Virus record (IMG/VR): IMGVR_UViG_3300019935_000001
Span: 36,145-100,144 of that record
Reading direction: 5' to 3' (one strand)
DNA length: 64,000 nucleotides
Source: a virus
Taxonomy: Duplodnaviria; Heunggongvirae; Uroviricota; Caudoviricetes
In this document: positions 1-64,000 of the stretch, piece by piece
Layout: every line of letters begins with the position of its first letter
Position numbering within the stretch: the first letter of the stretch is position 1
Program-made: the position numbers and the translations under genes
Notes under the pieces: model-generated
What the model saw: the letters and a program-made list of their open reading frames with translations, nothing else
What the model was told of the DNA's origin: nothing
Databases searched by the model: none

Positions 1-164
1 TCGTCCGCAGTGTGCCAGTGACGCTCGGCGAAGAGGGCCTTGAGTTCATGGCAGAGCTCCACCGCGCAACTGCAGAGATCGAGAGCGGCAAAACACCGAG
101 CCGAATCCTTGCCGACATGATAGAGCACCCAACCCTTCCAGCTGAAAAGATTTTCAGTAGTCAC
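1..164 (-). CDS. hypothetical protein, N-terminal part only (gene runs off the window start)
   Basis: Minus-strand frame stays open from GTG at 164 (GAGGTG about 9 nt upstream) to the window edge. It starts just downstream of the rep stop. No recognisable motif. Confidence 0.3.
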   Translation of the reverse strand, partial: MTTENLFSWKGWVLYHVGKDSARCFAALDLCSCAVELCHELKALFAERHWHTAD

Positions 165-174
165 TCGCTGCACC

Positions 175-1305
175 TCAGAATCGCGGCGTAACCCACCGAC
201 CGGTTTGGATTAGATTCAAGCAGACGTTGATTCCCTTCTGAACCGGCCACCACTCCATCGAACCAAACTTCAACGACCAGTCGATCTCCCTAAGCAAGGT
301 CTTCACCCGATCTGGAGCAATCCCCATTTTCTCAAGTCTGGTTTTCACCTGCAGACGAATGTGCGGAAACATCTTCCACGAATCGCGCGAATGCGCTCCT
401 GTTGTCGTATAACATATCTCCGTAGGAGATTTATTTACCTTAGTACTTTGTGTCCCAGATTTGCGACCCCCCTGGCTGTCACCTCTGACACCCCCGCTGT
501 GAGTATCTTTTGTCAGTTCGGGCTGACTTGTCAGAGCGTTTCTAAGCGCGTTCAAATGCCGAATTGCTGTATTGTCACTACTTCTCTGTTTGCGCTCGTT
601 CTGAGCTAAAGCAGAGCGTTCTGCGGGCACATTCTCGCCGGGTTTCGGCTGTAGATTTCGATCTGAACAACCTTCTTCACATGTGCTGTGCTGAAAATCA
701 TAGTCGCGGATAGTCGCGATATATTCTGGTTGTTCAATTTGATCTTTGTAGTAGTCGCGGATAGTCTCGCTAATATCGTCTGGTTGCTCGCATAGTCCCG
801 GATAGTCGCGGTATTCATTGATTTTATTGTTAGAGTCGCGAACAGTCGCGGGGCAATCTTTCTTTACCTTCCGAATCTCTTCAAACTCATGTGCCGTTAT
901 CTGCTTGCTGATCACCTCGCGGGGGGTCGCGGACTTTCGTATCTTTTCCATTTCCTTCATCGGTAGTCGCGGACCATAGATGTTAGGCAAACTCTCACCG
1001 TCTGTTCCATTTCTCGTGACCACCAAAAGATAACCACCTTCCCGAAGCTCTTTGATTAATCGCCAGATAGTTGACTCCGACTTGCCTGTCGCAACTTTAA
1101 GGTAAGTCGCGGAGGCTTCAGTCTTCATGCCTGGTTTAAGCGCTGCCAACCTGTAAAGATTCAGCCACAGGATTTTGGCGGCGTCTGACAAGCCTGATCT
1201 CAGAAGCACATGGTCAATTACAGATGTCGCAAGGATGCGATATTCGTATCGCTCGTTGAGATATTGAAGCTGCTTCTCTGAGCAGGGTTCACACGGTCTG
1301 GACAT
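175..1305 (-). CDS. putative replication initiator (winged-helix N-terminal domain; iterons embedded mid-gene, lambda O-like layout)
   Basis: 376 aa. N-terminal wHTH-like segment (LSDAAKILWLNLYRLA...SESTIWRLIKELREGGYLLV). Central linker with repeated (T/S)IRDY peptides encoded by DNA repeats. Sits next to parAB. Confidence 0.6.
   Translation of the reverse strand: MSRPCEPCSEKQLQYLNERYEYRILATSVIDHVLLRSGLSDAAKILWLNLYRLAALKPGMKTEASATYLKVATGKSESTIWRLIKELREGGYLLVVTRNGTDGESLPNIYGPRLPMKEMEKIRKSATPREVISKQITAHEFEEIRKVKKDCPATVRDSNNKINEYRDYPGLCEQPDDISETIRDYYKDQIEQPEYIATIRDYDFQHSTCEEGCSDRNLQPKPGENVPAERSALAQNERKQRSSDNTAIRHLNALRNALTSQPELTKDTHSGGVRGDSQGGRKSGTQSTKVNKSPTEICYTTTGAHSRDSWKMFPHIRLQVKTRLEKMGIAPDRVKTLLREIDWSLKFGSMEWWPVQKGINVCLNLIQTGRWVTPRF
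701..851. repeat. iteron array: four tandem pairs of a 10-bp TAGTCGCGGA-type repeat
   Basis: Pairs start at 701/711, 752/762, 793/803 and 832/842. Core GTCGCG(G/A). An AT-rich patch lies at 812-831. Extra copies at 924, 964, 1103, 2418, 2448, 2488 (reverse) and 3364. Confidence 0.7.
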
Positions 1306-1323
1306 TGCTGTTCCCCTTAAACG

Positions 1324-1348
1324 AAAAAAGGGTCGCGAAGCGCGACCC
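1324..1348 (-). terminator. GC hairpin GGGTCGCG/CGCGACCC plus T6 on the minus strand (intrinsic terminator and/or Rep operator)
   Basis: Minus strand reads AAAGGGTCGCGCTTCGCGACCCTTTTTTCG. The arms are an inverted pair of the iteron core. It lies 25 nt upstream of the rep start codon. Confidence 0.5.
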
Positions 1349-1408
1349 TTTGGTGGTTGAGTAGTGTTGAGGCATTAAAAAAGGCCGCATTAAGCGACCT
1401 TTTCTTGT

Positions 1409-1598
1409 TTTGTCGTACCGGTACGACAAATGCGATTTTGGGTTATCTGGCGGGGGCGTACTGTATCTCATGGCCTCTTCTTCAATTCTGTCGTACCGGT
1501 ACGACAAACCTGCTTTGCCATACCTTTCTGATTTTGTCGTACCGGTACGACAAACGGTTTGTCATACCCTTTTTCTGTTTTGTCGTACCGGTACGACA
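1409..1598. repeat. parS-like centromere: four copies of the perfect palindrome TGTCGTACCGGTACGACA
   Basis: Cores at 1411-1428, 1489-1506, 1535-1552 and 1581-1598. The last three sit in 46-bp tandem units with similar spacers. The array lies directly downstream of the parB stop. Confidence 0.7.
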
Positions 1599-1600
1599 AA

Positions 1601-2659
1601 TTACTTCACTTTGGCTTCTGCCAGCTCCAGTAAGACCTTCAGGCAGTCATCTACAGAGACATGCTCAAGCAGATCCTTGCGCAGAGAGATCGTAGGGGTG
1701 CCATTGCTGTCGTTGCGGACAGTGAAGCACTCCTGACCATTCACCTTCACAGTGTTGGTCTTTGAATTTGTCGTACCGGTACGACAATGCTCTGTCACCT
1801 TGGAAACGCTGATCTTCCCATCACGTATTTTATCTGCGATCTCAACCAGCTTTGGTATGTTCTGCTCATTGTCACTGCAAAGGCGAGAGAGCAGTTTAAC
1901 CATCTTCAGGCCAACACCTGACATTGGGCCAATAGCTTCTATCAGGCCCCCTGGTAACTTTGTGTATGCCAGATGTTCGCTAATAACCCGACGATCCCGC
2001 TCAAGAGCCACTGCCAGTGCAGACTGGCTTTTATAGACGCCATCGTTGAGCAGCTTGCTCCAGAACATGGCGTCAGCCCATGCTGATAAGCCATCACGCT
2101 TGTCATTCTCCAGCTGCTGGACACGAGCTGCCTCGGCATCAGTAAGTGTCCGGACATTGGCCGGTACTTTGATTCCAAGCTCCAGACAGGCTTTCCAGCG
2201 ACGACGGCCCGCGATCACTTCAAATGAACCCGGTTGGGACGTGTCGGGGCGCACGATGATCGGAACCTCAATGCCTTCGGCTATAGACTTAACGAACTCG
2301 TCCCAGTTGCCAAACTCAGACTCCGGGCGATTCGCATACTTCCAGGGTTTGATTTTTTCAGCAGGGATCAGCCGAACCAGAAATTTATCATCTGGCTTTT
2401 GTGTGGACTTATCGTAGGTAGTCGCGGGCCTCTTCTTTCCTGAACTGCCAGTCGCGGTAGATTTTTCAGCTGCCTTGTTTTTGGCAGCCCGCGACTCTTC
2501 TTTCTTTGGCGCAGGTGAATCCGTTTCCGCTGCAGGAATTTCCAGCGCAGACAGGTTCAGGCCACTAATATCTGCCTTCGGAGCTTGTCTGTCCCGGAAT
2601 TGTTCGGACTGTGCCAACATCGCACCCATTGCGCCTGTCAGCTTCTTGTCACCAGCCAT
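1601..2659 (-). CDS. parB: ParB partition protein
   Basis: 352 aa. ParB-box motif FEVIAGRRRWKACLELG. Immediately downstream of parA (3-nt gap). Palindrome array follows. Confidence 0.85.
   Translation of the reverse strand: MAGDKKLTGAMGAMLAQSEQFRDRQAPKADISGLNLSALEIPAAETDSPAPKKEESRAAKNKAAEKSTATGSSGKKRPATTYDKSTQKPDDKFLVRLIPAEKIKPWKYANRPESEFGNWDEFVKSIAEGIEVPIIVRPDTSQPGSFEVIAGRRRWKACLELGIKVPANVRTLTDAEAARVQQLENDKRDGLSAWADAMFWSKLLNDGVYKSQSALAVALERDRRVISEHLAYTKLPGGLIEAIGPMSGVGLKMVKLLSRLCSDNEQNIPKLVEIADKIRDGKISVSKVTEHCRTGTTNSKTNTVKVNGQECFTVRNDSNGTPTISLRKDLLEHVSVDDCLKVLLELAEAKVK
1769..1786. repeat. fifth copy of the TGTCGTACCGGTACGACA palindrome, inside the parB 3' coding region
   Basis: Exact 18-bp core within parB, encoding ...HCRTGTTNSK... 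Confidence 0.6.
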
Positions 2660-2662
2660 TTA

Positions 2663-3826
2663 TTAATCCATCCCCCACACTCGGCAATAATCTTCAAAGA
2701 TCTCGCCGTATACCAGGTTGAAGTTATCGATTGCCCGCTTATAGGACTCACGGCTCGACAGAGGCTTGTTAAGGTCATAGACGCTTGTCAGTTGCTCACA
2801 CGCCTTCTCGACCTCTGTGGTCTGCACAATGGCGTTACTGAGGACGTATTCGCCGTATAATTCCCTGATGTCAGACTCGACCTTCCGGGCCGTCTGAGTG
2901 CCGCTGTGTTTCGTGATCAAGATACGCACGTAGTCCATCTTCTTGTCTACTGCATCGAACAGAACAGACAGGGAGTTGGAGAACATCACGAACGAAGCCA
3001 GGTCGTAGGTGGCCGGAGGCACTGGGATAACCATGGCGTCCGCTGCGATCAGAGCATTCGTTGTAAGAGCGCCCATGTTCGGCGGGCAGTCGATCAGAAT
3101 CAGGTCGTATATAGGGCGGAGGGCATCCACGACGCGCTTCAGGCGAAGTAGAGGCTCACCCATCTTGCGGGAATTGTTAACGTCCCGGTTCGGGAGAGCC
3201 AGGTCAAGATCCTGAATGCCCAGGTTAGCCGGAATCAGATGGACATTCGGAACGTAAGTCTGACGGATCACATTCTGCAGTGCTGAGTAGTCCTCAAGAA
3301 GCACTGGGTGAATGGTATCTTCAATTGTCAGTTCCAGGTCCGGGATGAATGGCCCCAGCGAGAAGGTCGCGGATGCTTGAGGGTCGAGATCGATAACCAG
3401 AACCTTCATGCCTTTGTTCGAGGCCATATAGTGAGCCTCATTGACAACGCTCGTGGTTTTGCCAACGCCACCCTTGAAGTTACTTGATGCCTTTACGATG
3501 GCACCAGTACCAGAGGGTTTCTGAAAGCCTGTACCAAGCTGTTCGCGCAGTTCCTGGATACGATGAAGGGTGTAGATCTTGCGACCGTTTGTGCCTTTCG
3601 GCGTGTCCTTGTCGTGTTCTCGGAGCCAAGGTACAGAGCGACCAATCATGGCTGCGGCTTCGGCAACACCATATGTCCGTGGCTCTTTCAGGGTCTTTGG
3701 GGAAACTATCGAGGCACGTAGCTCTTCGAGTTTTGCGCTCCCTTTACGATTGAAGTTGGCAAAAGTCTCGCCCGCGTTTTCCATGGCAAGCCGTGACTTT
3801 ACTGTATCGAAGAGGTCTTCTGACAT
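2663..3826 (-). CDS. parA: ParA partition ATPase, type Ia (long N-terminal extension)
   Basis: 387 aa. Deviant Walker A KGGVGKTT. Size matches P1 ParA / F SopA. parB lies downstream. Confidence 0.9.
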   Translation of the reverse strand: MSEDLFDTVKSRLAMENAGETFANFNRKGSAKLEELRASIVSPKTLKEPRTYGVAEAAAMIGRSVPWLREHDKDTPKGTNGRKIYTLHRIQELREQLGTGFQKPSGTGAIVKASSNFKGGVGKTTSVVNEAHYMASNKGMKVLVIDLDPQASATFSLGPFIPDLELTIEDTIHPVLLEDYSALQNVIRQTYVPNVHLIPANLGIQDLDLALPNRDVNNSRKMGEPLLRLKRVVDALRPIYDLILIDCPPNMGALTTNALIAADAMVIPVPPATYDLASFVMFSNSLSVLFDAVDKKMDYVRILITKHSGTQTARKVESDIRELYGEYVLSNAIVQTTEVEKACEQLTSVYDLNKPLSSRESYKRAIDNFNLVYGEIFEDYCRVWGMD

Positions 3827-3852
3827 TTGATGGTATCTCTGTACTTTGTCCT

Positions 3853-3873
3853 ATATGGCAAATTTAAAGCCAT
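3853..3873. promoter_or_regulatory. candidate parA operator
   Basis: Inverted repeat TATGGC-N9-GCCATA 27 nt upstream of the parA ATG. ATGGCAAA / GGCAAAAG repeats at about 3855, 3879 and 3905. Confidence 0.35.
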
Positions 3874-3930
3874 AAGTAGGCAAAAGCAAGGTTTTCTCAA
3901 AAATATGGCAAAAGGGTTATTTTAGGGAAA

Positions 3931-3960
3931 ATAAAAGGTGGCATCGAAATGCCACTTTTT
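3931..3960 (-). terminator. hairpin GTGGCAT-CGAA-ATGCCAC flanked by A/T runs
   Basis: 7-bp stem at 3938-3955 with T-rich sequence on both strands. Positioned after the 4068..4502 minus-strand gene. Confidence 0.5.
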
Positions 3961-4067
3961 AACTGCTAAGGCCCAAAATGCTAGTGAAGTTAGGCCTGGA
4001 ATGTTTGCTATAAAGGGCCTGTGTTTACAGTTGTCTACAAGGGATGACCTCTATGAAGCAGAAGCCG

Positions 4068-4502
4068 CTAGTCATTCGACTGGTAATACTCTCTTATCAA
4101 TTGGTCGATTTTGGCCTGCAACTCAGGGTCGTAACTGCGCTTCTTGGTACCAGATTGTCTAAGTGCATTTAGTACCGCCTGCGTTGAGCCAATTTCAAGG
4201 TCAGATTTGGGTAACAGGTTTACTGCATCGAGTGCTGAAGATACGCCGTCCAGGTATTCTCTAATACACAGGATGGCAAAATTTGCTGGGTCTATCTCGA
4301 TAGCTTTTGCCAGCCTGACTGCCTTGTCGATAGGGACTTTGTATTTACCCTGGCGAATCATTGCAATGTTGTTGCCAAGCTTGAAGCCTGCTGCTTCAGC
4401 TATTTCCTGATGTGGCGTCTCTGCAAAGTCATTGAAGACGGTCTTGTCTACAAGCTCAGCGACCGGACACTCAAGGTTTTCGTGCCGTGTTTTACGTCTC
4501 AT
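4068..4502 (-). CDS. putative HTH DNA-binding regulator (XRE-like)
   Basis: 144 aa. HTH-like segment HQEIAEAAGFKLGNNIAMIRQGKYKVP. Lies upstream of the par operon. Confidence 0.5.
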   Translation of the reverse strand: MRRKTRHENLECPVAELVDKTVFNDFAETPHQEIAEAAGFKLGNNIAMIRQGKYKVPIDKAVRLAKAIEIDPANFAILCIREYLDGVSSALDAVNLLPKSDLEIGSTQAVLNALRQSGTKKRSYDPELQAKIDQLIREYYQSND

Positions 4503-4899
4503 TTCTCTGTCTCTCTGTAAAGGCGCATGTGTCCCTTTCGACCAAACCGGATGCCGTCCGAGTTTCCCCTTCCGTTTTGATCACGCTAAGCAAAAGTTTA
4601 TAGAATCAGCTGTTATAAGTAAATCAGCACCTACTAACAATAACGCTTAATTGTTAACGCGGATAGTTTGTCAGTTCTGCCTTATTAAATAGGCATTACA
4701 TTGCCTCGTCAAATTCTATAGGAAATATTCTTAATTTTGACTGATCATTCTGCTTAATATTTACTGACACTTACGAAGCTAAGGAGGGCTTAACTAAGTT
4801 TATAAGTTTGCTCTTACAATCTAACTATTAAACTTGTACTATCCCGTTTCGCTGATTTTTGTCAGCAAAATCGTTTGAAGACTGAGTATTGGATGTATC

Positions 4900-5100
4900 A
4901 TGAATCAAAAACCACAAGCATTGACTGCGGAGCAGTTCGTAGAGTTCCTCGAAATGGCTGTGATCTCCCACTCTGAAAGGATGGGCGCGAACACCATCTA
5001 CACGGTGAGAATCCCGGAGGGTGATGGACACTATGATGCTTCGCTCATTAACTGCTGTGACGGCTCCGACTTCATGATTCGCCATACGTCTGTTTGCTGA
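4900..5100 (+). CDS. hypothetical protein
   Basis: 66-aa ORF in the same orientation as downstream genes. Weak RBS. An antisense ORF of similar size overlaps it. Confidence 0.3.
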   Translation: MNQKPQALTAEQFVEFLEMAVISHSERMGANTIYTVRIPEGDGHYDASLINCCDGSDFMIRHTSVC

Positions 5101-5149
5101 GAACACCATGGGGGGGGCAATTTAGCTCCCTTATTTTTCGGTTTAGTAT

Positions 5150-5169
5150 ATAAGTCAGCTATTACTTAT
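5150..5169. promoter_or_regulatory. dispersed palindrome ATAAGT-N8-ACTTAT (candidate operator/promoter element)
   Basis: ATAAGTCAGCTATTACTTAT, 20 nt upstream of the cobT-like ATG. Confidence 0.5.
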
Positions 5170-5188
5170 ATTAAAGACGAGAGCGAAT

Positions 5189-7360
5189 ATGAACGGAAAG
5201 CAAAAACGTATACAGGTGATCAGAGAAGCGATGCTCAAGGTGGCCCGAATTATGGCCGGTCGTGGAATCAAGATCACTCAGGCGGGCACTGGTGCTTTTG
5301 TTCGGTATAACAGTCACACTGGCTGTATCGAAAGGATCAACATTCCGATGATCCCGGACGATGCCAGCGAAGATTTGATCCACGCAACGCATGGTTTCCT
5401 GGATCACGAGATCGGGCATGTGCTTTTTACTGAGTACGAATGCTTTGCAAAAGCGAACAGGGCCAAATGCGGCGTCTTGTTCAACATTGCGGAAGACACC
5501 TATGTTGAGCGAATGATGCAGTCCGAGTTCACAGGTTCAATCAGTAACCTGGGCAAGTCATGCCAAATCATGACTGAAAGGTACATTGAGCCGAAGCTCC
5601 GGGAGCTGCTGGCGCACACCGTTCCAACCGAAAAGGATTGGTGGGGGCTGTTATGTGCAACCTCTATCCGGGCAATAGCCGGGCAGGAGCACTTCATCGA
5701 TTACATGAACCAGGACGATAAGTGGGATCTGATCCCGAACTTCGGAAAGGTTCTGCGAAAGCACGAAGCTGAGATCAAGGCGATCAGTAGTTCACAGGAT
5801 TCGTATGAAGTGGCATTGAAGATCAAACAGGACATGCTGGCAGCTGAGCCCGAGGAGCAGGACAGTGAGCCAGACCAGTCCGGCGGTGACGATCAGCAGA
5901 GCGGTGGAGAAGGTAAAGCTGAAAAGCCGCAGGGTGACAGTGAAGGCGAAACCGATGATGGCACCCGAGCAGACGATACCTTCTCGAAAGGTGAAGGTGA
6001 AAGCTCTGGCGAAGAAGAAAAAGATGATTCTTCTTCATCTAGTAGCAACACACAACATAACAAAGACAGTGAAGATGATGACCAGTCAGACGAATCGGAT
6101 GCTGATAGCGATGACTCAAAGGGCGAGTCCGGCAGTGCTGGCTCCGATAGCGCTGAAGAAGGTGATGGTGAATCCGACGAAGGCCCTGGTGCCGGTGATA
6201 GTTCGGGGGATGGTTCAGACGATGATGAAGACTCTGAATCAGAAGGCAGATCAGGGGGTGCAGGCTCGTCAGCTGGCGGCGATGACGCAGGTGAAGGCGG
6301 CGATAGCGAGATTGATGCAGATGATGTGATTAATGACCCGATGGCTCCGTTGCTGACTGAATCAGAGGTGGAGAGCATGGGTGAAGACTTCGACGATGCG
6401 ATGACAAAGGTTATCGGCGAGATGTCAGCTGATGCACTTAGAGGCTCTGAAGAATATGTGCCGTTCACACGCGACTGGGACGTTATCGAGCCACTGAAGC
6501 TATCAAGAAACTACGATCCGAATCTGGCCGACAAGGTTGCTGATACAGTCAATTACATGGTTGGCACGATGGCGAAAAGTCTGGAGCGTGCATTTCGTGC
6601 AGCCAACCGATCCCGCTGGGAAGGCGGTAAGAAGTCTGGCCGTATTAACAGCGCCGCACTATCCCGATTACTGGCAAACGACCCACGGGTGATGCGTACC
6701 CGCCAGGAGATGAAGACTCGTGATGTAGCTGTTTCTCTATTGGTGGACTGCTCCGGCTCTATGAGTGGGAAGAAGATGGAGGTTGCGTGTCAGACTGCGT
6801 GGGCGCTGGGCGAGGTGCTATCAAAGCTGAATTTGCCTTGTGAGATACTGGGGTTCACAACCTGCAGAATCAAAAACCAGTTCGACCATTTGGAGAAGGA
6901 GCTGGCTGATGTATTCCGTGACGGTACAGGTCAGCAATTCAGCAGGTTCGAGCCGATCTATATACCTATATTCAAATCATTTGATGAGCGGTTTGGTACG
7001 GCAGCTAAAGCACGCCTTGCGGATGCCGCATACGAGGGTATGCGGCGGAAGATGAACTGCAATATTGATGGCGAATCTCTGCTGTACGCAGCCGAGCGCC
7101 TGCGGAAGCGCCCGGAGCCAGGAAAGGTAATGATTGTGTTGTCAGACGGAGCCCCGGCCGGTGTAGGTAAACAACTTGAAGCTCACCTGAAGAAGGTGGT
7201 CAAAGATCTCAATACCGAAGGCATCAACACTGTCGGGATCGGCATCATGAGTCAGGCGGTGAGATCTTACTACCCCCGCCATGTAATCCTGAACAAAGTA
7301 GAGGACCTCCCAAAGGCAGTTGTAGGGGAGCTGCGGGAGGCAATTCTGGCGAAAGACTGA
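5189..7360 (+). CDS. cobT: CobT-like protein with C-terminal VWA domain
   Basis: 723 aa. MIDAS motif DCSGSMSG. About 160-aa D/E/S/G-rich acidic region (nt about 5843-6329). N-terminal HEIGH (HExxH) at nt 5405-5419. Paired with the CobS-like ATPase. Confidence 0.7.
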   Translation: MNGKQKRIQVIREAMLKVARIMAGRGIKITQAGTGAFVRYNSHTGCIERINIPMIPDDASEDLIHATHGFLDHEIGHVLFTEYECFAKANRAKCGVLFNIAEDTYVERMMQSEFTGSISNLGKSCQIMTERYIEPKLRELLAHTVPTEKDWWGLLCATSIRAIAGQEHFIDYMNQDDKWDLIPNFGKVLRKHEAEIKAISSSQDSYEVALKIKQDMLAAEPEEQDSEPDQSGGDDQQSGGEGKAEKPQGDSEGETDDGTRADDTFSKGEGESSGEEEKDDSSSSSSNTQHNKDSEDDDQSDESDADSDDSKGESGSAGSDSAEEGDGESDEGPGAGDSSGDGSDDDEDSESEGRSGGAGSSAGGDDAGEGGDSEIDADDVINDPMAPLLTESEVESMGEDFDDAMTKVIGEMSADALRGSEEYVPFTRDWDVIEPLKLSRNYDPNLADKVADTVNYMVGTMAKSLERAFRAANRSRWEGGKKSGRINSAALSRLLANDPRVMRTRQEMKTRDVAVSLLVDCSGSMSGKKMEVACQTAWALGEVLSKLNLPCEILGFTTCRIKNQFDHLEKELADVFRDGTGQQFSRFEPIYIPIFKSFDERFGTAAKARLADAAYEGMRRKMNCNIDGESLLYAAERLRKRPEPGKVMIVLSDGAPAGVGKQLEAHLKKVVKDLNTEGINTVGIGIMSQAVRSYYPRHVILNKVEDLPKAVVGELREAILAKD

Positions 7361-7471
7361 TTTACCTGTAAAAACAGAACAAGAAAGTTGAGTCCCCTTG
7401 CTCTGTTTTTTACAATGTAAGCTCTTACTTAGCAATTAAGTAGTAACGACACACTAGAGACGGACAGAAGA

Positions 7472-8683
7472 ATGACGACCAAAGCTATCAACTGCGAAAT
7501 CTGTGGCGCATCGGTTCACACGATCAAAAAGCACCTGCGTGACGAGCACGAAGAGTGGACTCTGGAAAAGTATCAGGAAGAGTTCCCGGACGCTCCAATC
7601 TTCTCTGAGCTGGCGCTGCGGAAGATTGAAGAGGCCCGCAGTAGAACAAAAGCATCGGTCACGCAACTGGCAGAAGCTAATCCGGCTCAGCAGATCATCG
7701 AGCAGCAGAGCGTTAAGGTCGGAAAGATCGAGATGGGCAAAGCGTTCCGTCTGGGCAACACGAAAGCGACAGTCTCCCAAAAGTCTGGAAACCCGATCAT
7801 GATCACTCAGCTGCAGCGGGATAGCGTCAACTCGCCAGATATGATCCCGGAGTTCGATGATGGCTATATCTTCGACATTGAAGTCCTGAAAACGCTGTTG
7901 ATGGGCATCGAGCTGAGCATTCCTACTTACCTGTATGGTCATGCCGGTTTGGGAAAATCAACCATCTTTGAGCAGATTGCATCTGTCACCAACCGCCCGA
8001 TTCGTCGTGTGCAGCATACGGTGAATACAGAGGAATCTCACATCGTTGGTCAGTACGTTGTGAATCATGTGGAAGACCCGAAGACGGGCGAGCTGAAGGC
8101 GAAGACTGAGTTCCAGCTCGGCGATCTGCCGCTGGCGATGATGAACGGTGAGATCTTCCTTGCCGACGAGTACGACCGTGCCTATCCGTCTGTACTGTCT
8201 GTATACCAGGCAGTGCTGGAGGGTAAGCCCCTGCATATCAAGGATGCACCCGAAGAGCTGCGCGTGATCAAACCACATCCGCAATTCAGATTCGTAGCGA
8301 CCGGCAACACAAACGGCGCAGGTGACGACACCGGCTTGTATCAGGCTACGGTCGTACAGGACGCTGCGACATTTGAACGCTTTGGAATCGTTGAACGCAT
8401 CGACTACATGCCGAAGAAGCAGGAGGTTGCAATACTCCGAGCCAAGACCGGTTTGCTGGAAGAAGACGCCTCGGACATCGTGAAGTTTGCTACGCATATC
8501 CGGAAAGACGCCTTCCCGAACGAAGTGTCTCTGACCATCGGCCCGCGTGTGCTACTGAATATTGCCCGCGTCGGTATCGCCCGATTCAACACGCTGAAAG
8601 GTATCGAGGTTGCATACGCGAACCGACTGCCGGAAGCCGAGCGCCAGGCTGCTATGAACTATGCGCAGCGGATCTTCGGCTAA
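7472..8683 (+). CDS. cobS: CobS-like / MoxR-type AAA+ ATPase
   Basis: 403 aa. Walker A GHAGLGKS, Walker B IFLADEYD. N-terminal CxxC..H..H (CEICGASVHTIKKHLRDEH). ACACACTAGAGAC leader 10 nt upstream. Confidence 0.8.
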   Translation: MTTKAINCEICGASVHTIKKHLRDEHEEWTLEKYQEEFPDAPIFSELALRKIEEARSRTKASVTQLAEANPAQQIIEQQSVKVGKIEMGKAFRLGNTKATVSQKSGNPIMITQLQRDSVNSPDMIPEFDDGYIFDIEVLKTLLMGIELSIPTYLYGHAGLGKSTIFEQIASVTNRPIRRVQHTVNTEESHIVGQYVVNHVEDPKTGELKAKTEFQLGDLPLAMMNGEIFLADEYDRAYPSVLSVYQAVLEGKPLHIKDAPEELRVIKPHPQFRFVATGNTNGAGDDTGLYQATVVQDAATFERFGIVERIDYMPKKQEVAILRAKTGLLEEDASDIVKFATHIRKDAFPNEVSLTIGPRVLLNIARVGIARFNTLKGIEVAYANRLPEAERQAAMNYAQRIFG

Positions 8684-8693
8684 GGAGCGCGTC

Positions 8694-9269
8694 ATGACAC
8701 GACCACAAAATGCACCAGGCTGTTACGGCGTGGGCATTGCCTCCATGAAGAGTCCTGTCTGTAAAGAATGCGCAGCTCGTGAGGGTTGCGCAGAACGAGC
8801 TGTAGAGAACCTGCAGCTCGCTTCCGAGACGGTTGATGTAACCGATTACCTCGCAGTACATGGCCTGGCGCCAAAGCATAAGGGCGAGATGCCCCGCCAC
8901 TATCTAGCAAAGGTGAAAGTCCGGAAGGCGACTCAGCAGGAGCTGAGCATGTTCACAACTATGCCCGCAAAGGCTCGATCCATTGCAGAGTCATTGGTGA
9001 AGAAGAACATCTGTCTTCACACGAGCCTATCAACGAACCAGAACCCCTTTAACACAAACAAACCTCAGTACCTGAAGCCCGTATTCGACATGATACTGAA
9101 CTCCGGGGCGGTGTCCCGCCGCTCGATTATCGACGCGATCCGCTTATCTGGCAGCTCTGCTGCAACTCAGCGATCTCAGCTGTCAACTGCAATAGGGCTA
9201 CTGGAAGGCACCGGAGTCCTGATCAGAGATGGCGCTGAAAATTACAAGGTAGCAAACCGTGACATTTAA
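8694..9269 (+). CDS. hypothetical protein (Cys-rich N-terminus)
   Basis: ATG at 8694 preceded by AAGGAG; the track ORF starts at 8661 inside cobS. Contains CYG..CKECAAREGC. Confidence 0.5.
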   Translation: MTRPQNAPGCYGVGIASMKSPVCKECAAREGCAERAVENLQLASETVDVTDYLAVHGLAPKHKGEMPRHYLAKVKVRKATQQELSMFTTMPAKARSIAESLVKKNICLHTSLSTNQNPFNTNKPQYLKPVFDMILNSGAVSRRSIIDAIRLSGSSAATQRSQLSTAIGLLEGTGVLIRDGAENYKVANRDI

Positions 9270-12200
9270 CCTGACGCACTACATTGGTTGCCGCACCCAC
9301 TTCAGTCTGGGCGAAAGCATCCTGTCCCCTAAGCGGGCCGTTAATGAGCTGTCCGGCATTGCGCCGAGCATGACGATTACCGACCTGAACTCTGTAAATG
9401 CTCTGCCGAAGTCCTACAAGGAGGCGAAGAGCGACGATTTGAATCTGAATTTTGGCGCTGTCTTTAAGGTCGTTGATGACCTGGAGTGGCGGAAGCCAAA
9501 GAAGGGTGAGAAAAAGACAGTTAACCATTTCTTCTCACCTCGACTGATCGCCAAGAATGTAGATGGCATGAAGGACATCATGCACTTGCTGTCCGTATCG
9601 AATGATGCAGACCACTTCTACATGACACCACAATGCTCCATTGAGGAGCTGATCGAGGCAGCTTCACGCGGCAACGTGTACGTGACCACCGGGGACACGG
9701 ATTCGCTGTTTGCGCACCCGGAATACAGAACAAAGCTAGTGCAGCTGGTACGCGCTCTGAAAGCGTCTGATTTGCTGTTTGAAGTCGTTCCAGTCTGCAC
9801 GGCATATTATGACCGTCTTAACGAAACGACGATCAGAGTTGCAGAGAGACTGTCTGCAGCCATGATCGTCACGCGACCGATCTATTACAGCTCCAGCATG
9901 AGCGGCACCCGCAACGCCATGTACTGCGTGAAGAATCGTAGCCAGGTAACAGAGCGCTGGCGCTCCGAGCCTGCAGTGAACAACCTGCACCCCCTGGTTG
10001 CTGCAGACATGGAGCAGGAGCTGAGCAACCTGATAGATCGAATGGTGCTGCGCGACCTGGATCGTGATGCTGTGACTGAAGCCCTGCACCGCGCTGTCGA
10101 TACCACCAACGCTCTGCCTGAAAAGCTGAACTACGCCTGGGAACCATATGACATCTGTCTACCTTCCATGAGTGATGATCCGTTTGGTGGGCTGGTAGAG
10201 ATCGTAAAGCAAGGCTGGACAGACCGGATCGAAAAGGTGGTATACGGGTTCCAACCAGATCAGAGCCAGCTACCGGAGTATCGGGAGCGCCTGAAGTACG
10301 AACTATCTGTCTTGAAGCGCATGGGCTTTGAGAACTACTTCCTTCTGGTGCATCAGGTGGTGTCGCAGGCTAAATCCATGAACATCATGGTAGGCCCGGG
10401 ACGAGGATCTGTAGGTGGATCACTCGTCGCATTTTTGATGGGGATCACCGATGTTGACCCTATCCGCTTTGGCCTGATCTTTGAACGATTCATCAACCCG
10501 GATCGACTCGACCTTCCTGATGCCGACCTCGACTTTATGTCCTCCCGCCGTGAAGACATCATTAAATGGTTGGTCAAAGAGTATGGCCAGGATTATGTGT
10601 GTGGCATCAGTAACTACGGTGAGCTTGGTGCATCTTCGGCACTAAGGAGCGCAGGTAAGATCCACGGCCTGACCGAAACCGATGTTTCATGCTCCAAACA
10701 GGTGCCGAAAGAGCACGGTTCCAGCAAGTCACTGGAAGAAGCGAGAGAAGAGGTTCCGGCAATCAAGGTCTTCGCAGATAAGCACCCGGAAGTGTGGGCA
10801 GACGCCTGCAACCTGCAGGGCATCTTCAACGTTTACGGCCAGCACGCTGCAGGTGTTGTAGTGGCCGGCGAACCCATCATTGAACGTGCTGTGGTTGAAG
10901 TCCGCAAAGGCGGTCAGCTCTGCAACTGGGACAAAAGCGTGGTCGAAGAGTTCGGCCTGGTTAAGCTCGATGTGTTGGGCCTGAGTAACCTGGATGTACT
11001 GCGCCTGGCAAAGGACTACATCAAAGAGCGTCATGGCGTAGCAATCGACTACGAGGATGTTCCGCTGGATGATCCGGACGTTCTGGCTGCATTCGGTGAG
11101 GGCAAGACAAACGCCGTGTTCCAGTTCGAGTCTGGCGGTATGAAGGGCCTGCTGAAGTCACTGGCAGAGTCCGGAAGCCTGACGTTTGAAGACATCGCAG
11201 CGGCAACCGCTCTATTCCGTCCGGGCCCAATAGACGCTGGCCTGATGGATCAGTATGTCGCCATCAAAAACGGCAACATGACAGAGACGTACCCGCATCC
11301 GATTTGTGAAGGCGCGCTGCGAGAAACATACGGGGTAATGGTCTATCAGGAGCAGGTAATGCAGATCGCTCGGGATCTGTCGGGCTTCTCGATGGCTGAA
11401 GCTGACAAGCTGCGTAAAGCGATCGGTAAGAAAGACGCCGACCTGATGGCATCAATGGGCGAGAAGTTCGTGCAGGGTGCTCAGGAGTCGGGCATGGCCG
11501 AAGTATCTGCACAGGCATTGTGGGATGACATCCTCGGCTTCGCGGCTTACTCCTTCAACAAGTCTCACTCTGTCGCCTACACGATGATCTCCTACCTGAC
11601 GATGTGGCTGAAGGTAAAGTACCCGGCAGAGTTCTTTGCCGCCTCAATGTCGATCCTGAAAGAAGAGAAGCTGCCTGGCCTGGTGCGTGACTGTACCGAA
11701 GCTGGCTTGATCGTAGTGCCCCCGGACATTAACCGCTCCACTGACAGGTTCGAGATTGGCTATGACGGTGCCAGACAGTGTGATTCTCTGATTATCCCGT
11801 TCCAGCGATTGAAGGGTCTATCCGAGAAGGCGAGCGCGGCGATTGTCGAGGCCCGTGAGAAGCGGAAAGAAGAGCAGGGCGATAGTCGCTTTGTTTCAAA
11901 GAATGACTTCCTGGGCTATGTGGTGAAGCGGGTGTGCAATGTCCGGGTACAAAGTGCCCTGGATGCGGTCGGTGCTTTCGCGGAAATCGAAGGTCAGATT
12001 CCAGCTCTGCACCCGGATCGAATCAAAGATCAGAAGACCCTGCTACCGGGACTGATCGCCAGCAATGTGAAGGCGGACAGAAAGATCGACCTGTCACCTT
12101 TCGTTCGGCGGGAGCTGGTCGGGCTGATGCAGGAAGCAAAAGACTGCTGCGAAACCTTCAAGGGTGAAACCGTTGTCGGCCCAGCAATGGCTAAAGGTCG

Positions 12201-12660
12201 CGTACCGAAATTCATGGTCGTGATGGATGCACCGAACTGGGGCGAGAAAGATGCTGGCGTCATGTTGAAGGGAAAAGCCAGCAGAGACGTGCTGACTGCC
12301 CTGGACGAAGCCGGGCTCAAGCCTAGCGAGGGTTACTTTACGGCTCTGTCGAAAATGATGAAGCCGAAAGGTGAGAAGCAGATACCACAGCAAATGCTGA
12401 TCGACTTTGGCCCTATCCTGGCGCAAGAGATCGAGCTGCTGAAGCCACCGGTGATTGTGGCGCTCGGAACGGCTGCGGCCCGCTTCCTTCTGCCTGATCT
12501 GAAAGGTGGTTGGGAAGAGATCGCAGGTACAAGCCACTACGATGCCAAGCGGGACTGCACGGTGGTGATCGGGTGCAACCCGTCAATGGTGTATTTCGAT
12601 CCCGACCGGATCAACATTATCGTGGACGCATTTGAAAAAGCACGGGAGATGACAGAATGA
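9259..12660 (+). CDS. dnaE: DNA polymerase III alpha-type (DnaE) polymerase with C-terminal UDG-superfamily-like domain
   Basis: 1133 aa. PHP-like N-terminus, then a colinear DnaE core (GPGRGSVGGSLVAFLMGITDVDP, VKLDVLGLSNL, FRPGP, FNKSHSVAY). The last roughly 150 aa resemble family-4 UDG. Confidence 0.9.
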   Translation: MTFNLTHYIGCRTHFSLGESILSPKRAVNELSGIAPSMTITDLNSVNALPKSYKEAKSDDLNLNFGAVFKVVDDLEWRKPKKGEKKTVNHFFSPRLIAKNVDGMKDIMHLLSVSNDADHFYMTPQCSIEELIEAASRGNVYVTTGDTDSLFAHPEYRTKLVQLVRALKASDLLFEVVPVCTAYYDRLNETTIRVAERLSAAMIVTRPIYYSSSMSGTRNAMYCVKNRSQVTERWRSEPAVNNLHPLVAADMEQELSNLIDRMVLRDLDRDAVTEALHRAVDTTNALPEKLNYAWEPYDICLPSMSDDPFGGLVEIVKQGWTDRIEKVVYGFQPDQSQLPEYRERLKYELSVLKRMGFENYFLLVHQVVSQAKSMNIMVGPGRGSVGGSLVAFLMGITDVDPIRFGLIFERFINPDRLDLPDADLDFMSSRREDIIKWLVKEYGQDYVCGISNYGELGASSALRSAGKIHGLTETDVSCSKQVPKEHGSSKSLEEAREEVPAIKVFADKHPEVWADACNLQGIFNVYGQHAAGVVVAGEPIIERAVVEVRKGGQLCNWDKSVVEEFGLVKLDVLGLSNLDVLRLAKDYIKERHGVAIDYEDVPLDDPDVLAAFGEGKTNAVFQFESGGMKGLLKSLAESGSLTFEDIAAATALFRPGPIDAGLMDQYVAIKNGNMTETYPHPICEGALRETYGVMVYQEQVMQIARDLSGFSMAEADKLRKAIGKKDADLMASMGEKFVQGAQESGMAEVSAQALWDDILGFAAYSFNKSHSVAYTMISYLTMWLKVKYPAEFFAASMSILKEEKLPGLVRDCTEAGLIVVPPDINRSTDRFEIGYDGARQCDSLIIPFQRLKGLSEKASAAIVEAREKRKEEQGDSRFVSKNDFLGYVVKRVCNVRVQSALDAVGAFAEIEGQIPALHPDRIKDQKTLLPGLIASNVKADRKIDLSPFVRRELVGLMQEAKDCCETFKGETVVGPAMAKGRVPKFMVVMDAPNWGEKDAGVMLKGKASRDVLTALDEAGLKPSEGYFTALSKMMKPKGEKQIPQQMLIDFGPILAQEIELLKPPVIVALGTAAARFLLPDLKGGWEEIAGTSHYDAKRDCTVVIGCNPSMVYFDPDRINIIVDAFEKAREMTE

Positions 12661-12905
12661 AGATCTATGTGAAAATTGTAGTAATGATCCTGCTGTTTGT
12701 GTCAATGGTATCATCTCTACAGCTCAGTATTGCCGTGGCCACGTTTGTGGCATCGGGTATTGTAAGCGGGTTGGTATTTGGCGTGATGCCGGGCGGTGAC
12801 AACCGATACCTTTGCAAGTTTATAGTGTTGTGCGCAGCTGTAATGGCTTACTGGGGCATGATTGTTACCTTGGTTATTCTCGCTTCTTTATACCTAAATA
12901 AATAA
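12657..12905 (+). CDS. small membrane protein
   Basis: 82 aa, strongly hydrophobic (2-3 predicted TM segments). Start overlaps the dnaE stop (ATGA). Confidence 0.55.
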   Translation: MKIYVKIVVMILLFVSMVSSLQLSIAVATFVASGIVSGLVFGVMPGGDNRYLCKFIVLCAAVMAYWGMIVTLVILASLYLNK

Positions 12906-12917
12906 GTCAGAACTTAC
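12902..12917. promoter_or_regulatory. short-spacer variant of the dispersed palindrome (TAAGT-N4-ACTTA)
   Basis: AATAAGTCAGAACTTAC overlapping the stop codon of the preceding gene. Confidence 0.35.
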
Positions 12918-12921
12918 TTTT

Positions 12922-12960
12922 AATCGACGCTGCTTTTTATTAGTATAAGCAGCGTCGATT
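12922..12960 (+). other. 14-bp-stem hairpin in the leader of the next gene
   Basis: AATCGACGCTGCTT - 11-nt loop - AAGCAGCGTCGATT. Followed by the ACACACACGAGAGAC leader. Confidence 0.5.
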
Positions 12961-12986
12961 GAGACAACACACACGAGAGACAAGCT

Positions 12987-13574
12987 ATGACCACAGATAT
13001 TTCAGATGCCGAGTTAGACGCTATCGCAGCCGAAGCTCTGGCGGAAGAAGGTCTTGAAGAGGTGGAAACTCCGGCTCCGAAAAGGCAAGCGAATCCAGTG
13101 AAGACGTTCATCAAGCAGAGCCAGCTGAAAGAAGACCTTACGTTCTCTCAGCATAACCTGAACGATGCAATGATGAACCAGGCTTCACTGTATTCGTTCT
13201 ATTCCTCCTGCTCAGCGAAGGCACAGCTGCAGGCTGACCGAATGAAAGTTGAAGTGGAGCGAGTAGAGGCGCAGATCGACAATGAGCTGCGCGAAGAAGC
13301 GAATCAGGATGGCAAGAAGGTAACTGAAGCGTTGCTGGCTAAGCAGATCCGCCTGGACCCACGTTATCAGAGGGCTGTTTCTAACCACAACGAAGCGAAG
13401 ATGGTTGCGTCAATGACAAAATCGACCACAGATGCCTTCGCTCAGCGCCGGGATATGCTGGTGCAGTTGGGCAAAGATCAGCGTGAAGAGCGCCTGGGTG
13501 AGTTGCGCGAACGAGCTAATCAGGAGCGGATGACAGACCTCAAAGACGCAGCAATGAGTAAAGTAGGGCGCTGA
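12987..13574 (+). CDS. hypothetical protein (predicted coiled coil)
   Basis: 195 aa. Conserved leader 5 nt upstream. Charged, helical-looking sequence. Confidence 0.55.
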   Translation: MTTDISDAELDAIAAEALAEEGLEEVETPAPKRQANPVKTFIKQSQLKEDLTFSQHNLNDAMMNQASLYSFYSSCSAKAQLQADRMKVEVERVEAQIDNELREEANQDGKKVTEALLAKQIRLDPRYQRAVSNHNEAKMVASMTKSTTDAFAQRRDMLVQLGKDQREERLGELRERANQERMTDLKDAAMSKVGR

Positions 13575-13579
13575 TTGGT

Positions 13580-13610
13580 ATAGAGCTGGTAACTACGTTG
13601 CCAGCTCTAT
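13580..13610 (+). terminator. hairpin ATAGAGCTGG...CCAGCTCTAT (terminator-like, no T-run)
   Basis: 10-bp perfect stem directly after the stop codon and directly before a palindrome copy. Confidence 0.4.
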
Positions 13611-13612
13611 AA

Positions 13613-13632
13613 ATAAGTCAGATCTTACTTAT
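13613..13632. promoter_or_regulatory. dispersed palindrome ATAAGT-N8-ACTTAT
   Basis: ATAAGTCAGATCTTACTTAT(AAT), 64 nt upstream of the SSB gene. Confidence 0.5.
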
Positions 13633-13695
13633 AATTCGTTTTGTCACTGACTGACATACACGAAAACACAACACTACTGAACAAGGCTTAACACT

Positions 13696-14607
13696 ATGTC
13701 TAAAATGTCCATCAAAGACCTGATCGCTCAAAAACAGAAAGACATCTCCGCTAAGAAAGGTCGTGCTCGCACCTGGAAGCCGAAGCCGGGTAAATCCCGT
13801 GTTCGCATTCTGCCAAGCTGGCGCGGTCTGGACGATCCTCACTTCTTCCACGACTTCGGTGTTCACTTCGTTAAGAACGAAAAGAAAGAAACCGATGCAA
13901 TCTACCTGTGTACTGAAGCGACTTTCGGCAAAGAGTGTCCAGTATGTCAGGCGATTGGCCAGGGCATCAAAAACTCTAATGATGATGACCAGATCAAGCT
14001 GCTGAAGTCTGCGAACGCCGGTCAGCGTTACCTGATGAACGTACTGGTTCTGTCCGAAGATGACATTAAGAGCGAGCCGCAGATCATGGAAGTGGGCACC
14101 ACAGTGTTCGAGTCCATCTGTGAAATCATCTCTGAGTACGACGACATTACCAAGCTGGAAGGCGGTGTAGATCTGGTGATCACACGCGAAGGCTCCGGTC
14201 AGTTCGATACCAAGTACACAGTAATGCCTGCTCCGAAGTCTGTGAAGGTGCCGGAATCTGTGTATCAGAAAGTCCACAACCTGGATGAATACGTTGCTCA
14301 GGAGAACGAAGAGAGCCGTAACAAGGCTGTTGCTGCAGTAAGTCGTGCAGCTGGCTTCATGCTCGCAAGCGACGACTCATTCGGTGGCCCAGCTAATGCA
14401 CTGCCAGGCGGCAAAACAGCTGCACTGCCAGACGCTGAGATGGGCTCTGTAATGGACGACATCGATCTGGATGGCATCGAAGATGCTGAAGTTATCGAGT
14501 CTCCTGCTGCAGAAGCGGTGACTGAGCCGATGGGTACATCAAGCGAGGAGGTTGCAACCGACTTCGATGATGATGAACTGGACGATCTGCTGGCTGACTT
14601 GGGCTAA
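13696..14607 (+). CDS. T4 gp32-type single-stranded DNA-binding protein
   Basis: 303 aa. RVRILPS, Zn-site-like LCTE..CPVCQAI, and an acidic tail DDDELDDLLADLG. These parallel T4 gp32 as I recall it (AVIRFLPS, CPVCQYI, DDTDLDDLLNDL). Confidence 0.8.
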   Translation: MSKMSIKDLIAQKQKDISAKKGRARTWKPKPGKSRVRILPSWRGLDDPHFFHDFGVHFVKNEKKETDAIYLCTEATFGKECPVCQAIGQGIKNSNDDDQIKLLKSANAGQRYLMNVLVLSEDDIKSEPQIMEVGTTVFESICEIISEYDDITKLEGGVDLVITREGSGQFDTKYTVMPAPKSVKVPESVYQKVHNLDEYVAQENEESRNKAVAAVSRAAGFMLASDDSFGGPANALPGGKTAALPDAEMGSVMDDIDLDGIEDAEVIESPAAEAVTEPMGTSSEEVATDFDDDELDDLLADLG

Positions 14608-14621
14608 TCAAAGCTGAACAG

Positions 14622-14648
14622 AAGGGGCCGAAAGGCCCTTTCTTCTTC
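14622..14648 (+). terminator. intrinsic terminator
   Basis: AAGGGGCC-GAAA-GGCCCTT followed by TCTTCTTC. Confidence 0.5.
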
Positions 14649-14659
14649 TGGAGACACCA

Positions 14660-15619
14660 ATGACTAAATCTTTCATGCTCATTGATGGAAACAGCCTTGG
14701 TTACGCTGCAGCAAATGCTTCACCGCTGAGCGCAAACGGCCAGCCGGTTCACGCCATTTTTCATACCCTGAAAATGATCCGCTCTGCCATCAACACCTGG
14801 AGCGACGAGTACCGCACTCCGCTCATTCTGTGGGACGGCAAAGAGTATTGGCGTAAAGACCTGTACCCGGAGTACAAGCAGCGCGATGACAACAACGAGA
14901 AGGCAAAAGCTGTCAGTGAAGACTACAAGCGCCAGCGCCCGGAGCTGATCAAGGCTCTGAAGATGCTGGGGCTGACCCAGATGATCGGTCGCAACTATGA
15001 GGCTGACGATCTGGCGGGCTATATCAGCCGTTTCTTTTCGGCAAAAGGGTACAAGGTGTTGCTGGTATCGGGCGACAAAGATTGGATTCAGCTGGTTAAC
15101 AGAAACGTGACCTGGTTCGATCCTATCAGAGATCGCAAATGCACCCGCAACACCATTGAAGATCTGACAGGCTTTGCATCCCCGGCAGACTTTCTGCAGG
15201 GCAAAGCTCTGATAGGTGACACCTCGGATAACATTCCGGGTATCGACGGTATCGGCCCTAAAGCTGCACCGTTGATCATGCAAGAGTTCGGCGGCGTTGA
15301 GGGTCTATTCGAGGCTTTCAATACGCACGGCGAGCTGGACAAGAAAGCAGGCACACTGCCTGAATCTATGAGCCGCTACCGCAAGAAGATTAACGCCTTC
15401 TGTAGCTCTCAGGAACTGCGCGACCGGTACGATCTGAATATTAAGCTGATGAACCTGCTTGATGTTCAGCTATCAATGAGCGATCTGACCACCGTTCAAT
15501 CCGAACCGAACATGTTGGCATTCCGGGAGTTCTGCGAGTACCACGCTTTCGCCTCCATTCTGCGCAATATGCGTGACTGGGAGCGCCTTTTCAAAAACAC
15601 ACTAGAGACGAAATCATGA
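14660..15619 (+). CDS. 5'-3' exonuclease / flap endonuclease (Pol I N-terminal-like)
   Basis: 319 aa. LIDGNSLGY, SGDKDWIQL, and the H3TH motif LIGDTSDNIPGIDGIGPKAA. Confidence 0.85.
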   Translation: MTKSFMLIDGNSLGYAAANASPLSANGQPVHAIFHTLKMIRSAINTWSDEYRTPLILWDGKEYWRKDLYPEYKQRDDNNEKAKAVSEDYKRQRPELIKALKMLGLTQMIGRNYEADDLAGYISRFFSAKGYKVLLVSGDKDWIQLVNRNVTWFDPIRDRKCTRNTIEDLTGFASPADFLQGKALIGDTSDNIPGIDGIGPKAAPLIMQEFGGVEGLFEAFNTHGELDKKAGTLPESMSRYRKKINAFCSSQELRDRYDLNIKLMNLLDVQLSMSDLTTVQSEPNMLAFREFCEYHAFASILRNMRDWERLFKNTLETKS

Positions 15620-16671
15620 GTCAATTCGATGCCCTGTTCGACGCAATTGGTGAGAACGACGAGCGCCAGTCTGTATCCATTTACCTGGATTCCGGCGTAC
15701 CGGAGCTGAACCATGCAGTATCAGGCCGATACCGCGGTGGCTTCGCTGTCGGTCGCCTGTACGAGATCTTTGGCCCTGAATCATGCGGCAAGACTTTCCT
15801 GTCTACCATGCTGATGATCCAGGCTCAGAAGATGGATGGCTTTGCAGGCTTCTCCGATCACGAGCGCAGCTTTGAAGATGGACTGGCTCAGAAGCTGGGC
15901 CTCGAAACCGGCAAGGGTGCTGCATGGGCCTATCGTCGCCCGGACACCCTGGAAGAGTCCTTTGATACGGCTATCGAAGCGATGGCGACGATCCGTGAGA
16001 AGGGGCTGATCCCGGACGAAGCACCGATTGTATGGACGTTCGACTCCATTGCCTCAATGGTTCCGCACTCCGTCCTCTACGACAAGGAAGGCAAGCGCCG
16101 AAAACTGACCTCCCTGAACATGCGTGACAACCTGGGCCTGGCAAAGTCTCTGTCAGATGCGCTGAAACAGTTGTCGGTATTCGCTAACGACTATAACGCG
16201 CTCTGTCTGCTGCTGAATCAGATTCGATTAGATCCGGGAATTATGTTCGGTGATCCGAACGTAACGCCGGGCGGCAAAGCTGCAAAGTTCTACTGTTCAG
16301 GCCGTGTAAGTCTGGGCAAAAAGCACCTGAAAGAAGACAAGAAGGAAACTAAGAAGCTGACCGGTGCCATCGTTTCTGCCCGCACGGTGAAAAACAAAAT
16401 TGTGCACGAAGGCGAAGATGCTCAATGGCGTATGCAGTTCCTGTCCGGTGGTCAGACTATCGTGGACAAGATTGGTACTCTGCTGGACTACTGCATTCGT
16501 GAGAGCTTCATCAAACGTTCTGGTGCTTACCTGGAGTGGGACGGCAAGAAGATCTATGCGAGCCAGCTGAAAACTCAACTGGAGGCTGCTGATGATGGGT
16601 ACGAACAGCTGCTGGCCCTGCTGCCAGAAGACGTTGATCCTGAAGACGGCGATCTGCTGGATGATGTTTGA
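15616..16671 (+). CDS. RecA/UvsX-family recombinase
   Basis: 351 aa. GRLYEIFGPESCGKTFLS (RecA-type Walker A). ATGA overlap with the FEN gene. Leader motif embedded in the FEN 3' end. Confidence 0.8.
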   Translation: MSQFDALFDAIGENDERQSVSIYLDSGVPELNHAVSGRYRGGFAVGRLYEIFGPESCGKTFLSTMLMIQAQKMDGFAGFSDHERSFEDGLAQKLGLETGKGAAWAYRRPDTLEESFDTAIEAMATIREKGLIPDEAPIVWTFDSIASMVPHSVLYDKEGKRRKLTSLNMRDNLGLAKSLSDALKQLSVFANDYNALCLLLNQIRLDPGIMFGDPNVTPGGKAAKFYCSGRVSLGKKHLKEDKKETKKLTGAIVSARTVKNKIVHEGEDAQWRMQFLSGGQTIVDKIGTLLDYCIRESFIKRSGAYLEWDGKKIYASQLKTQLEAADDGYEQLLALLPEDVDPEDGDLLDDV

Positions 16672-16674
16672 GCC

Positions 16675-16878
16675 ATGCACAAAGCCAAAAGGCTGGGGCG
16701 TCTACACGTAGTCCTGCGTGCTGAACGGGAACTCTGGTACGACACACTGGGTACCGGAGCCAGGGTTTACAAACTGCTTGGCCTTAGTTGGTATCGACAC
16801 AAGCAGTTCCGGTCCAAAGTGTGGGCAGTAACGCTGCCGTTTATTTCTCTGCACATCACCTGGTTGAAGTTCACCTAA
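16675..16878 (+). CDS. hypothetical protein
   Basis: 67-aa ORF starting 4 nt after the recA-like stop. No motif. Confidence 0.3.
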   Translation: MHKAKRLGRLHVVLRAERELWYDTLGTGARVYKLLGLSWYRHKQFRSKVWAVTLPFISLHITWLKFT

Positions 16879-16887
16879 CCAGACCAA

Positions 16888-16935
16888 TCTGCTGCTGACC
16901 TCAGACCTTTACAAGATTCTGAGGTCAGCAGCAGA
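16888..16935 (+). terminator. 18-bp perfect inverted repeat (strong hairpin)
   Basis: TCTGCTGCTGACCTCAGA - 12 nt - TCTGAGGTCAGCAGCAGA. It ends the plus-strand operon just before the IS. Confidence 0.5.
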
Positions 16936-17070
16936 CCCTTTCCTCGTCCAAGTAGATGACTTGGCTGGTACGAGACATCTGGAAACGCGCAATGTCTCAG
17001 CTGCCTGCATGGTACTGTGAGCACCCTCCGATCAACGGTTACAAAGCGACTCATCATCGTTGCCAAGGCT

Positions 17071-18372
17071 GGAGGGTGTTCACCGTTCTGTGTCACCGTT
17101 TTATTCACAGGTCGACATACTGGTCGATTCTGTCAGGGAAGTGGATGCTCAGCTGAGACAGCGTGAGGTTCCAGTTCTGCACTGGATGCGTCCACTTCTC
17201 TGAGGCCCTCAATATGCCCGCATAGAGCAGCTTCAGCAGGCTGTTTTCATTGGCGAAGCCACCCTTGGTTTTGGTCAGTTTCCGGAACTGACGGTGCACG
17301 GCCTCAACTGCATTGGTCGTGTAGATCGCACGCCTTACCTGTTCCGGGTACTTGAAGTACACCGACAGGTTCTCCCACTTGCTACGCCATGACTTGATGA
17401 CCAGCGGGTACTGTTTCCCCCACTTTGCCTCCAGCTCGTCCAGCGCCTGCTCTGCGGCGTTTCGCGTCGCCGCCTTGTAGACGCATTTCAGATCCACCAT
17501 AAATGCCTTCTGATTCTTGCTGGCGACGTACTTCATGGAGTTGCGGATCTGGTGAACAATACACAGCTGTACTTCTGTTTCCGGATAGATGCTTTCGATC
17601 GCTTCAGGAAAGCCTTTCAGACCATCCACAGAGGCAATAAGGATGTCTTTCAGACCTCGATTCTGCAGATCTGTCAGGACGCTGAGCCAGTAATGTGCAC
17701 CTTCATTTTCAGACAGATAGAGTCCCAGCAGCTCCTTCTTACCTTCGATGGTTAGCCCAAGAATGGTGTACACCGCTTTGGAGATGAAACGACCATTCTC
17801 TTTCACTTTGTAGTGAATGGCATCCAGCCAGACAAAAGGGTATACCGGCTCCAGATCACGCTCTTGCCAGGCTTTAAGCTCCGGCACCAGGCGATCAGTT
17901 ACGGCGTTAATCATGCCGTTGGAGACGCTCATACCGTACATTTCACAGATATGGTCACGGATGTTCTGGTAACTGCTGCCTAATGCAAACAGAGACAGTA
18001 TCTTGCCTTCCATTTCATCAGTCAGACGGGTCTGATATTTCCTGACAGTCTGGGGCTCAAATGAGCCATTGCGATCTCTCGGCGTCTCCAGCTCGAACTC
18101 GCCAGCAGCGGTTTTGACTGTTTTCTTTGAGGTGCCATTTTTCCGATTGGCGGCCGGATTTTCTGCAAGGTGCTCATCAATCTCTGCACCCAATGCGGCT
18201 TCAGTGATCTGTTTGATCAGTGGTGTCAGGAGGCCATCCTTGCCATTGAGGTTCTGTCCAGATTGCAGCGCTTTGGCAAACGCCTGAATATCGATTTCGT
18301 ACTTGTCAGACATGATGTGTCGCTCCCCGTTTCACTCAGTGTAGGAAACGACACAGAACTCTGAACACTACC
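17071..18372 (-). mobile_element. IS256-family insertion sequence (about 1.3 kb)
   Basis: Single Mutator-type transposase gene. Imperfect terminal inverted repeats: GGTGTTCACCGTTCTGTGTC (about 17075-17094) versus the reverse complement of GACACAGAACTCTGAACAC (18350-18368). No target-site duplication could be identified. Confidence 0.7.
17105..18313 (-). CDS. IS256-family (Mutator-type) transposase
   Basis: 402 aa. Typical family N-terminus (GKDGLLTPLIKQITEAALGAEIDEHL) and core (WLDAIHYKV, VDGLKGFPEAI, CIVHQIRNS). Confidence 0.9.
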   Translation of the reverse strand: MSDKYEIDIQAFAKALQSGQNLNGKDGLLTPLIKQITEAALGAEIDEHLAENPAANRKNGTSKKTVKTAAGEFELETPRDRNGSFEPQTVRKYQTRLTDEMEGKILSLFALGSSYQNIRDHICEMYGMSVSNGMINAVTDRLVPELKAWQERDLEPVYPFVWLDAIHYKVKENGRFISKAVYTILGLTIEGKKELLGLYLSENEGAHYWLSVLTDLQNRGLKDILIASVDGLKGFPEAIESIYPETEVQLCIVHQIRNSMKYVASKNQKAFMVDLKCVYKAATRNAAEQALDELEAKWGKQYPLVIKSWRSKWENLSVYFKYPEQVRRAIYTTNAVEAVHRQFRKLTKTKGGFANENSLLKLLYAGILRASEKWTHPVQNWNLTLSQLSIHFPDRIDQYVDL

Positions 18373-18394
18373 GCACCACTAAATTATGACCTTT

Positions 18395-18856
18395 TTATTG
18401 AGGAGAGCTGCTTGCGTCGAGCGTCTTTGTAGCGTAAGACAAAAACTTCTGCCCATTGCATTCAAAAAACACACCGTTTCCGATTGTTATTATATTAACC
18501 TTGCTGTTCCTTATTTCTGAAAACTTTGACCTTGCCTTAAATGAAAATAATCCTTGTGACTTTTTATACAATGTTGCTGCATAATGTGAAATCTCATATA
18601 TAGTTGATCTTATGCTTGCATCCATTATTTCATTATTAGATATAAGCGCATTGTTCGCCATACCTATTGTTCTTTTTTGTGATGTTTCAATAAGTATATC
18701 TAAATCAGTAGATTTGTTAGTTATTAATGATATTATCTCATGTAAGTCCAAACCTATTGAAACAGAATTTCCCTTTGTGTGTATTTTTCTTAATTCTGAA
18801 AAAAGTTCTGCAGCAGCAATAACTTTACTATCTAGCTCCATTATGGTGTAGTTCAT
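18395..18856 (-). CDS. hypothetical protein in an AT-rich segment
   Basis: 153 aa. The local sequence (about 18390-18960) is visibly much more AT-rich than the flanks. Abuts the IS. Confidence 0.5.
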   Translation of the reverse strand: MNYTIMELDSKVIAAAELFSELRKIHTKGNSVSIGLDLHEIISLITNKSTDLDILIETSQKRTIGMANNALISNNEIMDASIRSTIYEISHYAATLYKKSQGLFSFKARSKFSEIRNSKVNIITIGNGVFFECNGQKFLSYATKTLDASSSPQ

Positions 18857-19214
18857 TCATAACCCTTGTTAAATATAGTGATAATTTGCATTTGAAAGCT
18901 AAAGCTATATATTGAACGATCGATCTTGAAAATGCTAGGAAAATCTGAAATCACATAACAACTGGTACATCTGAAGTTGAGTAAAGGAGGGCCGCTGGCT
19001 GTAGGTTGATCCAGCCCACAGTCTAATTCTGTGAGAGTTCGGCTAAATTGCCTGTAGACCGTCTGACTTTGTACACTTAGCGATCTTTTGTTCTAGTTAG
19101 AACGTTCATTCGGTTGTCCTGAGCCCCTTTGTACTACCAATCTTTCTCGGGCGACTCCCCTGAAACGATCATTCACAATCTGCTTGTAAATCAATGACAG
19201 AGCAAGGATGAACA

Positions 19215-19745
19215 ATGATTGATACCAATGTCAGAGCAGTAAAGCCGAGTGAGTCCGGGTGGTCGCTATCTGTTGACCGGGATCTCTGTGGGCACTGCGG
19301 GAAACAAAGCACCTGTGAGTCACTGGGCTCCTTGAACAGCTGGCGAGAACAGCATGGGCAAACTATTCGCCTGAAAGAGTGCGGCGGGTACTCATATCCG
19401 ATTCTGTTTGTAGATCCGACAGGCACCGATGGCGAGTTCAACACGATCCGCCTGGGTGAAGCCTGGGCTGGCCGCCTGAGTCCGGGGGTAGAGGTCACGC
19501 TGATAGATAAGCCGGGTAATGTGCTGGGCACAGCGGTGGTAGAGCGGGTACATACGGGAGACAAGGAGGAGGTGATTCGAGAGCACGCCTACCAGAACCA
19601 CCTGTATGTAGAGTCAGGCATGGGGCAGGAGGAGGCCGGTGCTGACCTGCTGAGAAGACTGCCGAGCATTTATGGCAACCTGATTATGAAAAGCAACACG
19701 CGAGCCACAGTAATCTACCTCAAGAACAAGGATCTATTAAAGTAA
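19215..19745 (+). CDS. hypothetical protein
   Basis: 176-aa ORF with AAGGATGAACA upstream of the ATG. Contains CGHCG...C. Confidence 0.5.
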   Translation: MIDTNVRAVKPSESGWSLSVDRDLCGHCGKQSTCESLGSLNSWREQHGQTIRLKECGGYSYPILFVDPTGTDGEFNTIRLGEAWAGRLSPGVEVTLIDKPGNVLGTAVVERVHTGDKEEVIREHAYQNHLYVESGMGQEEAGADLLRRLPSIYGNLIMKSNTRATVIYLKNKDLLK

Positions 19746-19761
19746 GGGCTTACTTATCAAT

Positions 19762-19872
19762 ATGAGCCGCATTATGATTCTGGACTCACTCAAAAACATC
19801 GGCGAAACGGGGCTTGTAGCCTTACTCGGTGCTTTCGCTTTTGGTAGTGAAATCATCGGTATTCTTTTCTAA
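19762..19872 (+). CDS. possible 36-aa hydrophobic peptide
   Basis: MSRIMILDSLKNIGETGLVALLGAFAFGSEIIGILF. The ATG lies 5 nt after a CTTACTTAT motif variant. Below the ORF-track cutoff. Confidence 0.25.
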   Translation: MSRIMILDSLKNIGETGLVALLGAFAFGSEIIGILF

Positions 19873-19908
19873 TTACCATTCGATTCCCCAAGGAAAAGCG
19901 TTTATTTC

Positions 19909-19944
19909 GTAAGTCAGAGCTTATAAACTTATGCTCTGACTTAC
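19909..19944. promoter_or_regulatory. extended form of the dispersed palindrome (12-bp arms)
   Basis: GTAAGTCAGAGC-N12-GCTCTGACTTAC, 25 nt upstream of sbcD. Confidence 0.5.
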
Positions 19945-19968
19945 ACACGCACACAGAGGGGACAGAAA

Positions 19969-21045
19969 ATGACCAAACCGTTCGGGGTTGCATCCGATGT
20001 GCATCTCCATAACTGGACCGCTTTTGCTGAGTCCACAGCAGATGGAGTTAACTCCCGTCTGCGCATCATTCTTAACGAGCTGATCCGTGCCGCCCAACAG
20101 ACTCTCAAGTCTGGCGGTAAGCGCATGGTAATCACCGGCGACCTGTTTCACGTTCGCGGCTCTATCACTCCATCCGTACTGAACCCGACACTGGACACTT
20201 TTCGTCAGATCATAGACATGGGCATCGAAGAGGTCGATGTGCTGGCCGGTAATCATGACCTGGAGTCGAAAGACAGCAACGCACTGACTAACGCCTGTGA
20301 AGCGCTGAGCCAGCTGTCGGAAGTCATGGTTGTATCAGCAACAAAGATCGTTGATCGCAATCGGGCGGTGTATGTCCCGTGGTACGACAACAGTGACGAT
20401 CTGCTGGCAGAGATTAACCGTGCAATCGGCGAGCTGCCGGAGCCTGTTGGCGAGTACGACCTGTTCATTCATGCACCGGTGGACGATGTGCTGCCGAACA
20501 TGCCGGGTCACGGGATCAACCCTGATGACCTGAAGAACCTGGGCTTCCGCTATGTTTTCTCCGGCCACTATCACAACCACAAAGAAGTGCGCGATGGCGT
20601 GTTCTCTGTCGGTGCAACAACTCACCAGACGTGGGGTGATGTCGATTCAAAGGCGGGCTTCCTGCTCGTGAATGACAGAGGCGTTAGCTACTGGCCGTCC
20701 GAAGCACCTGCATTCGTAGATCTGAGCGCTGCAACCGTAACTGATGACGTCGAAGCGTGGGATCTGTGTTCTGGCAATTATGTCCGGGTGAAGCTCGATC
20801 AGGTTACTCAGTCCGAAGTGGCCGAGATCAAGAGCTGGCTGATCGACGACATCGGGGCGAAGAACTGCATTATCCAGGCAACTCCGAAGAACAAGGTTGT
20901 CAGTCGCACCAGGTCGTCGAAAGGCGGAACGCTGCGTGAAAGCGTTGGTGACTTTGTAGGCTCGAAAAATATGACAGTTGAAAAGAAAGATGTGCTGGCA
21001 GTGTGCGAAGACATTCTGACGGCGACAGCAGGGGTGACAGTATGA
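19969..21045 (+). CDS. sbcD: SbcD/Mre11-family nuclease
   Basis: 358 aa. Metallophosphoesterase motifs GDLFH, GNHD, GHYHNH. Confidence 0.8.
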   Translation: MTKPFGVASDVHLHNWTAFAESTADGVNSRLRIILNELIRAAQQTLKSGGKRMVITGDLFHVRGSITPSVLNPTLDTFRQIIDMGIEEVDVLAGNHDLESKDSNALTNACEALSQLSEVMVVSATKIVDRNRAVYVPWYDNSDDLLAEINRAIGELPEPVGEYDLFIHAPVDDVLPNMPGHGINPDDLKNLGFRYVFSGHYHNHKEVRDGVFSVGATTHQTWGDVDSKAGFLLVNDRGVSYWPSEAPAFVDLSAATVTDDVEAWDLCSGNYVRVKLDQVTQSEVAEIKSWLIDDIGAKNCIIQATPKNKVVSRTRSSKGGTLRESVGDFVGSKNMTVEKKDVLAVCEDILTATAGVTV

Positions 21046-21368
21046 TTCAGATTAATGGCGTGACGATTAGCGGTGATGTCTCCCGGATGGACATCATAGA
21101 GGGAAAGATCATCGTTGACGGCGCTCAGGTCAACGGTATCGAACCTCCGATTCAGATTACCGGCAATGTTTCAAATCTCAGATGCGACCAGAGCGTAGAG
21201 GTTAACGGCGATGTCGGTAACGTCAGTGCGGGCGGCTCTGTACGTTGCGGGAACGTTTCAGGCAGCGCTGGTGCTGGAGGGTCTGTACGTTGCGGAAACG
21301 TTACCGGTAACGTTAATGCAGGTGGCTCTGTCCGCGTTGGCAGTATTTCCGGGGGGATGAAGCTGTGA
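21042..21368 (+). CDS. beta-helix repeat protein (bactofilin-like repeats)
   Basis: 108 aa from the ATG at 21042 (ATGA overlap with sbcD). Repeats of GNVS..GGSVRCGNV. Its stop overlaps the sbcC GTG start. Confidence 0.5.
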   Translation: MIQINGVTISGDVSRMDIIEGKIIVDGAQVNGIEPPIQITGNVSNLRCDQSVEVNGDVGNVSAGGSVRCGNVSGSAGAGGSVRCGNVTGNVNAGGSVRVGSISGGMKL

Positions 21369-23290
21369 AGTTCAAGAGCCTGAAAATCGAAAATTTTCTG
21401 ACAGTCGGGGTTATCGAAGCGGGCCTAGCCAATAAGGGGTTGGTGCTTGTACAGGGGGAGAACCGTGATGACACCAGTCAGGACAGCAATGGGTCGGGCA
21501 AGTCTTCATTCGTGGATGCACTGTGTTGGTGTCTTTATGGATCGACAGCCCGAGGTGTTTCGGGTGATGCCGTAATCAACGACACGGCGGGCAAGAACTG
21601 CCGGGTTGTGGCCTCTATCGAATTTGATGGCGAAGAGTACAAGATCTCCCGCCACCGCAAATACACCAAGATGCGCAACCGCCTGATCGTTGAAGGCCCA
21701 TCCGGCGATCTGACACTGGGCACAGATAAGCTGACGCAGGAGGTCGTGAATAAACTGGTCGGTGCCACTGCAGATGTCTTCTGTGCGTCCGTATACGCGG
21801 GCCAGGAAAACGTCCCGGATCTGCCGGGCATGACAGATGTGAACCTGAAAGCAATCGTCGAAGAAGCAGCCGGTATTAACCAGCTCGATGCCGCTCATAA
21901 GCTGGCCCGCGATAAGAAGAACGCCATTCAGCGTGATCTGGAGAACGATAATCGTGATCTCCAGTACAACGAGCAGAAGCTGCAGGATCTGAACAGCAAT
22001 CTCGCCACTACAGAAGCCCGGCTCAAGCAGTGGAAGAGCAACCACGAAGTTCGGGTTGAAGAGGCAAAGCGAAACCTTTTTTCGGTGAAAGTCGAAAAGG
22101 AAAAGCTGACGAGCGACGCGGAGACAGCCCGGACGGTTGAGGAGATCACTGCTGACCTGAATGCGTTGTCTGCACAGCTGACTGATCACGGGACTGCAAC
22201 TAAGCAGCGACAGATGCTTACTCAGGAGGCGGTTGCTGTCGAGAAGAAGGCGGCCGTTCAGGGTGCAAAAGTCGCCACAGTCACTACAGAGGTGAAGCGC
22301 CTGAAGAACAAGCTCGACGCTGTGACCGGAAAGCTCGGAGAGCCATGCTCTGAGTGTGGCCGTGATCACGACGAGTCAACCCTGGGTGTCGCTCACCAAA
22401 CTGTCAAATCTGAGCTGAAAAGCAAAGCGCTTGAAATGAAGAGCGAGAAAGCAGAGTTGGCGAGACTCACAGAAGCGTATCAGAGCGCTGTACAGCGCGT
22501 TTCAGAGTTCACCGATGCGATGACCGATGTTAGCGAGATAATCGCCGCACAGAGCGAACTGAGCGAAGAGAGAGCCGCTGCCAGCGCCCGTAACGCGAAG
22601 GTAGAGGCAGCGAGCGAAAAACTGGGCCAGTGCGCTCGCACCTACAAGGCCGTTCTGCACGAAAACAACCCTTATGCGGACTCCTATGCGGACATTGCCG
22701 AGCAAATCAGAAGTCAGTCTGCCCTGATCGATGATGCCCGGACTGCGATCAAGGCCAAGGAATACAAGCTCGAAGTCGCAGAAGAGGCTGTGCATGTGTT
22801 CGGCCCGGCGGGTGTACGTGCTCATATCCTGGACACAGTGACTCCGTTCCTGAACGACAAGACCTCTGAGTACCTGTCTGTGCTTTCCGACGGCAACATT
22901 CAGGCCGTATGGAACACGCTCGGGACAACTGCGAAGGGTGAGGTTCGGGAGAAGTTCAATATTGAAGTCACCAGCGAAACCGGTGGCGACTCCTTCAAGA
23001 AACTGTCAGGTGGTGAGAAGCGAAAAGTTCGCCTGGCAACGTCTATGGCCCTGCAAGATCTGGTAGCGAGCCGAGCAACAAAGCCTATCGACCTATTCAT
23101 TGCAGACGAGGTTGATGCAGCTATCGACGAATCCGGGTTGGAACGACTGATGACAATCCTGAAAAGCAAGGCCGAACAGGTTGGTACTGTTCTGGTGATT
23201 TCTCACTCGGACCTGAAGAGCTGGATCAGCAACAGTGTGACGGTTGTGAAAGAGAAGGGCATGGCGCGTCTGGAAGGGTATGCACTGTGA
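21365..23290 (+). CDS. sbcC: SbcC/Rad50-family ATPase
   Basis: 641 aa. Walker A NGSGKSS, long coiled coil with a CSEC zinc hook, signature LSGGEKRKV, Walker B LFIADEVD. Confidence 0.85.
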   Translation: MKFKSLKIENFLTVGVIEAGLANKGLVLVQGENRDDTSQDSNGSGKSSFVDALCWCLYGSTARGVSGDAVINDTAGKNCRVVASIEFDGEEYKISRHRKYTKMRNRLIVEGPSGDLTLGTDKLTQEVVNKLVGATADVFCASVYAGQENVPDLPGMTDVNLKAIVEEAAGINQLDAAHKLARDKKNAIQRDLENDNRDLQYNEQKLQDLNSNLATTEARLKQWKSNHEVRVEEAKRNLFSVKVEKEKLTSDAETARTVEEITADLNALSAQLTDHGTATKQRQMLTQEAVAVEKKAAVQGAKVATVTTEVKRLKNKLDAVTGKLGEPCSECGRDHDESTLGVAHQTVKSELKSKALEMKSEKAELARLTEAYQSAVQRVSEFTDAMTDVSEIIAAQSELSEERAAASARNAKVEAASEKLGQCARTYKAVLHENNPYADSYADIAEQIRSQSALIDDARTAIKAKEYKLEVAEEAVHVFGPAGVRAHILDTVTPFLNDKTSEYLSVLSDGNIQAVWNTLGTTAKGEVREKFNIEVTSETGGDSFKKLSGGEKRKVRLATSMALQDLVASRATKPIDLFIADEVDAAIDESGLERLMTILKSKAEQVGTVLVISHSDLKSWISNSVTVVKEKGMARLEGYAL

Positions 23291-23835
23291 GTGCAGATCA
23301 GATCATCAAGGGGATATTCCGGAGGCACGACATTTGCGTGTTGGGCGAGGATACCGTCGCCCAACTATGGCAGATGGTTGACGGCTTTGAGGGTGATGTG
23401 ACCGAGGAAATGGCAAAACACCTGTCTGAGGAGGTTCAGCAGGAGATAGATGATGTTCTGCAGGGGCTATCACACTGGATTGATGCACGCTTGGTAGGGC
23501 CTGACCCCGTTAGTGCTGCTATCAAAGGCTCCCGCGACAGTGTGCGGGTTCTGTCCCCGACAAAGAGAGACAGCTATCGGGTTGAAGTAGTGGACGCCAA
23601 GGATGGAGGCGCTATTGATCGGCTAACTCGCAGTACGAAGTGGTTGGCGACAAACACTGACATTTTGAATCGGATGAATCCGAAAATCAGAGGGTCACAG
23701 GCAACGGCGGTATTTGTAGATGAATTTAACGAGTGGGGAAGCGAGGATTCTGGCTGCTCTGAACAGGAGCGGCGGTCGAGTGCTCAGTCCAGAAGAGACG
23801 AACGGTACGGGGAAGCCTATGGTGCCTTCGCTTAA
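23287..23835 (+). CDS. hypothetical protein ending in ...YGAFA
   Basis: 182 aa. GTGA overlap with sbcC. Confidence 0.5.
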   Translation: MSADQIIKGIFRRHDICVLGEDTVAQLWQMVDGFEGDVTEEMAKHLSEEVQQEIDDVLQGLSHWIDARLVGPDPVSAAIKGSRDSVRVLSPTKRDSYRVEVVDAKDGGAIDRLTRSTKWLATNTDILNRMNPKIRGSQATAVFVDEFNEWGSEDSGCSEQERRSSAQSRRDERYGEAYGAFA

Positions 23836-24295
23836 AGCATACAGCCAGGAAGATCTGGCAGCGATCGCTCAGTACCTGGAAGACAACCCGAGCGAGGAGT
23901 TTGAGGTCGAACCTCCATCCAGCGGAATCTACACGGTGAAAACGGAAAACGGCCAATACAGAAGGCGCCCATTTACCAAAAGCAGCGTTGGAGGGCTTCG
24001 CTGCGTTGGCGGATACCTGGGGACGAGAGGCGACACGATCTTCCAGTTTAGGCAGGGCATGGAGCACATCCCCGTTGAAGTCCACGGCGAGCGCAGCTGG
24101 GTTATGGAGATCGGCAGCAAAGAGACTGCCCGTGAAGGGATGGGGCCCTTTATCGAAAGCATGATGGCGAAGGTGATGGAGTACAGGGCCAATCTTGCAG
24201 CTCTTGCAGCTCGGAAAGCAGAGGAAGAGAGCGGGGTCGACCACAGCATGATGTCCCGCTACTCCGACCAGGAAGATTTTGGTGCGTTCGCCTGA
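23720..24295 (+). CDS. hypothetical protein ending in ...FGAFA (alternative start at 23819)
   Basis: 191-aa ORF overlapping the previous gene by 116 nt. The overlap frame encodes a wHTH-like GEARILAALNRSGGRVLS. The ATG at 23819 would cut the overlap to 17 nt. Confidence 0.45.
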   Translation: MNLTSGEARILAALNRSGGRVLSPEETNGTGKPMVPSLKAYSQEDLAAIAQYLEDNPSEEFEVEPPSSGIYTVKTENGQYRRRPFTKSSVGGLRCVGGYLGTRGDTIFQFRQGMEHIPVEVHGERSWVMEIGSKETAREGMGPFIESMMAKVMEYRANLAALAARKAEEESGVDHSMMSRYSDQEDFGAFA

Positions 24296-24324
24296 GCGCA
24301 CCGTTGTACCAACACACATACGAG

Positions 24325-24924
24325 ATGACCATGATTATAAACGTACTGGGTTGTGACCCGGCTCTGAGTAACTTTGGCCTGGCGCAGGCACAGATCGATA
24401 CTGACACTGGCGAGATTAAGCCGCTCCGTCTGGATCTGGCGGAAACCGCCCCCTCCAAGAACAAAAAGGTTCGCAAGAACAATGACGACCTTGAGCGGTG
24501 TCGAAAACTGACCGAGGCGCTGAGAAAGAACAGTAACGGCGCTTCTGTTTGTTTTGTAGAAATGCCGGTCGGCAGTCAGTCAGCGAGAGCAATGGCCTCA
24601 TATGGTGCATGTATGGGCATTCTGTCGGGCAGTCCGCTTCCGCTGATTCAGCTGACACCAAAAGAAGTGAAAGAGGCTGCGGTCGGAAACCCGAACGCCT
24701 CAAAAGAAGAGATGATTGCCTGGGCCTATGAGAAGTACCCGGATCTGAACTGGATTAAAGGGGATAGCCGAAGCAAAAACCCTGGCAATCTCGCCAACAA
24801 GAATGAGCACCTTGCCGATGCTATCGCGACCCTGCACGCGGGCGTTAACCATGAAGACTTCCGGTCTGTTGTCTCTATCCTGCGAATGACGCAGAGCGGG
24901 GGGTTCGGTGAGTTCGCACATTAA
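24325..24924 (+). CDS. RuvC-like Holliday junction resolvase
   Basis: Start chosen at the ATG after the CAACACACATACGAG leader. Motifs VLGCDPAL (D), FVEMPV (E), NEHLADAIATLHAG (H..D), in the order of the RuvC fold. Confidence 0.6.
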   Translation: MTMIINVLGCDPALSNFGLAQAQIDTDTGEIKPLRLDLAETAPSKNKKVRKNNDDLERCRKLTEALRKNSNGASVCFVEMPVGSQSARAMASYGACMGILSGSPLPLIQLTPKEVKEAAVGNPNASKEEMIAWAYEKYPDLNWIKGDSRSKNPGNLANKNEHLADAIATLHAGVNHEDFRSVVSILRMTQSGGFGEFAH

Positions 24925-25003
24925 ACTGCGCATTTGAGATTGGAGGGTATTCGCCTGATCACGAAAAAGGGCGTGGGGAGGGGGCATCAGCTCCCTTCTT
25001 GGG

Positions 25004-25393
25004 CTATGACTTGTCGTTGACCCCGAAGAGACCTTTAAGGATGAAGCCAACCAGCCCGACGACGATTGTCATCGAGGTTAGCATAGCTAAGGCTACGGTC
25101 TCAGGTATGGGTAAGTTAAGCTTCACCTGATGGTTCATGTAATAGAGCAGGCCAAACACTACAACCACGCACCACCAACACATGAAAAGAAATACGTGTC
25201 TTGCGAGATCTTCTTTCAATCGATTGTTCGTATGCTGCCCTTCAGCATGAGCGCGTGTAAGCGCTGCATTCGCTTTGGCCTGCACATAGTTGTAATCATG
25301 CCCTTGCTCGTTAAGTACAGACCCTTCTGTTTCCTGGACCTGTCGAGGGCTGTTGGAGCCCGCTCTGCCTCCTGCAAATGGCCCTTCTGTCAC
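25004..25393 (-). CDS. small membrane protein, candidate toxin partner of the Panacea-domain protein
   Basis: 129 aa with two C-terminal hydrophobic helices. Start overlaps the upstream gene's stop (ATGA). Confidence 0.5.
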   Translation of the reverse strand: MTEGPFAGGRAGSNSPRQVQETEGSVLNEQGHDYNYVQAKANAALTRAHAEGQHTNNRLKEDLARHVFLFMCWWCVVVVFGLLYYMNHQVKLNLPIPETVALAMLTSMTIVVGLVGFILKGLFGVNDKS

Positions 25394-25920
25394 AGTCCTT
25401 TCACGCTCTTTGGGTTTTCTACAACTTTCTGAAAGTGGTCACGAATTAGGGCGTTTGGTATATTCGCAAACGGGCGATCTTTTCCACCATTCTTGTTCCA
25501 AACTTCGTCCCACGGTGTGTCAGCCCGGTGGGTTAGATCCACGAGATCCATAGCCTCCTGTTCACCATAAAGATCAAGAACGCCTCTGATGACCGTCATA
25601 TCATCCTGACTGAAATGGACGGAAGGGGGCCCAAATTCACGGATCTTGCTTGAGCCATGATGCTTGTATTCATGGTAGATGGCTTGAATCACAGGCCCGA
25701 ATTTCCAAGCCTGGGTGTCATCCATGTACAAAGCTCTTCCTCTCCAGCCAAGCATATAGCCGTGCGCAATGTACGTCAGTTTTTGCAGCTGAAGGTTTGA
25801 AAGGAAAATACTCTTCTGTGCTGCCACATGAAGCATCATCTGAGCCACATCGGTGGCATTGTGCAAAATGCCGGTTTCCTGCTCGACAGCGGAGCTGGCT
25901 GTGCTGGATGTATTTGTCAT
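25390..25920 (-). CDS. Panacea (DUF4065, SocA/GepA-like) domain protein, putative antitoxin
   Basis: 176 aa. LQLQKLTYIAHGYMLGWRGRALYMDDTQAWKFGPVIQAIYHEYK matches the DUF4065 core pattern as I recall it. GGAGGG RBS. Confidence 0.75.
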   Translation of the reverse strand: MTNTSSTASSAVEQETGILHNATDVAQMMLHVAAQKSIFLSNLQLQKLTYIAHGYMLGWRGRALYMDDTQAWKFGPVIQAIYHEYKHHGSSKIREFGPPSVHFSQDDMTVIRGVLDLYGEQEAMDLVDLTHRADTPWDEVWNKNGGKDRPFANIPNALIRDHFQKVVENPKSVKGL

Positions 25921-26321
25921 ACCTAACCCTCCGTTGTGTTGGGTTTTACTGTATATATTGACAGTGTTAGATCATTTGATTTTATGTTGGAGAGAGCCTG
26001 CGTGCAAATTTAATTGAGTTAAATTTATGACATCCGGCGTGTAGATTGAGGTTGCGCTGACAGAACAAGATAGAGGGGGTTATGATGCTGCAAGGGATTC
26101 AGTGGTCATATCGATACTGCGACATGATAAGAATATTGGCCGTGACGAATGGTTAATCGAAAAGACTTTTCTTTGACCCTTTCGTGTGAGCGCGAAGTAC
26201 GGATATTGATCTGTAGGGTCAGGCCCTAGTGGCCTGAATAGCTAGCTAGTCTAGCTACTGTGCAAGCCTGAGAAAAGCAGGCTGCAGATCTTCGCTTTAG
26301 CTGCTGCCAATCAGCGTAATT

Positions 26322-26567
26322 TTACTGGTAACAGTCCTCCTCGGGGCAATCGATTTCTCCTTCCCCGTCGCATTTTTCGCACTCAACCTCATAAAGAACC
26401 CCCTCTCCATCACATGAGTGACAGCTCTTGAGTCTCCCCTCATCATCCGGGTACAGCCCTGTGCCATTGCACTGGTGGCAATCCCGATCTAGCAAGCCTC
26501 CATTACAGTTATCGCAGTGAATTTTTCCTGTATCCATACATGTTGTGCATTTAATAGCTTTACACAC
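26322..26567 (-). CDS. stand-alone DnaJ-type cysteine-rich zinc-finger protein
   Basis: 81 aa with five CxxCxGxG-like units (CTTCMDTG, CDNCNGG, CHQCNGTG, CHSCDGEG, CEKCDGEG). Confidence 0.6.
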   Translation of the reverse strand: MCKAIKCTTCMDTGKIHCDNCNGGLLDRDCHQCNGTGLYPDDEGRLKSCHSCDGEGVLYEVECEKCDGEGEIDCPEEDCYQ

Positions 26568-27355
26568 AGCGTTTGCCTCATAGTGAGTTGGTGATTTGAT
26601 CCCTCACTACGTCCAAGCTGCACGCGACTACCCTGAGACAGCCGAGGGTCAGTTTGGCAACTTGTGACGCAGAGGGGATACGACCTTCGCGTCAGTGCCA
26701 AAGCACCGGCCTTATTTATATGGGGGGTGGAACGTAGAATCCAAGAGGCTTTAGACTGAAAAGTGGCAGATCTAACCTGTATGGCGAGAAATGCCGCTTA
26801 ATTCGTAAGTTGAGACTACGGAATCAAAAATAAAACTATATTCAATATCGACCTCCGTCTCGTACAGAAAGCAGGAGTTTATGTACAAAGTAGACACCAC
26901 TATATCGGATACGAGCGGCCCCTGACTCTGCATCGGGAGATCGCTATTGCCGCACAGGTACGACCAATTGCAGGCGTGAACTTTAGTCGCTAGGTAACCA
27001 GCTAACCGGCGGCCTCTTTTTCCGAGCCAAAATGTAGTTATCCAGACAAACCCGGCGATGCAAGGCTCTTGTCTGGATGGGATAGATGGGATTAAAGAGA
27101 GAGCTTCAGAGAGAGCTTCAGAGAGCCGAAGAGGGAGCCGACTGAGTTTTTGCCATTCATTTAGTGCTTGAAAGCCGAAACGCCGGGCTCGCCTTATTCC
27201 CCTTGAGGTCGGCTTCTTGTTTGGCTGGTCGAATAGTGAAAGTCCCATCCTTGATTCCTACTTACAGATCGCAACAGACAAATCCTAGATTAGCATTCTG
27301 TAAATTCCAGTAAATTCCCAGCTTTTTAAGCTAAACCATAAATGAGCCTTTATAA

Positions 27356-27375
27356 ATAAGTAGTAACTGACTTAT
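27356..27375. promoter_or_regulatory. dispersed palindrome ATAAGT-N8-ACTTAT
   Basis: ATAAGTAGTAACTGACTTAT, 27 nt upstream of the nrdA ATG. Confidence 0.5.
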
Positions 27376-27401
27376 AAACTTTGTAACATGCTGCGCACTC
27401 A

Positions 27402-29669
27402 ATGAGTCACACACATGGGAGACAAACTTTGACCATCAATGTAGTAAAACGCGATGGCCGTATTGAGCCGCTGGATCTGGAAAAGATACACCGCGTTTTG
27501 AATTGGGCGGCCCTGGGTCTGAACGTATCCGTATCTGAAGTAGAGCTGCGCTCCCAGCTGCAGTTCATGGACGGAATCAAAACTGAAGACATCCATGCAA
27601 CACTGATCAAAACCGCTGCAGATCTGATCTCCGAAGAGGCTCCGGACTACCAGTGGCTCGCTGCGCGTCTGAAGATTTACCACATGCGCAAGCAAGCGTT
27701 CGGTCGTTTCACTCCACCGCAGCTGATTAACCACGTACAGGACAATACCCGCAAGGGCCTGTATGACCCGCACCTGCTTGAAGACTATGACCTGCTGGAA
27801 TGGGCAGCGATGGAATCTATGCTCGACCACGAGCGCGACATGACCTTTGCATACGGTGCCACTGTACAGCTGCGTGAGAAGTACCTGGTTCAGAACCGTG
27901 TAACCGGTCAACTGTACGAAAGCCCGCAGATTGCATACATGCTGATTGCTGCTGCGCTGCACTCTAAAGAAGACAAAGCGGTTCGTATGCAGAAGATTCG
28001 CCGCTTCTATGACGCTGCATCAATGCACAAGCTGTCATTGCCGACACCGATCATGGCCGGTGTACGTACTCCGACCCGTCAGTTCAGCTCCTGCGTGAAG
28101 ATTGAGATTGGTGACAGTCTTGATTCTATCAACGGTGGCGTTGGCGCAATCGTGAAGTACATCAGCCAGCGGGCCGGTATTGGCATTGGTGCCGGTGCTC
28201 TGCGTGGTAAGGGTGCAGAGATCCGCAACGGCGAGGCGTATCATACTGGCGCCATCCCGTTCTACAAGCACTTCCAGACTGCTGTTAAGTCCTGCTCCCA
28301 GGGCGGTGTCCGCGGTGGCTCTGCTACAGTCTTCTACCCGCTGTGGACATGGGAAATTGAGTCTCTGCTGGTACTGAAGAACAACCGGGGCACCGAAGAG
28401 AACCGTGTTCGCCACGTTGACTACGGTGTTCAGTTGAACCGCCTGATGTACGACCGCCTGATCAATGGCGAAAATATCACCCTGTTCAGCATGGAGCAGG
28501 TGCCGGATCTACTGGGTGCCTTCTACGCAGATCAGCCTGAGTTCGAGCGCCTGTATGTTCAGTACGAAAACGACCCGGACGTTCGCAAGCATTCGGTGCC
28601 AGCAGTAGAGCTGTTCGGCAGCCTGGCGGCAGAGCGAGCACAAACTGGCCGAATCTACATTCAGAATATTGACCACTGTAATACCCACGGCGCATTCGAT
28701 CCGACGGTGGCACCGGTCAAACAGTCCAACCTGTGCATGGAGATTGCACTGCCTACCAAGCCGCTGGATGCGTTCGACATGAGCAAGGGCGAGATTGCCC
28801 TGTGTACCCTGTTGGCGTTCAACCTGGGTGCGCTTGAGAGCCTGGACGAGCTGGAGGACCTGTCAGAAATTGCAGTGAACGCCCTCGACAACCTGCTCGA
28901 CTATCAGAACTACCCACACCCGGCTGCTCTGCACGCCAAAGGCCGCCGTGCCCTGGGTATCGGTATTTCCAATTTCGCATACTACCTGGCAAAGAATGGC
29001 TGCAAGTACAGCGATGGCTCCGGTATCGATCTGACTCACCGCACTATGGAGGCAATTCAGTATTACCTGCTGAAAGCGTCCAACAAACTGGCAGAAGAGC
29101 GTGGCGCATGTGATTTGTTCCACGAGACACGCTATGCAAATGGCGAGCTGCCGATTGATCATTACCGCAAAGACCTGGATGAAGTCTGCAAAACACCACT
29201 GATGATGCCGTGGGAAGGTCTGCGCGCTGGCATTAAGCAGTTCGGTTTGCGCAACAGTACCTTGACAGCTCTCATGCCGTGCGAAACCTCGTCTCAGATC
29301 ACCAACTCCACCAATGGCATTGAGCCGCCGCGTGGCTTTGTGAGTGTGAAGAGCAGCAAGGATGGCACATTCAAGCAGGTGGTGCCGGAGTACGAGCGGC
29401 TAAAAGGCCAGTACGAGTTGCTGTGGGACATTCCGAACAACACCGGCTACCTGAATCTGGTTGCAGTAATGAGTAAGTTCGTGGATCAGGCTATTTCTGC
29501 GAACACCAACTATGACCCGAAGCGCTTCCCCGGTGAAAAGGTTCCGATGCGCGCCATCGTTGGCGACATTCTGGTCGCCTATAAGTACGGCGTTAAGAAC
29601 CTGTACTACCACAACACCCGCGATGGTGCCGGTGAAGAAGTAGACGCCTGCGATAACTGCAAAGTCTGA
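27402..29669 (+). CDS. nrdA: class Ia ribonucleotide reductase alpha subunit
   Basis: 755 aa. ATP-cone N-terminus (VVKRDGRIEPLDLEKIHRVL), active-site SNLCMEIALPT, C-terminal CDNCKV. An in-frame TTG at 27429 after a CACACACATGGGAGAC leader is an alternative start. Confidence 0.95.
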   Translation: MSHTHGRQTLTINVVKRDGRIEPLDLEKIHRVLNWAALGLNVSVSEVELRSQLQFMDGIKTEDIHATLIKTAADLISEEAPDYQWLAARLKIYHMRKQAFGRFTPPQLINHVQDNTRKGLYDPHLLEDYDLLEWAAMESMLDHERDMTFAYGATVQLREKYLVQNRVTGQLYESPQIAYMLIAAALHSKEDKAVRMQKIRRFYDAASMHKLSLPTPIMAGVRTPTRQFSSCVKIEIGDSLDSINGGVGAIVKYISQRAGIGIGAGALRGKGAEIRNGEAYHTGAIPFYKHFQTAVKSCSQGGVRGGSATVFYPLWTWEIESLLVLKNNRGTEENRVRHVDYGVQLNRLMYDRLINGENITLFSMEQVPDLLGAFYADQPEFERLYVQYENDPDVRKHSVPAVELFGSLAAERAQTGRIYIQNIDHCNTHGAFDPTVAPVKQSNLCMEIALPTKPLDAFDMSKGEIALCTLLAFNLGALESLDELEDLSEIAVNALDNLLDYQNYPHPAALHAKGRRALGIGISNFAYYLAKNGCKYSDGSGIDLTHRTMEAIQYYLLKASNKLAEERGACDLFHETRYANGELPIDHYRKDLDEVCKTPLMMPWEGLRAGIKQFGLRNSTLTALMPCETSSQITNSTNGIEPPRGFVSVKSSKDGTFKQVVPEYERLKGQYELLWDIPNNTGYLNLVAVMSKFVDQAISANTNYDPKRFPGEKVPMRAIVGDILVAYKYGVKNLYYHNTRDGAGEEVDACDNCKV

Positions 29670-29722
29670 TAACAACTGGGGGGGGGGCTTAGCGCCCCCA
29701 CCTTCCACACTAGAGAAGATCA

Positions 29723-30835
29723 ATGACCAACTACAGCACATTTCCACGCACCCGCAACGACCAGCTGAACGAACCAATGTTCTTTGGTCAGAATGTGAAT
29801 GTGGCCCGCTATGACCAGCAGCGTTACCCGCAATTTGAGAAGCTGATTGAAAAGCAGCTGTCGTTCTTCTGGCGCCCTGAAGAGGTTGACCTGAGTATGG
29901 ATAGAAAGGACTTTCTTTCAATGCCAGCTCACGAGCAGCACATCTTCCTGAGCAACCTGAAGTACCAGATATTGCTGGATTCTGTTCAGGGGCGTTCACC
30001 GAATATTGCTCTGCTGCCGGTCGTTTCCCTGCCAGAGCTTGAGACATGGATCGAAACCTGGTCTTTCAGTGAGACAGTTCACAGTCGTTCATATACGCAC
30101 ATTGTCCGCAACGTTCTGGATCACCCGGATCAGGTCTTCAACGACATCGTTGAAAACGAGGAAATCATCCGCCGTGCTGAGGCTGTAACTGCCCACTACG
30201 ACACGTTCATCACCATGGTTCAGGAGTACCAGCTGAAGGGCAAACCGGCTGATCGCAATCTACGCCGCGCCCTAATGACACTAATGGCTTCCGTGTTCAT
30301 CTTGGAAGGTTTGCGCTTCTACGTCAGCTTTGCCTGCTCATTCTCCTTTGCCGAGCGAGCGGTGATGGAGGGTAACGCCAAGATCATCAAGCTGATTGCC
30401 CGCGATGAATCACTGCATAAGCAGGGCAATCAGTTCATGTTCCAGTTCTGGCGCTCAGGTCGCGACGACCCTGAAATGAAGTCGGTCTATGAGGAACTGA
30501 AGGCAGACGGCACCTTCGACCGCCTGTTCGATGATGCGGTAAAGGAGGAGACCGAGTGGGCCGATTACCTGTTCAAAGATGGCTCTATGATTGGCTTGTC
30601 TGCGCCTATTTTGAAGTCCTACGTTGCACATATTGCGGACAACTGCCGTCGGCAGCTCGGCTTAGAGCGCCGTTACAATGGCGAGCATAATCCGCTGCCG
30701 TGGATGGGTGCGTGGCTGTACAGCGACAAGGTTCAGGTTGCGCCGCAGGAGACTGAGATCAGCTCATACCTGACCGGTGCCGTTGAGAACGACCTGAGTG
30801 AAGCTGACTTCAGCGGATTCTCCGTAAGCCTGTAA
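29723..30835 (+). CDS. nrdB: ribonucleotide reductase beta subunit
   Basis: 370 aa. FWRPEEVDLS and di-iron ligand motifs (SETVHSRSY, ARDESLH). Confidence 0.9.
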   Translation: MTNYSTFPRTRNDQLNEPMFFGQNVNVARYDQQRYPQFEKLIEKQLSFFWRPEEVDLSMDRKDFLSMPAHEQHIFLSNLKYQILLDSVQGRSPNIALLPVVSLPELETWIETWSFSETVHSRSYTHIVRNVLDHPDQVFNDIVENEEIIRRAEAVTAHYDTFITMVQEYQLKGKPADRNLRRALMTLMASVFILEGLRFYVSFACSFSFAERAVMEGNAKIIKLIARDESLHKQGNQFMFQFWRSGRDDPEMKSVYEELKADGTFDRLFDDAVKEETEWADYLFKDGSMIGLSAPILKSYVAHIADNCRRQLGLERRYNGEHNPLPWMGAWLYSDKVQVAPQETEISSYLTGAVENDLSEADFSGFSVSL

Positions 30836-30862
30836 GTACCCTTTCTAAAAAACTTTGAAGCC

Positions 30863-30904
30863 CAGCGCTTAGTTGTTAGTATCTTCATTAGTAACTAAGC
30901 GCTG
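30863..30904 (+). terminator. 12-bp-stem hairpin after nrdB
   Basis: CAGCGCTTAGTT - 18 nt - AACTAAGCGCTG, running into a GACTTAC motif. Confidence 0.4.
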
Positions 30905-30932
30905 ACTTACTAACTAAGACAGAAGAAAAATC

Positions 30933-31226
30933 ATGACTATCAACACACAACACCCTGACGAACTGGATCACATTATCGGCCAGATGCTGGACGAGAACAT
31001 GGGTCTGAGACGCCGACTGGCTTCAGCAGAGATCGCCGAAGAGGAGACACTTAATAAGCTGGTCCAGCTGCAGAAGCGCTACGACAGCGACACTCAGGGC
31101 CTGGCCGGTAGCGTTAATACTCTGGTGAACGAACTGAATGATCTGCGCGACAAGTTGGCTGTTGTGACTGCCCAGCGTGATGACGCTTTCCAGCAAATCT
31201 CCTTAATCGAAAGCACCGGAGCTTAA
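30933..31226 (+). CDS. hypothetical coiled-coil protein
   Basis: 97-aa ORF in operon context. Confidence 0.5.
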   Translation: MTINTQHPDELDHIIGQMLDENMGLRRRLASAEIAEEETLNKLVQLQKRYDSDTQGLAGSVNTLVNELNDLRDKLAVVTAQRDDAFQQISLIESTGA

Positions 31227-31228
31227 AC

Positions 31229-31549
31229 GTGAACCTCGAAGTAACCCCTTATTCCCTGATTGTTGTTCTTGTATGCGGAGCCCTGACCCTGGCGGCCTGG
31301 TACTCGGTTTACAAGGGTCGTATGAAGACCGCGATAGCGGTTGTCGTAGCGTGCCTGGTCTTCATGTGGGCGGCCCCGGTACGAATGACAGTCGATACCG
31401 ATGCAGTCAACGCACGAGCTGACCAGCAGATCATGCGTCAGCACAAAGAGAACCTGAAAGAACTGCCTCCTCGCATCGTTGTTGAGGAAGAGTCCTACGA
31501 AGAAATGCTGCGTCGCAAAGAGAAAGAAATCGCAGCGCCAACTGAATAA
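31229..31549 (+). CDS. membrane protein
   Basis: 106 aa, GTG start 3 nt after the previous stop. Two N-terminal hydrophobic segments. Confidence 0.45.
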   Translation: MNLEVTPYSLIVVLVCGALTLAAWYSVYKGRMKTAIAVVVACLVFMWAAPVRMTVDTDAVNARADQQIMRQHKENLKELPPRIVVEEESYEEMLRRKEKEIAAPTE

Positions 31550-31564
31550 CCAACACACATAGAG

Positions 31565-32455
31565 ATGACCACCATGAAAAAGATTATTGCCCTGATTACC
31601 GTTGCCGCCACTGTAGCACTGGCAGGCTGCTCCCAGCCGGTTCCTCCTGCTCACAAAGGTAAGAAGCTAGATCCTACCGGCTATGCACCCGACATCTACC
31701 CGCCGGGCCGCGTCAACGGCTTTGGCCCGTTTTCACGGAGCCAGCTGATTTTGATCGAAACCGGCTCCCGCACCATGAAAGAGACAGTCACAGTGAAGCT
31801 GAAGGATCGTGCGGAGCTGACTTTTGATTTGCGCTTCCGTACTCGCATTGATGGCAGCGACACGGTGATTAACAGCATGTTCAACGACATCGTGCCGGTT
31901 AACAACCTGGTGACCCTGAACATGGTGTACGACACCTATGGCCGAATGATTGTCCGTAATAAGGCCCGTGAAGTGATCAACGATTACAGCCTGGAAGAGA
32001 TCAATCTGAACTACGACCGGATCAGCTCTGAAATGGCGATTGAGATTGAGAAATCGTTCAAGTCGATCCCACTAGAGATGTCTGATGTTGCCCTGGGCAA
32101 TATTCGTTGGCCTGAAGAGGTGACAGAGGCAATCAATGCCGCTCTGAAATCTAAGGCTGACATCGCCCGCATTGAGGCAGACAAGGCCAAAGAAATCGCC
32201 AGTGCACAATCACGAAAGGCCATTGCTGATGCTAACTACGCTGCCGACCAGTCCGAAGCTCGCTCTGTCCGTGACTACAACAAAACTGTGGGCGCCGGTA
32301 TCTCCGAGCAGTTCCTGCGATACAAGGCTCTGATGCTGCAGGAGAAGATGATTGCTCAGATGGGCAAGGACTCCGGCTCCAAGGTCGTCTACATGCCATA
32401 CGACGCTATGGGCACCATGGGTGCTCAAATGCAGATGTTCGGCAGCCAGAAGTAA
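31565..32455 (+). CDS. SPFH/band-7-like lipoprotein
   Basis: Signal peptide with lipobox (MKKIIALITVAATVALAGC); the start may be the ATG at 31574. C-terminal A/E/K-rich helices typical of the SPFH family. Confidence 0.6.
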   Translation: MTTMKKIIALITVAATVALAGCSQPVPPAHKGKKLDPTGYAPDIYPPGRVNGFGPFSRSQLILIETGSRTMKETVTVKLKDRAELTFDLRFRTRIDGSDTVINSMFNDIVPVNNLVTLNMVYDTYGRMIVRNKAREVINDYSLEEINLNYDRISSEMAIEIEKSFKSIPLEMSDVALGNIRWPEEVTEAINAALKSKADIARIEADKAKEIASAQSRKAIADANYAADQSEARSVRDYNKTVGAGISEQFLRYKALMLQEKMIAQMGKDSGSKVVYMPYDAMGTMGAQMQMFGSQK

Positions 32456-32545
32456 TACCCCTCGGGCGACCCCGGTCGCCCTCTTTCTGAAGCATCCGAA
32501 ACCGGGTGTTTCGAGAAAGAGAAAGACCACACACTGGAGACGACC

Positions 32546-33541
32546 ATGTTTGTTAAGAAATCAAGCCACCCCGACCACACGTATATGGCTATGGTTGAAC
32601 AGATCCTCACAGAGGGCGAAGTTCGAGAAGACCGCACAGGTACTGGCACCATTTCGTTGTTCGGCCCGCAGATGCAGTTCGACCTGCTCGATGGCTTCCC
32701 GCTGCTGACGACCAAAAAAGTGAGCTGGAAGAATATCTGGACTGAGCTGTTCTGGTTCCTGAAGGGCGACACCAACATCAAGTTCCTGAACGGTGAAGGC
32801 AACCACATCTGGGACGAGTGGACTAATGATGAAGGCGACCTCGGCCCTGTATACGGCGCGATGTGGCGTAACTGGCCAAGCGAGAATGGTCCGATAGATC
32901 AGATCAACCAGCTGATCAAAAACCTGCGTGATAACCCCCTGAGTCGCCGCCACGTTATCTCCGGCTGGAACCCGGCTCTGCTGCCAGACGAAAACGAAGA
33001 CCACGCTACAAACGTAGCCAACGGCCGCCAGGCTCTGCCGCCGTGTCACACGCTGTTCCAGTTCTACGTGCAGAAAATGAGCACAGCAGATCGCCTGCGC
33101 TACCTGAAAAACATGCTGGGTGTTGATCCGGAGGACTGCGAGCTGCTGAAGCAGGCCGGTGATGCCGCTATCAATCAGTGTGCCGATGAACATCTGGTTC
33201 CGACTCAAAAGCTGAACTGCAAGCTGTACCAGCGCAGCGCCGACATGTTCCTGGGTGTGCCGTACAACATTGGCAGCTATGCAATGCTGACCGGCCTGAT
33301 CGCAGAGATGTGTGACATGGGCCCGGGCAACTTTATCCCTTCTTTTGGTGATGCCCATGTGTACAGCAACCATATCGAGCAGCTGCACACTCAGGCCAAG
33401 CGCTCTGCGAAGCACCTGCCGTTCCTGGATATTGATGAACGTGTTCGTGGCTATGAGTCTATCGACGAGCTGCGCCTGGACGATCTGCGTGTTGTTGGCT
33501 ACCAGAGCCATCCGGCCATCAAAGGGGCAGTTGCTGTATGA
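32546..33541 (+). CDS. thyA: thymidylate synthase (ThyA family, with insertions)
   Basis: 331 aa. REDRTGTGTISLFG, catalytic LPPCHTLFQFYV, YQRSADMFLGVPYNIGSYAML. About 45-aa insertion after FYV. Confidence 0.9.
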   Translation: MFVKKSSHPDHTYMAMVEQILTEGEVREDRTGTGTISLFGPQMQFDLLDGFPLLTTKKVSWKNIWTELFWFLKGDTNIKFLNGEGNHIWDEWTNDEGDLGPVYGAMWRNWPSENGPIDQINQLIKNLRDNPLSRRHVISGWNPALLPDENEDHATNVANGRQALPPCHTLFQFYVQKMSTADRLRYLKNMLGVDPEDCELLKQAGDAAINQCADEHLVPTQKLNCKLYQRSADMFLGVPYNIGSYAMLTGLIAEMCDMGPGNFIPSFGDAHVYSNHIEQLHTQAKRSAKHLPFLDIDERVRGYESIDELRLDDLRVVGYQSHPAIKGAVAV

Positions 33542-34098
33542 ACGTAACAGCCATGGCTGCGGTCGGGCCGAACTGGGAGCTGGGGTTCAAAGGGGATCTC
33601 ATTTACCGGAACAGCGATGACCTGATGATGTTCAAGGCATTCACGATGGGCAAGGTTGTTGTGGTTGGTCGCAAAACCTATGAGTCGATGCCACCGCTGA
33701 AGGGCCGGACAGTTATCTGTCTGACCCGAAGCAAGAGCGTTCAGCCAAAGCAGGATGGTGATCTGATTCTGCGCACACGCCGGGGCGGTAAGTCGCCTTG
33801 GCCGCAGATCAAAAAGATTGCTGAACGGGCAGGGCAGGATGTTGTTGTAGCTGGCGGTGCAGAGATCTATGCACTGATGGCCCAGAACGTCACCAGTTTG
33901 CTTCTGACGCTGTTTTCAGATGGTGCGACATACGCTGACACCTATTTCCCAAAAGACGCCTACAGTGAGCTGCTGGCGTTTAACAGCTCCAAATACATAT
34001 GGGGCGATCAAAGCGACGAGATCTATGCGACTCAGCTTTTTGAAAAGGGCCTGACAACTCAGCGGGCCACCGAATTACTTCAACCGATCTACTTTTGA
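33538..34098 (+). CDS. folA: dihydrofolate reductase
   Basis: 186 aa. DHFR-like pattern (AAVGPNWELGFKGDL..., VVVGRKTYESMPPLKGR). ATGA overlap with thyA. Confidence 0.75.
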   Translation: MNVTAMAAVGPNWELGFKGDLIYRNSDDLMMFKAFTMGKVVVVGRKTYESMPPLKGRTVICLTRSKSVQPKQDGDLILRTRRGGKSPWPQIKKIAERAGQDVVVAGGAEIYALMAQNVTSLLLTLFSDGATYADTYFPKDAYSELLAFNSSKYIWGDQSDEIYATQLFEKGLTTQRATELLQPIYF

Positions 34099-34110
34099 GA
34101 GACAAACGAC

Positions 34111-34683
34111 ATGGCACGTAGCAAAGCCGATAGCTTCAACATGGTTAACGAGTTCCACACGCTGGCAGATCAACCGGTCGCAGGCAAAGGTGCTGCACAG
34201 ATCCCGGATCTTCGAGCGGTTCGATTCCGTGAGCACTTCAAGATAGAGGAGCTGATTGAAGGTCTTGAGGCTCTGACGGCAAAGGGTAGCGTAACTGCCC
34301 AGCGCACGATTGACCTGCTGCGCCAGGCACAGAGCAAATGGATGGAGCTGCAGGAAAGTGATCTCGATGTGGATCTGGTTGAGTACGCTGATAGCCTTGG
34401 TGATCTGCGATACGTTACGGACGGTGCGGCGCACTATTACAACATCGACATGAACAAGGTGATGCCGGCCATCCACACTGGCAACATGACCCGGTTCCCG
34501 CGCAACGAAGAAGAGCTGGCTGCAACTCTGCAGAAGGCTGAAGAGATGGGCGTAGAGGTCGATCACCACCTCTCCGAGGAACACGGTGTGTATGTTGTGA
34601 CCCGCAGAGACACCGGCAAAGTCTTCAAAAACGCAATGCACACGCTGCCAGACCTGACACCTATCCTGGGGGTTAATGGCTAA
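34111..34683 (+). CDS. MazG-like all-alpha NTP pyrophosphohydrolase (putative)
   Basis: 190 aa. EExxE (KIEELIEGLE) and ExxD (VEYADSLGD) motif pair. Nucleotide-metabolism neighbourhood. Confidence 0.45.
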   Translation: MARSKADSFNMVNEFHTLADQPVAGKGAAQIPDLRAVRFREHFKIEELIEGLEALTAKGSVTAQRTIDLLRQAQSKWMELQESDLDVDLVEYADSLGDLRYVTDGAAHYYNIDMNKVMPAIHTGNMTRFPRNEEELAATLQKAEEMGVEVDHHLSEEHGVYVVTRRDTGKVFKNAMHTLPDLTPILGVNG

Positions 34684-35288
34684 TGGGTTTAGGACTCGCA
34701 GGTACGCATCGAACCGGCAAGACGACTCTGGCAAAGGCCGTAGCTGAAAAGCTCGGCCTTCCCTTCCTGCAGTCAGAGGTCGCCGGTGTACTGGATGACA
34801 TGGGTATTAGTGCAGACCAGCAGATGGACTTCAGAACACGAATGAAGGCCCAGTTTGCGATTCTGGAGCATCACTCAAAGCTATGGCGTGAAAGCCCCAC
34901 CTTCGTGGCGGACAGAACACCTCTGTGCTTCATGATGTACACGCTTTCAGACATTCAGCCGCAGGGTTGGGATCAGAGCGTTCTGGAGGATTATGTAGAG
35001 TCGTGCTTTCAGGTTGCCAACCGTCACTTCTCTACCATCGTCCTGCTGCAACCCGGCATCCCGGTTGTTAAAGCGAGCAAGAACACCGGGCGTCTCAGTG
35101 AGGCTCTGATGTTCAAACAGAACTATTTGGCCAAGGGACTCCTGTCAGACGAGCGCCTGTTGGCCAAAGCCAGTTTCATTCGGGAGAGCCTGATCGACCT
35201 GGAGAGCCGGGTCGATGCAGTCAGCGCCATGTACGCTGAGGACAGGAAGTTGGCCGCGATTTTCAGTACCCAACAAATTCTTCATTGA
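34683..35288 (+). CDS. P-loop NTPase, possible nucleotide kinase
   Basis: 201 aa. N-terminal Walker A GTHRTGKTT. Confidence 0.45.
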   Translation: MGLGLAGTHRTGKTTLAKAVAEKLGLPFLQSEVAGVLDDMGISADQQMDFRTRMKAQFAILEHHSKLWRESPTFVADRTPLCFMMYTLSDIQPQGWDQSVLEDYVESCFQVANRHFSTIVLLQPGIPVVKASKNTGRLSEALMFKQNYLAKGLLSDERLLAKASFIRESLIDLESRVDAVSAMYAEDRKLAAIFSTQQILH

Positions 35289-35341
35289 CATCCATAGCTT
35301 ACTTATTGAGACACCAGTATCTGATCTTTAGAATGCTTTAT

Positions 35342-35361
35342 ATAAGTAAGCTATTACTTAC
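35342..35361. promoter_or_regulatory. dispersed palindrome (ATAAGT-N8-ACTTAC)
   Basis: ATAAGTAAGCTATTACTTAC, 27 nt upstream of the next ATG. Confidence 0.45.
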
Positions 35362-35387
35362 CAATACACGCATAGCAGAGATAAATC

Positions 35388-35837
35388 ATGACCGCACAAG
35401 CTATATGGGATGTACCGGATGTCGGCGAGGAGCTGAATAGGAAGGTGCTGGAGACGCTCGACTATCTGGAAAAGAAGAAGAGCAGCGGGGAAATACTGGA
35501 GCGGGACTTCTGTGTTGCCCTGCTAACGCTCAATCAAGTCGCTCTGGGCCTGTACGACCGGGATCTTGCGGAGTGGGTTAGCACGTACCTTTCTGAGAAT
35601 GGGCGTGTACTGAAGCCGATCACCGCCCGCCGTGTATTCGCAGCACCGGCTGCCACCTTTGTCGTTGAATACGAAACAGGCTCTGCTGAGCTGAGAATCT
35701 TCCGGGTTCAGGATGGCGCAGTGAAGCTGCTGAAGCACCTGGATTCATCTGACCAGATAGACGGCATCCGCATCGCCCATAGCAAGTACGTTCGCACAGT
35801 GCGGGAACTTTCAGACAAATATACGGAGGTTCGATAA
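35388..35837 (+). CDS. hypothetical protein
   Basis: 149-aa ORF preceded by the palindrome and a leader-like ACACGCATAGCAGAGA. Confidence 0.5.
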   Translation: MTAQAIWDVPDVGEELNRKVLETLDYLEKKKSSGEILERDFCVALLTLNQVALGLYDRDLAEWVSTYLSENGRVLKPITARRVFAAPAATFVVEYETGSAELRIFRVQDGAVKLLKHLDSSDQIDGIRIAHSKYVRTVRELSDKYTEVR

Positions 35838-36448
35838 TGCGCGAACTGATTGTAAATGTTACCGATATTGAAACTACTGGCCTGAAGCAGGAAGACGGCC
35901 ATCGCATCATTGAGGTTGCGATGGCCCTGCTGAAGATCCAGTTCAACGACGACAACACCTTTGCTGGCTATAAGCGAGTAGGCAAAACCTGGTGTCAGCG
36001 AATCAATCCGTGCCGGAACATCGATGCAGCTGCACAGGCTGTTCACGGTATCAGCTTATCGAGTCTGCGCGGCGAGCCGGTCTGGGAAGATGTAGCCGGG
36101 CGTGTTGCAAAGATCCTGGCGGCGAGTGATGTCGCGGTGGCTCACAATGTTGAGTTTGATATGCCGTTCATTGCTCTGGAGCTGGTACGCATTGGCCAAG
36201 AGATCCCGGACTTCGAAACCTTCTGTACTTTGGAAGGCGGGCGATCTGCTACGGGCCTGGGCACAGTACCTAGCCTGCAGAAGCTATGTTGGGCCATGGG
36301 TGTGCCGTACAACCCGGATGAAGCCCACGCTGCTGATTACGATGTGGACTGCACAGTTGATGCGCTGGTCAAGGGTTTGAATCTGGGATACTTCAGCTTC
36401 GCTGATGTCCTGAACGAAAAGTATGGTGAAGCCAGTGCTGAAGTTTGA
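35837..36448 (+). CDS. DnaQ-like DEDDh 3'-5' exonuclease
   Basis: 203 aa. Exo I VTDIETTGL, Exo II VAHNVEFDMPF, Exo III HAADYDVDC. Confidence 0.8.
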   Translation: MRELIVNVTDIETTGLKQEDGHRIIEVAMALLKIQFNDDNTFAGYKRVGKTWCQRINPCRNIDAAAQAVHGISLSSLRGEPVWEDVAGRVAKILAASDVAVAHNVEFDMPFIALELVRIGQEIPDFETFCTLEGGRSATGLGTVPSLQKLCWAMGVPYNPDEAHAADYDVDCTVDALVKGLNLGYFSFADVLNEKYGEASAEV

Positions 36449-36479
36449 AAGCCGCCGGGGCAGTTACCTGAATAACTGG

Positions 36480-36683
36480 ATGAGCTATTTGGGCCTTTGC
36501 TTCATGATGCCGCTAATGATCAGCAAGATCATTAGCTACGGACGCCAGGCTGGCGGAATGACCGGAGCGCTCAAGGGCATTTTGGCTGCGATTGTTGTTC
36601 TGGCTCTTTTGCCAACGATTTACCTTGCTATGGCTATTCTGGGGAAAGCCCCCAAGGAGCCTAAACGAAAGATGCCTGTTTAG
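36480..36683 (+). CDS. small membrane protein
   Basis: 67 aa from the internal ATG (the track ORF starts at 36423 and overlaps the exonuclease gene). Two hydrophobic helices. Confidence 0.35.
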   Translation: MSYLGLCFMMPLMISKIISYGRQAGGMTGALKGILAAIVVLALLPTIYLAMAILGKAPKEPKRKMPV

Positions 36684-36828
36684 GCTTCGATCAGGTAATT
36701 GTAAAAGCAGTAATTTGGGGCGATAATGCACGGAGATTCAGATCGTTTGGTCACGGTTTGTCTCTATGTGTGTGGCGCGGCTCTTCGGGGTCGCGCCTTT
36801 TATTTGCCCGTAGCACACTGGAGACGCC

Positions 36829-37470
36829 ATGACGACCCTTCTCAAAATGACCCACCCGTCACTCCGACAGCTTAAAAAGAGCCGCCCGGAGCTAAACGGT
36901 AAAATGCTCGGGCGCGGATCTTTTACCGTCGTTTACCCGCGTGACCAGCATTCTGTCTGGAAGCTGAGCATTGACCCCTATAACTACGGCCTAGCCACCA
37001 GTGACCTGAATCGTCAATCCGAGCATTTCATTGGCGCTGTAGATAATCGTGGCATTGTCGGCTATCTGGAAGAGCTGCCGATCTACCTGTACGCCGTTGA
37101 GCGCCTGTATCCGGTTAAGGACTGCAAGATCACCAATCACCTGGTTAAGGACTTCAGCAGGCGGTATGAGGTCGGCTCATTGCTCGATTGCCCGCGCCAT
37201 CCTCGTGATGACCATGCCGGGATAGCTCAGGGTATGGCACAGAACATGAGCACGCCTGGCAGTCTGCGCCATGCAATGACCCTACTGCACCGGTACATCA
37301 TGGACAACGACTGCTCCCTTGATCTCGGGAACCGGGCTAACTTTATGCGCCACCCGGACGGCCGCCTCATTCTCAGCGATCCGATCTATCACGAGACAAT
37401 GCTGGATGAATACATGGAGATTCTGAACCCGCCTGGGGATGAACTGTTCGACGACGAGAACTGGATATGA
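36829..37470 (+). CDS. hypothetical protein with protein-kinase-like motifs
   Basis: 213 aa. G-loop-like GRGSFTVV, a following VWK Lys, catalytic-loop-like DLGNRANFM, then LSDP. GCACACTGGAGAC leader. Confidence 0.45.
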   Translation: MTTLLKMTHPSLRQLKKSRPELNGKMLGRGSFTVVYPRDQHSVWKLSIDPYNYGLATSDLNRQSEHFIGAVDNRGIVGYLEELPIYLYAVERLYPVKDCKITNHLVKDFSRRYEVGSLLDCPRHPRDDHAGIAQGMAQNMSTPGSLRHAMTLLHRYIMDNDCSLDLGNRANFMRHPDGRLILSDPIYHETMLDEYMEILNPPGDELFDDENWI

Positions 37471-37643
37471 ACCTGATCGATGCTGAGATCCTGAAGATCC
37501 TGCGTGAGCCTTATCACCGGTACTCGCACTGGTTCGTAGAGGCTGAGGTCACTGCATATGGTGTGAACTCCGAGACAACCTTGATGTTCAAAACTGAGGG
37601 CCGCGCAAAGGCTTGCAAGGTGGGTGATCAGGTTCAAATCTGA
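37467..37643 (+). CDS. possible 58-aa protein
   Basis: ATGA overlap with the previous gene, same strand. The 3' end contains a 9-bp-stem hairpin. Confidence 0.3.
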   Translation: MNLIDAEILKILREPYHRYSHWFVEAEVTAYGVNSETTLMFKTEGRAKACKVGDQVQI

Positions 37644-37750
37644 TCACCACGCGCCAACCGAGATTCACCATAGTCAGATCTCTATCATGTGCAACATCTG
37701 CTGAGCAACGAAGCAAACAGTAGCACTATGCACACATAGAGGATTGAAAG

Positions 37751-38533
37751 ATGACAACCACTTCTGTTGTAGCCGAAGCCGAAACTGATGCACTGTCCGC
37801 TATCCTGGAGATTCAGGATATGGAAATCGAGGACTCTCTGGAGTCTTTGATGGCCGCCGAAATGGCTGATGACACTCTGGCTGGTCTCGTAGATGCTGAA
37901 AAGGAGCAGTCTGCAGAACCGGAACCGGAGATCGACGAAGACCAGATTCTGGCAGAGATCGAGCTGGATGATGTGAAGACACAGGCTTATGAAGAGCAGG
38001 GCGCAAAAGCTACAGACGACCTCGACCCGGAGGCTGTAACTGCAGCCGAAGCGCAGGCACCTGTCGCTGTCAAAAAGAAGCGAGCGGTAAAGCGTACCAG
38101 CACAGCGTCAATGGCCAAGTCCGAAGCTATCGTGCATAAACTTGGCGAGAGCCGCTATGAAGTCTGCGTTCTGACAAATGAGATGGCAGACATGGACGAT
38201 GACACCCGGAAGGGGGCCATTGATGACTTTATTGTCAGCATAGACAGTCTACCGAAGAAGGTGGGCGAGAAGGTACTGAACCTGCTGTGTCACGTAGCGA
38301 ACGAAGATACGCTATCCACCTATACCGACATCGCCATCCAGATGCTGAAGGATGACGGCGAGCTGACCACAGAAACACTGCGCAACAAGTACCTCGATCG
38401 ACCGTATTCCATCGGAACGTCCGGTGCTCAATCGAGCCAGATGATGTCCTTGTTGCCAGCCATGGGTCTAGCCACCCGAAGCGGGCGAACCCTCACGAAG
38501 AACCCTAATTCTGTCCTAATTGATCTGCTCTAA
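37751..38533 (+). CDS. hypothetical protein with acidic N-terminal half
   Basis: 260 aa. GCACACATAGAGGA leader. Followed by a terminator. Confidence 0.55.
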   Translation: MTTTSVVAEAETDALSAILEIQDMEIEDSLESLMAAEMADDTLAGLVDAEKEQSAEPEPEIDEDQILAEIELDDVKTQAYEEQGAKATDDLDPEAVTAAEAQAPVAVKKKRAVKRTSTASMAKSEAIVHKLGESRYEVCVLTNEMADMDDDTRKGAIDDFIVSIDSLPKKVGEKVLNLLCHVANEDTLSTYTDIAIQMLKDDGELTTETLRNKYLDRPYSIGTSGAQSSQMMSLLPAMGLATRSGRTLTKNPNSVLIDLL

Positions 38534-38540
38534 TGTGTGC

Positions 38541-38563
38541 AGCGCCCTTCGGGGCGCTTTTTT
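38541..38563 (+). terminator. intrinsic terminator
   Basis: AGCGCCC-TTCG-GGGCGCT followed by TTTTT. Confidence 0.7.
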
Positions 38564-38707
38564 ATGACCGCCAGTAACTTACTGTTTTTAATAATGTTTT
38601 TGATTTTGGTTTCAAAAAGGTTGTAGCTTAGTTGCATTAATATCGGTGCTTTCGTTACAACTTTTGAACGCTGTACAGCGCTCTGTATTGCGTTCAGAAC
38701 GCATTTG

Positions 38708-38727
38708 ATAAGTCAGTTATAACTTAT
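38708..38727. promoter_or_regulatory. dispersed palindrome ATAAGT-N8-ACTTAT
   Basis: (G)ATAAGTCAGTTATAACTTAT(C) in a 290-bp AT-rich intergenic region. A second CTTACTTATATAAT half-copy lies at about 38779-38792. Confidence 0.5.
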
Positions 38728-38825
38728 CACGCAATAAATTATTAATATAAATTTGTATGTTTTCTTTTGTTTGTACTAACTTACTTATATAATAAATTCT
38801 CTAACACACACAGAGACAGACCGAA

Positions 38826-39074
38826 ATGACCTATCGAAGTAATCCGCGACGCGCCGGGGTTGACGCTTCAGCTCGCAGACGCTCAGTTGCTAATGCGATT
38901 CGCGATGTTGTGACCAAAACATGCAGAGGCCCCGGATGCACCACCAGATCGTCTCAGACGATCTTCATTGGTGATTACTGCCCGTCCTGTCATGAGAAGC
39001 GACTGGCTGCTGAAGCGGCACGGGAAGAGCAATTGAAGCACTACTCAAGCCTTGGATTTGGAGACTTCGCATGA
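38826..39074 (+). CDS. small Cys-containing protein ending in ...GFGDFA
   Basis: 82 aa. AACACACACAGAGACAGAC leader. CRGPGC...CPSC. Confidence 0.6.
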   Translation: MTYRSNPRRAGVDASARRRSVANAIRDVVTKTCRGPGCTTRSSQTIFIGDYCPSCHEKRLAAEAAREEQLKHYSSLGFGDFA

Positions 39075-39349
39075 GCAGCTGGCATGAGTACCGAAAAGTA
39101 GGCCCGAAGGTACGGATCAAACGCTTTGAACCGAGCATGGCGGACAAAGTAGTTAAGGGTGACACCAAAGACATCTACTACATCAAAACCCGTGAAGGCT
39201 ATCGTCTGGTCGACGAGGGTATGTATGTAGCGGACAAAGGCCGGGGCTACAAGCACCCTATGTCCGCAGAGGTTTATCGCTCTCTCTATGTACCTGCAGA
39301 GAACCTGGATGGTGTGAGTCTGGAAAACAGTAGCGCAGCCAGTTGCTGA
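39071..39349 (+). CDS. hypothetical protein
   Basis: 92 aa, ATGA overlap with the previous gene. Confidence 0.5.
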   Translation: MSSWHEYRKVGPKVRIKRFEPSMADKVVKGDTKDIYYIKTREGYRLVDEGMYVADKGRGYKHPMSAEVYRSLYVPAENLDGVSLENSSAASC

Positions 39350-39398
39350 TCCGGTAGATTTGCCCGGTCCGAGAGTAGCCATAGAACGGAGTGAAGAT

Positions 39399-39869
39399 AT
39401 GCCCCTTAGTTTTCGCATAGCGAACGGAACGTCTGGCGTGTTTGGAAAGAAGCAGGCCAAAGAGCGAGCTGGAGAGATTTATCGCCAGCTGCAGACCCTG
39501 AAAGACCTGCAGAGCCGGTTAGGCAAGAGTAACGCTGAGTCCCTTGATGAGGTAACAGTGGACATGCAGGAGGAGCTAAACAACCTGTTGGAGCTTTGCC
39601 GCCCGGCTGTTCCGACTGAAGCAAAGGCTCAGTTAGTCGCCTTCGGTGAAGGCAAGAGCCTTGCCGACATCGCAGCAGAGGCAGATACAACCCGTCAGGC
39701 CGTATCACGCCGGATGCTCGGCACTGCTCAGACCCTGGCAGAATATGCAGCAATGATGGGCGTAGATCTGCCGATCACACGATTCGTTGAAGACATTCAA
39801 CCACGAGTTCCCGACTTCCTTGAGTTCATTGAAAAGCTGGAAGTCATGAAAGGAAACTGCAACAAATAA
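39399..39869 (+). CDS. hypothetical protein with sigma-70 region-4-like HTH
   Basis: ATG at 39399 after GGAGTGAAG (the track ORF starts at a TTG at 39360). HTH-like SLADIAAEADTTRQAVSRRMLGTAQTL. Confidence 0.45.
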   Translation: MPLSFRIANGTSGVFGKKQAKERAGEIYRQLQTLKDLQSRLGKSNAESLDEVTVDMQEELNNLLELCRPAVPTEAKAQLVAFGEGKSLADIAAEADTTRQAVSRRMLGTAQTLAEYAAMMGVDLPITRFVEDIQPRVPDFLEFIEKLEVMKGNCNK

Positions 39870-39887
39870 CACACTGGAGACAAACAA

Positions 39888-40382
39888 ATGACCATTTCTG
39901 CTAACGCAAAGACCGTATCCGAGAAGGACTTTTCTGAACTGGCTGGGCGCTTAGGCGTACTGATTGATGAAGCGGCTGAAAAGGGTTGCTTCGCCCAGTT
40001 CACAATGATCGCCAAGAACGATGAAGACAGTGAGGCAGTAGCTGGCGGTGCCGCTGGCCCGATAGGTCTTGCGCTGGTCGCTCAGCAGGGCGAATCCGCT
40101 TTGTCTATGGCTCCAGCTCTGTGCAGCATCCTTCCTAATGTGCTGGAGGGTGGCGAAGACGTTGCCCTGACAGTGACCATCGGAGAAGACGAGGTTTCAT
40201 CTATCACAGCGCGGGCCAACATATGGAACCTGCGCCCTCTGATGCAGCAGTGCATGAGTGAAGGCGTGTTCCCGTTTGGCAGTAAAGAAGCCTTTTACAC
40301 TGTCATCAATACAGAAGGCGTAGCGGGTGCTAAGGCGATGCTTGAACAGGCTCTGACGAAGGCTGACAAGGTGGATGCGTAA
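39888..40382 (+). CDS. hypothetical protein
   Basis: 164 aa. AACACACTGGAGAC leader. Confidence 0.6.
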   Translation: MTISANAKTVSEKDFSELAGRLGVLIDEAAEKGCFAQFTMIAKNDEDSEAVAGGAAGPIGLALVAQQGESALSMAPALCSILPNVLEGGEDVALTVTIGEDEVSSITARANIWNLRPLMQQCMSEGVFPFGSKEAFYTVINTEGVAGAKAMLEQALTKADKVDA

Positions 40383-40596
40383 ATTCCTGGTAATCTATCT
40401 GAAGCCCGGCATTGGTCAGCTGCAGAAGATTGTAGAGGCAACGAACTGGTACAGCGTTACCAACGAGGCCACTGAGCAATTGCAAATCACTGAATCGCAG
40501 ATATTGAGCATAGATGAAACGCCCCGGTCTATCCGGGAGTCGCAAGCATTTTGATCAGAGAAGGAGGGCGTTAAGCCCTCCTTTGAGGACAGACAG

Positions 40597-40851
40597 ATGG
40601 AACAGCACCTTTACCACGTTCAAATGACTCGTGATGTTACCGAATCCTGCACAGTGGCTGTGTGGGCCAGCAGCCCGGATCAGGCCGAAGACAAGGCGTA
40701 TATGGCAGCGACCGGTGCCGCCGATGATCGCACTGCACATGTCGGCCCCTGGAGCCTGAATGAAGGCAGTTGCGGGGCTGAAGCGCCATACATAGCTGAT
40801 TCGGGCGAGGACATTAAGCAGGTCAGCCGAGGCTCGTCCGTAGCCATGTGA
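40597..40851 (+). CDS. hypothetical protein
   Basis: 84 aa. GAGGACAGACAG directly upstream of the ATG. Confidence 0.5.
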   Translation: MEQHLYHVQMTRDVTESCTVAVWASSPDQAEDKAYMAATGAADDRTAHVGPWSLNEGSCGAEAPYIADSGEDIKQVSRGSSVAM

Positions 40852-40926
40852 TACTCACCTTAGTCAATTTGAGAGAATTACATTGTCAGAGCTGACTTAG
40901 CTTTTGCACACATACAGGAGCAAACT

Positions 40927-41247
40927 ATGACCACCTGCAATGTAACTTTCTCCACCGCCAGCGTGACGCTGGTTCTCAGCAATCGACCGTACAGCGGTCG
41001 TACCTCAATTATCGACATCAATGATCTCCTCGAAGCCATGTGCGAAGAGCAGGACGGGGCCAAGGCGACAGCCGGTGTCCTGGAGCGCATCACTATTGGC
41101 AACGACGGGGATCTCGTCCTCCACATGACATACGAGAGCCCAGAAGATCTGATGCTGGTCGATGTGGACGCGGACAAGATTCGGACGTTTTTAAATGAAG
41201 CCTGGGACGACGATGAAGAGTCATCTCTGGCTGCAGTGGGTTTGTGA
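40927..41247 (+). CDS. hypothetical acidic protein
   Basis: 106 aa. GCACACATACAGGAGC leader. Confidence 0.55.
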   Translation: MTTCNVTFSTASVTLVLSNRPYSGRTSIIDINDLLEAMCEEQDGAKATAGVLERITIGNDGDLVLHMTYESPEDLMLVDVDADKIRTFLNEAWDDDEESSLAAVGL

Positions 41248-41250
41248 ATT

Positions 41251-41766
41251 ATGAGCAGTAAAAAGAAGAAGCCACGCAATCGGAAGTACACACCTGGACG
41301 GCACATGATTCCGGGATTTCAGAAGGACATCGAGAAGTTCTGGGTTATGAGAACCTGGAACATGAATCAGCTGGCCTGGGGTGGCTTGAACCCGAACGTA
41401 TCGTATTACCAGATGCTGTGTGACCACCTGATTATCACACCGCAGTGCTGGACAGTCCTTGTTGCATCTCTGCAGAAGGATGAACACGGAAACACATGGA
41501 CCAACTTCGAGCAGTACAGCCTGAAAGAGCCGGTACTGCCCCGCCACATCCAAGATGCTCTGAGCGAGAAGCTGGAGAATCTGCACAAGGGTCGAAATGA
41601 GAAGCACCGGGTTGGTGCCGCTTGGTATGCAGTACCGAAGGCTGATGCTGATTTGCTGGCTGACTCGGTACGGATCGAAGAGAAGTTCCGGTCGGTGGGC
41701 GCTTTTGATCGCAAGCAGTCACCTGGCAAGCATGTGTCGAAGCCCTCAGTAGGGAAGGCGGCATGA
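41251..41766 (+). CDS. hypothetical protein
   Basis: 171 aa, starts 4 nt after the previous stop. Confidence 0.5.
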   Translation: MSSKKKKPRNRKYTPGRHMIPGFQKDIEKFWVMRTWNMNQLAWGGLNPNVSYYQMLCDHLIITPQCWTVLVASLQKDEHGNTWTNFEQYSLKEPVLPRHIQDALSEKLENLHKGRNEKHRVGAAWYAVPKADADLLADSVRIEEKFRSVGAFDRKQSPGKHVSKPSVGKAA

Positions 41767-42023
41767 AGGGCTTTAAGCGTTACTTTTTCCAGCAGCGCAG
41801 AAACACCAGTGTGTGGAGAACGCTGCCCGTCATTGTCCGCAGCAGAGAAGATTTGGCGGCTTTGGTTCAGCACTGGTCTGTACTGGGCCAACGGGGCGGG
41901 TGGCAATACCGCGCGCTGATGACGTTGCCCGAGGACCTGACCCGCCAGGAGAACAAGAACCTGGAATTTATAGTCGAGGCCCGCGTTCATCGGGGTCATA
42001 TCGGATACAGCGAGGAGTCGTAA
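41763..42023 (+). CDS. hypothetical protein
   Basis: 86 aa, ATGA overlap. Confidence 0.45.
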   Translation: MKGFKRYFFQQRRNTSVWRTLPVIVRSREDLAALVQHWSVLGQRGGWQYRALMTLPEDLTRQENKNLEFIVEARVHRGHIGYSEES

Positions 42024-42025
42024 CG

Positions 42026-42367
42026 ATGTTGTTTAGCCAGAAACAGGTGGCTGATTTCGTAGCAGAATGCACCGCCCTTCATACCCTGAATTGTCTTCCT
42101 GCCGATCCGGATGACACGCCTGACTTTGATGCTTTTGAGGTGCAGCTGGTCGTGTCTATGCAGGACGGCGACGGTGGCTTCTTCTGTGAGCCTGTGTCCG
42201 AACGGGAGGCTGCTGCCGAGATCTCCTCTGACCGGTTCGACGCTCTGATGTGGACGCTCTATGCCCACTGTCAGGACGGCGGCGTTGAGGCTCTGCACGA
42301 CTTTCACAGCAAAGCCGAAGCAGAGGAAATCTACAAGGCACTTCACGCCAAATTCGTGGCCGATTGA
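42026..42367 (+). CDS. hypothetical acidic protein
   Basis: 113 aa from the ATG at 42026 with a GAGGAG RBS. The longer track ORF (41813) overlaps the previous gene. Confidence 0.5.
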   Translation: MLFSQKQVADFVAECTALHTLNCLPADPDDTPDFDAFEVQLVVSMQDGDGGFFCEPVSEREAAAEISSDRFDALMWTLYAHCQDGGVEALHDFHSKAEAEEIYKALHAKFVAD

Positions 42368-42443
42368 TAGCCACTTCTGATCTACCTGTTGCCGATTGAG
42401 AAAATACATTCATCGGCAACAACACACATAGAGACAGAGAATT

Positions 42444-42728
42444 ATGACCGCTAAGTTGATGACCCTTCCCCCGAAGGGTCGAACCATCTCTACACCGAAA
42501 GGTGGCTGGAAGAAGCAGACGTACTACGTGGTAAACGTGTCTGTGAATCGGAACAACCCGATCTTCCGGGCGATCTTCTACTCCGGATTCCTGGAGAAGG
42601 GCGGACTGCCCGGTGCCTACGCTGCAGCATGGGCGGGCGCTTGCGATGAAACACCGATCCATGAACTTCACTTCCTGGAAGTGGTTTCTGAGATCGACAT
42701 GGGTACTGACGTGGAGGATTCACTGTGA
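42444..42728 (+). CDS. hypothetical protein
   Basis: 94 aa. AACACACATAGAGACAGAG leader. Confidence 0.6.
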   Translation: MTAKLMTLPPKGRTISTPKGGWKKQTYYVVNVSVNRNNPIFRAIFYSGFLEKGGLPGAYAAAWAGACDETPIHELHFLEVVSEIDMGTDVEDSL

Positions 42729-43369
42729 GAAGTGTGAACCTGATTGTCAGAGAAGACCCTGCGACTGGTGCAACCGGCCTGATGTGCAAGGACGTTCGGG
42801 TTATCGATGCCCCGATGGTCGCTGTAACTGGCTCAACCATTGCTCACGACATCATTGAGCACCAGAACGGACTGAGAGCGATCGGCTCCATCGGTGACGA
42901 GCTGGAGGCGCTGGGTGGTCTGTGGTTCTGCCGGGGGCAACTATGTGATCTGGGCAACGGGTGGATGTCGAATACGCAGACCGTATCCGGCGATGTAGAC
43001 AACCTGTTCAGCCTGTATGCCAGCGGCGTTCCGGTTCGCTCCGAAGTTAAGCGCCTGCACCGTGCCCCGGACTACATCGAAGACGACATCGGCGAGATCC
43101 TGGCTCATGTGGGCGTCAGTGACTGTGAGCGGGATCAGTGGGGTGACTTCAAAGAGGCTGCTTTCCGGCTGATCAGCCGGGGCTACAACAAAGCTGTTCG
43201 CCGATTCAAAGATAACGCTATCGCCGCGCATAACCAGTTCTGCACGATTGAGATGGCAGTCAATGATCTACTGATCGGCGATCTGCACCTGGGCCAGGAG
43301 TTCACACTGGTGTACGGGGAAGGTCGAGCACGCACTTTCGGGGAGTACGAAGACAATGCCTGGTACTAA
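42725..43369 (+). CDS. hypothetical protein
   Basis: 214 aa, GTG start overlapping the previous stop. Confidence 0.5.
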   Translation: MRSVNLIVREDPATGATGLMCKDVRVIDAPMVAVTGSTIAHDIIEHQNGLRAIGSIGDELEALGGLWFCRGQLCDLGNGWMSNTQTVSGDVDNLFSLYASGVPVRSEVKRLHRAPDYIEDDIGEILAHVGVSDCERDQWGDFKEAAFRLISRGYNKAVRRFKDNAIAAHNQFCTIEMAVNDLLIGDLHLGQEFTLVYGEGRARTFGEYEDNAWY

Positions 43370-43724
43370 TCGAAAACCTTGCAAGCGCCCGTGTGCTAAC
43401 TGCCCGTGGAAGAAGGACTCGGCTCGCGGCTATCTGGGAGGCAACAGTGTTGGTGTGTACGCAGACTCTATTCGATCTGACCGCCGCCTTGCCTGCCACA
43501 GCCGAGCCCCAGGGTCTGAGAGCCTGCCGTCCGAGCTTATCGCAGCGGCTGACGTATGCACGGGTTACGTTATGGCCCGAGTAAATGACTTCAAGAGTAG
43601 TGCCGATCCAGTGCTGCGCCAGCTTGAAGTGATGCACCGCGAAAGCAGTCACCGTGGTGAGATCTTCTCGTTTCCGGTTCATGAGGGTTTCGCGGGCCAC
43701 CACGGTTTGGAGATCGCAGTATGA
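43356..43724 (+). CDS. hypothetical protein with Cys-rich N-terminus
   Basis: 122 aa. CKRPCANCPW. 14-nt overlap with the previous gene. Confidence 0.5.
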   Translation: MPGTNRKPCKRPCANCPWKKDSARGYLGGNSVGVYADSIRSDRRLACHSRAPGSESLPSELIAAADVCTGYVMARVNDFKSSADPVLRQLEVMHRESSHRGEIFSFPVHEGFAGHHGLEIAV

Positions 43725-44032
43725 AGACACGTATCGAGAAGGTACTGAAGCGCGATGATGGCACCCGGGCAAAGATCGAAGTCTGGCTGTCTGCGGGCTA
43801 CCTGGAGAAGAGTGCGAAATACCATTACGAGGTCGAGTTTAAGCCACCACGCGCCCGAAACTGGCGACCGGTCTATGATCGCAGCGGCTACGACTATCGC
43901 AGGCTGTCGTATGAAGAGCGCCCGGCCTACATCCAAAAGATGAGCCTGGAGCATGTGACAGAAGAAGAGATCCACACCGCAATGCTGGAACTGTGGGAGC
44001 AACTGAAGCCGGGGGTACTCGACCATGATTAA
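43721..44032 (+). CDS. hypothetical protein
   Basis: 103 aa, ATGA overlap. Confidence 0.5.
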   Translation: MKTRIEKVLKRDDGTRAKIEVWLSAGYLEKSAKYHYEVEFKPPRARNWRPVYDRSGYDYRRLSYEERPAYIQKMSLEHVTEEEIHTAMLELWEQLKPGVLDHD

Positions 44033-44210
44033 TCCGAACAAGTGGCCGACCCTTCCCACCACAAAACTCAAAGGCGGCGTTCGCCGTGGTGAGCTGGCAG
44101 TTACCTGCACTGGCATCGGCAAACCGAAGACCTGTACCAGCGGGCTGCTGAAGATCATCGAAAAGTCAGGTGCTGGCAGAAAGAAGGGGGTTGTTCGTTA
44201 TGAACCATGA
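44025..44210 (+). CDS. hypothetical small basic protein
   Basis: 61 aa, 8-nt overlap with the previous gene. Confidence 0.35.
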   Translation: MINPNKWPTLPTTKLKGGVRRGELAVTCTGIGKPKTCTSGLLKIIEKSGAGRKKGVVRYEP

Positions 44211-44637
44211 AGCAGGCATGAGCGGTGAAGAGCTGAAGGCAAAGTACGAAGAGCTGCAGCCGGGTGATCACTGGGCTGAGCACCCCGAGTTCTCGCTGGG
44301 GGCTTGGCGTGAGGAAGTCAGCGAAGAGAACACGCTGCAGGGATACTGGGACTGGGTGGCAGCGCAGGCTCATGAGGCCAACATGACCCGGATCGAGCAG
44401 CTGCTGGAGCAAGATGGCGACCGAATCGAAACGGTTTACTGCTCCAAGAAGCACCCGCATGGCTCTGCATATGTGGCCGTAACTGCTCAGGGCAGATGGC
44501 TTGTTGGTAGAGAACAGGCGTTGATTGATGTGTTCTATGGCTCTGCCCGTGTAGCGTATGACGCCTATTTCCGGAAGGCAGAGCAGGGCGATCACGGAGC
44601 CTGGAACATCTGCTATGTGCTGGAGGATCACTTGTGA
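44200..44637 (+). CDS. hypothetical protein
   Basis: 145 aa from the ATG at 44200 (AAGAAGGGGG upstream). The track ORF starts at a GTG at 44170. Confidence 0.5.
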   Translation: MNHEAGMSGEELKAKYEELQPGDHWAEHPEFSLGAWREEVSEENTLQGYWDWVAAQAHEANMTRIEQLLEQDGDRIETVYCSKKHPHGSAYVAVTAQGRWLVGREQALIDVFYGSARVAYDAYFRKAEQGDHGAWNICYVLEDHL

Positions 44638-44763
44638 GTGCGGCGCTGGTGCCGACCTGACGAATGCCGAGGGGAGTCCCGAACCATCGCTTACTCCCCT
44701 TTTGAGTATTGCGACAATAGATCCCGTTGAAGCAACAACGCTATTACACACAGAGAGACGGAA

Positions 44764-45048
44764 ATGATGACCGACTTTACAGAGCTTTTTGAACGCGCAA
44801 AGACAGAGCAGACCCTGGAGATTATGGTTCGCGGCCGCTGCCGCAAAATGAAGGTGAGCTGCAATCTGTCAGATTACACTTACGCTACGCTGGCTAATTA
44901 CTATCGCGAAGACGCTTTCGCCTCTGTGCGCTGTATGCTCCAGGCCGCTGCAGATCGGCTGACCGAGATCCGTGAAGAGGCAAGCGCTGCTGCTCGCCGC
45001 GAAGCGCTTGCTAAAGATCTTGCGAAGCTGTCCGGGGCCAAATCATGA
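44764..45048 (+). CDS. hypothetical protein
   Basis: 94 aa. TTACACACAGAGAGACGG leader. Confidence 0.55.
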   Translation: MMTDFTELFERAKTEQTLEIMVRGRCRKMKVSCNLSDYTYATLANYYREDAFASVRCMLQAAADRLTEIREEASAAARREALAKDLAKLSGAKS

Positions 45049-45395
45049 AAGCAATTCTGATCGACCCGGAGGAGCGCACTGTTAGCGCTGTCGAACATGG
45101 TAACGAGCTGCGTGACTTCTATAGCTTGCTCGACTGTGAGCGAATCGAGTTCATAGATGTTGAACCTGGCATCTCTGTGATCGTTGATGGCGATGCGTTG
45201 CTCCGGGATGCGCCGCCGCCACCTTTTCTGTTCGACTATATGCGGGTACTCATTTTCGGCAAAGGCCTGATTGTCGGGATCTGCGGTAGCGATGTAGCAG
45301 AGTGCACGATGTCCATGTCAGATGCGTGGCTCAGGACATACTGGACAGATAGTGGCATCGCAGAGTGTGCCGCTGATTATCGGGGGCGGATCTGA
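45045..45395 (+). CDS. hypothetical protein
   Basis: 116 aa, ATGA overlap. Confidence 0.5.
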   Translation: MKAILIDPEERTVSAVEHGNELRDFYSLLDCERIEFIDVEPGISVIVDGDALLRDAPPPPFLFDYMRVLIFGKGLIVGICGSDVAECTMSMSDAWLRTYWTDSGIAECAADYRGRI

Positions 45396-45580
45396 TGAAC
45401 CTGTTGTTTTCATATGGTGCTGACCGTGATAACGAGCTGAATGCGCAGGGTCATATTTTTCTGGGCGCAGGTGAAGACTCAAATGAAGGTGAGGTTCACG
45501 TGTTTCTAAAGGCCGGCGAAGAGCGACAGCTGCCGGGCGACAATATGGTCCTCAACCTGAGCGCCGAAGCCAATGACTGA
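45395..45580 (+). CDS. hypothetical protein
   Basis: 61 aa, TGATG junction with the previous gene. Confidence 0.4.
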   Translation: MNLLFSYGADRDNELNAQGHIFLGAGEDSNEGEVHVFLKAGEERQLPGDNMVLNLSAEAND

Positions 45581-45830
45581 TGTGGTATGCGGTGTATTCA
45601 TTGAGTTCACAGAGAACGAGCACTCTGACAAGGAGCTGTCAGCTGGGCCTTTCTTTACCGGCACCCGAGCAGACTGCAGCAGCTGGCTGCACCGGAACTC
45701 TGAGCTGATGGAAAAACTGAAGGAAATGGCAATTGGCCTGACAGAGTACGGGTCAAACCAGAACTACAGCTGCGAAGATTTTGACATATTTATTGAGAAG
45801 GTAGATGAAAATGGAAAATGGCGTAGTTAA
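45573..45830 (+). CDS. hypothetical protein
   Basis: 85 aa, 8-nt overlap. Confidence 0.45.
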   Translation: MTDVVCGVFIEFTENEHSDKELSAGPFFTGTRADCSSWLHRNSELMEKLKEMAIGLTEYGSNQNYSCEDFDIFIEKVDENGKWRS

Positions 45831-46038
45831 TCGAGCGGGGCAGCCTTGGACAGGGCGAGAGGAGGAAGAGCTGCGTGATTTGTTCGATCAAGCTGAGAGC
45901 ATTACAAATATTGCTTCATGGCATAGACGCTCAATCGGAGCGATCACCAGCCGCCTTGCTCGTTTAAACCTGATTGAGCATAGTCGCCAGGGGTGGCTCC
46001 GCAAAGATACCAGCGAAGTCTATTATCGCTGGTTCTGA
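45805..46038 (+). CDS. hypothetical protein (possible Myb/SANT-like HTH)
   Basis: 77 aa. W..REEEELRDLF...IASW pattern. Last gene before a terminator. Confidence 0.4.
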   Translation: MKMENGVVNRAGQPWTGREEEELRDLFDQAESITNIASWHRRSIGAITSRLARLNLIEHSRQGWLRKDTSEVYYRWF

Positions 46039-46064
46039 CCCCGACAACCAATCCCCCCCCTAAA

Positions 46065-46087
46065 AGCCTGCATCATGCAGGCTTTTC
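46065..46087. terminator. bidirectional hairpin terminator
   Basis: AAAAGCCTGCA-TCA-TGCAGGCTTTT. Confidence 0.65.
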
Positions 46088-46853
46088 TGTTGCTTTCTGA
46101 TACTGAGAGCAGACCTGTTGAATATGCTGCGCCATGAACGATGTAGAAAATGCCCTTTTTGACTCAGAAGTGTCCCCGGCCAGCCCCAAACTTATCATTG
46201 CTGATAGTTGGCCCTTGATATACCCCCGGAATACCCCCAGCGAGTGAAGAGTCATCGCTCGTATTTGCTCAGAAGAAGCGCCAGCTATAACCAGGTCAGC
46301 TTCAGCCTGCTGAATGTCTTCCGTTATCTGGTGAGTATCCAGATCCAGACCTGCATATGTCTTACCTCCTCTTTTTTTCATATTTGAGGAGAAGAGACAA
46401 GCGGTTGGAGTGTATAGCCGCTTCAGATGCTCCTGGTACGCCGCATGAAGCGTTGGATAGTACTCCACTGTTGAAGTCACTTCATTAGCGTGGCTAGAGC
46501 CAGTGTCGCCATAGACTTTTTAAGCATCTGTATTGTCCCTTTGATTCAACGCAGGCCGTATAGTAATTGAATCAACGATCACTTACAAAGACAGTCAGAC
46601 CAGCATCTCTGCACTACATCGACAGACTCATCTGAAAGCATCGCTGTATCGTCCGCAGAACAGCGCACAGCAAGCGCACACAGAAGATACGAGCAATCAC
46701 ACTGCTCGGCTATTCGGGCGCTCAGAACGCAATACAGAAAGCCGATCCATTCCGCTACCAAAAGCACTGCAGGATACCCAGCTGCCAGCTCTGATCAGCC
46801 TGATCCCGCTTGAGAAAATACAAGCGTCACAACGACACACAAGGAGACAAATT

Positions 46854-47174
46854 ATGACCACCTTGAGAATCCCGGTTGAAGCTGCCCGGAAGTTGCTGAT
46901 GCACTGTGAAAAGATCGGATCGGATCAGCTCGCATTTCATGCGTCAGCAACAGACGGGGCATTCTTCAGCACGGAGCACGATAGTAACCCGCTGTATCAT
47001 GTGCCGGGCTACGAACCCGGCAGCAAGCATTGGCAGCAAGAGATAGAGGCAACGTTCGGTATCGAGCCTGTTTCTATCAATGTGCCACTGCAGCTGCTGC
47101 AGCGCCAGCTCGACAACCATGACACCGGCGTGTTCTCTGTGAGGATAGATCGGGAGAACTCAATCATCACCTAA
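46854..47174 (+). CDS. hypothetical protein
   Basis: 106 aa. GACACACAAGGAGAC leader. Confidence 0.55.
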   Translation: MTTLRIPVEAARKLLMHCEKIGSDQLAFHASATDGAFFSTEHDSNPLYHVPGYEPGSKHWQQEIEATFGIEPVSINVPLQLLQRQLDNHDTGVFSVRIDRENSIIT

Positions 47175-47582
47175 CCTATAAGCAGCGCGATCTGCACCGG
47201 TTGTAAATGACCTGATTTTGTAGACCGCGCTGCAACCGAGCACTAACCCGGATACACCCGAAACCGGTACCAGGCTATCACTCCCGTATAACCCCCATAC
47301 AACCAAATTTAACCTGATCACCGAGAGATCCTCCCCCGCTGTCCATTCAAGGAAAACTCTGACCCCCAGATCAATCAGACACCACATGATTTTTCACGCT
47401 ACCAATTAAACCAAAATGCCTACCGACACGAGCATTACCCCTCTATAGGGAACCTTCATGCCCGCTATGGGAATTTACGTGGTCAAATGAGCCAAATTGT
47501 TTACCAGCACCATCAACACCAATTCCGCTCAAACCCTCATAAACGCTGACACTCCGGCCATTTCTCTCACCACCAACCATAC

Positions 47583-47736
47583 ATAGAGCACCATAGAGCC
47601 CCTATAGACACATACCATAGAGAAACACACGCCTATAGAGGCAACTATACCCATAGGGACACATACACACGCTCGCACAGGACATACGAACATAGAGGCT
47701 CACGCTCGTATAGAGGAGACATAGACCGGTATGGAG
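47583..47736 (+). repeat. array of ten same-strand ATAGAG-type hexamers in a CA-rich non-coding stretch
   Basis: Copies start at 47583, 47593, 47604, 47617, 47635, 47653, 47692, 47710, 47721 and 47731 (ATAGAG x6, ATAGAC x2, ATAGGG, ATGGAG). Confidence 0.7.
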
Positions 47737-48285
47737 ACACGCAGGGTACATGTAAGAAAAAGCGTTGGAGCCGGATCGCCAGCTTGCCTCTGTCAACCTT
47801 CAAAATATTTTGCTTATGGATAAGCCAGAGGTTCTTGAGTGGTTGACCATGGCCTGCATGCTGACAGGGTGTCCTGTTTACAGAAGGTTCCCCAGCAGAG
47901 CCAGTGTTTGAATCAAGGCTCATGGCTGCCATGTCGGTATCTGTGAGGTTATCCATGGCCAGACCAATCACCGGCGGCTTCCCTACAGGATATGACCCAT
48001 AGAGAGGATCAGGTGACCTGTGTATGGCTGGCAGCCCCTTATCGGTTATGTCCATAGTATTTTGCTCATATAAGTCAGAGCGCTGGGTAGGTTTACCAGA
48101 GGCTTGCCCATGGTTGACCTGCTCCAATTGAGCCTATGGGTCACATCCGGATCAGCTTCAGGACGCCATGATTTCGACTGGGGTAGCTGAGCAAAGCCTG
48201 ACGATGCCATGAGCCATCGCTTAGTAGACCAGCAACTCATCTGTACTATTACTGCATTAGTTAAGCACGGACAAGGACCGTAAGT

Positions 48286-48576
48286 ATGAAACAAGAAGCG
48301 ATGATTGAACTGATGACTGTGGCTGTGGCGCAAGAGCTGATGGAAGCTGCAGAGGGATTACTGGTGGAGTATGCAGAGGGTAAGGACGTTCTGCACTCTA
48401 GCCCGCGCAGTAAGATCCGTCGCCTATCGCGTGCATCCATGTTTGTAGATGCACTGCCGGGTATGGATGGGGCTGCAGTCGGACACATGATCAATGAGCT
48501 GGACGATCTGGGAGTGATCGACCGCATGGAGGGCTGTTCAAAGGAACGTGTCGCTGAAGGACTCGTGCTTAGCTAA
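48286..48576 (+). CDS. hypothetical protein
   Basis: 96-aa ORF followed by a terminator. Confidence 0.5.
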   Translation: MKQEAMIELMTVAVAQELMEAAEGLLVEYAEGKDVLHSSPRSKIRRLSRASMFVDALPGMDGAAVGHMINELDDLGVIDRMEGCSKERVAEGLVLS

Positions 48577-48606
48577 ACCAAATTCTCAGTGTGTGTGAAT
48601 ACTTTT

Positions 48607-48630
48607 GCCCGGCCATGTGTCGGGCTTTTT
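48607..48630 (+). terminator. intrinsic terminator
   Basis: GCCCG-9 nt-CGGGC followed by TTTTT. Confidence 0.55.
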
Positions 48631-48634
48631 AGTT

Positions 48635-48859
48635 TCACTGCATCATTGTTCTTATAGGCTCCTGCTGCTTTCGTGAACCTCGCGAGCCTGCATCAACGCT
48701 GACTTCTGCACTGGAGACGTCATCCTCTGGTGTATGAACTACACCTAATACTCGAAATACTTCCTTGCCTAATGCAACCCCCTCTTGTGGCAGAGGGACA
48801 CGGGTCAACTCAACTAGCTGGCCGGAGTTATCTGGGAATGCGAGACGTATCTTTACCAT
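48635..48859 (-). CDS. hypothetical protein
   Basis: 74 aa from the internal ATG (MVKIRLAFPD...). The longer track ORF overlaps the divergent gene. Weak RBS. Confidence 0.3.
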   Translation of the reverse strand: MVKIRLAFPDNSGQLVELTRVPLPQEGVALGKEVFRVLGVVHTPEDDVSSAEVSVDAGSRGSRKQQEPIRTMMQ

Positions 48860-48925
48860 CAGTGTAATGCCTGTTTCAGAGTGACATAATGCGAACAGTG
48901 TAACGTGACATGAGAGGAGTAGTAC

Positions 48926-49213
48926 ATGAGTCACAGCAATCATCCGCTGTACCCAAAGATGAAGGGCCTTGTTTATCACCGTCTTGAAGCCATTACGGCC
49001 AAGACAACACCTGACTGTATAGCAGCGGGGCACAAGGACATCTGGGACTGGGTAATGAAGGACACCGACAGCATCGCCTTCGCCATGCTGATTCGGGAGA
49101 TCCCTGGCATTCTGTCTGAGAAGCAGAGCCAGATCCTCCTGGACGGGCTGGCAGAGGAATACGCCGGGGTAGAGAACTGGGTGGCGTTCGTTGACCAGGA
49201 GTGTCAGGACTAA
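48926..49213 (+). CDS. hypothetical protein
   Basis: 95 aa with a GAGAGGAG RBS. Confidence 0.55.
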   Translation: MSHSNHPLYPKMKGLVYHRLEAITAKTTPDCIAAGHKDIWDWVMKDTDSIAFAMLIREIPGILSEKQSQILLDGLAEEYAGVENWVAFVDQECQD

Positions 49214-49502
49214 CCAGGGAGCCGCAGGGATGCGGTTTTGCCTTCAAATCGGGTAGGTTTACCTTGGCAACACCTCCCAAGACCCTCGCTTCACTGCAGG
49301 CAAAGACAGTCTTCCTAAACGTGGCTACGTGCACGTATGAGGTCGTCACAGGATTACCTGCATCATTTGCTGTCTGACAGATCAAGTCCCGTCATATGGC
49401 CCCCTATGTGGCTTCTGAGAGGTCTTCCAGCCGCCAGATCTGATTCGCTATAGCAGTGTTGATAAAATGTAAGCTCAAACTTACAAACACATAGAAACTG
49501 CT

Positions 49503-49745
49503 ATGAACATGACCAGCATCGACCCTCGCTCTGAGGTGGCAAGATCAACCACGAATCTGGTGGCCCGGATTGACCTGTTGGATCAGGTCAGCTTCGATAC
49601 CGACGATTTCGAGACATCCAAGCTCCTGTCAGAGGGCGATAGTCCTGACCACCTGCTGTACGACCATTTCCCCTATCTGTATCGAAGCCAGGGCCATTTG
49701 GAAGATCCGGAGCGTATAGGGCGCTTGGTGAGTGTGGTCACTTGA
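49503..49745 (+). CDS. hypothetical protein
   Basis: 80 aa. GTAAGCTCAAACTTAC palindrome variant plus an AAACACATAGAAAC leader. Confidence 0.5.
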   Translation: MNMTSIDPRSEVARSTTNLVARIDLLDQVSFDTDDFETSKLLSEGDSPDHLLYDHFPYLYRSQGHLEDPERIGRLVSVVT

Positions 49746-50328
49746 TGGAGCAGGGTGCAGGGATGCACCTGGTAAGGCCAGACAGGGTAGGTGAACCAGA
49801 GGAGTGAGGCAGGTCAACCTTCGGCAATTAGGGCAGCCACAGGTTCGCCAGGATTTGCCATGGCAACATTTTTTTTATAAGGCTCGCCAAACCAGGAATG
49901 GTTCGAGGTCTAAAACGGGAAAGGTGCGAAACAGAGGTGCACCTGCGGGCGTCCCGTGATCGGGCGCGGGCGTGCGGGGGCATCGCGTGTCTGCATCGGG
50001 GCGTGTGATCCGTACCCGTCTGCGATCAGGCGTGCGGCGCGTTTGTGTGTGGGGTCGGTGTCTGCTGTATCGTTTCGTGTTCTCCGTGTTGCCGTTGACT
50101 TAGGAGCTATTCTACAGCATTCGGTTTTCAGCGCAACACTTTTTTAATAAAAATTTGTTGCGCCGCTTTTTAGCAACAGGGGCTTGGCCCCCTTGCCCTT
50201 TAGAGAACGTTCCAGTCAAATGCGAACGTTTCGTAATTATGTACCTCTTCGCTGATGCGGTGCCAGTAAACGAAGTGATCCCAGAGCGTCGCTACCTGCG
50301 CCTCTCGCATCCCGGTTGCTTCCGCAAT

Positions 50329-50490
50329 CTACTCTGTCGTTTCCAGCGGCCCCCAGATCAGTGCCCGGTGCGCTGCTTTAATTCGCTCCTCTTTGATCCC
50401 GGTGCGCTCCGCGATCATAACCGCGTAACGATCAACAACTGTATCTGAAGCGTAAAGGAAGTGGCGAACGCCTTTTTTCAGAGTGGTCAT
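50329..50490 (-). CDS. 53-aa protein, possible small DNA-binding regulator
   Basis: Below the track cutoff. MTTLKKGVRHFLYASDTVVDRYAVMIAERTGIKEERIKAAHRALIWGPLETTE. Perfect leader CACAACACACATATAGAGACAGAAT before the ATG. Divergent from the 50731 gene. Confidence 0.45.
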   Translation of the reverse strand: MTTLKKGVRHFLYASDTVVDRYAVMIAERTGIKEERIKAAHRALIWGPLETTE

Positions 50491-50730
50491 ATTCTGTCTC
50501 TATATGTGTGTTGTGTCCGGGCACCGTGCCCCGACTGCATGTGCATATTAATAAGCTCTGACTTACTTTGCAACTCTTTTTAGATAAATAAAAAACAAAA
50601 AAATATTAAAAAAGTGTTGCGTTAAAAAATGGATTCGGTACTATACATCACATCGGCGACACGGGGAGCACATAGCCCGGCCCGATGTCAAACGTGACCA
50701 AAAAACTGAATCAGACAGAGAGTAGAAATT

Positions 50731-51354
50731 ATGACTACTAAAGCAGCAGCTCCAAAACAGACTATCGCTCAGAAACTGGAAGCACTGAATACGGCACTGG
50801 AACGCGAAATGCAGTTGCAGAAAGCACGACAGGAAACAGCAGCAGAGAAGCTGGAAAGCGTTCAAGACCCGGAAAGCGTGAAGGAACAAAGCTCAATTAT
50901 CAGCAACGCTAATCAGCGCATTAAGCGAGTGAGCAAAGTTCAAAAAGGCAGCGATGAATTTAAAAAGACTCTGCTGAAGCACTTCCAGAATATTACAGAC
51001 CTGGTTGCACCCTCTGACATCTACGCATGGGATACCGCTTTGCTGTACATCAAAGCCGCCGAAAACAAAGCAGACATTAAAGATTGCCTGTGTGACTTTT
51101 TTGTTCCATTCAAGCGTAGCCTGACTATCACCGGATCAGAGATTAAAGACCATCTGGCACGCCCTAGCAGCAGCGTTAAGGGATCTGCAAGCCGATGGAC
51201 CAGTGCACCGGCTTGGGCACTGGAAAAGCTCGGAGCGGCTACCATAGAGCGTAACACGCGAGGCACTGTAGCGGCGGTGACTCTGAACCCACGTAGCAAG
51301 CTGATTAAAGCGCTTGTGGAGGGCGCATACATCGGCAATCTGGCCGAAGCGTAA
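50731..51354 (+). CDS. hypothetical protein
   Basis: 207 aa. CAGACAGAGAGTAGAAATT upstream of the ATG. Confidence 0.55.
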   Translation: MTTKAAAPKQTIAQKLEALNTALEREMQLQKARQETAAEKLESVQDPESVKEQSSIISNANQRIKRVSKVQKGSDEFKKTLLKHFQNITDLVAPSDIYAWDTALLYIKAAENKADIKDCLCDFFVPFKRSLTITGSEIKDHLARPSSSVKGSASRWTSAPAWALEKLGAATIERNTRGTVAAVTLNPRSKLIKALVEGAYIGNLAEA

Positions 51355-51477
51355 CACCGGACAAACAGCGCTCTTTCGGGGGCGCTTCTCTGATTACAGT
51401 TCAAGCCCCGGATCATCTGTCAATAGTTTAGATTTTGAACAATATTTGTGACCCTGATGGCGCCATTATGCCAGGGG

Positions 51478-51650
51478 TTTGGGGGACACCCTTATACTAA
51501 GGATTCGACCTGTGGGGACAGTGAAACGTTGGGAGCCTGCACCAGGTAAGGCTTTGGGGATCTGGGACAGTTGGGTCGTTGGGAGGTTTGGATTGTGAGA
51601 GGTTGGGGGACGCTGGAAGAAGGAAATCCAACAGGAACATTGGAAATCCC
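51478..51650 (+). repeat. G-rich short-repeat cluster (TTGGGRR / TGGGGACA / GGAAATCC)
   Basis: TGGGGACA-like at about 51480, 51513, 51562 and 51604. (C)GTTGGGAG at 51528 and 51578 (and 51740). GGAAATCC at 51622 and 51642. Lies between convergent genes. Confidence 0.6.
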
Positions 51651-51670
51651 CCTTCCTTATATATGCCGTC

Positions 51671-51850
51671 TTACACTTTGCCCCGTGGGAGCAGCCCCTG
51701 GAGCCCAAGCGGGACTCGGCTTCGCCTCGCCGCTGGCATATTGGGAGCCTGAAGGTCTTCGCTGGAATCGACCACTCGATCTTTGAACAGTGAGGCCGCG
51801 ATCTGCTGAATCTGAGCCGTGCTCAGGCTGTCAATCGCCAGCTTTGGCAT
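51671..51850 (-). CDS. hypothetical protein
   Basis: 59 aa from the ATG at 51850 (MPKLAIDSLS...). 20-nt overlap with the upstream gene. Confidence 0.35.
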   Translation of the reverse strand: MPKLAIDSLSTAQIQQIAASLFKDRVVDSSEDLQAPNMPAARRSRVPLGLQGLLPRGKV

Positions 51851-52076
51851 TGTTCTTTCTTCCCTGGACAATCAGGCCACCGAGCCCCAGTACCGCTGTT
51901 GCTCCCCACAGCAACTTGATGTGAAACCACGCATCCTTGACCTCGCCGAGTGTGAAGGGCTGGGGTGTGCCGTATAGCTCTGCACTGATGAACTCTTTGA
52001 CTGTGGGGTATTCCGCCATCATGAAGCCCGCGACTGTGGCCGTGAGGGATGCACCGACGTACAACAAAACGTGCAT
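51831..52076 (-). CDS. small membrane protein
   Basis: 81 aa, two hydrophobic helices. GGAGAC RBS and a palindrome copy 23 nt upstream. Confidence 0.55.
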   Translation of the reverse strand: MHVLLYVGASLTATVAGFMMAEYPTVKEFISAELYGTPQPFTLGEVKDAWFHIKLLWGATAVLGLGGLIVQGRKNNAKAGD

Positions 52077-52098
52077 GTTTTACCGTCTCCTGTTGAAT

Positions 52099-52118
52099 AT
52101 AAGTCAGAACTGACTTAT
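52099..52118. promoter_or_regulatory. dispersed palindrome ATAAGT-N8-ACTTAT
   Basis: ATAAGTCAGAACTGACTTAT. Confidence 0.5.
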
Positions 52119-52235
52119 AGTAGGCTTGTTCCGTTCGGAACGTTCAAAACTGTACTACTCTGTCTGTAGCCACCTGAATAAGGTGGCCCATTTTTTCTGC
52201 TTTTGTGCCGTCTCAGTTGCCTGAGAAAGGCGTGA

Positions 52236-52829
52236 TCAGGGCGACTCGCCTTTCTCACCAATCAAAGGGTGCACATGTCGATAGTATGATGACCTGCTGA
52301 TCTCAAATTCACTGCACACATTGGCAATGGACTCGTCCGGGTTAGCAGAAACATACGCCGCAATTGCGCGACGTCGCTCCTTTGATAGAACTTTGGGGCG
52401 CCCACCCACGCGTCCCCTTGCTCTCGCAGATTCCAGACCAGCTTTGGTTCTTTCCTTCAATCGACTCACTTCAAGCTCTGCGAGCGCAGCGAACATATGG
52501 AAGATGAACTGGCCTGTTGGTGTGGTGGTATCGAACTTTTCCGTGGTCGATACAAAGTGAAGCTCTCTTCGTTTAAGCTCCATGGTTGTAGACACAAGAT
52601 CAATGAGCGAACGCCCCAACCGATCCAGTTTCCAAACGACGATGGCGTCCCCGGGTCTTGCAAACTCCAGCATTTCATCAAAGACCTGTCGTGACCAGGT
52701 AGAGCTGGTGCCCGTCACCTTCTCTACGAATACTTTCTCAACGCCTTCTCGCTCGAAGGCATCCAGCTGCAAAAGCAACTTCTGGTCGTCAGAAGATACC
52801 CTTCCGTACCCGAGCTTCACACGCCGCAC
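52236..52829 (-). CDS. small serine recombinase (Hin/resolvase family)
   Basis: 197 aa. GYGRVSSDDQ (catalytic Ser), VVWKLDRLGRS, GRVGGRPK, C-terminal HTH. Confidence 0.9.
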   Translation of the reverse strand: MRRVKLGYGRVSSDDQKLLLQLDAFEREGVEKVFVEKVTGTSSTWSRQVFDEMLEFARPGDAIVVWKLDRLGRSLIDLVSTTMELKRRELHFVSTTEKFDTTTPTGQFIFHMFAALAELEVSRLKERTKAGLESARARGRVGGRPKVLSKERRRAIAAYVSANPDESIANVCSEFEISRSSYYRHVHPLIGEKGESP

Positions 52830-53362
52830 CTTTTGAAGATCATCATTTGGGCCAGTTCTTCATTGGTGTATCGGCTCAGTAGCAGGTCCGTTGCGGCCGT
52901 TGTTGTTTGGGCAGTGCCTGTCTCTATCATTTTGAGGCTCAAATCGTGAAATAAAATGGTTGTCTCGGGATGCCAGGTAAAGGATCGCAGAGCTTTGGTG
53001 ATGCCGCTCCTCATCTCGATCAATGCAAAAGACATTACCAGGCGTTCACCCGGTTCTGGCTCTTCGATGCTTCTATCGCTGTCTGGTATCCGCTTCGGGT
53101 CGAATGGGCAACAGAACCATACCGAGCGTCCCTTTCTGTCCCGAAACTGAAACATGATGATCATAGCGCCGCCCCGAATCAACAGTCCGATGTCTACCGG
53201 GCTTTCGCGAAATGTACGAATCTCTGCTGGTGTCAGATCAGGAAGTCCTGCAACAAACAGGTTGTTTCCGTGATCCAGGAGGTGCAGCTGGGAGAACTCT
53301 GGCAATGGCGGGATGATGCCGGGCCACTTCTTACCCAGCTCTATCTTGGTGTAGTCGTCCAT
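52817..53362 (-). CDS. hypothetical protein co-transcribed with the recombinase
   Basis: 181 aa. Leader ACAGACAGAGACAGAGAAAACACC before the ATG. 13-nt overlap with the recombinase start. Confidence 0.55.
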   Translation of the reverse strand: MDDYTKIELGKKWPGIIPPLPEFSQLHLLDHGNNLFVAGLPDLTPAEIRTFRESPVDIGLLIRGGAMIIMFQFRDRKGRSVWFCCPFDPKRIPDSDRSIEEPEPGERLVMSFALIEMRSGITKALRSFTWHPETTILFHDLSLKMIETGTAQTTTAATDLLLSRYTNEELAQMMIFKRCGV

Positions 53363-53423
53363 GGTGTTTTCTCTGTCTCTGTCTGTACTACAGCCTGATT
53401 AGTCTCAGGCTTGACTGTGCACT

Positions 53424-53556
53424 GTCTCAAAAACGGTAACAGCACCACTCAATTGAAACATAGTTTTTGAGACGGGAAAAGAAACAGGTTTCAGCTACCT
53501 ATCCATGTATTTCGACTGCCTACTTAATTTGTTTCAAAAACGATCGTTTTTGAGAC
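53424..53556. promoter_or_regulatory. hix/res-like site cluster in a divergent promoter region
   Basis: 26-bp GTTTCAAAAACG-AT-CGTTTTTGAGAC (53531-53556). Half-sites GTCTCAAAAACG (53424-53435) and GTTTTTGAGAC (53463-53473). Confidence 0.5.
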
Positions 53557-53592
53557 ACGCTTGGCGGCAAATTCATACAGGGAGCGGAAGGG

Positions 53593-55095
53593 ATGTTGTA
53601 CCGGATTATTGTCGCCAAGGGTGCTAACTATGGCCGGGTGCTGGGAGCCCACGTTTCAGATTCCGCTGCAGGTCGTGCCCTGGGCAAAAACAAGCAGGAG
53701 TTTGGAACAGGCTCGGTACTACTAATCGAAACAGACGAGCGACTGGTGCAGGGTGTGTGTTACCCGGATGTTGCCGATCAGGGTATTGCCGATCATCACC
53801 ATAAGTCAGGTATGCGCCTGATGGAACTGGTCATTAAAAACCGGGCCACCGGTGAAGTGCCGGATTGGGTGATTGCCAGCATCATAGATGAAGGCTGGAC
53901 GATGGATTCGCTGAGCCAAGAGTTTGGGCCGCTGGTTCACCAGAAAATGGAGCAGGAGCGCCGCGAGCACCAGAAGCGGGCAGAGCGCTCTGCAATGATT
54001 CACGCAGGTCGCCTCTGGATGAAGAAAGAGATCGATGACCACGTTATCGAGCTGCCAGCCATTACAGGAACCCAAGCTCGCCGCCAATTCTTCACCGTTC
54101 AGATGACTCTGCAGCAGGTTGACCGGCTTTTGACTGCAGATCACAACGATCTGGCCCCTGAAGATCGCAGCCAGCGCAAACTGAACCCGGCACGGGGCAA
54201 AAAGCTGGGCGGGTACATTGTTGGGAACCACGACAGCTACGTTCTGCCGGCCATCACCGTCTGTATCGATCCGGATATGACCTTTGACCCGATTGAAGGG
54301 TTCGGCGGGGCAGTTGGCACCCTGAAAATACCGGTAACGTCTCTGGTCTATATCATTGACGGCCAGCACCGGCGTGAAGGTATCCGGTGGGCCTTGTCCG
54401 CTCAGTCGCTCCGCTGGCAGATGCAGAAGGAGACGATTGCGGTCACCATTTACTACGATGAAGGGCCTGAACGGCGTCAGCAGATGTTCTGTGACATCAA
54501 CTATCCAGCTGTCCGGGTGTCATCCTCTTTGAACATGCTCTACGACCGCCGAAACTCACTGAACCACTGGATTCTCGATATTTTGGCTAAAAATCAGTCA
54601 ATTTGGGGTCGAATTGAGCTGGATAGCGCGAGCGTAGGTGCCCAAAGTTCCAAATTGTGGGCCGTAGTCGCCATGAAGAAGGCTCTCCTCACGGTTTTGG
54701 GGTTGTCAGAAGTGCAATTTTTCACCAAAACCGATGAAAATCGGGCCGAAATGGAAAAGGTGGTCGATAGGTTCTTCGACACTCTGGCAGAATATCTGCC
54801 GCGCTGGGGCATGGTGATAGACCCGGATTGCTCCGCTCCGGACATCAGGAGCGACTATATTGTTGGCCACGCTGTTTTCCTGCAGGCGCTAGCTATCGTT
54901 GCCCGCAAAGCCCAGGAAGAAGAGGGCGGCTGGCAGAAGCTGTCCGGGCTGGCCAAGCTCGACGTAGCGCGAGATTCAGAAGTGTGGGAAGGTAAATGTG
55001 TCGTCAATGGAAGGATGAACCGGTCGGCAGCCGGGGCCAACGCCACTGCGGCAGAAATTTGTAGCCAGATTGGCATAGAAATGGACTGGAGTTGA
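53593..55095 (+). CDS. DGQHR-domain (DndB-like, ParB/Srx fold) protein with about 165-aa unknown N-terminal domain
   Basis: 500 aa. YIIDGQHRREGIRWAL and QQMFCDINYPAV (the DndB-family QxFxDxN motif). Confidence 0.75.
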   Translation: MLYRIIVAKGANYGRVLGAHVSDSAAGRALGKNKQEFGTGSVLLIETDERLVQGVCYPDVADQGIADHHHKSGMRLMELVIKNRATGEVPDWVIASIIDEGWTMDSLSQEFGPLVHQKMEQERREHQKRAERSAMIHAGRLWMKKEIDDHVIELPAITGTQARRQFFTVQMTLQQVDRLLTADHNDLAPEDRSQRKLNPARGKKLGGYIVGNHDSYVLPAITVCIDPDMTFDPIEGFGGAVGTLKIPVTSLVYIIDGQHRREGIRWALSAQSLRWQMQKETIAVTIYYDEGPERRQQMFCDINYPAVRVSSSLNMLYDRRNSLNHWILDILAKNQSIWGRIELDSASVGAQSSKLWAVVAMKKALLTVLGLSEVQFFTKTDENRAEMEKVVDRFFDTLAEYLPRWGMVIDPDCSAPDIRSDYIVGHAVFLQALAIVARKAQEEEGGWQKLSGLAKLDVARDSEVWEGKCVVNGRMNRSAAGANATAAEICSQIGIEMDWS

Positions 55096-55098
55096 GAT

Positions 55099-55344
55099 AT
55101 GGACACAATAGGCCGAATGGTGTCGCAGTGGGCGACTGAAGATAAGGAACAGATCAATGCGCTGGTTGAGCAGCATGGGGATCTGGTAGTGGAAGTCACC
55201 GGTGCCGACGATGGTTGTGTTTATGCCACCGCGGGCACCTATCGTCTGTCTCTGAACCCGGAGGCTGTCAACGAAGAGGTAGACAACAAGTCTATTAGCG
55301 ACATTCGCCACCTGATCCTGAAAGTGTACCCAACGGTCGATTAG
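55099..55344 (+). CDS. small acidic hypothetical protein
   Basis: 81 aa. Starts 4 nt after the DGQHR gene stop. The ATPase ATG follows 11 nt after its stop. Confidence 0.5.
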   Translation: MDTIGRMVSQWATEDKEQINALVEQHGDLVVEVTGADDGCVYATAGTYRLSLNPEAVNEEVDNKSISDIRHLILKVYPTVD

Positions 55345-55354
55345 ATTGGTAACA

Positions 55355-56185
55355 ATGAAAATCAGAAGACTGAAGATCAACAACTTCCGGGCATTCGGCC
55401 AGTTTGAATGCGAGTTCGAGCCTGGGATCACCGTTCTGACAGGGCTGAACAGCTCAGGAAAAACAGCGGTTCTGAAAGCCATCATCGTGGCAGCTGGCCA
55501 GGACAGAAAGATTCAGACTTCTGATATTCGCCAGACTCGTTCCTCTGCAGGTTCGGGTCTGATCTCTACAGAGCACCACCTTCCTGTGAACATTGAGGTG
55601 TGGGAAGACAGCGACACAGACCCGATCCTGGTCGCATCCCGTCAAAAGCTGAAAGGCAGAACCTCTCAAGCCGGATACATTGGCCCAATCTGCTACTACG
55701 ACAGTGGCAGGCGGAATATCGACAATCCCTCACCTGAATCCCTGGCCCTGGCCAGACAGGCACTGGACATCGTTCTGGAGCCTGTTGGCTGGAGCAACGT
55801 GCGGTACATTCCCGGTATCGATCAGATCTGTGCAGACCATGACGCTCAGGGTACAGCCCCAGTGGCCGCAATAGGTGGAATCGGAAGTGTCATTGATATG
55901 GTGGCCGGGATCGCCCAGCAGGGCAGCCAGCTGGCTTTGATCGACGGGATAGATTTACACCTGCACCCCAAATGGCAGCAGATGATCCTGCCTGGTCTGG
56001 CAGCGGCCTTTCCCGATCTGCAGCTTATCGTGACGACTCACAGCCCATTAGTGCTGTCTACTGTGAGCCGGAGTCAGATCCGGGTGCTTCCAGATTTCGG
56101 AAATGGAGAGTGCGCAACCGTCCCAGCATGTGAGACGCTGGGCAAAGCCTGCGACGACCTGCTCACTGAGGCGATGGGAAATTAA
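55355..56185 (+). CDS. compact ABC/RecF-like ATPase (AAA_15/21-like)
   Basis: 276 aa from the ATG at 55355. MKIRRLKINNFRAFG, Walker A GLNSSGKT, Walker B/H-loop LALIDGIDLHLHP, TTHSPLVL. Confidence 0.7.
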   Translation: MKIRRLKINNFRAFGQFECEFEPGITVLTGLNSSGKTAVLKAIIVAAGQDRKIQTSDIRQTRSSAGSGLISTEHHLPVNIEVWEDSDTDPILVASRQKLKGRTSQAGYIGPICYYDSGRRNIDNPSPESLALARQALDIVLEPVGWSNVRYIPGIDQICADHDAQGTAPVAAIGGIGSVIDMVAGIAQQGSQLALIDGIDLHLHPKWQQMILPGLAAAFPDLQLIVTTHSPLVLSTVSRSQIRVLPDFGNGECATVPACETLGKACDDLLTEAMGN

Positions 56186-56299
56186 CCAAACAGATTACAG
56201 CAGGCCAGCGGCTTGACGGCAGCTGCGCTCAAGAATTGTTAATACTTTCACCCCAACCAAAAACCTGCATGGCAGAGTACATTCCGAATATAGAGTCCT

Positions 56300-56503
56300 C
56301 TATCGACCATCGTCAGTGCTCACTTTTTTCTTGCTGGACGAGTCAAGTATCTCTTGGCTCAGTACCGACGTAAATGCACTATAGAAGTCCGCTTCAAACT
56401 TGCTCATGTTTGTATCAGCGTCAATGTCCTTTACATTGACACCAACAATAGGCCTGCTTGCAAAAAACTCAAATTTCATCTTTACCTTCCTTTGGTTTGA
56501 CAA
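56300..56503 (-). CDS. hypothetical protein
   Basis: 67-aa ORF downstream of mazF on the same strand. The start codon is uncertain. Confidence 0.3.
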   Translation of the reverse strand: MSNQRKVKMKFEFFASRPIVGVNVKDIDADTNMSKFEADFYSAFTSVLSQEILDSSSKKKVSTDDGR

Positions 56504-56520
56504 AACAAGCCTCTATGCTC

Positions 56521-56892
56521 CTACTCAGCTAGATATTTTTCAAGTATCTCTGGTATACCCAGGCTTATAGCCAGCTTCAGAAGGGACTCTTCCAGAACCT
56601 CCGGCTCTGCCTTTACTGCGAACTCAACCTTCCGAGCCTTCCAGTCAAAGGTCTGTGGCATGTTGGAAACAACAACGCAGGCCTGGTCCAGATTGTTGAC
56701 CTTCACCTCTTCAGTGCCACCGTAAATCGAAGTGCTCACCGGCAGCACAGTGGCGCGTCCGGATTTGTTTTGTTCCTTTGTTGAGATAACAAGTGCGGGC
56801 CTGCGCTTGCCAATCTCTTTTCCTGCCTTCGGGTCAAACGTCACGATTACTAAATCGCCCTGACCCGGGATGTATCGACTTACCGATCCCAT
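56521..56892 (-). CDS. mazF: MazF/PemK-family toxin
   Basis: 123 aa. IPGQGDLVIVTFDPKAGKEIGKRRPALVIS. Confidence 0.8.
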   Translation of the reverse strand: MGSVSRYIPGQGDLVIVTFDPKAGKEIGKRRPALVISTKEQNKSGRATVLPVSTSIYGGTEEVKVNNLDQACVVVSNMPQTFDWKARKVEFAVKAEPEVLEESLLKLAISLGIPEILEKYLAE

Positions 56893-57167
56893 TCTGTCTC
56901 CACAGTTTCAAATAGATCGTCAGCCCGAAGGTTAGCCGGAGTCATCCCCGCAATCAGTTCATCCTGAGTGAAGGGAAGTTTATACCTCGGCTTCGCGCGC
57001 GGCGTGACAGCCTTAATGATGATCTCAGTACCTTGCGCCGCGATTTCTACTTCAGCGCCTTTTGTGATACCGGCTCTTTTCATCAGCGCAGCGGGCAGCC
57101 TAATAGCAGAGCTGTTGCCCCACTGACTGACCTGGCCAATGACCCTTCGGGTTTCTCGTGTCGCCAT
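56880..57167 (-). CDS. mazE: MazE/AbrB-fold antitoxin
   Basis: 95 aa. SQWGNSSAIRLPAALMKRAG. 13-nt overlap with mazF. Confidence 0.75.
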   Translation of the reverse strand: MATRETRRVIGQVSQWGNSSAIRLPAALMKRAGITKGAEVEIAAQGTEIIIKAVTPRAKPRYKLPFTQDELIAGMTPANLRADDLFETVETEWDR

Positions 57168-57198
57168 GAAAATTCTTGCCCATCTGGTTAATGCGGAA

Positions 57199-57273
57199 AA
57201 TAGCCCCTGCCAGCGAACAACGCTTCAGGCTATTAATCGGGTCTTTTTAGATCGCCCGACTTGTATATACAAG
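57199..57273. promoter_or_regulatory. candidate mazEF operator region
   Basis: AATAGCC-N22-GGCTATT (57199-57234). 16-bp perfect palindrome ACTTGTATATACAAGT (57259-57274) upstream of mazE. Confidence 0.35.
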
Positions 57274-57295
57274 TATATACGTTTTGATCTTCGGA

Positions 57296-58270
57296 TCAAG
57301 AAGAGGTTGATTCTTCCGCATCCGGTATGCGCTGCTCCAGATTCTTGATGGTTGCCAGGTGAGCCCGGATTTCTTCCTTCAATTGATCGACAGTTTCTCT
57401 GGCCTGATCCCGCTGGTTTGCTGCGATGTCGAGCCGGGTGTTCAGGCTGCTGATCTGCTCGCTCTGGCTATCGATACGCTCACTGAGACTTTTCTTAACC
57501 ATCTCGTGACCAGATGTCAGCTCAGCAAGTAGGGTCGCATGAGCGTCTTTGGTTTCGGCAAGGACTTGGCTGTGCATCTCTCTCAGCTCCTCCTTCTGGT
57601 CGGTCATGGCCATCTGGCGCTCTGTCTCCAGGGATCTGCAGTGCAGCTCGTGCTTTCCTGTTAGGTCTGCCAATTCATTCCGCGCTACCTGAAGCTGGGC
57701 CTCAGCGGTCTGTGCCCTGGCCTGCACCTTGTCGTGCCGCTCGCCCACTGTTTTGAGTTGCCCCTGCAGCTCGCTTATGGTGCGGAGATTGCCGCTCTCT
57801 GTACGTTGGAGCGCCTGCACTGCTGCCTCCCGCTCCTCTAACGTTTTGCCAAGGCTGTCTACTTTCGCCTCCAGCTCTGACACTGCATCAGCTGCATCAG
57901 AAAGCTCTGCCTCTGCACTCTCTTGCCTCTCGCGTGCATCCTTGACGGCCTCCGTTGTACGCCGCTCAGCGGTCATCACGGCGATATGGTTGACCCGGAC
58001 TGCCATCGCTCGCATCTGATCGCCCATGCCAGTGACCACTTCCTCAAGCGTCTCCATCACATCGACCGGAAGTTCATGCACCAGTTCAGCTTCTGCAGCT
58101 TCGCTGACCTCCCCAGTTTCGTGACCTTCCCAGATAGCCTTGATGCGCTGGACGTTTCCTCCACCCATGTGGTTTCGGATACCAAAAGCGGTGACGCGCT
58201 TACCCTCTTGCTGCAGCCGGACTCCGGCCTCCACGATCATGTCATCTGTAAATTCCGCTGGCCGTGCCAT
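57296..58270 (-). CDS. kfrA: KfrA-like protein (N-terminal DNA-binding domain plus long coiled coil)
   Basis: 324 aa. N-terminus FTDDMIVEAGVRLQQEGKRVTAFGIRNHMGGGNVQRIKAIWE. The rest is an A/E/Q-rich coiled coil. Confidence 0.65.
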   Translation of the reverse strand: MARPAEFTDDMIVEAGVRLQQEGKRVTAFGIRNHMGGGNVQRIKAIWEGHETGEVSEAAEAELVHELPVDVMETLEEVVTGMGDQMRAMAVRVNHIAVMTAERRTTEAVKDARERQESAEAELSDAADAVSELEAKVDSLGKTLEEREAAVQALQRTESGNLRTISELQGQLKTVGERHDKVQARAQTAEAQLQVARNELADLTGKHELHCRSLETERQMAMTDQKEELREMHSQVLAETKDAHATLLAELTSGHEMVKKSLSERIDSQSEQISSLNTRLDIAANQRDQARETVDQLKEEIRAHLATIKNLEQRIPDAEESTSS

Positions 58271-58282
58271 TTCTGCCCCCTG

Positions 58283-58322
<40 letters not shown>

Positions 58323-58355
58323 GTCATTGAGTGTAATGCCGACGGGAGAGGACAG

Positions 58356-59036
58356 CTAATTCCCTTGAGAGCGGCTTCTTTCTATCCTTCTACTGCGCTC
58401 TATCTCCCAATCATCAACAGGGTCTGACTTTGCCCAAGCATCAAACAGCTTTCGCTGCTTCTTGCTGATTCGAATCCCATACTTCTCTGACATATAAAAA
58501 TATGTCCGGGCTATATCCCCACGAATGTGGGGGGCTGGCTCAACAATTCTGGACTTGAAGTCAACTTCAACATCGCATGCGCCATATACGCGACGCTCAC
58601 CCGCGATCATTCCATATCGGTAGTTTGACCGATCACCATTAACTTCACCGATGGCCGGTACTAAATTGTACATGTCAGCCTCCATTTTCTTGAACCGGGC
58701 ATCTTTCCGACAGGCTTTTCGCCCCCCTTCTTGCCAACACTGTAATTGGTGACCAAATTCCCATGCAGGCACCAAATGCTCCCACTCTATCCGGGCCGCC
58801 CTCTTCGCTTGCTTTCGAGGTGTATAACCGCAGCTTTCCCAGTTTGGGGTCAGGTGTTTTCTGGAGCTCCCAGGCTTGTTCTTTAGGGAGTAATCACAGC
58901 CACAGTAGAACGAAACTTGATGGTCAGCATATATCTGCTTGGCGAGAATCTTTTTAGACTTAGAAAACGAGGGGTCTGCAGCTACCACTGAAGGTAGAGC
59001 AAACAAAATAATGCAGGTAACAATCTTAATCTTCAT
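58356..59036 (-). CDS. endA: secreted endonuclease I (EndA/Vvn family)
   Basis: Start at the ATG giving the signal peptide [57 protein letters not shown]. Confidence 0.85.
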
Positions 59037-59116
59037 CCAGCAGCCTTCCCTTATCCGCTCATTAGACAATCCTGTGCTGCAGTATAACCAAACGCGAATG
59101 TACTTCGAGCGGGCAC

Positions 59117-59140
59117 AAAAAAGGGGCCTCGCAAGGCCCC
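59117..59140 (-). terminator. intrinsic terminator (minus strand)
   Basis: Minus strand reads GGGGCC-TTGCGA-GGCCCC followed by TTTTTT. Confidence 0.7.
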
Positions 59141-59205
59141 GTCAGGAATCGTAATGGCAAATCAGAAACGCATAGCAACAAACATCTGTGGTCGCAGGAC
59201 TAAAT

Positions 59206-59225
59206 ATAAGTCAGTTCTGACTTAG
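59206..59225. promoter_or_regulatory. dispersed palindrome (ATAAGT-N8-ACTTAG)
   Basis: ATAAGTCAGTTCTGACTTAG. Its centre is the inverse of the 52099 copy. Confidence 0.5.
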
Positions 59226-59248
59226 TTTCAAGCGACTTTTGTTGCCTA

Positions 59249-59722
59249 TCAATCTATCGAGAACGTCGAGGAGTCAGACGAACCCCCTGGTCCGCTGCCA
59301 GAGCAACTACCAGTCCAACCAGAAGCCCCCAGGGTACATGAAGATTCGCTGGAGCTGCCGGATTCGCTAGCTCGACTGCTGGAGCTATTAGAGGATGGCA
59401 TTATCCCGGCTGCAACGGAAGCAGTATCCATAACATCATCTTCACGCTGGCTGCGACGCTCCTCCCGCCCCCGGCGGCGTGCCCTCGCCTGTTGCAATTC
59501 GGCCTGGCGAGACGCTTCTGCCTTGCGAGCTTTGCGGCCCTTTCGGCTAAAGCGGGACAGTATGAAGCTATTGAGAGCCTGACGCTTCGCACCTGTCTTG
59601 TAACACCAGTCCGGATCGGCCTTGTCCTTTCGACTGATGATCCACAGCGCGGTAGCGGCGATAACCCAGAGGCCAACCATGAAGTAAGGCAGTACAGAAC
59701 CTGGATTAAGTACGGTTTCCAT
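59249..59722 (-). CDS. membrane-anchored protein with basic and Ser-rich regions
   Basis: 157 aa. N-terminal TM helix, R/K-rich middle, S/G-rich tail. Confidence 0.5.
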   Translation of the reverse strand: METVLNPGSVLPYFMVGLWVIAATALWIISRKDKADPDWCYKTGAKRQALNSFILSRFSRKGRKARKAEASRQAELQQARARRRGREERRSQREDDVMDTASVAAGIMPSSNSSSSRASESGSSSESSCTLGASGWTGSCSGSGPGGSSDSSTFSID

Positions 59723-59734
59723 ATTATTTCCCTC

Positions 59735-60058
59735 TTAATGAAATGAGCCTGGCAGTTGGCCCAAGGCACCATACTTGTCGTTGAACCAGCGGGCGACACG
59801 AGCCACCGCCGGCTTATCAAGGCGCTTATTGCCAGAGTAGCTCTTCACGGCCTGCTCCAGCAGGTGCATCAGGGACTGCTCCTGGGCAAATTCATCGGGC
59901 GCCAGAGGGTCAGGCATTAGCACGACTGGACACTGACCGTACTTTTCAGCGTATTGTTTCGCAATGGCATCGACTGGGTGCGTCTGCGCCTCCTGGGATT
60001 CTGGCATGTGCGCCGGTGCTGTTTCGATTGCTTGTGGGTTTTCAATTTCGTTGCTCAT
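59735..60058 (-). CDS. hypothetical protein
   Basis: 107 aa from the ATG at 60058 (the longer track ORF overlaps the upstream gene). Confidence 0.45.
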   Translation of the reverse strand: MSNEIENPQAIETAPAHMPESQEAQTHPVDAIAKQYAEKYGQCPVVLMPDPLAPDEFAQEQSLMHLLEQAVKSYSGNKRLDKPAVARVARWFNDKYGALGQLPGSFH

Positions 60059-60068
60059 AGGCTTTCTC

Positions 60069-60638
60069 TCAGCTTCTAACTTTGCGAGCAGCCAACTGCT
60101 GCATCGCTGATTTCTTGGTGGATTTCTTGACCATGCCAATCACCTTGTCCCGGTGGGGCTTATGTGCCAGGTTGAGCAGGGGCACGTTGCCCAGCTCGGC
60201 GACCCGGACCTGAAAGGCGATCTCTTTCGGAGTGGCTGCGGTCAGGGTAGAAATAGAATAGGCCCCGTCAGCCGACCAGATCACGATCATTCGTGAAGGG
60301 GCCAGTGTCTCAGGGCCAAAGGTTCGCGCAACGGCAACCCGAGCCAGGCTCCGGTCGGATTCGGACATCTCAACCATGCCAGGGATCATGCGGATTGCCT
60401 TCTGGTGTGTACTGGGCGAATCAGCACTCAGAGACAGGAGGTGACTACCCTCCCCGTCTGGAATAATGAAGTGGCCTTCCTGTACCGCGGCTTCCATAGC
60501 AGCTTCGCTCATTCGATCAGAACCAGCCCGCAACTGGTAACCACGCTTGCGCATTCGCTCGGCAAAGTGCGCCATCAGCTTTACCAGCTTGTCTGGCGAG
60601 CCCTTACTGCTCGCCACGGTGTAGAAGGCCCCACTCAT
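60069..60638 (-). CDS. hypothetical protein
   Basis: 189-aa ORF in the operon. No motif I can name with confidence. Confidence 0.5.
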   Translation of the reverse strand: MSGAFYTVASSKGSPDKLVKLMAHFAERMRKRGYQLRAGSDRMSEAAMEAAVQEGHFIIPDGEGSHLLSLSADSPSTHQKAIRMIPGMVEMSESDRSLARVAVARTFGPETLAPSRMIVIWSADGAYSISTLTAATPKEIAFQVRVAELGNVPLLNLAHKPHRDKVIGMVKKSTKKSAMQQLAARKVRS

Positions 60639-60919
60639 GCGCCCAGGTCGCCAGCAATGAGCCGTTCGATCTGCTCAGGCGTCAGGTTGCTCATGGCACG
60701 CTTCACCTGCTCTTGGCGTTGCCGCTCTTTGGCCTTTGATACCTTCAGGCGGGTAACGTGGCGGCGGGCAGCCTCACCCATCTTCTGGGAGTCAGCGATA
60801 CCGACCAGGAAGTTAAATACCTCGTCATTGGACGGAAAGCCCCAGGCTTCCCGCAGCTCGCCAACCTTGGCTCGGTTGGCTTCGGTGATTCGCAGAGAGG
60901 TGCGGTTCTCCTTGCTCAT
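60635..60919 (-). CDS. hypothetical protein (possible ribbon-helix-helix)
   Basis: 94 aa. N-terminal TSLRITEANRAKVGELREAWG. ATGA-type overlaps on both sides. Confidence 0.45.
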   Translation of the reverse strand: MSKENRTSLRITEANRAKVGELREAWGFPSNDEVFNFLVGIADSQKMGEAARRHVTRLKVSKAKERQRQEQVKRAMSNLTPEQIERLIAGDLGA

Positions 60920-61149
60920 TTCACCACCTTCACCAGCTGATCGAAGCCGCCGATGAACTCGTCATCAACGAAGACTGCAGGGAACGTACTGAAGCCCGGT
61001 GTCTTCTGCTGCAGCTCTTCCAGCTGATAGTCTGAGCCCAGCTGCAGGTATGTGTAGTCGAGGTCGCGGATGTCGCAGACCTGCTTTGCATTGTCACAGT
61101 ACGGGCAAGAGGTCTTGCCGTAGATTTCAATCTTCATATGGTTCCTCAA
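60916..61149 (-). CDS. glutaredoxin / NrdH-like redoxin
   Basis: 77 aa. KIEIYGKTSCPYCDNAK. Confidence 0.8.
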   Translation of the reverse strand: MRNHMKIEIYGKTSCPYCDNAKQVCDIRDLDYTYLQLGSDYQLEELQQKTPGFSTFPAVFVDDEFIGGFDQLVKVVK

Positions 61150-62858
61150 ACGGCCTGGAAGCCGTACTTCTGAAAGTTGAAAGGTGCCTTGACGACGTTT
61201 TCGGCAAAGCCCGGTGTAGAGTTGACGATCTCCCGGCGGGCCATTGCGTGGCCTTTCAGGTGCTTGTTGTCGCCATCTTCAAAGTCGATGATGAAGCAGA
61301 CATTCGGGCCAGACTTCTTCGCTCGAAGGCCACGACCGATACGCTGGCGCATTGCCACTTCTGCTTTGCCACCACCGGCCAGAATCACCATTCCGACAGC
61401 AGGCACATCGACACCGACATCCAGGATGGTCGAACCGATCAGGACATCGATCCTTCCGGCTCCCAGATTGTCCAGGGAAGACTGGCGGCTATCCTGCCTG
61501 TGCTCACCACTGATGAACTCGGCGTTCAGCCCGGCTGCTTTCAGCATCTTCAGGAGGCGTTTGCCGTGGGCTGTGTGCTGGATCAGGATCATCACTGGCA
61601 GGCCGTACTTCTTAGCCCGCTGAGCTTCGGAAACGATGAAGGCATTCCGGCCGTCACTCTCAACCACACCGACCTTATAAGCCCGCTGCCAGGGTGTACC
61701 CCGGAACAGGGTTTTAGGTTTTTCAGCGCTGTGGTAGTAGAAATACGGTTTGGCCAGGATGCCTTTGTCGATCAGGTCTTTCTCGCTGATCTGAATGCCG
61801 ATAGGTCCGGTAACGGCCATAAGGCGCATGTTGGCCTCTTCGTCATCCTTCATGAACGGAGTGGCAGTCAGGGCCATCCTGTAAACAGCGTTATGGCACT
61901 GATTCAGGATGTCGTAGAAGCCGTTACCGGATACCTCGTGCGCTTCCTCCAGGGTCACAAACTCCATGGAGCGAAGGAACTCGATAGTTTCGGCACGGCG
62001 ATCAGCCTGACGTTGGACGGCGGCCTTGGCCTTTTTGGCAATCTCTTCGTGCGGGTACTTCGAGCGAACCTTCTTTTCGATGGACTGACGGTACGCTTTG
62101 ATCTGATCCCGAATGTGCTGAGGGGCAATCTTCAGGGCCTGATCGGACGTTGGCAGGTTTTTCTTCTTGAAAATGGTTTCGACAGTCTCTGTGACCTCTT
62201 TTTCGATGGCCTCCAGCTGCTTATCGACCTCCTTTTCAAAAGTCTTCTTCTCCAGTCGTGATGTCAGCGTATCCACGATGGCGAAGTTGATACCGGCCGG
62301 TTCCGGGTTCCACGTTCCGTCACCCAGGATGCCGATCGGTCGATTCTGCTCGCCCATTTGAGCGGCCATCTGGTACATCAGGGACTTCCGGGTCGTGATA
62401 AACAGAGTCGGTCGGTAGATGCGAGCACATGCAAGGCGGAAGATGCGGGACTTACCACCACCGGTGGCCACCCGGGCGATCATCGCCTTCAGATTCACCA
62501 GACGGCGAACCGTATCGAGCTGATATGCGTAGTTCGGATTCTCCGGGAAGTTATCGACCTTCGGGTTTTCCGGCCCCAGGGGCTCGGGAACCGACTTTCT
62601 GACAACCTTCGTGCGAACGCCGCGGGTTTCCAGCTTCTTTTTGATGTAGCGAACGAAGCCCGCCGGGAACGAATCCGTTTTCATCTGATAGAACGAGCTG
62701 TGACCGTCCCAGGAGCCGTTACTGAACATACTTGTGTGCTCGGCACCGGCCACCTTGTACGTCAGCAGATCACTGACGAGCAGACGCACATCGCGATCTG
62801 GGTTAACCAGCTTGGCGACAACTGCGTTGTGCTTGATTGTGGCGATTTTTCCTTTCAT
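61146..62858 (-). CDS. SF2 DEAD/DEAH-like DNA helicase
   Basis: 570 aa. Motif I ATGGGKS, motif II LEEAHE, motif III TATP, motif VI QRIGRGLR. Confidence 0.85.
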   Translation of the reverse strand: MKGKIATIKHNAVVAKLVNPDRDVRLLVSDLLTYKVAGAEHTSMFSNGSWDGHSSFYQMKTDSFPAGFVRYIKKKLETRGVRTKVVRKSVPEPLGPENPKVDNFPENPNYAYQLDTVRRLVNLKAMIARVATGGGKSRIFRLACARIYRPTLFITTRKSLMYQMAAQMGEQNRPIGILGDGTWNPEPAGINFAIVDTLTSRLEKKTFEKEVDKQLEAIEKEVTETVETIFKKKNLPTSDQALKIAPQHIRDQIKAYRQSIEKKVRSKYPHEEIAKKAKAAVQRQADRRAETIEFLRSMEFVTLEEAHEVSGNGFYDILNQCHNAVYRMALTATPFMKDDEEANMRLMAVTGPIGIQISEKDLIDKGILAKPYFYYHSAEKPKTLFRGTPWQRAYKVGVVESDGRNAFIVSEAQRAKKYGLPVMILIQHTAHGKRLLKMLKAAGLNAEFISGEHRQDSRQSSLDNLGAGRIDVLIGSTILDVGVDVPAVGMVILAGGGKAEVAMRQRIGRGLRAKKSGPNVCFIIDFEDGDNKHLKGHAMARREIVNSTPGFAENVVKAPFNFQKYGFQAV

Positions 62859-62915
62859 TTCGGGCCTGTCTGGTGTCTGGACGCCTTGCCATTGGAAAGG
62901 CTTATAGAAATAATA

Positions 62916-62935
62916 GTAAGTCAGTCCTTACTTAT
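62916..62935. promoter_or_regulatory. dispersed palindrome (GTAAGT-N8-ACTTAT) in a divergent intergenic region
   Basis: GTAAGTCAGTCCTTACTTAT. 27 nt upstream of the 62962 ATG and 58 nt from the helicase ATG. Confidence 0.5.
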
Positions 62936-62961
62936 AGTAAACACATTGTATCGAGTGACAT

Positions 62962-63648
62962 ATGGAAAAACTACATCTCACCTACGCAGACCCAGCTGAT
63001 CTCCAAGAAAATCCATGGAATCCGAACGAAATGGACGCCATCAATGAGGGAAAGCTGGAGAACTCTATCGACGAGCTGGGCTTTGTAAGCCCAATCAAGG
63101 TACGAGAGCTGGAAGACGGCACTCTGCAGATCATTGGCGGCCAGCACCGGAGCCGCTACGCCCTGCGCAACAACATGAATCAGGTGCCAGTGATCAACTT
63201 TGGCCGAATCAGCGACGACATGGCCCAGAAGATTGGCCTCGTGGATAACGGCCGCTATGGCGAAGACAACCTGGACAAATTGAACGCCTTGTTCGTTGAG
63301 GCCGGTTGGTCGCAGGACGAAATCATCAACATCATGCCGATGGATGAATCCGACTTTGAAAACATCTTTGCCCACTCCACCGAAGAGCTGGATCTGGATG
63401 ACCTGATGGGCGGGATCGAAGACGAGGAGCAGGATGCGGAAGCCGCGGTCATCGACACCGACATGCCAGCTGTGAAAACGCACCAGATCATGCGCTTCAA
63501 GGTGCCAGTTGAAGACGCCCCGGCCATCCAGGCTTTCATTTCCCGACTCCAGCGCGAGCAGGGGTTCACCGATTCTGACCAGCTGACCAACGCAGGCGAT
63601 GCCCTGGTGTATGGCCTTGGTACCCACCCGGAGTTCGACCGTGATTAA
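62962..63648 (+). CDS. ParB-like nuclease-domain protein
   Basis: 228 aa. ENPWNPNEM and IIGGQHRSRYAL. Acidic C-terminal half. Confidence 0.7.
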   Translation: MEKLHLTYADPADLQENPWNPNEMDAINEGKLENSIDELGFVSPIKVRELEDGTLQIIGGQHRSRYALRNNMNQVPVINFGRISDDMAQKIGLVDNGRYGEDNLDKLNALFVEAGWSQDEIINIMPMDESDFENIFAHSTEELDLDDLMGGIEDEEQDAEAAVIDTDMPAVKTHQIMRFKVPVEDAPAIQAFISRLQREQGFTDSDQLTNAGDALVYGLGTHPEFDRD

Positions 63649-63713
63649 CCAGAACTATTTCACTGGCTGGCGCCATCAGTGCAGCGACGATACTGACCAT
63701 GGGGTGTGCGACT

Positions 63714-64000
63714 ATGACTGAGCAGAAAGTAGCTGAAGCCGTCGATCTGCCAATCGAATGGTGGGACATCGACCGGCTGAAGCCATACACCAAAAACGCC
63801 AAGAACCACCCGAAGAAGCAGGTTCAGCAACTGGCCAATTCGATGCGCGAGTTTGGCTTTGCTGCCAACAAAGCAATCGAGGTGGAGCCGGATGGCACGA
63901 TCATCAACGGCCACGGCCGCCGTCTGGGTGCATACGAAGCTGAGCTGAAGAAGGTGCCAATCGTCGTGCGCTCCGATCTGACTCCAACTCAGATTAAGGC
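63714..64000 (+). CDS. ParB-like N-terminal domain protein, 3'-truncated by the window end (possibly a ParB-methyltransferase fusion)
   Basis: Frame open from the ATG at 63714 to the window end. IDRLKPYTKNAKNHPKKQVQQLANSMREFGF...INGHGRRLGA, the pattern seen at the N-terminus of phage/plasmid DNA methylases. Confidence 0.6.
   Translation, partial: MTEQKVAEAVDLPIEWWDIDRLKPYTKNAKNHPKKQVQQLANSMREFGFAANKAIEVEPDGTIINGHGRRLGAYEAELKKVPIVVRSDLTPTQIK

Follow-up and report, generated by a model that had tools for sequence, protein, structure and literature searches.

A candidate PanAT toxin-antitoxin pair of the T3 cluster carried as accessory cargo on a phage-plasmid-like element

Organization of the locus

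The 64,000-nucleotide stretch of viral DNA analyzed here (the window) carries two overlapping genes on the minus strand. The first, panA (25390..25920), starts with ATG and encodes a predicted antitoxin of 176 aa, a standalone Panacea (DUF4065) protein with no extra domain. The second, panT (25004..25393), starts with GTG and encodes a putative membrane toxin of 129 aa, assigned to the T3 family in its short form. The antitoxin gene comes first and the toxin gene second, and the stop codon of panA overlaps the start codon of panT in the 4-nt sequence GTGA (25390..25393, minus strand), an overlap already read from the sequence in the first-pass annotation. This arrangement implies that translation of the two genes is coupled. 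Pseudoalteromonas and Pleionea loci show the same -4 geometry, as do T3 entries in the table of Kurata et al. 2022 (PMC8832971).

A strong ribosome-binding site, GGAGG (25928..25932, minus strand), lies 7 nt 5' of the panA ATG. A candidate sigma-70 promoter for the bicistron, TTTGCA-18-TAAAAT (25979..26008, minus strand), agrees with the consensus at 9 of 12 positions; it is weak, and such sites are no more numerous in the region than in shuffled sequences. Terminator signals downstream of panT are likewise at chance level, folding there being no better than that of shuffles (z 0.14). A repeat search at the island surrounding the pair gave no convincing flanking repeats or operator palindrome, with short matches at chance level. 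The only Rfam match on the island is to CRISPR-DR36 at 19.7 bits, below the cut-off of 38, and therefore an RNA antitoxin or regulator is not indicated.

The pair recurs in other samples. Gene calls on four other metagenome contigs give the same two genes with identical boundaries, and these contigs, from four other samples, encode an identical PanA, next to which a partner of equal length is called. The one partner sequence that was retrieved is 99% identical to PanT. A Cys-rich 81-aa neighbor was considered as a third component and rejected, given that it is absent from all 61 of 61 related loci and is not called on the sibling contigs.

The Panacea protein

PanA was first annotated as carrying the DUF4065 (Panacea) core, and the profile search bears this out. 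The protein matches Pfam PF13274 at 59.5 bits (E 7.5e-16; gathering cut-off 25.7 bits) over profile positions 1-112 of 113, and Panacea is its sole domain match in Pfam. It also matches phrog_1281 in PHROGs (E 4e-35).

The AlphaFold2 model of PanA (pLDDT 92.1) follows a disordered N-terminal tail of about 20 aa with seven helices (residues 22-35, 42-60, 79-88, 105-118, 123-131, 136-143 and 156-168, of which 42-60 is central) and a small sheet with strands at 69-72, 75-77 and 152-154. The predicted topology matches the published Panacea fold, in which about seven helices surround a central helix 2 together with a beta-sheet. That description was the sole basis for comparison, since the PDB contains no similar structure; neither a sequence search nor Foldseek found a solved PanA relative there. 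The Panacea signature, GPV, is encoded by the codons for G75, P76 and V77 (25690..25698, minus strand) in predicted strand beta2. Across 31 PanA homologues G75 and P76 are invariant and V77 is conserved in at least 90%. The functional importance of the Panacea GPV motif has been reported (PMC8832971).

The membrane protein

PanT has a hydrophilic N-terminal region (aa 1-65), two predicted transmembrane helices and a C-terminal motif, VGLVGFILKGLFG. The first 65 residues include 7 K+R and 8 D+E and contain no hydrophobic window. Predicted transmembrane helix 1 (aa 67-86; 25136..25195, minus strand) is supported by the Kyte-Doolittle profile, whose 19-aa mean peaks at 2.26 (aa 67-85), and is helical in the AlphaFold2 model. 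Predicted helix 2 (aa 99-122; 25028..25099, minus strand) peaks at 2.34 (aa 100-118) and contains the conserved family motif GLVGFILKGLF. The AlphaFold2 model is a helix-turn-helix hairpin (16-92 / 98-124), in agreement with the initial description of two hydrophobic helices at the C-terminus. Positions G113, L114, G121, L122 and F123 are invariant in the family alignment (A3), and the N-terminal start is backed by a conserved M-x-x-x-(P)F and by independent gene calls.

PanT matches phrog_13343 (E 2e-13, PHROGs) and has no significant family match in Pfam or NCBIfam. A word-indexed protein search with PanT returned a near-identical metagenome copy as its sole match. An exhaustive phmmer search found 65 cluster representatives of PanT relatives, and the PanT-family open reading frames that were collected fall into 22 clusters at 70% identity.

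Homology and conserved linkage

A prophage pair from E. coli STEC O31, WP_000287252.1 / WP_000019185.1, is the only fully validated T3 pair. PanA shares 31% identity with WP_000287252.1 (E 2e-27). PanT shares 38% identity with E. coli PanT (E 1e-12, BLASTP) over the C-terminal 77 aa only, where the E. coli proteins compared were the alleles paired with the validated PanA at six E. coli loci, WP_000019185.1 itself not being among them. Identity to the validated pair is modest for both proteins. Matches to the partners at two marine loci, whose T3 membership is taken from the table of Kurata et al. 2022, have E values of 4e-18 (Pleionea) and 4e-10 (Catenovulum) by BLASTP; identity to these two pairs is 35-43% for PanA and 32-35% for PanT.

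Genetic linkage to Panacea is also conserved. In 50 of 51 viral contigs a Panacea reading frame lies directly upstream of the PanT relative, 21-47 nt away, and the sole unlinked contig is cut by its end. The linkage holds as well for eight of eight intact pairs at seven genome or metagenome loci. A truncated remnant of the pair is found in Bacterioplanoides.

The surroundings of these homologues vary. The closest pair, at locus L075, is in an unrelated phage contig of 37% GC, with plasmid-maintenance genes not seen in the 20 kb examined. At locus L063 the pair adjoins a Rep3 plasmid initiator gene, and at locus L064 the homologue lies among housekeeping genes. One further locus, a restriction-modification-like island, has two tandem pairs between an SNF2 helicase and DUF4391 plus an N6 methylase. 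Because the closest pair is in an unrelated phage, and others are beside a Rep3 initiator or in a restriction-modification-like island, the cassette is regarded as mobile.

Comparison of sequences indicates that the antitoxin and the membrane protein are homologous to the PanAT pairs of E. coli, Pleionea and Catenovulum, and that the pair, rather than representing a new type of PanT, belongs to the known T3 cluster as one of its short-form members. Every T3 row read from the published table has the A|T gene order and a PanA with no N-terminal domain (PMC8832971). The locus described here has the same tight A|T bicistron and the same noNTD PanA; its putative toxin is homologous to those listed, is linked to Panacea and places predicted C-terminal transmembrane helices after a hydrophilic N-terminus.

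Like the E. coli pair, this one is an antitoxin-first bicistron on a temperate mobile element, with a standalone Panacea protein lacking an N-terminal domain and a PanT that combines a hydrophilic N-terminus with two C-terminal transmembrane helices. The two pairs differ in several respects. E. coli PanT is 182 aa, whereas PanT here is 129 aa and lacks the acidic N-terminal extension of roughly 55-80 aa; the E. coli genes are separated by a 22-nt spacer, whereas these overlap by 4 nt; the C-terminal motif is GLVGFILKGLFG here and GLVGFVVSGLFKS in E. coli PanT; and the E. coli pair is at the end of an integrated lambdoid prophage, whereas this pair is on a plasmid-prophage. The pair falls into one sub-family with the short-form T3 pairs of marine Gammaproteobacteria, namely Pleionea mediterranea, Catenovulum maritimum, Vibrio cholerae 5 and Grimontia hollisae (PMC8832971), in which the toxin has 113-130 aa and the GLVGFILKGLFG motif and the two genes overlap (-1 or -4). 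The marine pairs are chromosomal and without experimental validation, whereas this pair is on a phage-plasmid-like element. In the same table, a Vibrio cholerae T3 pair that also has the -4 overlap carries only the score 'Toxic' rather than 'TA', and a Pararheinheimera T3 pair is marked 'stuck in cloning' (PMC8832971).

The island and its host element

The pair lies in an accessory insertion of about 2.4 kb (24925..27401) between genes for a RuvC-like protein and NrdA, delimited by GC profile and synteny. It had been described as a small island opposite in strand to its flanks, and this description is upheld. The genes on either side, for SbcD, SbcC and the RuvC-like protein and for NrdA and NrdB, are on the plus strand; GC drops from 0.53-0.57 in the flanks to 0.44-0.50 in the island; and in related phage-plasmids from Klebsiella and Aeromonas, NrdA follows RuvC directly or almost directly. 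Backbone relatives have nothing, or other cargo, at the RuvC-NrdA junction, and their neighboring junctions hold other toxin-antitoxin modules, such as HipA and GNAT/DUF1778 in the Aeromonas relative. A nucleotide search with the island gave no match in the plasmid collection, and hits in the phage collection were confined to NrdA and a short part of the RuvC-like gene; the cassette has no close DNA relative in either collection.

The host element has a GC content of 52% and encodes Rep, ParA, ParB, CobS/CobT-like, DnaE-like, SSB, RecA-like, SbcCD, RuvC-like, NrdAB and ThyA proteins. The RuvC-like protein matches 956 plasmids, including replicons of pMT1 and pHCM2 size, and a synteny comparison found backbone genes and gene order of the SSU5/pHCM2/pMT1 type. 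No phage structural or lysis module was found among the window reading frames sampled, with about 39 kb of the approximately 102.7-kb source contig lying outside the window. Rather than a generic phage, the host element seems to be a phage-plasmid of the SSU5 type. Toxin-antitoxin systems belong to the shell genome of SSU5, as recurrent accessory genes of the SSU5 group of phage-plasmids (PMC7969092).

An alternative reading is that PanT is a holin-like lysis or lysis-timing factor, with the Panacea protein as its antiholin-like inhibitor. PanT is small, with two transmembrane helices and a charged C-terminal tail, as in class II holins, and its E. coli homologue permeabilizes the inner membrane. 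However, PanT has no holin match in Pfam or PHROGs, the matching PHROGs being of 'unknown function', and its neighbors encode RuvC-like and NrdA proteins rather than an endolysin or spanin. The locus is an accessory insertion that is absent from backbone relatives, homologues are found in chromosomes and beside plasmid replication genes with no lysis genes nearby, and the L075 lysozyme gene is 7 kb from the pair. A holin/antiholin function is extremely improbable and was rejected, given the lack of a holin family match in Pfam or PHROGs and of endolysin or spanin adjacency.

The pair is the only well-supported cargo of the insertion, the remainder of which looks gene-poor or degenerate, and it could itself be an inert or decaying passenger, with intact genes and a PanT that is non-toxic in the native host or not expressed. 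Such a state would fit the chance-level promoter and terminator signals, the gene-poor or degenerate-looking surroundings and the existence of the Bacterioplanoides remnant. Eight predicted PanTs were non-toxic in E. coli, and some PanTs were not rescued (PMC8832971). Against this, the sequence and layout of the pair are intact: both reading frames are full length, all invariant family positions are kept, the ribosome-binding site is strong and the coupling overlap is preserved. The identical PanA and same-length partners on contigs from four other samples, including the partner that is 99% identical, also speak against decay, and an inert passenger is improbable.

Proposed mechanism

The pair is probably a type II toxin-antitoxin bicistron of the T3 cluster of the PanAT family, carried as accessory cargo on an SSU5/pHCM2-like phage-plasmid. 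The first-pass annotation had proposed a PanA-PanT module with a membrane-targeting toxin, and sequence homology and conserved synteny support that proposal. From experiments with homologues, free PanT would be expected to insert into the inner membrane, dissipate the membrane potential and permeabilize the membrane, such that macromolecular synthesis is shut down. The E. coli PanA WP_000287252.1 was validated by Kurata et al. 2022 (PMC8832971, Table 1), and for the E. coli pair both toxicity and rescue were shown, with PanT depolarizing and permeabilizing the membrane (PMC8832971).

Neutralization would occur through direct protein-protein binding of PanA to PanT, a mode of action that is judged the most likely. 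Published pull-downs demonstrated complexes for five other PanAT pairs, none of them with a membrane toxin. A standalone Panacea protein was shown by mutagenesis to neutralize a membrane PanT directly (Ernits et al. 2023). In that study, the Bartonella choladocola (apis) PanT (D11/T12) is a membrane-depolarizing protein whose N-terminus is unstructured and in which a short helix precedes the transmembrane region; its N-terminal/pre-transmembrane region is bound directly by the standalone Panacea, and Y56A and H120E abolish neutralization (Ernits et al. 2023). By analogy, PanA would probably target the N-terminal region of PanT and the amphipathic helix just before transmembrane helix 1, and binding would require both the GPV/beta2 face of PanA and the conserved His that terminates helix 5. 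In PanA, GPV is preceded by the aromatic residue F74, and helix 5 ends with an invariant His, H131; the equivalence of these residues to those of Bartonella is presumed, not aligned. The Bartonella pair belongs to a different toxin cluster, its likeness is drawn from the published description, and homology between T3 and T12 is only suspected by the authors (PMC8832971). Given that PanT lacks the acidic N-terminal extension, its PanA-binding region may differ from that of the enterobacterial long form.

The Panacea domain is shared with the antitoxin of the Caulobacter SocA-SocB system, a type VI module in which the toxin undergoes ClpXP-dependent degradation. SocB is a soluble protein that targets the replication clamp, and is unrelated to PanT. 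If the present pair acted in the same way, PanA would be a proteolytic adaptor, delivering PanT for continuous degradation by ClpXP or FtsH. SocA, the Panacea founder, is published as such an adaptor, PanA scores 95.3 bits against the NCBIfam SocA model NF047745, and direct-binding and adaptor mechanisms are, according to the published authors, maybe not mutually exclusive. The score is nevertheless far under the SocA equivalog cut-off of 190, and PanT is a membrane protein with two transmembrane helices and no family match to SocB in Pfam or NCBIfam. Validated PanAT pairs are neutralized normally in strains without ClpXP and Lon, and the direct neutralization seen by mutagenesis also argues against an adaptor. 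With PanA below the equivalog cut-off and a partner not of the SocB type, a SocAB-like mechanism is very improbable and was rejected. Neutralization by direct binding would, as for the homologues, be independent of ClpXP and Lon.

Biological role

As a type II module, the pair may serve post-segregational stabilization of the plasmid-prophage, exclusion of competing phages, or both. It resembles P1 Phd-Doc and other toxin-antitoxin cargo of phage-plasmids in being an antitoxin-first type II module on a plasmid-prophage, but is unrelated to them in protein families and toxin target.

Defense could be the primary role, with Panacea sensing an invading phage or host shut-off and releasing PanT to depolarize the cell before the competitor completes its cycle; abortive infection or superinfection exclusion of this kind would protect the host population rather than stabilize the plasmid. 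A sensory role for Panacea has been hypothesized, and antiphage activity is described for another phage-encoded, membrane-depolarizing toxin-antitoxin system, RosmerTA of phage Kita (Ernits et al. 2023). In E. coli, relatives occupy the very end of integrated prophages, a location at which plasmid addiction has no relevance. The two tandem pairs between the helicase and methylase genes, and the L075 pair on a phage contig where plasmid-maintenance genes were not seen, are likewise consistent with defense. However, no T3 PanAT pair is reported as a defense system in the literature searched, and PADLOC has no model that matches PanA or PanT. The contextual evidence is anecdotal, given that homologues also lie among housekeeping genes (L064) and beside a plasmid Rep gene (L063). 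A primarily defensive role is possible, if on the unlikely side; the question is one of biological role, and the molecular mechanism could be unchanged.

The cassette moves between unrelated phage genomes, from the 52% GC phage-plasmid described here to the 37% GC contig of L075. A further, rather doubtful suggestion is that the short-form T3 cassette is a phage-borne weapon or sensor and not an addiction device, in which Panacea senses a competing phage or loss of the element and unleashes a depolarizing effector. If true, a Panacea system would for the first time have a natural trigger and a biological role.

Significance

By homology, the pair joins a toxin-antitoxin family that is already described and experimentally validated, and the finding is therefore real but ordinary. 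The understanding of how PanAT systems work is unchanged, since work from 2022-2023 already described the family together with its architecture and mode of toxicity. If functional, the pair extends the accessory repertoire of SSU5-like phage-plasmids by a PanAT (T3) module and provides a compact 129-aa depolarizing toxin whose N-terminal PanA-binding region would be much shorter than that of the E. coli protein. The short N-terminus of PanT could aid in mapping the minimal interface between Panacea and its toxins.

The panAT gene pair

The panA gene (25390-25920, minus strand) encodes a 176-aa protein from an ATG start with a GGAGG sequence 7 nt upstream, and panT (25004-25393, minus strand) encodes a 129-aa protein from a GTG start within a GTGA overlap with the panA stop. 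The first-pass annotation had placed the two ORFs at these coordinates with overlapping stop and start, and this was confirmed. The same genes with the same boundaries were called on four other metagenome contigs that carry an identical PanA. The Panacea (DUF4065) core claimed for the 176-aa protein was borne out by a match to nearly the whole Pfam profile PF13274 (SocA_Panacea), at 59.5 bits (E 7.5e-16) against a cut-off of 25.7 bits; the protein also matches phrog_1281 in PHROGs (E 4e-35). A SocAB-like mechanism, with PanA as an adaptor, is disfavoured, given that the SocA model scores below threshold (95 versus 190 bits), that the partner protein is unrelated and that published PanAT pairs are protease-independent.

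An AF2 model of PanA from 31 homologues (pLDDT 92.1, pTM 0.86) has a disordered tail at residues 1-20, seven helices, including a long central one at 42-60, and three short strands at 69-72, 75-77 and 152-154. G75-P76-V77, the GPV signature, is part of the second of these strands; all 31 homologues keep G75 and P76, and at least 90% of them keep V77. Published descriptions of Panacea give helices alpha1-alpha7 and strands beta1 and beta2, with helix 2 central and GPV in beta2 (PMC8832971; Ernits et al. 2023). The predicted fold matches these descriptions, in a comparison restricted to published models because neither a sequence search nor a fold search found a similar solved structure. The fifth helix has an invariant His, H131, at its C-terminal end, and F74 directly precedes GPV. 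In the Bartonella PanA, substitution of H120 or Y56 abolishes neutralisation of a membrane PanT (Ernits et al. 2023), and these residues resemble H131 and F74, respectively, by position rather than by alignment.

No curated family in Pfam, NCBIfam or PADLOC was found for PanT, and its C-terminal two thirds match two PHROGs of unknown function. Hydropathy analysis agrees with the two C-terminal hydrophobic helices initially described, with strongly hydrophobic segments at aa 67-86 and 99-122 (19-aa means up to 2.26 and 2.34). In the single-sequence AF2 model (pLDDT 70.8), a disordered tip leads into a long helix (16-92), which turns at NLPIP into a second helix (98-124).

Relationship to validated and predicted PanAT pairs

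A tblastn search with PanT against annotated phages matched three E. coli prophages, one of them annotated PanA/PanT. By BLASTP, the toxin is 38% identical to the E. coli PanT over the C-terminal 77 aa (E 1e-12), and the antitoxin is 31% identical to the E. coli PanA over 163 aa (E 2e-27). RefSeq genomes of E. coli list this E. coli antitoxin as WP_000287252.1, and Kurata et al. 2022 (PMC8832971, Table 1) give precisely this accession for their validated PanA(Esc. col.). Several near-identical toxin alleles adjoin it in the E. coli loci sampled; the validated toxin itself, WP_000019185.1, was not found among those loci.

An exhaustive phmmer search with PanT gave 65 cluster representatives of 104-223 aa, all of which align via the two-TM C-terminal part. 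PanA relatives with 43-53% identity come from Vibrio, Catenovulum and marine metagenomes, each with a 113-129-aa ORF directly downstream, overlapping or at most 3 nt apart. These partners align with the window PanT, sharing a conserved N-terminal M-x-x-x-(P)F and a C-terminal motif, VGLVGFILKGLFG; the exception is that of Vibrio parahaemolyticus (loci L007 and L008, 3001-3878). There, the gene for a PanA 48% identical to that of the window overlaps by 4 nt with one for a 129-aa protein that has no detectable similarity to the T3 toxin (BLASTP E 1.4) and no Pfam match. A single PanA lineage thus seems to have changed its partner recently, an illustration of the partner swapping for which Panacea is known.

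To assess linkage, HMMs were built for the PanA and PanT families and all retrieved loci were scanned. A Panacea ORF lies on the same strand, 21-47 nt upstream of the PanT relative, in 50 of 51 viral contigs, and in the sole exception the contig end falls within the toxin gene. Three marine genomes, of Pseudoalteromonas, Rheinheimera and Pleionea, and the metagenome loci also have the two genes paired, with overlaps. At 70% identity the 60 toxin ORFs still form 22 clusters, and at 50% they form 12; redundancy therefore does not account for the linkage. A long form, in enterobacterial prophages, has toxins of 167-210 aa with a C-terminal GLVGFVVSGLFKS and a 21-47-nt spacer between the genes, and a short form, in marine lineages, has toxins of 113-130 aa with a C-terminal GLVGFILKGLFG and a stop/start overlap at the junction. 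The window pair groups with the short form. In Bacterioplanoides pacificum (L066, 1541-2005), a 59-aa truncated C-terminal remnant of a T3 toxin overlaps a weak Panacea ORF in another frame, which looks like a decayed PanAT locus.

The supplementary table for T3 includes Catenovulum maritimum Q1 (spacing -1) and Pleionea mediterranea DSM 25350 (spacing -4), and the rows of it used here are all antitoxin-first and 'noNTD' (PMC8832971), as is the window pair. The same two loci (L010 and L065) were retrieved independently, with geometry that agrees with the published table. The window toxin aligns with its Pleionea counterpart at E 4e-18 and with that of Catenovulum at E 4e-10, and the window PanA matches the Pleionea PanA at E 5e-36. 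Unlike the validated E. coli toxin, the window PanT is without a long acidic N-terminal extension. Judged from these similarities, the window pair adds a short-form member to the PanAT T3 family, which had already been described and anchored by experiment; as such, panAT is a sound annotation rather than a discovery. The earlier proposal of a PanA-PanT module with a membrane-targeting toxin is thus supported by homology of both genes and by conserved linkage. It is unlikely that the pair is an inert passenger, since every invariant family position is kept in both ORFs and an identical PanA with a same-length partner occurs on contigs from four other samples.

Proposed mechanism

The gene arrangement points to an antitoxin-first, translationally coupled bicistron, with a standalone Panacea protein as PanA and a PanT predicted to combine a soluble N-terminal region with a membrane hairpin. 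The E. coli toxin depolarises and permeabilises the membrane and causes indiscriminate shutdown of transcription, translation and replication (PMC8832971). By analogy with experiments on homologues, PanT would insert into the inner membrane and collapse the membrane potential, and PanA would neutralise it by direct binding, independently of ClpXP and Lon. PanA would probably grip the N-terminal region of PanT and the helix before TM1, as was predicted and supported by mutagenesis for the Bartonella pair (Ernits et al. 2023). Pull-downs of PanAT complexes in the literature are of non-membrane PanTs. In the T3 table, a V. cholerae pair that shares the -4 overlap is scored no higher than 'Toxic', and some predicted PanTs are non-toxic or not rescued in E. 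coli (PMC8832971).

Genomic setting

The window encodes a replication initiator, ParA and ParB, CobS/CobT-like proteins, a DnaE-like polymerase, SSB, a helicase, recombination proteins (exonuclease, RecA/UvsX-like recombinase, SbcCD and RuvC-like resolvase) and, for nucleotide metabolism, NrdAB and ThyA. The DnaE-like gene has 65-68% DNA identity to genes on 100-135-kb, mostly non-mobilizable plasmids, and the RuvC-like protein matches 956 plasmids, including Y. pestis pMT1-type, Salmonella pHCM2-size and Klebsiella replicons of about 110 kb. Such pMT1/pHCM2-type replicons form the SSU5 supergroup of phage-plasmids (Pfeifer et al. 2021, PMC7969092). The host element is probably an SSU5-like phage-plasmid, a name drawn from the backbone because no virion genes were seen among the window ORFs sampled and about 39 kb of the source contig of about 102.7 kb lies outside the window.

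Several other genes lie along this backbone. An IS256/Mutator-family transposase gene (17105-18313, minus strand; PF00872, 337 bits) has inserted between recombinase and SbcD in the opposite orientation, with a 153-aa ORF of unknown function just upstream. Two ORFs between SbcC and the RuvC-like gene (23287-23835 and 23720-24295, plus strand) overlap by 116 nt in different frames and both end in the tetrapeptide GAFA; neither has any family match, and on sibling contigs from other samples the gene callers give the second a later start, for a product of 171 aa. A 500-aa protein (53593-55095, plus strand) contains a complete DndB domain (PF14072, 256 bits). This family has links to DNA-sulfur modification, and the gene may be cargo for DNA modification or defence at another site of the element. 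An Endonuclease I family protein (58356-59069, minus strand; PF04231, 136 bits) is encoded upstream of a helicase gene.

The gene order SbcD-SbcC-x-RuvC-NrdA-NrdB-ThyA is conserved between the window and Klebsiella and Aeromonas relatives. RuvC and NrdA are separated by 75 nt in the Klebsiella relative and by two small co-directional genes in the Aeromonas relative; the window junction spans 2.4 kb with opposite-strand ORFs and a GC content of 0.44-0.50 versus 0.53-0.57. Because of this spacing, strand and composition, the stretch, first described as an opposite-strand island between phage operons, is an accessory insertion. A holin/antiholin role for the pair is disfavoured, as the locus is accessory, the neighbouring genes are not lysis genes and no holin family in Pfam or PHROGs is matched.

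The panAT pair is the only well-supported content of the insertion, and the approximately 1.5 kb between panA and nrdA holds no convincing gene. An 81-aa ORF with five CxxC motifs (26322-26567, minus strand) scores below threshold for every family in Pfam and NCBIfam, including DnaJ zinc-finger and anti-TRAP; gene callers leave it out on the sibling contigs, and 61 related loci have nothing comparable close to PanAT. The ORF is perhaps a small zinc-ribbon moron, or perhaps not a gene. A 158-aa ORF (26772-27248, minus strand) has no match in any library scanned, including Pfam, PADLOC, PHROGs and NCBIfam, and contains a perfect 12-nt tandem duplication (AGAGAGAGCTTC, twice, at 27096-27119) that gives 'EALSEALS'. 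Its coding status is doubtful, since it is called on only one sibling contig.

On a related Aeromonas phage-plasmid (L067, NZ_CP077222.1), a HipA-family toxin gene lies upstream of SbcD (83-1495) and a GNAT/DUF1778 TA pair lies on the opposite strand between NrdB and ThyA (10493-11279). Cargo of different TA types recurs at junctions in this backbone module, and TA systems belong to the SSU5 shell genome (PMC7969092).

Biological role

The evidence does not separate plasmid-prophage stabilisation from exclusion or abortive infection. Stabilisation is plausible because panAT is carried by a plasmid-like replicon and, in Pseudoalteromonas, a homologue adjoins a Rep3 initiator. Other family members are found where integrated prophages end. 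A 91-kb metagenome contig (L009, 3001-4842) carries two tandem, diverged T3-like PanA-PanT pairs back to back, with an SNF2-family helicase on one side and DUF4391 and an N6/N4 methyltransferase on the other, in a defence-island-like setting.

The closest PanAT relative is found on an 83-kb Logan contig (L075, 10001-10921), co-directional and just after ThyA-DHFR, in a phage-like genome of 36.6% GC with many small co-directional genes, PhoH and a GH108 lysozyme. NrdA on this contig is split into two ORFs of 425 and 356 aa. The backbone is unrelated to that of the window and the PanAT cassette is the best-conserved segment between them, which makes it mobile across unrelated phages.

At prophage ends, in the helicase/methylase island and in the L075 phage contig, addiction would serve little purpose. 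Such contexts are consistent with a mobile cassette that has a possible function in exclusion or abortive infection, and also with the hypothesis of Panacea as a sensor (Ernits et al. 2023). No report of exclusion or abortive-infection activity of T3 pairs was found in the literature searched. That phages carry this cassette from one unrelated genome to another as an exclusion or sensor device has a low but appreciable probability, and would, if true, be of moderate interest.

Follow-up and report, generated by a model that had tools for sequence, protein, structure and literature searches.

A gene-free, C/A-rich segment with a one-strand heptamer array in an SSU5-like phage-plasmid, possibly read into an untranslated RNA that carries leader mimics

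Phage genomes seldom keep a kilobase of DNA that is devoid of genes. Several described systems combine untranslated or gene-free sequence with short repeated motifs and offer themselves for comparison with such a region. Among the sponge RNAs, CsrB and RsmZ titrate CsrA and CrcZ titrates Hfq/Crc, while AgvB is a phage-encoded anti-sRNA mimic directed against GcvB. The rut sites, such as that of lambda tR1, are Rho-dependent terminators, and P1 oriR/incA, R1 parC and pB171 parC represent the plasmid iteron origins and short-repeat centromeres. In phage T7, the left end bears the heptamer (C/A)(C/A/T)TAAAG in 12 same-strand copies spaced 13-28 bp apart, and the DNA in which they are embedded (nt 161-400) is composed of 37% A, 28% C and 11% G.

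The DNA stretch analysed here, which is termed the window, comprises 64,000 nucleotides (64 kb) and constitutes the plasmid/replication half of an uncultured, metagenomic SSU5-like phage-plasmid, an element that is colinear along its full extent with Salmonella phage SSU5. The partition and plasmid genes of the window encode ParA/ParB, a Rep-like HTH protein, CobT and a MoxR-type ATPase, and the genes of DNA metabolism encode a DnaE-UDG fusion, a gp32-like SSB, RecA, SbcCD, RNR, ThyA, DHFR, DndB and a DEAD helicase. DnaB, primase and ligase genes lie directly to the left of the window, and those of the terminase, portal and capsid lie directly to its right. The original prediction had drawn attention to a 1.1-kb gene-poor, CA-rich segment (47175-48285) with same-strand repeats, and the features of this segment and its surroundings are as follows.

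46791-46819, plus strand: promoter cassette CTGATC-17 nt-(TG)aGAAAAT, score 7.3, in the top 0.3% of all positions.
46854-47174, plus strand: upstream flanking gene, an ORFan of 106 aa, with the leader ACACAAGGAGAC.
47182-47233: strong hairpin with a 15-bp imperfect stem and a 22-nt loop, -26.7 kcal/mol.
47234-47581, plus strand: C/A-rich, G-poor, repeat-free stretch, which includes the C>G maximum of the window.
47582-47736, plus strand: array of ten YATAGAG-type heptamers, six exact and four degenerate.
47582, 47592, 47616, 47634, 47691 and 47709, plus strand: exact YATAGAG copies.
47603 (TATAGAC), 47652 (CATAGGG) and 47720 (CATAGAC), plus strand: copies with one substitution.
47730 (TATGGAG), plus strand: copy with two substitutions.
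47645-48055, minus strand: ORF of 136 aa from ATG, or of 160 aa from a TTG at 48127, called by one pipeline only.
47784-47811, plus strand: sigma-70-like promoter match TTGCCT-16 nt-TATTTT, score 8.5, in the top 0.1%.
47792 (minus strand), 47841 and 48112: GGTTGAC.
47801-47826: two adjacent palindromes, CAAAATATTTTG and GCTTAT-GG-ATAAGC.
48068-48079, minus strand: TCTGACTTATAT, a half-site of the palindromic operator of the phage.
48085-48097, plus strand: GGGTAGGTTTACC module, one of three plus-strand copies, the others being at 49251 and 49785.
48221-48249, plus strand: promoter-like TTAGTA-17 nt-TACTAT, score 7.2, which precedes the downstream gene.
48286-48576, plus strand: downstream flanking gene, an ORFan of 96 aa.

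The 1.1-kb feature is real, non-coding and statistically robust. As had been claimed, it holds no plus-strand ORF of 60 aa or more, the longest being one of 48 aa with a TTG start (47765-47911). The minus-strand ORF is judged, from its sequence properties, to be non-coding as well: its codon score is -0.08, compared with 0.10-0.29 for the credible small genes of the genome, no Shine-Dalgarno sequence was found before it, its sole match among 5.8 billion proteins was itself, no Pfam, PHROG or PADLOC match was obtained, and antisense ORFs of such length are common in the genome. A conserved protein gene across the region, the finding that the original prediction had named as its undoing, was thus sought by codon usage, homology and domains and was not found. 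Moreover, no Rfam family matched the region at the gathering threshold or at E <= 5, and a tRNA search of the region returned nothing.

The predicted C/A-rich, G-poor character of 47175-47760 is borne out by its composition (A 32.4%, C 31.4%, G 17.4%, T 18.8%), and nowhere else in the 64-kb window is C>G as pronounced. At 100, 300 and 500 nt, the C>G skew of the segment (0.60, 0.47 and 0.37, respectively) is the highest of the 64 kb, and the runner-up at 300 nt, with 0.31, is situated within a minus-strand gene. At 0.66, the C+A fraction lies approximately 5 SD above the window mean, the skewed segment also shows the most extreme A>T bias of the window on the transcribed strand, and the C>G and C+A bias is on the same strand as the flanking genes. 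In the repeat-free stretch at 47234-47581, YC dimers are enriched (15.7 vs 11.9 per 100 nt), while the plus-strand RNA of the segment folds weakly, with the array mainly unpaired in the centroid structure. An A/C-rich style is common to other untranslated plus-strand stretches, for instance 46560-46850, and the region sits at the convergence, not the divergence, of rightward and leftward gene blocks.

The array likewise conforms to what had been predicted, namely ten ATAGAG-type repeats in one orientation and 10-39 bp apart, which resolve into six exact and four degenerate YATAGAG heptamers on the plus strand with start-to-start spacings of 10, 11, 13, 18, 18, 39, 18, 11 and 10. ATAGAG occurs six times in the region against 0.22 expected, a number that was reached in 0 of 500 dinucleotide shuffles of the region itself, whereas YATAGAG across the whole window occurs 15 times on the plus strand and 10 times on the minus strand vs 10.2 expected. 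A higher-order duplication of about 26 nt is discernible within the array (47616-47641 vs 47691-47716, 77% identical). The array is unique within approximately 82 kb of the element, and its composition is 37% A, 28% C and 22% G.

Copies of the same sequence exist in Logan, ENA and JGI assemblies, of which the longest contig measures 102,745 bp, and all public copies are 100% identical across 46.0-49.5 kb. Exact-protein look-ups returned nothing but such identical copies, and homology searches with the 106-aa flanking protein and the minus-strand ORF returned the query alone. Zero relatives were obtained from viral-contig protein scans with both flanking genes and a 207-aa protein, or from a genome-contig scan with a 260-aa protein. 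BLASTN of the region and of its 8-kb flanks against phage and plasmid collections produced no match except a 79-bp piece of DndB, and the DUF3846 relatives, which are at most 41% identical, come from unrelated phages without arrays. In addition, when viral and genome collections were scanned by pattern for CATAGAG arrays, the tandem repeats retrieved stood in unrelated settings, none of them with SSU5-like genes, and a metagenome scan using the 3' end of the upstream gene yielded one contig, which terminates at 47176. The literature search found nothing concerning this region in SSU5-like elements. Since all known copies are identical and no array-bearing relative was found in the viral, genome and metagenome scans, selection on the array cannot be shown.

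Each of the systems described above shares part of this architecture. With the sponge RNAs, the segment has in common the lack of translation and the many same-sense copies of a motif that is found at the ribosome-binding site of candidate target mRNAs, and with these RNAs and AgvB the C/A-rich, unstructured context that is also seen in the targets of GcvB; it differs in that the array RNA has no promoter or terminator of its own, its motif is neither GGA nor ARN, and it has no Rfam match. With the Rho-dependent terminators it shares a C-rich, G-poor, unstructured and untranslated RNA after a gene without an intrinsic terminator, and the predicted RNA fits this description, with C>G, YC richness and a length of at least 80 nt; its length, however, exceeds the need of such a terminator 5- to 10-fold, and a specific motif is repeated in it. 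The iteron origins and centromeres resemble it in that about ten short direct repeats are clustered in the same orientation, in places 10-11 bp apart, but here no Rep or Par operon adjoins the repeats, their core measures 7 bp, the spacing is irregular, the strand bias reaches beyond them, and parS-like and rep-linked repeats are situated elsewhere. The likeness to the T7 left end (nt 175-361) consists in a one-strand heptamer array (about 12 copies of the CCTAAAG form there, ten of the CATAGAG form here) in A/C-rich, G-poor DNA, although the T7 arrays occur on both sides of the junction and abut a 160-bp terminal repeat, while a single internal array on a circular phage-plasmid map is found here.

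The hexamer had been regarded as the core of a leader motif used before many genes, which proved to be true of some genes only. ACACATAGAGAC, with at most one mismatch, stands upstream of 6-7 genes, whereas the general leader, as derived from the 40 nt preceding every start codon, differs from it and reads ACAC(AC)-(T/A)(G/A)GAGAC, in short ACAC..(A/G)GAGAC, 4-8 nt before ATG, where the Shine-Dalgarno region lies. This leader is the ribosome-binding region, with a C/A-rich enhancer. Its variants include CTAGAGAC, CTGGAGAC, ACAGAGAC, AAGGAGAC and ATAGAGAC, and ATAGAG is one variant among them. Outside the region, 4 of 17 YATAGAG copies are located 7-10 nt before annotated starts (31574, 37751, 42444 and, on the minus strand, 50490), and two further copies precede likely starts (36743 and 56503, both on the minus strand); this share is far above the approximately 1% of the sequence that such start-proximal positions represent. 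One of these copies is operon-internal, so that a translational role alone is plausible for it, and an operon-internal leader (31555) leaves no room for a promoter. With a de novo matrix of ribosome-binding sites built from 64 genes, nothing in the array scored as high as 8 bits, and leader mimicry by the array units thus rests on one leader variant. Upstream of several leaders, at a distance of about 30 nt, an extended -10 promoter cassette is repeated, and many promoters are accompanied by the palindromic operator ATAAGTCAG-NN-CTGACTTAT.

The cassette at 46791 precedes the upstream gene, and the cassette of about 75 nt to which it belongs is also present at 42396 and 49459. The 106-aa product of that gene tentatively resembles one sliding-clamp domain in a single-sequence AF2 model (pLDDT 82). 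The hairpin at 47182-47233 is positioned directly 3' of the stop codon, at the left edge of the skewed segment, and has no U-tract on the plus strand. Because no intrinsic (U-tract) terminator was found after the gene at 46854-47174 and no good plus-strand promoter within 47175-47580, the segment would be produced only by read-through. No terminator was found 3' of the array either, and no discrete RNA is delimited by a promoter and a terminator; the first strong intrinsic terminator, at 48607-48625, comes after the downstream gene, whose 96-aa product gave a low-confidence model (pLDDT 57). The promoter match at 47784, which is the best of the region but was missed by a stricter promoter scan, begins 48 bp past the end of the array and is directed at the gene at 48286. 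The approximately 500 bp after the array are rich in palindromes and contain GGTTGAC three times together with two inverted TTATCCAT, and the palindrome GCTTAT-GG-ATAAGC can be read as an 8/9 DnaA-box-like TTATCCATA.

Taken together, the bias on the transcribed strand, the scarcity of structure, the read-through position and the repeats that match a variant of the ribosome-binding site make an RNA-level role the best single reading of the segment, although a tentative one: it is possible that the segment is an untranslated, Rho-prone plus-strand RNA carrying mimics of the leader at the ribosome-binding site. Transcription from the cassette at 46791 would pass the gene at 46854-47174 and enter 47234-47760, and this read-through would yield an untranslated, unstructured, C-rich RNA that could be loaded by Rho. 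Its 3' part (47582-47736) would consist of a tandemly amplified CAUAGAG(AC) leader mimic without start codons, which may act as a decoy competing with leader-bearing mRNAs for their reader, which could be the 30S subunit or S1 but also a repressor of translation or a small RNA. The translation of leader-bearing mRNAs would consequently be tuned by the amount of read-through RNA. We infer this decoy mechanism from the arrangement just described, and ten sites are too few to titrate ribosomes, so that a more specific partner would be required. All that the search for a cognate RNA-binding partner returned was an ORF with weak likeness to Sm/Hfq (LSM, E = 4e-4), which lies outside the window. A sponge of the Hfq/Crc type that works through ARN motifs was considered and rejected, such motifs being absent from the region. 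Of the three options offered earlier, an RNA that titrates whatever recognises the leader agrees best with the strand-specific composition and with the fixed place of the heptamer 7-10 nt before starts; the lack of a delimiting promoter or terminator and the failure of the search for a partner speak against it. The hairpin at 47182-47233 is a further point against the RNA-level reading, as it might halt read-through.

Gene-free repeat regions of phages and plasmids are usually cis-acting DNA sites, which favours the rival explanation that the array is bound by a DNA-binding protein of the phage and that the strand bias is secondary. Such a site, which is conceivable though somewhat doubtful, could regulate the promoter at 47784 from upstream, serve as a secondary or lytic origin, act like a centromere, or be recognised in packaging. 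It would fit the sub-cluster spacings of 10, 11 and 11, 10 bp, the end of the array 48 bp before the best promoter match of the region, the palindromes, GGTTGAC copies and inverted TTATCCAT of the following 500 bp, the sliding-clamp-like model of the upstream protein, and the iteron-like content of the same arm in an Aeromonas relative, where a 1.1-kb gap holds five tandem 17-bp repeats and AT-rich DNA. It leaves unexplained, however, the 350 bp of repeat-free C/A bias and the one-strand orientation. Helical phasing of the array is not significant (best Rayleigh p ~0.05 over 7 periods), no DNA-binding domain was detected in the products encoded adjacent to the array, and the gene blocks converge rather than diverge. 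The iteron-type origin, one of the options originally offered, is weakened on several further counts. Iterons are 17-22-bp repeats in regular, phased spacing, as opposed to a 7-bp core spaced 10-39 bp apart; no Rep domain was found in the flanking ORFans; and DnaA boxes are not enriched in the window (9 vs 11 expected), one 8/9 DnaA box and the short AT palindromes at 47801-47826 being what lies near the array. Four perfect 22-bp parS-like palindromes occur between parB and the Rep-like HTH_36 gene (175-1305), inside which ATAGTCGCG is repeated six times, and these palindromes and repeats, 46 kb off, probably account for the partition and plasmid-origin functions. For the other DNA-level option of the original prediction, a T7-type concatemer-junction or packaging array marking the ends of virion DNA, the stylistic likeness to the T7 left end stands, CATAGAG arrays with 10-13-bp spacing occur on unrelated phage contigs (L069/L152, L150 and L139, as well as L084, a contig of 41.6 kb close to whose end the array lies), and several short assemblies break off at 47177 or 47294 to start again at 47852. 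Those assemblies nevertheless break every 1-3 kb anyway and long contigs pass straight through the array, while no second array, no repeat fit for terminal redundancy and no single-subunit phage RNA polymerase were found in approximately 82 kb (the window plus 18 kb of flanks). The Terminase_6-type terminase is 19 kb from the array, and the SSU5 record begins at its own terminase, which speaks against a packaging site in general; the T7-type reading is regarded as highly improbable.

Alternatively, the segment could be a plain Rho-dependent terminator or insulator that ends the transcription unit of the gene at 46854, with repeats that are functionless by-products, the slippage or recombination debris of the leader and promoter cassettes by which small genes are shuffled in this arm. 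The C>G bubble, the YC richness and the little structure suit a rut site, the gene lacks an intrinsic terminator, and the next gene has promoter candidates of its own; moreover, the cassettes of about 75 nt repeatedly flank ORFan genes in the arm, the array looks as if leader pieces (ACAC, CATAGAG, GAGAC) had been scrambled and, recently, duplicated in part, and its conservation is not demonstrable with all copies identical. This explanation is nonetheless unlikely, for 590 nt far exceeds what a rut site needs, phage genomes seldom retain non-functional DNA, and the analogous element of the SSU5 family, which is described below, is conserved as strongly as its neighbours in sequence and not in composition alone. 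Another rival turns to the opposite strand, where 48079 is a possible leftward promoter, as judged from TCTGACTTATAT, whose 12 nt are identical with the operator/promoter of the minus-strand gene at 52108; its transcript would be antisense to the array. The leftward product would be either an antisense RNA, G/U-rich and with about ten CUCUAUG anti-leader seeds pairing with CAUAGAG leaders in the manner of GcvB, or a leaderless mRNA for the 136-aa ORF, and it would end at the hairpin at 47233-47182. In its favour, the ATG at 48055 is placed 15 nt downstream of TCTGACTTATAT, a weak hairpin (47643-47630) follows the stop of the ORF, the minus-strand RNA folds well (-224.8 kcal/mol, z = -2.6), and the hairpin at 47233-47182 is followed by UUAUAGGUU when read on the minus strand. 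The operator is present as a half-site only, though, with an unremarkable sigma-70 matrix score there, the ORF fails the codon, ribosome-binding-site and homology tests, and the anti-leader complementarity adds nothing beyond the heptamer itself, which renders a leftward product very unlikely.

The RNA-level reading gains a parallel from SSU5 itself, whose own C>G maximum falls in a gene-free region at approximately 90.4-91.9 kb of its record, in the same variable arm. At 66-97% identity, this SSU5-family element was detected in 859 PLSDB plasmids, whose hosts include Klebsiella, E. coli, Enterobacter and Salmonella. It is mostly without annotation, PGAP leaving a 1.6-kb gap there, and no Rfam family matches it. 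The gene upstream of the element varies among plasmids while the element is retained, and between lineages it is 67-82% identical, compared with 57-70% for the adjacent genes. An identity that at least matches that of the adjacent genes argues that the SSU5-family element is under selection. Its start, past the stop codon of the upstream gene, is formed by an inverted repeat that is conserved; it further contains an operator-like AAACAAGTTGTTT and carries about five same-strand CGCCATTAC... modules of approximately 32 nt, dispersed 41-139 nt apart. Three of these modules run on as ACACGGAGAAGAAC, which is near the SSU5 leader AAGGAGAAAACAC; the most conserved repeat core is nevertheless CGCCATTAC and not the SD-like part. 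A G-rich, non-skewed repeat part comes next. An apparent intrinsic terminator at the end of the E. coli version of the element was discarded, not being conserved across lineages.

The window region and the SSU5-family element are thus parallel in position and architecture, not in sequence. Both occupy the same arm of a colinear genome, are gene-free over 1-1.5 kb, and show the genome-maximal C>G on the gene strand; in both, a hairpin after the upstream stop is followed by same-strand repeats that are partly leader-like and then by a non-skewed, repeat-rich part. They differ in that there is no detectable sequence similarity, the repeat unit is another one, and the SSU5-family element has no YATAGAG enrichment: nhmmer --max with the family alignment against the window region gave no match at E <= 10, and TATAGAG is present in the family element but not enriched. 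The Aeromonas relative departs from the parallel, its tandem 17-bp repeats in that arm being unaccompanied by a C/A bias. That the two are related we infer from analogy, and this analogy suggests that such an untranslated element may be a regular part of SSU5-type phage-plasmids.

Were the leader-mimic RNA to prove true, it would represent a decoy that the phage encodes against its own signals for translation, a level of regulation not described for phage-plasmids; were the segment merely a long Rho terminator accompanied by the remnants of slippage, the finding would be ordinary. The more solid by-product is the SSU5-family element, a non-coding element of 1-1.5 kb with gene-level conservation that is unannotated and absent from Rfam. 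SSU5-family plasmids are widespread in Enterobacteriaceae and some of them carry resistance genes, and the element is amenable to direct study in cultured strains (SSU5 and pHCM2-like plasmids). A broader reading, which is considered distinctly unlikely, holds that each SSU5-type lineage keeps its own C/A-rich decoy RNA of approximately 0.6-1.5 kb, which carries start-codon-less leader copies and sets the translation of the leader regulon, perhaps linking it to Rho activity, during the switch from plasmid to lytic growth, the array of the window being a rapidly evolving member of this class. The phage-plasmids that such a reading would cover number in the hundreds and are carried by clinical Klebsiella, E. 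coli, Enterobacter and Salmonella.

A gene-free element of 1-1.5 kb, which is C>G-skewed and bears repeats, is found in the SSU5 family (JQ965645 ~90,380-91,900, equivalent to 40380-41900 of L172, a part of that SSU5 record; also in L173-L177, further copies of the family's element). Such a gene-free, repeat-bearing element is kept by 859 SSU5-like plasmids at an identity of 66-97%, being conserved equally well as the adjacent genes, and it carries no PGAP annotation and has no Rfam entry. A gap of comparable position occurs in an Aeromonas element:

Record 96,620-97,759 of pKAM376_1 (46620-47759 of L179): gene-free gap of 1.14 kb, located in the same variable arm as the spacer of the window

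The gap harbors five 17-bp tandem repeats (CGGGRAKYCCTCATTTG), followed by AT-rich DNA, as well as three CCCCACGGGTNGCCACGGGC repeats, and this repeat layout is iteron-like.

One-strand CATAGAG arrays with a spacing of 10-13 bp were also observed on unrelated phage and bacterial contigs (L084 1-300; L069/L152; L150; L139; L197). On a 41.6-kb phage contig, one such array is situated ~130 bp from the contig start, and another array is a fivefold tandem repeat of CATAGAGACC adjoining a gene start on a 107-kb MAG contig. In the window itself, short contigs from ENA, JGI, and Logan break off at 47177 or 47294, a further one begins at 47852, and the C/A-rich skewed segment is therefore skipped in some assemblies. 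Low coverage or population heterogeneity could be the cause, and the breaks are weak evidence because the assemblies concerned are interrupted every 1-3 kb anyway.

Three kinds of regulatory or intergenic sequence recur along the window:

Window 5159, 12911, 13622, 19748-19935, 27366, 30901, 35297/35351, 38717, 52108/52109, 59215/59216, 62925: palindromic operator-like motif ATAAGT(C/A)AG-NN-CTGACTTAT
Window 42396, 46810, 49459: promoter-plus-leader cassette of ~75 nt, CTGATC..TTGAGAAAATACA..ACACATAGAGAC
Window 48085, 49251, 49785, plus strand: GGGTAGGT(T/G)(T/A)ACC, intergenic, in the same arm as the spacer

Many promoters have the operator-like motif lying across their -10 region, which suggests that many operons are governed by one repressor, with C1 of P1 as a parallel. 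The ~75-nt cassette is repeated upstream of ORFan genes unrelated to each other, and resembles the mobile regulatory cassettes found in the hyperplastic regions of T4-type phages. The third motif was observed three times against an expectation of 0.11, and a module of ~60 nt including GGTTGACC/GGTCAACC is common to the copies located at 48085 and 49785.

Two further repeat sets are associated with the partition and replication genes:

Window ~1409-1600 (9705-9908 of L168, an overlapping stretch of the same element): perfect 22-bp palindrome TTTGTCGTACCGGTACGACAAA, four copies, in the interval that separates parB from the Rep-like gene
Window 700-850: ATAGTCGCG, present six times within the gene for the Rep-like HTH_36 protein (175-1305, minus strand)

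The palindromes, spaced by 46, 46, and 78 bp, probably constitute the parS centromere. The ATAGTCGCG copies, with spacings of 10, 41, 51, 30, and 10, form an array that resembles iterons and is located in the initiator gene itself.

Several other genes of the element were also recognized:

Window 9259-12660: DnaE (Pol III alpha) with a C-terminal uracil-DNA-glycosylase-superfamily domain (residues 984-1110)
Window 17105-18313: IS256/Mutator-family transposase
Window 53593-56185 and 56521-57167: DndB together with an AAA ATPase of PtuA-like type; toxin-antitoxin pair MazE/PemK
L168 18034-18333, minus strand: 99-aa ORF outside the window, adjoining a DnaB-like helicase gene

The transposase is probably multi-copy in the sample, since a 75.8-kb Logan contig ends inside its gene, and the DndB/PtuA-like ATPase and MazE/PemK pairs are defence-like cargo. 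The 99-aa ORF was weakly similar to Sm/Hfq proteins (LSM E = 4e-4, Hfq E = 2e-3) and matched by BLASTP the annotated Hfq at the syntenic position of the Aeromonas plasmid pKAM376_1 (E = 2e-9), and may represent an Hfq-like protein encoded by the phage-plasmid.

Follow-up and report, generated by a model that had tools for sequence, protein, structure and literature searches.

Architecture of the locus

The window (the whole stretch of DNA analysed here, 64,000 nt) carries a cluster of short repeated sequences between an operon on the minus strand, composed of orf181 and a recombinase gene, and a DndB/DGQHR gene that starts at position 53593 on the plus strand. This is the placement that a previous reading of the same DNA, made from the sequence only, had described. 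The features of the region are the following:

52236..52829, minus strand: small serine recombinase, presumed resolvase (194-197 aa; PF00239, E = 1.2e-38)
52817..53362, minus strand: orf181, first gene of the operon (no Pfam, NCBIfam or PADLOC match)
53423..53435, plus strand: accessory half-site A, TGTCTCAAAAACG, the first isolated half-site of the sequence-only reading
53448..53460, minus strand: accessory half-site B, TGTTTCAATTGAG on the recombinase-sense strand, found as a repeat
53462..53474, minus strand: accessory half-site C, CGTCTCAAAAACT on the recombinase-sense strand, the second isolated half-site of the sequence-only reading
53475..53486, minus strand: accessory half-site D, TGTTTCTTTTCC on the recombinase-sense strand, with position and outer hexamer conserved in relatives
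53487..53529, no strand: spacer between site I and the accessory array, 43 bp, length kept and sequence not
53530..53557, no strand: site I, presumed crossover site, a 28-bp near-perfect dyad with arms TGTTTCAAAAACGA and TCGTTTTTGAGACA
53593..56185, plus strand: neighbouring cargo, outside the recombination module, encoding a DndB/DGQHR protein (500 aa), orf81 and a compact PtuA-like ABC ATPase

Read directly, positions 53531-53556 are GTTTCAAAAACG-AT-CGTTTTTGAGAC. The 12+2+12 dyad recognised previously is therefore present and extends to 28 bp, with 13 of the 14 arm positions complementary, a core of AAACG-AT-CGTTT and the central AT at 53543-53544. By our own arithmetic, ∼0.01 dyads of this kind are expected by chance in 64 kb. 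Its size and central dinucleotide are those of the ∼28-30 bp crossover sites of res systems. A hairpin or terminator was also considered for site I and rejected: no T-run follows the dyad, and in one relative (L003, see below) the right arm is degenerate yet position and spacing are kept.

On the operon side of site I, the 12-mer at 53424-53435 (plus strand, GTCTCAAAAACG) matches the half-site without mismatches and the one at 53462-53473 (minus strand, GTCTCAAAAACT) with a single mismatch. Both isolated half-sites reported earlier are thus real, although the second starts at 53462 and had been placed one base off. These two strong half-sites lie 56-134 bp from the dyad. Altogether, the 64-kb window contains four 12-mers with at most one mismatch, all within 134 bp, when ∼0.3 would be expected by chance window-wide. 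Comparison with relatives uncovered two weaker half-sites at 53448-53460 and 53475-53486, both on the minus strand. The accessory array comprises three direct half-sites (D, C and B) and one inverted half-site (A, the closest of the four to the operon) in 64 bp (53423-53486), and the composite site amounts to ∼135 bp.

The stop codon of orf181 overlaps the start codon of the recombinase gene (GTGA), which suggests that both genes may be translationally coupled. An exhaustive HMMER search found 149 remote relatives of orf181. Pfam scans of 41 members of the family and of longer fusion relatives gave only one ankyrin fusion (one protein), and the neighbourhoods of two remote relatives in their genomes gave no clue. 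The alignment-based AlphaFold2 model reached a pLDDT of 94.5 (the single-sequence model, at 36.5, was useless) and had no informative fold match in the PDB. On the other side of the cluster, the DndB cassette is transcribed away from site I, and 36 bp separate site I from the DndB-like start codon. A scan of the intergenic region for sigma-70-like promoters found none, and the candidates selected there by eye were all weak.

The recombinase and the presumed crossover core

The N-terminal catalytic domain and the C-terminal HTH of small serine recombinases were both found in the protein. Residues R10, S12, D69, R70 and R73 of the catalytic domain are present and are invariant in alignments with Gin and TnpR. 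The HTH was recognised by alignment, with a GR-rich arm (GRVGGRP) and a helix (ISRSSYYRHV) that align with the HTH_7 domains of homologs, while the Pfam HTH matches of the protein itself fall below threshold. The PDB matches were Gin (1.5e-35, the best), Sin (3e-18) and gamma-delta (3.8e-18). Gin, the best solved relative by sequence, is an invertase, an observation that counts against a resolvase. In terms of identity, the recombinase is 38% identical to the Gin invertase and 37% identical to a Tn3-family TnpR. Because both values are so similar, the sequence VVWKLDRLGRS, common to the recombinase and Gin, is on these comparisons a general motif of small serine recombinases and not a Hin signature. 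Describing the protein as Hin-like is too narrow. We found no reports in the literature of binding, cleavage or resolution by this recombinase or by members of its clade.

The crossover core was compared with Mu gix, whose sequence was taken from the genome record (NC_000929); the literature text gave no checkable hixC sequence. Mu gix is TTATCCAAAACC-TC-GGTTTACAGGAA and the half-site of the window matches it at 8 of 12 positions in register. The Hin/Gin flavour attributed to the dyad accordingly holds for its 12+2+12 register and for its inner sequence, an A-tract followed by C/G beside the central dinucleotide. String searches of the literature with half-site and hix sequences returned only unrelated primers.

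A single site in the replicon

The replicon, of ∼102.7 kb, combines genes of a plasmid lifestyle (ParA, ParB and a Rep-like gene) with terminase, capsid and tail genes. The search for a second site, which the sequence-only reading had proposed, covered 98.6% of it, that is, all but ∼1.3 kb inside a GpJ-like tail gene. This 98.6% contains one dyad and one AAACGNNCGTTT core, and no further dyad, half-site with at most one mismatch or core motif was present, tail-fibre genes included. The latter are all on one strand, and the recombinase gene is not adjacent to them. In the window, the dyad scan gave no second 12+2+12 dyad with 7 or fewer mismatches, and the single match with 8 mismatches is at chance level (2.6 expected). 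Two inverted crossover sites flanking a segment, the arrangement that an invertase needs, were consequently not found in the sequence covered.

The arrangement was the same in three independent assemblies, and the element was identical in at least three samples. Near-identical copies were found only as the same element in other metagenomes and, being 100% identical over the site, are uninformative on variation. PLSDB gave no match to near-identical DNA for positions 51800-55200, and neither a protein search nor a DNA-pattern search retrieved anything from IMG/VR viral contigs.

Conservation of the layout in relatives

The composite layout recurs upstream of recombinase homologs that are 35-57% identical, with near-constant spacing and in DNA of very different GC contents. 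The order in these relatives is the dyad, a ∼43-bp spacer, three direct half-sites and one inverted half-site beside the gene. Measured from the dyad centre, the direct half-sites start at +56 to +58, +68 to +71 and +82 to +86, the inverted half-site ends at +119 to +123 and the start codon lies at +122 to +146; 7 of the 8 loci have an array that begins in the +56 to +58 interval. The window follows the same spacing, since C comes 12 bp after D (mostly 12-13 bp in relatives), B 14 bp after C (mostly 14-15 bp) and the outer end of A is at +121. An unbiased array detector gave 3/18 mismatches for the window, a value reached by 1 of 540 shuffles, 0 and 1 mismatches for two of the relatives (L008 and L006) and 6, a null-like value, for the Mu gin control, where the gixR centre lies ∼67 bp from the gin start and the crossover site stands without a detected array. 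In two other loci (L005 and L013) the array was seen by eye and was not significant in a strict hexamer test, and one locus (L029) is devoid of an accessory array.

The outer hexamer of the half-sites differs by locus (TGTCTC, TGTCGC, TCTCTC or TGTATC), the inner core AAACG-NN-CGTTT is kept and the central dinucleotide varies (AG, AC, GT or AT). Such co-variation of the hexamer around a constant core is what would be expected of HTH domains that recognise the outer hexamer and of a centre under catalytic constraint. In the alignment of the window with L003, the spacer shows almost no indels and little identity. An IHF site was examined as a conserved feature of the spacer and discarded, as inspection by eye showed only a 2-mismatch candidate in the window and none in GC-rich relatives. 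Scans of metagenomes and GTDB yielded only relatives that are at most 49% identical, useful for architecture and not for fine phylogenetic footprinting, and did not re-find L003.

Neither of the neighbours accompanies the site. At the operon position, orf181 is absent in every relative examined, and the DndB cassette is missing next to the site in all of them. Since no array of a relative is accompanied by DndB, this protein was rejected as the one that binds the array.

Genomic contexts of the homologs

L003 is a syntenic phage-plasmid whose helicase, Grx, orf93 and orf177 are 34-53% identical to those encoded at 61283-60069 of the window. The site and the recombinase gene come directly after these genes, and neither DndB nor orf181 is present, which indicates that the site belongs to the recombinase. 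On plasmids, homologs are found among maintenance genes. In pXCP1, the homolog lies between RepA/toxin-antitoxin and ParA/ParG genes and the complete 41-kb plasmid has exactly one dyad, so that one site per replicon monomer was found both there and in the covered part of our replicon. In pVEIS01, the homolog is directly upstream of trfA. This plasmid also bears a partial inverted copy composed of the dyad and ∼35 bp of spacer. The copy begins to match the full site 6 bp or less from the dyad centre, and we read it as a scar-like trace of recombination. Other relatives (L006/L023-type) look like a mobile module in MAGs of unrelated phyla.

In several plasmids, terminal repeats of Tn402/class-1 integrons (IRi or IRt) are inserted inside the equivalent site of a homolog with 46.6% identity. 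They adjoin a common point ∼70 bp upstream of this homolog, with junctions that differ by 2 bp. Tn5053/Tn402 are called hunters of res sites occupied by the cognate resolvase in the title of Minakhina 1999, as cited in PMC7157771, and the same pattern of insertion has been described for SGI1 (PMC12217951). In the vicinity of the module itself there is no Tn3-type transposase or terminal repeat, and the only transposase in the window, of IS256/Mutator type, is 35 kb away.

Discussion

A res site has its accessory sites next to the resolvase gene and site I at the far end (PMC7157771, PMC12217951). The cluster has this geometry, as the sequence-only reading had noted for Tn3/gamma-delta, with the predicted accessory half-sites in cis between site I and the recombinase gene and the distal site I facing a divergently transcribed gene. 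Other points in common with Tn3/gamma-delta are a small serine recombinase, a crossover site that is a 28-bp dyad around a central AT, and one site per replicon. In contrast, the three inverted-repeat subsites of Tn3/gamma-delta, ∼114-120 bp in total, were not found. The site here is longer (∼135 bp versus 114 bp), site I is separated from the array by 43 bp instead of 22 bp, three direct plus one inverted accessory half-sites replace two inverted-repeat subsites, and the half-site reads TGTCTCAAAAAC, its inner core resembling that of gix. In addition, the similarity to the gamma-delta protein is only E = 1e-18 and there is no transposase partner. The Sin/beta systems act in plasmid dimer resolution, the role proposed for the module. 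Head-to-tail accessory half-sites (here D, C and B) are an arrangement that a serine recombinase dimer tolerates (PMC2428073), and the long spacer could accommodate a DNA-bending protein. However, Sin res is 86 bp long and holds two dimers, whereas four accessory half-sites over 64 bp are present here, no IHF-like motif is conserved in the spacer across relatives and the protein similarity is only E = 3e-18. The array thus fits neither the inverted-repeat pattern of Tn3 nor the two dimers plus HU of Sin.

Two further systems are informative. ISXc5, which we know by its description in PMC12217951 and PMC7157771, has a resolvase that is near invertases in sequence yet uses a res with accessory subsites. 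According to the same descriptions, it differs in being a Tn3-family transposon with a res drawn as Tn3-like (PMC7157771, Fig. 7 legend); the protein of the window has neither the C-terminal extension nor a transposase partner. As in plasmid multimer resolution, including that of P1 by Cre/lox, there is one site per replicon, located among ParAB, Rep and toxin-antitoxin maintenance genes, and conversion of dimers into monomers would be expected before partition. Cre is nevertheless a tyrosine recombinase, and its 34-bp target is simple and has no accessory sites. In the parCBA system of RP4, res is in the divergent promoter region and the resolvase gene is the last of the operon.

Taken together, we consider it probable that the region constitutes a res/resolvase module for multimer resolution. 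The module is probably autoregulated and would pair a crossover core that resembles hix/gix with an accessory array that is not canonical. The anatomy of the site, its significance, conservation and half-site co-variation, its single copy and its genomic contexts are what this reading is built on, and, among the roles suggested by the sequence-only reading, a multimer-resolution site for the plasmid state is the one best supported by the comparative evidence. Most likely, the module is a backbone part of the ∼103-kb phage-plasmid that carries out an ordinary maintenance function with an unusual and widely conserved site layout.

We infer binding by the recombinase, the position of cleavage, the outcome of resolution and the regulation as follows. 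The recombinase (197 aa) would bind as dimers to site I (53530-53557) and to the four-half-site array (53423-53486). Two ∼135-bp sites, placed as a direct repeat on a plasmid dimer, would form a synapse via the accessory-bound subunits, and the tetramer bound to site I would then cut the central AT with a 2-nt stagger and exchange strands, producing two monomers that ParAB could partition. Because site I is symmetric around its central AT, the accessory array, which is asymmetric, would have to supply polarity and resolution bias, as it does in Tn3 res. The array of relatives reaches up to the start codon of the recombinase gene. Transcription would therefore have to begin within or upstream of res, and occupancy by the recombinase should autoregulate the operon, a prediction drawn from geometry that coincides with what is expected from the Tn3 precedent (PMC7157771, PMC12217951, PMC2428073). 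Occupancy of site I, 36 bp from the DndB-like start codon, could also dampen the DndB-like gene.

An extended interpretation, according to which the module represents an uncharacterised, phylum-spanning class of serine-resolvase synaptosome distinct from Tn3 and Sin and complemented with two add-ons, orf181 and the defence cassette, seems to us unlikely. Under this interpretation, orf181, judged from its predicted model, could be a recombination or directionality cofactor. Likewise, occupancy by the resolvase could tie expression of the DndB-like/ATPase defence genes to plasmid entry or copy state, because the candidate promoter region of the cassette overlaps site I.

DndB proteins are said to regulate transcription of dnd operons, and the cluster fills a divergent intergenic region. 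The array might accordingly be a purely regulatory operator, through which the recombinase, DndB or orf181 represses divergent promoters with no recombination at all; Tn3 resolvase bound at res does repress both promoters (PMC7157771). We find this quite improbable, since the array tracks the recombinase and relatives that lack both DndB and orf181 keep the full layout, the catalytic residues of the recombinase are all intact, the AAACG-NN-CGTTT core and the fixed spacing over ∼135 bp exceed the needs of an operator, both the res-hunter insertions and the partial copy with its scar-like appearance speak for a site of recombination, and no promoter was detected. Control of the DndB/DGQHR cassette by the recombinase or its site is possible but not a conserved trait, as no relative has a DndB neighbour.

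Very improbable too is that the region is a transposon remnant, the cointegrate-resolution module of a decayed Tn3-family element with no maintenance role. Many small resolvases with an upstream res do belong to the Tn3 family, whose cargo, for example toxin-antitoxin genes, typically sits beside site I (PMC7157771). Here, MazEF and the defence-like cassette adjoin site I, and the mobile appearance of the L006/L023-type relatives would also suit a transposon. Against it stand the lack of Tn3-type sequences nearby and the identity of the element across samples; moreover, the module occupies the same backbone position in the distantly related syntenic phage-plasmid, which argues for vertical inheritance as a backbone function.

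Finally, an inversion switch of the Hin/Gin type, in which the dyad would be one end of a segment flipped with a Fis-type enhancer, is extremely unlikely: it could draw on the gix-like register and inner sequence, on Gin as closest solved structure, on the nearest phage homologs (42-44% identity), which are annotated as tail-fibre invertases, and on the second, inverted partial site of pVEIS01, but the covered replicon offers no partner site, the central AT is symmetric where gix has TC/GA, a conserved accessory array adjoins the dyad, the three assemblies agree and identity to TnpR equals that to Gin.

The evidence hence supports a multimer-resolution module, and not a Hin-type switch or a regulator of the DndB cassette. 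Phage-plasmids need dimer resolution for stable inheritance, and P1 uses Cre/lox for this purpose. For the SSU5/pHCM2-like supercommunity we found no assigned dimer-resolution system. The module described here provides a testable resolution candidate, with a defined ∼135-bp site, for one divergent phage-plasmid lineage. Its site is also probably a hot spot at which cargo accumulates and Tn402-type res-hunters insert. With its fixed geometry, the array has a core that resembles gix, head-to-tail half-sites as in Sin, and the length and placement of Tn3, so that its conserved versions make up a natural comparative data set on how accessory sites impose resolution selectivity.

A composite site beside the recombinase operon

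The sequence-only reading had described a Hin-like serine recombinase with a 12+2+12 crossover-like site (53531-53556, GTTTCAAAAACG-AT-CGTTTTTGAGAC), and the site was found as described. Its dyad extends to 28 bp (TGTTTCAAAAACGA|TCGTTTTTGAGACA) with a single non-complementary position, and is called site I here. Searching the 64 kb with the 12-mer GTCTCAAAAACG gave six matches with up to two mismatches (4.8 expected); the four with at most one mismatch all lie within 53424-53556. The two isolated half-sites noticed earlier (53424-53435, + strand; 53462-53473, - strand) are real, and the cluster as originally observed was confirmed. A dyad scan of the window found no further 12+2+12 dyad with ≤7 mismatches. 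Dyad and accessory array together form a composite site of ~135 bp.

Features of the module and its flank (window coordinates)
53593 (start), + strand: DndB/DGQHR protein, 500 aa, on the far side of the intergenic region from the operon
53530-53557: site I, dyad
53475-53486, - strand: half-site D
53462-53474, - strand: half-site C
53448-53460, - strand: half-site B
53423-53435, + strand: half-site A
52817-53362, - strand: orf181, 181 aa, first gene of the operon; its stop overlaps the recombinase start (GTGA)
52236-52829, - strand: serine recombinase (PF00239, E = 1.2e-38)

Between half-site A and the orf181 start codon lies a perfect 7-bp inverted repeat, AGCCTGA-N6-TCAGGCT (53392-53411), found in this element only; it is possibly a 5′-UTR hairpin or another operator.

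The array layout is conserved among relatives

The nearest diverged homolog of the recombinase (57% identical, locus L003) carries a co-linear AACCTGTCTCTTTTCCTGTCTCAAAATCTATGCTTCAAT...TATTTGAGACAG stretch immediately upstream of its start codon and, 94 bp further upstream, a dyad-like site; the two site regions align almost without indels. The same plan was found with homologs only 35-49% identical (L005, L006/L007, L008, L023-L028 and the plasmids pXCP1 and pVEIS01).

Layout in relatives, counted from the dyad centre on the recombinase-sense strand
Half-site D, direct: start +56 to +58
Half-site C, direct: start +68 to +71
Half-site B, direct: start +82 to +86
Half-site A, inverted: outer end +119 to +123
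Recombinase start codon: +122 to +146

L005 is an exception, with D, C and B starting at +48, +57 and +70, and half-site A was not recognisable in pVEIS01. The outer hexamer varies by locus (TGTCTC, TGTCGC, TCTCTC, TGTATC) while the inner core of site I is constant, AAACG-NN-CGTTT. An unbiased detector, requiring four copies of one hexamer at the array spacings and scored as mismatches out of 18, gave 3 for the window, 0 for L008, 1 for L006 and 3-4 for L003, L026 and L028; a score of ≤3 arose in 1 of 540 shuffles. The invertase control, Mu gixR-gin, scored a null-like 6 and has only ~67 bp from site centre to gene. L005 and L013 did not pass the strict hexamer detector, and in L029 the array is absent. 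We regard as decisive this association of the array layout with the recombinase.

A near-identical recombinase and res module (res being a resolvase's composite site) occurs in L006, L007, L023, L024, L025 and L027, downstream of a gene ending ...ADWMPWNFTDALARLTSAADPPR, in MAGs assigned to Zavarzinia, Spirochaetes, Acidobacteria and Myxococcales; this reflects either a mobile element with a very wide distribution or contamination/binning carry-over.

Resolvase or invertase

All catalytic residues are present in the aligned recombinase. Its closest solved relative is Gin (E = 1.5e-35; gamma-delta, 3.8e-18), but direct alignment gave 38% identity to Gin and 37% to the Tn3-family TnpR of pXCP1, and the motif VVWKLDRLGRS is common to all of them; thus, the choice between invertase and resolvase is not settled by sequence alone. 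The label 'Hin-like' holds for the register of the dyad and for Gin as nearest solved structure, and is weakened by the nearly equal identity to TnpR and the common motif. Mu gix (TTATCCAAAACC-TC-GGTTTACAGGAA, from NC_000929) has the same 12+2+12 architecture, both sites having an A-tract followed by C/G beside the centre, and 8 of 12 half-site positions match.

The module shares its crossover core with Hin/Gin systems but lacks their defining features. With Tn3/gamma-delta res it shares placement, the central AT and a single asymmetric composite site, although it departs from the pattern of 'three inverted-repeat subsites, 114 bp'. Its head-to-tail accessory half-sites resemble those of Sin, whereas the site is longer and has more of them. 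Resolvases 'closely related to DNA invertases' are already recognised, as for ISXc5 (Liu et al. 1998, as cited in PMC12217951 and PMC7157771).

A single site in a phage-plasmid

The contig is 102,745 bp long. The window encodes DnaE, NrdAB, ThyA, CobT, SbcC-like and helicase proteins; further genes come from extension loci, with ParA, ParB, a Rep-like protein, ligase, primase and DnaB to one side, and terminase, portal, capsid, tape-measure, GpJ-like and tail-fibre genes on the other. These plasmid and virion gene sets, together with 65-70% DNA identity of dnaE to nickie/SSU5-type phages and plasmids (~105-120 kb), identify the replicon as a divergent phage-plasmid. At least three assemblies contain this element, with the site 100% identical.

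The window plus L016, L037 and L039 cover ~101.3 of the 102.7 kb, with a gap of ~1.3 kb within the GpJ-like gene. Outside the cluster, neither another dyad nor another AAACGNNCGTTT nor any half-site with ≤1 mismatch was present in this coverage; the second site that the sequence-only reading had suggested seeking in the full replicon did not appear. The inversion switch it had also envisaged is therefore left without a partner site in the sequence covered, and the tail-fibre genes lie on one strand throughout, with no alternative cassettes.

Other features of the replicon include a DnaE-type polymerase (9259-12660, + strand, 1133 aa) with a C-terminal uracil-DNA-glycosylase-superfamily domain (PF03167, residues 984-1110), and an IS256/Mutator-family transposase (17105-18313, - strand). 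At the position of the latter, the SRR7051469 assembly is split into 75.9- and 25.3-kb contigs, suggesting that the IS is multi-copy there. The large terminase is one ORF of 424 aa in L037 (4656-5930) and two of 220 and 201 aa in the JGI 3300019758 copy (L038, 3237-4509), possibly a frameshift or assembly error.

Neighbouring genes

L003 is syntenic with the window, sharing 34-53% amino-acid identity with 61283-60069 over the end of its helicase gene, a glutaredoxin-like gene, orf93 and orf177, which in L003 are directly followed by site and recombinase. Relative to L003, the window has ~6.5 kb extra between this block and site I (two small ORFs, Endonuclease_1, a KfrA-like protein, MazEF, a PtuA-like ATPase, orf81 and DndB), and also orf181 between array and recombinase. 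By this comparison, the site is assigned to the recombinase, not to DndB. Tn3-family elements are known to carry cargo beside site I, and exchange at that site has been proposed for them (PMC7157771). The divergent arrangement of promoters with DndB is therefore peculiar to this element. The DndB-like start codon lies 36 bp beyond the end of site I, and a promoter scan detected none in the intergenic region. Regulation of the DGQHR cassette, as repression of the DndB-like gene through site I, is conceivable, in an arrangement not conserved in relatives.

The DndB/DGQHR protein has a ~150-aa N-terminal extension and no dndACDE genes nearby. After it come orf81 and a compact PtuA-like ABC ATPase of 279 aa (the three together at 53593-56185, + strand), then MazEF (56521-57167, - strand). 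The group resembles a small defence/addiction island that was inserted beside site I, and L003 does not have it.

For orf181, a word-index search found no relatives and exhaustive HMMER 149 remote ones (about 175-190 aa), with no Pfam, PDB-sequence or fold match; it belongs to an uncharacterised family. Its alignment-based AlphaFold2 model is confident (pLDDT 94.5) and beta-rich with C-terminal helices. It is missing at this position in all relatives, and translational coupling is the sole hint of a link with the recombinase. One remote relative adjoins an AcrVA2-like gene (L035/L036).

Plasmid homologs and likely traces of recombination

In pXCP1, a complete 41-kb plasmid with exactly one dyad, the recombinase gene lies between RepA/RelE-ParE and ParA/ParG, and in pVEIS01 it is directly followed by trfA. 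A 46.6%-identical homolog, WP_011222055, occurs on Aeromonas, Pseudomonas, Klebsiella and Vitreoscilla plasmids, where Tn402/class-1-integron terminal repeats sit at the same point, ~70 bp upstream of its start (IncP-6/IncU-like and Vitreoscilla plasmids; L015 3900-3992, L021 2900-2992, L022 2900-2992). The repeat is IRi in one plasmid and IRt-type in others, with junctions 2 bp apart, which indicates repeated insertions. This is the signature of Tn5053/Tn402 elements, called res hunters in a reference title quoted in PMC7157771; the same situation is described for SGI1 (PMC12217951).

pVEIS01 (L033) also carries a partial inverted copy of the site, comprising dyad and ~35 bp of spacer without the array (15652-15677 versus 20104-20129). 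The stretch identical to the full site sets in within the left dyad half, ≤6 bp from the dyad centre; the copy looks like a site-specific recombination scar, a pattern that an earlier exchange at this centre would give. With trfA and the brnTA pair each present twice, the plasmid looks like a cointegrate.

Predicted function of the module

We consider it likely that this is a res/resolvase module resolving dimers of the phage-plasmid. Site I would be the crossover site, cut at the central AT with a 2-nt stagger as in Tn3/gamma-delta and Sin (PMC2428073), and the asymmetric array would provide polarity and selectivity for resolution. Its four accessory half-sites point to two more dimers, possibly pairing D with C head-to-tail, as in Sin site II (PMC2428073), and B with A in inverted orientation, 38 bp apart. 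As the array of the relatives abuts the start codon, transcripts must start within or upstream of res, and autoregulation by occupancy, shown for Tn3 (PMC7157771), is therefore expected. The interpretation first offered is partly supported: among the functions it proposed, multimer resolution is favoured by the conserved layout and the single site, and inversion lacks its partner in the ~101.3 kb covered. The predicted function is thus of a known kind, a serine resolvase and res maintenance module; what is unusual here is the host replicon, and a conserved accessory layout that differs from the textbook types.
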